Shown here piece by piece: positions 1-64,000 of a DNA stretch of 64,000 nucleotides. The notes under the pieces are model-generated. The model was not told the origin of the DNA and searched no databases. It saw only the letters and a program-made list of their open reading frames with translations. Within the stretch, counting starts at the first letter, position 1, and every line of letters starts with the position of its first letter. Source of the stretch: Eledone cirrhosa (lineage: Eukaryota); the NCBI GenBank assembly GCA_964016885.1, contig OZ024747.1:6324001-6388000 (forward strand), given 5' to 3'. A program made the position numbers and the translations under genes.

Positions 1-46180: not shown

Positions 46181-48243
46181 TCAGCTACACTTATGCCCTT
46201 CTCACCCTATCTAGGTGTTCTGTAGTTCCCCCTCAGCTACACTTATGCCCTTCTCACCCTATCTAGGTGTTCTGTAGTTCCCCCTCAGCTACACTTATGC
46301 CCTTCTCACCCTATCTAGGTGTTCTGTAGTTCCCCCTCAGCTACACTTATGCCCTTCTCACCCTATCTAGGTGTTCTGTAGTTCCCCCTCAGCTACACTT
46401 ATGCCCTTCTCACCCTATCTAGGTGTTCTGTAGTTCCCCCTCAGCTACACTTATGCCCTTCTCACCCTATCTAGGTGTTCTGTAGTTCCCCCTCAGCTAC
46501 ACTTATGCCCTTCTCACCCTATCTAGGTGCTCTGTATTCCCCCCTCAGGTACACTTATGCCCTTCTCACCCTATCTAGCTGTTCTGTAGTTCCCCCTCAG
46601 CTACACTTATGCCCTTCTCACCCTATCTAGGTGTTCTGTAGTTCCCCCTCAGCTACACTTATGCCCTTCTCACCCTATCTAGGTGTTCTGTAGTTCCCCC
46701 TCAGCTACACTTATGCCCTTCTCACCCTATCTAGGTGTTCTGTAGTTCCCCCTCAGCTACACTTATGCCCTTCTCACCCTATCTAGGTGTTCTGTAGTTC
46801 CCCCTCAGCTACACTTATGCCCTTCTCACCCTATCTAGGTGTTCTGTAGTTCCCCCTCAGCTACACTTATGCCCTTCTCACCCTATCTAGGTGTTCTGTA
46901 GTTCCCCCTCAGCTACACTTATGCCCTTCTCACCCTATCTAGGTGTTCTGTAGTTCCCCCTCAGCTACACTTATGCCCTTCTCACCCTATCTAGGTGCTC
47001 TGTATTCCCCCCTCAGGTACACTTATGCCCTTCTCACCCTATCTAGCTGTTCTGTAGTTCCCCCTCAGCTACACTTATGCCCTTCTCACCCTATCTAGGT
47101 GTTCTGTATTCCCCCCTCAGGTACACTTATGCCCTTCTCACCCTATCTAGGTGTTCTGTATTCCCCCCTCAGCTACACTTATGCCCTTCTCACCCTATCT
47201 AGGTGTTCTGTAGTTCCCCCTCAGCTACACTTATGCCCTTCTCACCCTATCTAGGTGTTCTGTAGTTCCCCCTCAGCTACACTTATGCCCTTCTCACCCT
47301 ATCTAGGTGTTCTGTAGTTCCCCCTCAGCTACACTTATGCCCTTCTCACCCTATCTAGGTGCTCTGTATTCCCCCCTCAGGTACACTTATGCCCTTCTCA
47401 CCCTATCTAGCTGTTCTGTAGTTCCCCCTCAGCTACACTTATGCCCTTCTCACCCTATCTAGGTGTTCTGTATTCCCCCCTCAGCTACACTTATGCCCTT
47501 CTCACCCTATCTAGGTGTTCTGTAGTTCCCCCTCAGCTACACTTATGCCCTTCTCACCCTATCTAGGTGTTCTGTAGTTCCCCCTCAGCTACACTTATGC
47601 CCTTCTCACCCTATCTAGGTGTTCTGTAGTTCCCCCTCAGCTACACTTATGCCCTTCTCACCCTATCTAGGTGTTCTGTAGTTCCCCCTCAGCTACACTT
47701 ATGCCCTTCTCACCCTATCTAGGTGCTCTGTATTCCCCCCTCAGGTACACTTATGCCCTTCTCACCCTATCTAGCTGTTCTGTAGTTCCCCCTCAGCTAC
47801 ACTTATGCCCTTCTCACCCTATCTAGGTGCTCTGTATTCCCCCCTCAGGTACACTTATGCCCTTCTCACCCTATCTAGCTGTTCTGTAGTTCCCCCTCAG
47901 CTACACTTATGCCCTTCTCACCCTATCTAGCTGTTCTGTAGTTCCCCCTCAGCTACACTTATGCCCTTCTCACCCTATCTAGCTGTTCTGTAGTTCCCCC
48001 TCAGCTACACTTATGCCCTTCTCACCCTATCTAGGTGTTCTGTAGTTCCCCCTCAGCTACACTTATGCCCTTCTCACCCTATCTAGGTGTTCTGTAGTTC
48101 CCCCTCAGGTACACTTATGCCCTTCTCACCCTATCTAGGTGTTCTGTAGTTCCCCCTCAGCTACACTTATGCCCTTCTCACCCTATCTAGGTGTTCTGTA
48201 GTTCCCCCTCAGCTACACTTATGCCCTTCTCACCCTATCTAGG
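46181..48243. repeat. 52-bp satellite, about 40 nearly identical copies
   Basis: tcagctacacttatgcccttctcaccctatctaggtgttctgtagttccccc. Confidence 0.97.
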
Positions 48244-48327
48244 AGATGATGGAAATCTGAAAAAAATAACCCTTTCAAAAAAAAAAAAAGAAATGGGATG
48301 AGGCCACAGATCTGTGCCAAATAATAA

Positions 48328-48790
48328 TTCTTACTAATATTGGCGCAAGGCCAGCAATTTGGAGGAAGAGGAATGGCGGCTATATTGACCTTGGTACTTT
48401 ATTTTATTGACACTGGAAATATGAAAGGCAAAGTTGACTTCGGCGAGATTTGAACTCAGAACGAAGGAATTCGTAACTAAATACCACAAAGCATTAAAGT
48501 ACCAGTAATACACTGGGTAATTGCTGGCCTTGTGCCTAACGTAGAAACAATTATGTCCCACATTCCAACAATACTGCCAATCCACCTCCTTTAAAATGAT
48601 AACAGATTAGAGGAAAGGGAGAGTTGATTAAATCAACCCTAGCTTAACTGGTATTTCATTTTATCGTCCCCTAAAAAGATTGAAAAGCAAAGTTAACTTC
48701 GGAAGGATTTGAACTGAGGAATGTAAAGAGCGTCGAACAAATACTGCTAAGCATTTCTCCAACACTAACTCCTCACAATCCACCGCTCTA
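48328..48790. mobile_element. SINE-A cluster, mixed orientation
   Basis: About 48328-48495 (-), 48497-48552 (+) and 48610-48790 (-). Confidence 0.75.
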
Positions 48791-49423
48791 TATGTGCCAA
48801 ATAAAAAATGATAATAAGTAGCCGACCTGGTCGTAACCTCTGACCTTTACAGTTCAAATGTCTCAAGCCGAGTCCTCAACTCCTCCACACATTTACTCCA
48901 TCAAGTGAAATATTTAAGTTATTAAAGCGATGACGATGATGATGATGATGATAATTATTTAAGACAGTAATTATCAATTTTAAATATCTACGATTGTCTA
49001 GGTCGGCTTGATTTTCACTTCCCATCTCTTTAGTGAAGTTCAGCCTCCTGAGATGAGCCTTCATTACCTCTCTCTCTCTCTCTCTCTCTCACAGGTTCCT
49101 TTCTCCACGTCCATTACTTGGTACATATTTTTTTACCCAACTGTCATCTTCTATACACATGTCTATAGAAGCCCACCAGTCTTCAGTCGTCATATTTGGT
49201 CTCCCCATTCTTTCCCGTTCTATCTCCTTCACACAGAAATGTATGAGTGTATATATATATAGCTAGATAGATAGAGAGAGAGAGATCTATGTATGGAGCA
49301 TAACTAACTACATGATAAGTAGGCATATTTTATTCTCTGTTTATATCAAATATATAAATGGAAAAATTAGCTTTTAAATCATTTTTAATTCTTTACACAT
49401 GTTTCAAGAGTTATATGCTCTGT

Positions 49424-49496
<73 letters not shown>

Positions 49497-49539
49497 TGTG
49501 TGTGTGCGTGTGCGTGTGTGTGTGGGGGGGGGTAGTGAA

Positions 49540-49617
49540 GGCGTGTGGCCGAGTGGTAAGAGAATTAGATTCGCAATCGTGAAGTTGTAAGTTCGATTCC
49601 TGCTCCAGTTCGATTCC
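49540..49617 (+). mobile_element. Isolated tRNA-derived SINE head (Pol III A/B boxes, duplicated B box)
   Basis: TGGCCGAGTGG A box; GTTCGATTCC at 49591 and 49608; no acceptor stem, so not called a tRNA gene. Confidence 0.6.
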
Positions 49618-49898
49618 TCTCAAATATCAAGTAATTAGCTGAATATCGTCTGCCAATCAATCAATATATACACATATATTCAAAATAGGGAGTGCACAAG
49701 GCAAATACAATGAAATAAAAATCAACGGGAAGACAGTCCCATCTCCTCAGTCAATCTCTGGAAATCACTACAGTTTCGGTTTAAGATCGATACCAACATT
49801 CCAGTGTACATTGGGACATAAAACAGAGACAAGTTACGGTAAAAGAACATAACTATATAACTATATGATGAGTTTACATGATTCTTTTTGCACAAGGA

Positions 49899-50070
49899 CG
49901 GTGGATTGGCAGTATTGGTAGAGGGTTGGACACCATGCTCTGCAGCATAGAGTTACGGTCCTTTACGTTCTAAGTTCAAATTTGCCTTTCATCCTTACGG
50001 GGTTGATAAAATAATACACCAGTAATACACTGAGATAATTGCTGGCCTTGTGCCAAAAATAGAAACAATT
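49899..50070 (+). mobile_element. SINE-A
   Basis: Family head and tail with a small internal deletion. Confidence 0.8.
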
Positions 50071-50071
50071 C

Positions 50072-50103
<32 letters not shown>

Positions 50104-50719
50104 GTATACTTTAGGTATAAACATACAAAGAACCTGTCAAACATTAACTGAAGTACTCAATACATGAGAGCAGTGTATAAGCTTTATCTTTTTAAAAGAT
50201 CCAGGGTTGTCAGAAACCAAATCAGTGTTTAACTGGAGCCACTGATCTCTCAGACGACCCTGCAGGGGGTGCGAAAGGGCAGCTTGTAGCAGATTATGGA
50301 GTGTCCTTGGGTGCGTTTTATCATGGCGCCAACACAAGGGCAGTTGTCATGTATTTGACACAACTGAAGAGTCCTCTTGATCCTTTGCTGGATGCTTTTT
50401 CTTATCACCAACCACTTTACAGAAAATTACATTTATACATTTATATAAACATACACATACATATATACATATATATATACATATATAATTACATTTATAC
50501 ATTTATATAAACATACACATACATAGATACATATATAATTACATTTATACAAACATACACATATATATATACATATATAATTACATTTATACATTTATAT
50601 AAACATACACATACATATATACATATATAATTACATTTATACATTTATATAAACATACACACACACATATATATATATACATATATAATTACAATTATAC
50701 ATTTATATAAATACACTAT

Positions 50720-51050
50720 ATCATCATCATTTCATTTTACGTCCGCTTTTCCCTGCTTGCAAGGGTGGGACGGGAACTGATTCTGGCTTGATTTCTACAG
50801 CTGGATGCCCTTTCTAACACCAACCTCATTTACAGTGAGTGCTGGGTGCTTTTTTGCCACGACCACTTTGCAGTGGAATGATATGGACCCCAGTCCCTAT
50901 CATCTCATTTCTACAGCTGAGTGAACTGGAGCAATGTGAAATAAAGTGTCTTGCTCAAGGAAACAACACATCACCAGGTCTGAGAATTGAACTCACAACC
51001 TTTCGATTGCAAGGCCAATGCTCTAACCACTAAGCCATGTGCCTCCATAT
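50720..51050 (-). mobile_element. SINE remnants: (GAT)n-tailed piece plus a tRNA-derived head
   Basis: catcatcat..ttttacgtcc..ggatgccctttctaacac; head reading atggcttagtggttagagc..gagttcaattc on the minus strand. Confidence 0.65.
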
Positions 51051-51176
51051 ACATATATATAACTACATTTATACATATATATAAATAAATACACTATATA
51101 TATATAATAGCCGTCGAAACGGTTTGAGCTCTGCCGTCGGGGTTAAACATTTTCCTATATATATATATATATATAG

Positions 51177-51358
51177 TTGTTTCTACTTTTGGCACAAGGC
51201 CAGCAATTTTCAGTGTATTACTGGTACTTTATTTTATCGACCCCGTAAGGATGAAAGGCTAAGTTAACATCGGCGGGATTTGAACTCAGAATGGCAAGGG
51301 CCGTAACTATGCGTCAAAGCATGGCGTCCGACCCTCTACCGATACTGCCAATCCACCG
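51177..51358 (-). mobile_element. SINE-A, full length
   Basis: Family motifs in reverse complement, CpGs retained. Confidence 0.85.
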
Positions 51359-51487
51359 TATAGCTATCACTATATATATATAGTGATAGCGAAATATGTA
51401 TTTACACGTATGTATGTGTGTGTGTGAAATTATGTCGTGTATGTATGTAAGATGTGTATATATATGTTGTGTCAAATTAACTGCTGA

Positions 51488-51561
<74 letters not shown>

Positions 51562-51656
51562 CATTAATAATTGCTTAAGATGTGTGTATTATACATTTTG
51601 CATTAGTGTATATATATATATATATATATGGGTGTGTGTTGATTGGAATTCAGAAG

Positions 51657-51704
<48 letters not shown>

Positions 51705-52115
51705 GGGGGAAATAAACATTGAACGTTGATGTATGTGTGTATGTATATATGTTTGTGTGGGTGTAAATTAAGTCTAGTTAGTATATATAGAATAACAGTT
51801 TGTCGTCATACACCCAATGGCAAAAAGAAATATAAATATATATATGTGTGTGTGTATATATATATATATAAATATATATATACGTGTTATGTGTGTATAT
51901 ATATATATATGTGTGTGTATATATATATATAAATGTATATATATATATATATATGTGTGTGTGTATATATATATATATAAATATATATGTGTATATATAT
52001 ATATATGTGTGTGTCTATATATAAATATATATGTGTATATATATATATATATATATGTGTGTGTATATATATATAAATATATATGTGTGTGTATATATAT
52101 ATAAATATATATGTG

Positions 52116-52146
<31 letters not shown>

Positions 52147-52159
52147 CTATATATAAATA

Positions 52160-52205
<46 letters not shown>

Positions 52206-52214
52206 ATATTCAAT

Positions 52215-52410
52215 AATCCCCGCCACCCCCATCGGCCATGCTAACTGGGTTAGAGTGGAGGTGGTGGTGGCGGCGATAGTATCAGCAAGAGGGAGATGTG
52301 GGGGGGGGGGCACAGCAGTAGGGCGAGGATTTGTCACGTGTGATCCGTTATGTCAAAGGTCAGAGATGTAAGGGGGGCGGCGAAGGGGGCGAAAAAAGAT
52401 AAGTGTAAGT
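52215..52410. promoter_or_regulatory. Candidate CpG-rich cis-regulatory module
   Basis: GTCACGTG E-box 52333-52340, DR1-like ATGTCA-A-AGGTCA 52350-52362, GC box 52373-52380 and GATA 52397-52403 within about 70 bp of GC-rich unique DNA. Confidence 0.3.
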
Positions 52411-52564
52411 GTGGAAGCAAAAGTTTAGTGAACGGAAAGAGAAGACACATATGTGTGTGTGAGAGAGGAAGAGAGTGAAGACGTACGAGAGAAAGGGGGA
52501 TATGAGAGAGAGAGAACGGGGGGGGAAATATGAGAGTCAGTGAGTTGAATGGTGAATTATCTTA

Positions 52565-54046
<1,482 letters not shown>

Positions 54047-54973
54047 GTGGTTTAACAGACAGCAAGAAGTGTGTTGCTATATTTTTACAGACTCATCGTT
54101 ACTCATTAGTTTCAACTATTATGATTTATCTATAACAAAACCACATATAAACCGCCCCCTCACTCACTGTGTTTGTACCTTGATCTGGTACCGTCCCAGG
54201 GAGTGTGGAACTTACAGGAAGGGGTGAGTTTACAGAGGCATAACTAGGGAAATTGCGACCCTGCCCAGCACTATATTTTTACCTATGGGCCTTATAATTT
54301 ATATAGATAGTTTAATGATCCAGCTACCATAGTGTTGTTAGCCATGATAATCAATGACAGATCATATATCTGAAAGAATTTCTTTTTCCACTCTCCGACG
54401 AGGCTGATTAGACTTTAATAGAACGTGCTCCTAGTCTAAGTGCCACGCGCTTCATGTGGAACCCAAGCCACGTGCCCTGCTTGTCATACCTTAGTTACAC
54501 CTCTGGGTATATGACACCACCCCATAAAAAAAAAAAGCTTTCCCTAAAAAATATTAGCGAGATCAGTGTAACAAAATATATTTCGGTATTTTAACACCAC
54601 TAATATATAATATATAATATATAATATATAATATATAATATATAATATATAATATATAATATATGCAACTCAAACGGTTGATTGCTCCGTCTTGAACTTA
54701 AATACACCCAAATTAAATCAAACCTAAGCAAACGTAAACCATACATTCGAACACAGACACCCAACCATACCGCTCAAGGATGAGCTAAACCATGCATATC
54801 CTTCATATATTAGAGTCGGGGCCCCACGATTGAGCTCTTGCCGTTTCACCAGCTACTTCCAGACAGGAACTAGCTGGTGAAACAGTAACAGTTCAGGTTG
54901 GAATTCAGATTATAAAGCGCCGTAACTAAATATGTTGTCCGATACTCTCATGATTTTACCAATTCAATAAAAA

Positions 54974-55180
54974 TTGTTTCCACTTTTGGCACAAGGCCAG
55001 CAATTTGAAGGCAAGTGGAAAGTACATTAAATCGACCCCAGTGCGTGACTGGTACTTTATTTTATCGACCCTGTAAGAATGAAAGGCAAAGCTAACCTCG
55101 GCAGGATTTGAACTCAGAACGTAAATGATCATTAATAATGCCACAAAGAATCTTCTTTGAGACTCTACCGATATTGCCAA
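54974..55180 (-). mobile_element. SINE-A
   Basis: Family motifs in reverse complement. Confidence 0.8.
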
Positions 55181-55964
55181 TACAATAATAATAATAATGA
55201 TTTCAGCTCCAAGCGTAGAGGCAGCTGTATAGTCAGTTAGTTCGATATCAAAAAATGGCCGGTTCTGGGTGGGTGGGATTGAAATCCCGAAACAAATGGA
55301 AATTGAATATAAGTTTTTTTGTCTTTTCTTTTGGTTAAAATTACCTACGTTGTAAATGCAATCAAGTTGCATTTACGTTAAAAGAAGCGCAATTGTATTT
55401 TTTTTAAATGGATTGTATTTGAAAGTAGCTCAAAATTAAATATTGTCCATAAATTAATCCTTTTGTTGCCATATTTCCAAATCATTTTGAAAAAAAAAAA
55501 AAAAAAAAAATTTCGTAGGATTTAGCAATAAAATTAATAATCTGGTGTTTAGAACATCATACATAAAATTATTACGGAAGGTTTTTAAGTTATTATAAAC
55601 ACTTAAAATAAACAGTTTTTGGTATCGTAGAACCAGAGGCGGTTTCGTATGGTTTGGTATCAAAGGTTTTTTAAAAAATAAAAAAACTGGATAAGAACTG
55701 TGTGTAGATCTGTTTCAATTCAAGTATTTGATAATTTAATATATTCAATTAAGATTTGTAAGTAGTAAGAAGGTCAATGTTGTTCTATGTAGCGCACCTT
55801 TCGTAATCCTGTCCTTGTTACAGACCCAACCTGGCTACCCTGATAGCAATTATTTCAACTACGATATTGAATCTTAACCACAACTCTTGTAGAAGAGTTT
55901 AATCGTGAAATTGGCAACATTCTTCCATTTTAAGTATCATAGAAATTCAGTAAGCTCCATATAT

Positions 55965-56070
55965 AATTGTTTCTACTTTAGGCACAAGGCCAGCAATTAC
56001 CCAGTACATTACTGGTACTTTATTTTATCGACCCCGTAAAAATGAAAGGCAAAGTTAACCTCGGCGGGAT
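55965..56070 (-). mobile_element. SINE-A, 5'-truncated
   Basis: Family 3' half. Confidence 0.8.
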
Positions 56071-56099
56071 AATGAATTGCATTGATAATCAAATGCTTC

Positions 56100-56470
56100 T
56101 TCTCTTCTTCGCCTACTTATTCCTGTGAAGGTCGTAGGGACAGAGTACTCAAACATTCCTTCTAGAGGGTCCTGTCAGAAGCAACCCTCTCCAACCGTGA
56201 CCAGCCAAGTTCATGGATGTTATCCAACTATTTTGCTCGGGGTCTACCCCTGGGTCTCTTGCTGGTTGGGCCTACCCCTGGGTCTCTTGCTGGCTGGTTT
56301 TGCCCGTAAAATCTGTCCAGAGATTCTTTCCTGAGACATTTTAACCCCATACCCATAAAATCGGAGCTGTGATCTCTCAATTCGGGGTGACTCTCTGAAC
56401 TCCGAGCTACACACTCTATCAAGTAATATTACTCCAAACACCCTTCGGCCGCTTGTGTTCGCGATCCAAT
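56100..56470 (-). mobile_element. RTE LINE 3' end fragment
   Basis: RIERSQLRFYG...SKRPRGRP C-terminal motif with frameshifts and a short internal duplication. Confidence 0.75.
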
Positions 56471-56662
56471 TCTTTTATAGACATTATTAAATAATTTAAT
56501 TTTACATAAATTAATGTCAATTACAATCACTTTCTTTTACCAATCAAATACCGTTCATTTTCACTTTACTGTTCGATTATGAACGGCCAGTATAAGAGAT
56601 TGCCGAATTCATGTGATACTAACAGACTTAAAACGAAATTAGAGAACAAATACCATCATTCA

Positions 56663-56713
<51 letters not shown>

Positions 56714-57078
56714 ACTGACTGATGGAATTTAGAAGAGTATTTACAAAAAAAAAATGTTAATGTTTGAAGTTGAAATGTTCGGCTGTGATGTACATTTTGC
56801 CAGAGAAGGAAGTACAACGCTCACAAATGACCCTTCTCGGGACCCCAGAGACTGATAGGAGGAAAGTCATAAGTTATCCTCAAACCGGAGGCCTGTTCCG
56901 AGTCCTTACAACAGATTTAACTCCGTTAAAAAGCCAGGTGGTGATGGATGTAAAACCAGGCGACGGTTTAACTCCACCACCCTAAAAACAAGAACAGTCT
57001 CTCCAACAGGCTTCCAGGCGGTTTCCGTCTACCAAATCTCAGAGACGGGGGGCTATATTATTCATAAGGTCCGTTTTT

Positions 57079-57111
<33 letters not shown>

Positions 57112-57477
57112 TTCTTTTTGCTGTAATGGGGTGAAAAGTTAGTGTGCCAAAGGTAAAGGGGAAATAGTTGAAAGTATTGAAGTAGGAGCTCGATCATAAG
57201 TCAGGCCCTGTTCATAAGGTACTTATTAATCAAACAAGGAACCACGTAGTTGAGAAGCGAACATCTTAACCAAACAGCTATCTATGCCTGGCGTGAACTA
57301 ACTAGGGAAACTGTGCCGTCAAAAATGATGGCAACAGCATTGAATGTATTTAATTCTTGGAATCTTGATTAGTGTACCATGTATACGAGAATTACTAAAT
57401 ATATAGATATATAGCGGTGCCCCAGCATGGCCTCAGCCGGATGGCTGAAACAGGTAAAAGAGTAAAAGAGTATATAT

Positions 57478-57659
57478 AACGAAGAAAGTGTGGTAAGGAA
57501 CCAGGTGGACCATAACGCACCAGAGTACTCAATACTTAGGGTAATAGAGTGGGTAATAGGAAAAGAGCTCGGGTCTTTTCGACCGCTATATCCGGACTAA
57601 ACCAGTAGTATCGAGCTGTCGAAACGGCCGAAGCTCAGCTGTCGGGCCCTTACTCTTTT

Positions 57660-57663
<4 letters not shown>
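57478..57663 (-). mobile_element. (TA)n-associated element with internal hairpin module; copies at 26930-26965, 59685-59775, 63085-63280
   Basis: Shared aacgaag.aagtgtggtaaggaacca.gtggaccataac..accagagtactc block; ataggaaaagag/ctcttttcctat inverted pair. Confidence 0.65.
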
Positions 57664-57721
<58 letters not shown>

Positions 57722-57764
57722 GAAATATTGTTGGCTTCACGCTCACAATAATTTCTATACTTTC

Positions 57765-57808
<44 letters not shown>

Positions 57809-58231
57809 AACAATTATACAAACTGGTATATGTGTGCGAGTAAATTTTAAAGATTTACAGACGGAGCTATATATAAATATACAAACACACGTGGCATATT
57901 AGAAGAAGGTTAGAAAGAATTATTGCAGTTGATAGAATTGATAATACTAGTTGTAAATAATGTTAGCTTGCATTTGAAGAATGAAGGGAGGGAGAAGACT
58001 TATTTTTAGAATGCTTTTCTTTATCTTTTATCCCCCCCCCCCCCTCTCCCCTATCTTGAAGCGTGGAAATAGTTTAAGTACATAATCTACGTTACACACA
58101 GGCACACATTAAGATTAAACATACTGACACATGCATAAAAATACACAAAACAGATAGATTACTCTTTGTTACTATCCTTCAGTTACCACTCAAACATTTA
58201 CTATAATAAATATTTACACTACATTTGTATG

Positions 58232-58296
<65 letters not shown>

Positions 58297-58449
58297 ATGT
58301 ATATATATATGTGTAATATATTATTCATTTGTATTTAATATACTCTACTATGTGTATTGAGTGTGTATACATTAAACACACATAAGAATGAGAGACTGAG
58401 AATAAACGGTTTGATGTGTTATAGAGACATCACTCAAAGTGATATATTT

Positions 58450-58452
58450 GTG

Positions 58453-58496
<44 letters not shown>

Positions 58497-58590
58497 GATG
58501 TTTCTCTCTCTCTCTCTCTAATATATATATATATATATAATGTGTGTGTGTCTAAATATATATATATGTCTCTCTAAATATAAGTGTGTG

Positions 58591-58635
<45 letters not shown>

Positions 58636-58778
58636 GTGTGTGTGTGTCTAAATATATATATATATGTCTCTCTAAATATAAGTGTGTGTCTCTCTTATAT
58701 ATATATATAAATATATATATATAATGTGTGTGTGTGTCTAAATATATATATATATGTCTCTCTAAATATAAGTGTGTG

Positions 58779-58821
<43 letters not shown>

Positions 58822-59684
58822 ATGTGTGTGTGTGTCTAAATATATATATATATGTCTCTAAATATAAGTGTGTGTCTCTCTCATATATATATATATATAA
58901 TGTGTGTGTGTGTCTAAATATATATATATATGTCTCTAAATATAAGTGTGTGTCTCTCTCATATATATATATATATATATAATGTGTGTGTGTGTCTAAA
59001 TATATATATATATGTCTCTCTAAATATAAGTGTGTGTCTCTCTCATATATATATGTATATATATATATATATATATCCAAAATTAAGATAAATTAAATGA
59101 ATTTAATCCAAATCAAAATTATGGGTGTCATGCCATCATATTATAAGGTATCTATTTTTGAAGTTCTAGTCAACTTTATTTGTTACCCACCTAGCTATGT
59201 GTGGTGACACGCTTGTAAACATTCTCTCCTGTCATTGTTCATGTTTTTATATATGTTAATCAATTTCTAGTTATTATATATATATATACATATCTTTCTC
59301 TCTCTCATATATATATACATATCTTTCTCTCTCATATATATACATATCTTTCTCTCTCTCATATATATATACATATCTTTCTCTCATATATATATATACA
59401 TATCTTTCTCTCTCATATATATATATATCTTTCTCTCTCTCATATATATATATACATATCTTTCTCTCTCATATATATACATATCTTTCTCTCTCTCATA
59501 TATATATACATATCTTTCTCTCTCATATATATATATATACATATCTTTCTCTCTCTCATATATATATATATACATATCTTTCTCTCTCTCATATATATAT
59601 ACATATCTTTCTCTCATATATATATATATACATATCTTTCTCTCATATATATATATATCTTTCTCTCTCTCATATATATATATA
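58450..59684. repeat. Two compound TA/TG/TC minisatellites (58500-59077, 59275-59684)
   Basis: Repeated tctaaatataagtgtgtgtctctctc and catatctttctctctc units. Confidence 0.9.
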
Positions 59685-59772
59685 ACGAAGGAAGTGTGGT
59701 AAGGAACCATGTGGACCATAACAGACCAGAGTACTCGATACTTTGGATAGAAGAGTAGGTTCTGACTCATTT

Positions 59773-59814
<42 letters not shown>

Positions 59815-59941
59815 AAAGTTTTATTTAAAATTGTTGGGTTACAACGAGTAAATATTTTATAACTGATATAAAGCACTCAACAAGTTTTGGAGTATATATA
59901 CGATATTAAACAAATGGAAACTATATTTATAAAACCATGTT

Positions 59942-60007
59942 TATTTCATTATACATATTTCAGGGATACCATATTAAAAATATGGCATGCCTTCTTCAGA
60001 TAAAATA
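59942..60007 (-). ncRNA. Minimal type I hammerhead ribozyme, inverted copy of 60089-60154
   Basis: Reverse complement reads tattttat CTGAAGA aggcatgccatatt ttt aatatggtatccct GAAA tatgtat A atgaaata; all core nucleotides present. Confidence 0.8.
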
Positions 60008-60088
60008 TTGATCAACTTCCATTTAAAATGGAAGTTGATCAATATTTTATGGTACGTCAAATTTATTTATAAAACTGCTTATATATTG

Positions 60089-60154
60089 TATTTTATCTGA
60101 AGAAGGCATTCCATATTTTTAATATGGTATCCCTGAAATATGTATAATGAAATA
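60089..60154 (+). ncRNA. Minimal type I hammerhead ribozyme
   Basis: Stem I tattttat/atgaaata; CUGAAGA at 60097-60103; long stem II (agg..ccatatt ttt aatatgg..cct); GAAA at 60135-60138; short stem III AUA-ug-UAU whose 8-mer is self-complementary with G.U pairs; AUA triplet, predicted cut after 60146. Confidence 0.8.
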
Positions 60155-60329
60155 AATATGGTTTTATAAATATAGTTTCCATTTGTTTAATATCGTATAT
60201 ATATATATATACACACACACAATACAAGTACAATATATATCTATATATCAATCAGAAAGTTATTTGACTCTAATATAGTCAGATAACTTCATGAAAAATA
60301 AGTATCAACTGAGATTTTGGCTTAAGTTA

Positions 60330-62420
60330 CATGTATATGTGTGTCTATACATGTGTGTGTATGTATGTCTATATATCTATACGTATGTATATGTGTGTAT
60401 ATCTATACATCTATATGTATGTATATGTGTGTATATCTATACATCTATATGTATGTATATGTGTGTATATCTATACATCTATATGTATATATGTGTGTAT
60501 ATCTATACATCTATACGTATGTATATGTGTGTATATCTATACATCTATATGTATGTATATATGTGTGTATATCTATACATCTATATGTATGTATATGTGT
60601 GTATATCTATACATCTATATGTATATAAATGTTTGTGTATCTATATATCTATACGTATGTATATGTGTGTATATCTATATATCTATACGTATGTATATGT
60701 GTGTATATCTATATATCTATACGTATGTATATGTGTGTATATCTATACATCTATACGTATGTATATGTGTGTATATCTATACATCTATATGTATGTATAT
60801 ATGTGTGTATATCTATACATCTATATGTATGTATGCGTGTGTATCTATACATCTATATGTATGTATATGTGTGTATATCTATACATCTATATGTATATAT
60901 ATGTTTGTGTATCTATATATCTATACGTATGTATATGTGTGTATATCTATACATCTATATGTATGTATATATGTGTGTATATCTATACATCTATATGTAT
61001 GTATATATGTGTGTATATCTATACATCTATATGTATGTATGCGTGTGTATCTATACATCTATATGTATGTGTGTGTGTGTATCTATACATCTATATGTAT
61101 GTATATGTGTGTGTATCTATATATCTATATGTATGTATATGTGTGTGTGTGTATCTATATATCTATACGTATGTATATGTGTGTGTATCTATATATCTAT
61201 ATGTATGTATATGTGTATCTATATATCTATACGTATGTATATGTGTATGTATCTATATCTATCTGGATCTATACATCTATACGTATTTAAATATATATGT
61301 GTATCTAACTATCTTGATCATTTATATATATATATATACGTACATATGATGAGCTATCTATCTGTACATGTGTATATATATATCTTTACATGTGTATATA
61401 TCTATCTTTACATGTGTATATATCTATCTTTACATGTGTATATATCTATCTTTACATGTGTATATATCTATCTTTACATGTGTATATATCTATCTATACA
61501 TGTGTGTATATCTATCTATACATGTGTGTATATCTATCTATACATGTGTGTATCTATCTATCTTTACATGTGTATATATATCTATACATGTGTGTATATA
61601 TCTATCTTTACATGTGTATATATATCTATCTTTACATGTGTATAAATATCTATCTTTACATGTGTATAAATATCTATCTATACATGTGTATAAATATCTA
61701 TCTATACATGTGTATATATATATCTATCTATACATGTGTATAAATATCTATCTATACATGTGTATATATATATCTATCTTTACATGTGTATATATATATA
61801 CATGTGTGTATATCTAAATATACATGTGTGTATCTATATACATGTGTGTATCTATATACATGTGTGTATCTATATACATATGTGTATATAAATACATGTA
61901 TATAAATATGTGTATATATATATACACATATGTATATATATATACACATATGTATATATATATACACATATGTATATATATATACACATATGTATATATA
62001 TATATACACATATGTATATATATATACACACATGTATATATATACATGTGTACATATATACACGTGTATATATATACATGTGTATCTATATACATATGTG
62101 TATCTATATACATATGTGTATCTATATACATATGTGTATCTATATACATATGTGTATCTATATACATATGTGTATCTATATACACGTGTGTATCTATATA
62201 CACGTGTGTATCTATATACACGTGTGTATATATATACACGTGTGTATATATATACACGTGTGTATATATATACATGTGTGTATATATATACATGTGTGTA
62301 TATATATACATGTGTGTATATATATACATGTGTGTATATATACACATGTGTGTATATATACACATGTGTGTATATATACACATGTGTGTATATATATACA
62401 TGTGTATATATACATCTATA
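60330..62420. repeat. Compound TA/TG/TC low-complexity arrays
   Basis: Visible periodicity. Confidence 0.93.
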
Positions 62421-62575
62421 TTATTCATCTATAGTAAAGAGAAGTAGCGGTAGATGTTATTTTTTTATAAAGACCTACCGTTAACCTTCTATCATTTGCT
62501 ATCGAAACGGCAGGAGCTTAACCGTAGGGCATAGAACCCTTATAAAATCGATACATATACACAGGCAAGTGCGAT

Positions 62576-62622
<47 letters not shown>

Positions 62623-62657
62623 ATGTCCAATTATATAAACATAAAAAGAGGAGGGAA

Positions 62658-62785
62658 CTGTTTCTACTTTAGGCACAAGGCCAGCAAATACCCAGTGTAT
62701 TACTGGTACTTTATTTTATCGACTCCGTAAGGATGAAAGGCAAAGTGAACCTCGGCGGGATTTGAACTCACTGCCAATCCATCGC
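62658..62785 (-). mobile_element. SINE-A, internally deleted
   Basis: Family motifs in reverse complement. Confidence 0.8.
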
Positions 62786-63093
62786 AACGGTAGTTATATT
62801 GTGTTCTCAAGTTCTTTATTGTTGTTGGTGTCTTTAAGAAAGGCATGAACATCACCTAATCTTCCCATATTTCTTCTCTCTTCTATTTAAACATAAGTAA
62901 ATCAATAGTTTCCGTAAGTTTATTATAATTATTTTCTGTTATCCGATACTGTGGAGGACTAAAACCAACACACCCAGTATTTAGTTAAGACACATGATTA
63001 GAATGTACAGACCTATGTATGACTGTATAGCAATATATATGTATTAGTATGTATGTATATATGCGTGTGTGTATATATATATGAACATTTCCT

Positions 63094-63186
63094 GATCCCG
63101 ACGGCTGAGCTCCTGCCATTTCAACAGCTAGATCCGAACAGTTCGAATCTAGCTGTTGAAACGGCAAGAGCTCAGTCGTCGGGGTC
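63094..63186. repeat. Imperfect ~46-bp-stem hairpin
   Basis: gatcccgacggctgagctcctgccatttcaacagctagatccgaac-a-gttcgaatctagctgttgaaacggcaagagctcagtcgtcggggtc. Confidence 0.85.
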
Positions 63187-63307
63187 CTGAATTATTACAT
63201 ATTACCCACTCTACTACCCCCAAATATCGAGTACTCTGGTGAGTAATGGTCTAACTGGTTGTTACTGCATCCATTCTGATATATATATAAGAGAGAGGGA
63301 GAAAGAG

Positions 63308-63371
63308 AGAAATGGATTTCCTGATGATTTCCTTCGACTGAAACAGTTCTAGTCCTGTAGAAACCATTTCT
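63308..63371 (+). ncRNA. Type I hammerhead ribozyme, second family, weak stem II
   Basis: Stem I agaaatgg(a)tttc/gaaaccatttct (12 bp plus one bulge); CUGAUGA at 63321-63327; stem II region tttccttcgact; GAAA at 63340-63343; stem III ACAG/CTGT; GUA triplet at 63357-63359. Confidence 0.68.
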
Positions 63372-63847
63372 ATATTAAATATTTATACTCTGCTATGTAT
63401 TGAGTACCTTACTTACTGTGGTTACCCCCGATTGAACCCGGGATACACACACACATATGTGTGTGTGTGCGTAGACACATCACACACAGGCATAAATACA
63501 GCATGTGTATTGTGTATAGTGATAAAAGTGATGTCTGTGTCTCTGTGAGAGAGAGAGAGAAAGAGAGACGTATATACACATCCCATCACAAAAATGTAGA
63601 AAAACTGTTAGACGTACTAAATACACAACAAAGGTGTCATACGACCACACTAGATGGGCTGAAGGAATATATCGCCATTAATAAGAGAACATCAAATATA
63701 AAATACCAAACACACATATGGCTAGGGCAGAACTACTAGTTTATACTAGGAAGACCTTTTTTTAACTTAGTACTTCCATAACATTAAAGAAAAGGTTTAA
63801 GCTGGACAGCGGTCATATTTTTTAAAACATATATGTGTGTGTATATA

Positions 63848-63902
<55 letters not shown>

Positions 63903-64000
63903 ATGTATATATATGTATGTGTGTGTATGTATATATATGTATGTGTGTGTATGTTTATATATATGTGTGTGTATGTATATATATGTGTGTGTATGTATAT

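Follow-up and report, generated by a model that had tools for sequence, protein, structure and literature searches.

Structure of the locus

The window analysed here comprises 64,000 nucleotides (64 kb) of the forward strand of an Eledone cirrhosa contig (OZ024747.1), and towards its right end there lies an inverted repeat that, judged by its likeness to coding copies elsewhere in the genome, is almost certainly composed of two 3' ends, both truncated, from a Penelope-like retrotransposon (PLE) of very high copy number, placed head to head in (TA)n DNA (Table 1). An earlier note on this DNA had reported a 115-bp repeat, of whose positions 113 are indeed complementary (59893-60007 versus 60089-60203, the mismatches being 59939/60157 and 59986/60110); the arms were real, yet the repeat proves to be a palindrome with its centre at 60025, and the right arm, which the note had extended to 60203, stops earlier, its last 8 nt being already (TA)n, so that the element spans approximately 59811-60195. 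On comparison with the coding copy L024, the left arm was found to lack 46 nt between two copies of TATTTTAT; this same arm extends for 82 nt more, as a tail, before it meets its own (TA)n.

Table 1. Features of the inverted PLE insertion and its target, in window coordinates
Feature	Position	Strand	Detail or basis
(TA)n target, left side	59775..59810	.	Sequence; sampled family ends mostly abut (TA)n
pLTR 3' tail, left arm only	59811..59892	-	Same end in sister copies
Repeat of ~25 nt, first copy	59867..59892	-	Two copies in full-length elements (8 copies printed)
Left arm, 5'-truncated pLTR copy with 46-nt deletion at TATTTTAT microhomologies	59893..60024	-	
Left hammerhead	59942..60007	-	Core 59999-59993; GAAA 59961-59958; predicted cut after 59950
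Palindromic junction of both truncated 5' ends	60000..60050	.	Centre 60025; 1-nt loop; 25/25 pairs
Right arm, 5'-truncated pLTR copy, no tail	60026..60195	+	
Right hammerhead	60089..60154	+	Stem I 60089-60096 with 60147-60154; core 60097-60103; GAAA 60135-60138; stem III 60138-60145; predicted cut after 60146
(TA)n target, right side	60196..60211	.	Sequence

The 25-nt junction of the window is present at 6 loci, in two subfamilies, and the 46-nt deletion is absent from the other 5. The insertion is young, as had been proposed, each arm showing 2-3 differences from the locus L173. The T at 60110 in the right hammerhead is a rare allele (13 of 10,335 genome matches); an apparent rule that the arms always differ at this position was discarded as an artefact of searching with the T-bearing arm. 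Neither a further copy of the element nor, as judged by eye, a long frame with a clear protein signature was seen in the 64-kb window. Another dispersed repeat bounded by (TA)n (57471-57554 and 59677-59760; 57615-57647 and 62498-62530) occurs in the window and beside many of the sister loci too, and long TA/CA-rich minisatellites, which are the source of many spurious matches to microRNA families, occupy 60300-62420.

The hammerhead ribozymes

Each arm carries, as the earlier note had recognised, a complete type I hammerhead—CUGAAGA, stem II, GAAA, AUAUGUAU, AUA, and an 8-bp stem I—with the core that defines the type (CUGANGA / GAAA / UH) at a three-stem junction. The self-complementary AUAUGUAU of both arms likewise bears out the proposed likeness to the minimal hammerheads of the Penelope type with a palindromic stem III; the long stem II is present in both arms as well, though not perfect, having one mismatch in the left arm and two in the right. 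A hammerhead descriptor matched just these two sites in the window and had 0 matches in 100 dinucleotide shuffles. The Rfam search returned no hammerhead family among its 26 matches to 59860-60230 (E up to 10), so that the assignment rests on the descriptor, conservation, and covariation; of the 249 Rfam matches in 55000-64000, the best 150 were microsatellite or hairpin noise.

Conservation and covariation were assessed over 22 hand-picked, related arms. The core letters show little or no variation, whereas every one of the four bases is found at N7. In the structure 91.9% of the cells are paired, and two-sided changes occur in 11 of the 22 pairs, 10 of those in stem II; 0 of 500 shuffles matched this result, and slid controls gave 37-56%. 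Since the relatedness of the 22 arms inflates the control, this covariation is to be taken as support and not as a probability.

Stem III occurs among the arms of the family in two forms, both self-complementary, which is what a ribozyme acting as a dimer would be expected to show. Folding calculations give the active monomer a probability of about 1e-4, at -5 to -10 kcal/mol, and the stem III self-duplex -2.2 kcal/mol; for a read-through transcript, which the earlier note had suggested could fold back upon itself, the prediction of -199 kcal/mol, versus the -5 to -10 of the active monomer, agrees with that suggestion. The efficient cleavage by dimers that had been cited as established is at odds with Cervera and de la Peña (2014; PMC4209133), who report that the dimers of minimal PLE hammerheads cleave weakly. 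The ribozymes described there share with ours the type I fold, the small palindromic stem III, the long stem II, and the location in pLTRs, and they differ in stem I, which has 8 bp here, and in the 10.1-11.1 pair, which is G-C in that description and A-U in 15 of our 22 arms. For the Anolis Penelope ribozyme, moreover, PMC11167929 states that protein is required and that cleavage is dispensable for insertion in vitro.

The hammerhead is, in our model, inherited from the pLTR, in which it probably functions by dimerising via its self-complementary stem III, and at the window locus it most likely does nothing, because the read-through RNA is predicted to form a long hairpin and would be an ADAR substrate. 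Nor is a regulatory design needed to explain the divergent arrangement, for insertion ordinarily yields such divergent pairs, to which 76 of the 114 arms sampled belong. Diverged hammerhead families with the same stem I/III layout were also observed in neighbouring (TA)n (L031:5509-5590 on the minus strand, L301, and L307), so that several related lineages share this niche.

The parent element

The locus had been regarded as an ORF-less or retrozyme element of its own kind, which reading does not hold: what lies here is a truncated 3' end belonging to a family that encodes protein, represented by L024 and the full copies. A DNA search of the 3.0-Gb genome with the window element gave 23 matches, and the search for arm copies near a coding frame that the earlier note had proposed was successful, since in L024 a 629-aa frame is followed by this 3' end and preceded by a shorter inverted copy. 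The abundance of the family is apparent from a 20-nt core pattern, which has 10,322 exact matches in the genome and 13 with the T allele of the window, 10,335 in all, against 0 for the reversed control. With a 100-aa piece of the protein we obtained 15,074 genome candidates, 150 of which were scored, and fetched 12 long-frame copies. In 9 of these 12 the arrangement is pLTR-ORF-pLTR with the whole upstream hammerhead, in the order: whole hammerhead, tail, ORF, 3' region, second pLTR; in two of the remaining three the upstream part is cut, and the third, L215, has the same pattern in a slightly shifted alignment and may be counted with the 9. The full-copy ORF has 737 aa from an ATG located some 49-50 nt past the tail end, within a unit of about 3.8 kb. 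At L212 (C4:320,954,300-320,964,200) two near-full copies, both preceded by a pLTR of their own, were also seen in head-to-head orientation, with a tail on one outer end only.

Read from the translations, the protein motifs are DKT, a CxCX5C linker, CxxC, CxH, no CCHH, and RWR. Pfam recognised GIY-YIG in 6 of 69 aligned homologues (best E 1.7e-4) and gave no match for the query protein itself, GIY-YIG included. The reverse-transcriptase (RT) signals are a YRDD motif in the L024 frame, a precomputed PF00078 on one homologue (P0098), and a weak match of the query protein to an RT structure (E 0.44). The named animal homologues of the protein are from Argonauta hians.

The closest relatives appear to be the PLEs of the Hydra clade with a C-terminal endonuclease, as described by Craig et al. 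(2021; PMC8557442), with which the family shares the single ORF, DKT, the CxCX5C linker, the CxxC and CxH motifs that surround the E and N of the endonuclease, the pLTR hammerhead, the (TA)n targets—where most of the sampled family ends also lie—and the inverted 5'-truncated copies with a tail on one end. The differences from that description, the comparison being one of motifs and published description, are RWR instead of RWK, a unit of about 3.8 kb versus "generally <3 kb", a tail of 82-89 nt versus 30-40, and more than 10,000 hammerhead matches. By its sequence, then, the protein-coding family carries Hydra-clade motifs and would fit the description of the clade except for RWK; it may already be among the Hydra families in the supplements of PMC8557442. 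The architecture of inverted truncated pLTRs, hammerhead, and one-sided tail is already known, and the window locus is one of thousands of remnants.

Divergent pairs and their tails

Sampling the surroundings of the first 100 C1 matches in the list gave 68 loci with 114 arms and 38 divergent pairs, two of which loci, L087 and L089, look like one duplicated event. Among the 38 pairs, ordered by position, exactly one tail was found in 34, two tails in 0, and none in 4; were the tails independent, 7.6 two-tail pairs would be expected (p=2e-7 against independence). Inspected by hand, the 4 tail-less pairs resolved into one with a single tail (L119), one with a tail of another family (L101), one partial (L083), and one with none (L120). 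The tail-less ends stop at one fixed point. Among 16 long pairs examined, 12 could be oriented, two of which came from a first, biased search, and in these the short arm bore the tail 7 times and the long arm 5 times.

The spacing of the pairs ranges from 13 to 3,973 nt, with a loop of 0-1 nt in 8 of 28 short pairs. Certain junctions recur, at 6, 36, and 4 loci, several of them at short palindromes; at the one with 36 loci, which is asymmetric, 10 near-identical copies were fetched, the tail being on the left in 4 and on the right in 6. That group had been entertained as a MITE-like family, which candidate we rejected; since the tail changes side within it, a junction hot spot fits better. In the full-length copies a distance of 88-89 nt separates two end points upstream of the ATG, and a copy of the ~25-nt repeat follows each of them after 8-10 nt (8 copies; e.g., L211:2430-2600). 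Larger inverted duplications that include flanking DNA, together with convergent tail-to-tail pairs, were noted at L007, L229/L230, L301, and L302, some of them edited along one strand.

Editing marks in sister copies

Search patterns forcing one A>G change gave 23 and 110 matches (100 of the 110 listed), and those forcing one T>C gave 27 and 90. Nine fetched divergent pairs, chosen by patterns that themselves force one A>G, share sense A>G changes on both arms (12, 9, 7, 3, 12, 14, 7, 6, and 3 of them), which fall within about 108 nt; L031, L157, L294, L297, and L298 are clean, in three pairs the references are noisy, and the edits of L296 may be inherited ones. In the complete lists of T>C matches there is no pair with at least 3 sense T>C changes in common, L304 sharing one. 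The shared A>G and the lack of shared T>C clusters thus point to a sense RNA as the template of both arms.

Between L182 and L179, 56 of 56 differences are A>G, affecting 56 of the 143 adenosines of the arms and 0 of the 34 of the tail; this confinement to the paired arms supports a fold-back RNA in vivo. The edited fraction by 5' neighbour, pooled over three loci, was 0.39 for U, 0.37 for A, 0.16 for C, and 0.05 for G (p=2e-5), and no preference for a 3' G was found at the edited sites (p=0.29). Both traits agree with ADAR hyper-editing as characterised in PMC5625713, where a 5' G is depleted, octopus and other invertebrates have no 3' G preference, and Penelope is heavily edited in lizard RNA; the editing there is at the RNA level, whereas our A>G clusters belong to sister copies within the assembled genome. 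The clusters tested hence carry the ADAR neighbour signature, and RNA editing is their likely source.

In a second class, A>G changes run along one DNA strand over both arms (L300, L305, L306, L307, L158, and L244), from which it is likely that such pairs gave rise to fold-back transcripts that were edited and reverse-transcribed. At L305:2600-4000 (C2:369.869 Mb) the hyper-edited palindrome lies just 3' of what appears by eye to be the 3' end of a LINE, and A>G-like changes extend into the repeats between the LINE end and the palindrome, as might result from 3' transduction. Arms with T>C clusters beside unedited partners were seen at L149:4517-4700, L153:4500-4730, and L152:4500-4600; the single T>C arms of L149 and L153, which loci appear to bear two tails and possibly reflect a switch between two RNAs, are not accounted for by the twin-priming model discussed below. 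The partner arm was as close as the nearest foreign arm in just 12 of 33 sampled pairs, because the subfamilies are near-identical.

One edited string accounts for 34 of the 90 matches of the T>C pattern, and these are dispersed. The edited unit is carried by a second, similar element, within the 3' region; the ORF DNA of this element is about 60% identical and its open frames reach 789 aa (G000:C2:55,123,500-55,132,500, that is L281, and L282-L292). Within this passenger, 16 of the 19 polymorphic arm columns are A/G, versus 0 of 6 in the host ORF. The sense-arm GAAA has become GAGG or GAAG in 24 of 24 passenger copies scored, by which sequence changes the palindrome is judged ribozyme-dead; in the account of the Poseidon element of Anolis (PAc; PMC11167929), insertion in vitro without cleavage agrees with such a state. 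Edited whole palindromes had been considered as proof of the mobility of the bare unit, an argument that was weakened, the amplified one being a passenger and the others lying in larger copied regions; as the edited unit rides in the second element, it gives no evidence for a bare palindrome moving alone.

Origin of the inverted pairs

The explanation that best accommodates the locus, and which we regard as having good likelihood, is that truncated PLE 3' ends were inserted in (TA)n by the priming of one sense RNA from both target strands; this twin priming, at two fixed start sites, is, from the comparison of sister copies, probable. The endonuclease would nick both strands of the (TA)n, one 3' end priming where the tail ends and the second one some 88 nt farther upstream, with a copy of the short RNA repeat next to each priming site; the two cDNAs would stop near the same point, and their 3' ends would be joined, often at short palindromes or with a loop of 0-1 nt. 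At the window locus the outer end of the tail would be the distal RT start site and the end of the right arm the internal one, and the ~25-nt repeats are candidate binding sites for a protein dimer.

Experimental precedent comes from the Anolis Penelope protein, a predicted dimer, which according to PMC11167929 nicks both strands in vitro and extends them, starting at two sites that flank the tail. Poseidon PAc, as presented there, shares with our family the two fixed end points flanking the tail, the AT-rich targets, and a hammerhead near the ORF start; our family would belong, however, to a different clade, each inverted insertion here would use both sites, one each, and these sites, upstream of the ATG and separated by 88-89 nt, are each then followed by the ~25-nt repeat. 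The one-tail rule, the side of the tail, the two end points, and the Anolis data in vitro together favour two primings per insertion. The shared edits would also be expected if the first cDNA had served as template for the second arm, or if one arm had been converted by the other. The window's own arms contain no A>G cluster, so that the origin of the window locus is read from its sister copies.

Self-priming, in which one cDNA, or in the 2013 proposal an antisense template, folds back at a hairpin and copies itself, was how palindromes at inverted junctions were read in PMC3846280. The recurrence of junctions at 6, 36, and 4 loci, several at short palindromes, is in keeping with it, and a fold-back likewise yields identical edits in both arms; nevertheless, a single fold-back predicts that the tail is either absent or borne by the arm made first, which is the longer one, and the short arm bears it in 7 of 12 pairs, while at one asymmetric junction the tail is found on both sides. 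Being on the wrong side, the tail makes fold-back of a single cDNA fail despite its explaining the shared edits. An antisense template, for its part, predicts shared T>C clusters, and the T>C match lists contain none with at least 3 changes, versus 9 pairs sharing A>G. A loop of 0-1 nt cannot form within one strand, and 8 of the 28 short pairs have such a loop; self-priming is, in sum, an unlikely origin of these pairs.

More improbable still is the first reading of the locus, that of a non-autonomous, ORF-less, retrozyme- or MITE-like unit moving as a whole palindrome, even if a single junction recurs at 36 loci in one short unit, of which 10 fetched copies are near-identical, and palindromes edited along one strand were copied back into DNA. 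The junction of the window occurs in two subfamilies, 5 of its 6 loci being without the deletion; the spacings vary from 13 to 3,973 nt; the tail changes side within the 36-copy group, unlike what copying of the whole unit would produce; and those edited units with readable flanks sit inside larger copied regions (L300 being unclear). The non-LTR retrozymes reported in PMC7229834 and bioRxiv 2026.07.22.740005 are also short, non-coding, provided with a type I hammerhead, and derived from or related to PLE pLTRs; they are, however, tandem head-to-tail repeats, whereas the window has head-to-head ends of a coding element, and tandem head-to-tail units without a coding parent were found neither at the window locus nor in the full copies. 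That the palindrome or the A>G clusters should be artefacts of sequencing or assembly is scarcely credible: inverted repeats do trouble long reads and polishing, but the ends in the one-tail asymmetry are biological and fixed, all 56 of the 56 differences are A>G and leave the unpaired tail untouched (0 of its 34 A), and the same edited string occurs at 34 dispersed matches.

Significance

The window locus is an ordinary insertion product of a PLE with Hydra-clade motifs, and the value of the analysis lies in the family-level evidence on insertion and inherited editing, not in that locus. The origin of the inverted repeats and one-sided tails of PLEs is an open question, which circumstance gives the family its importance: the proposed models can be told apart by the one-tail rule and by which strand carries the shared A>G clusters, and the A>G shared by the arms in the sense strand speaks against the antisense self-priming put forward in 2013 (PMC3846280). 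Our literature search, which took in few subscription journals, found no paper on twin priming in PLEs or on edited copies fixed in DNA. We lean, by a modest degree of belief, towards a broader proposal, drawn from the sequence data: that ADAR edits may serve as single-molecule barcodes revealing twin priming on one sense RNA, with a repeated RNA motif marking both of its start sites, and that hyper-edited fold-back transcripts may be rewritten into germline DNA, the ribozyme-dead passenger being carried by a second element whose ORFs are intact and acquiring further A>G during its spread. The A>G clusters would then be a DNA-level record of A-to-I editing, probably in the cephalopod germline, and the passenger copy is genomic evidence that the hammerhead can be lost.
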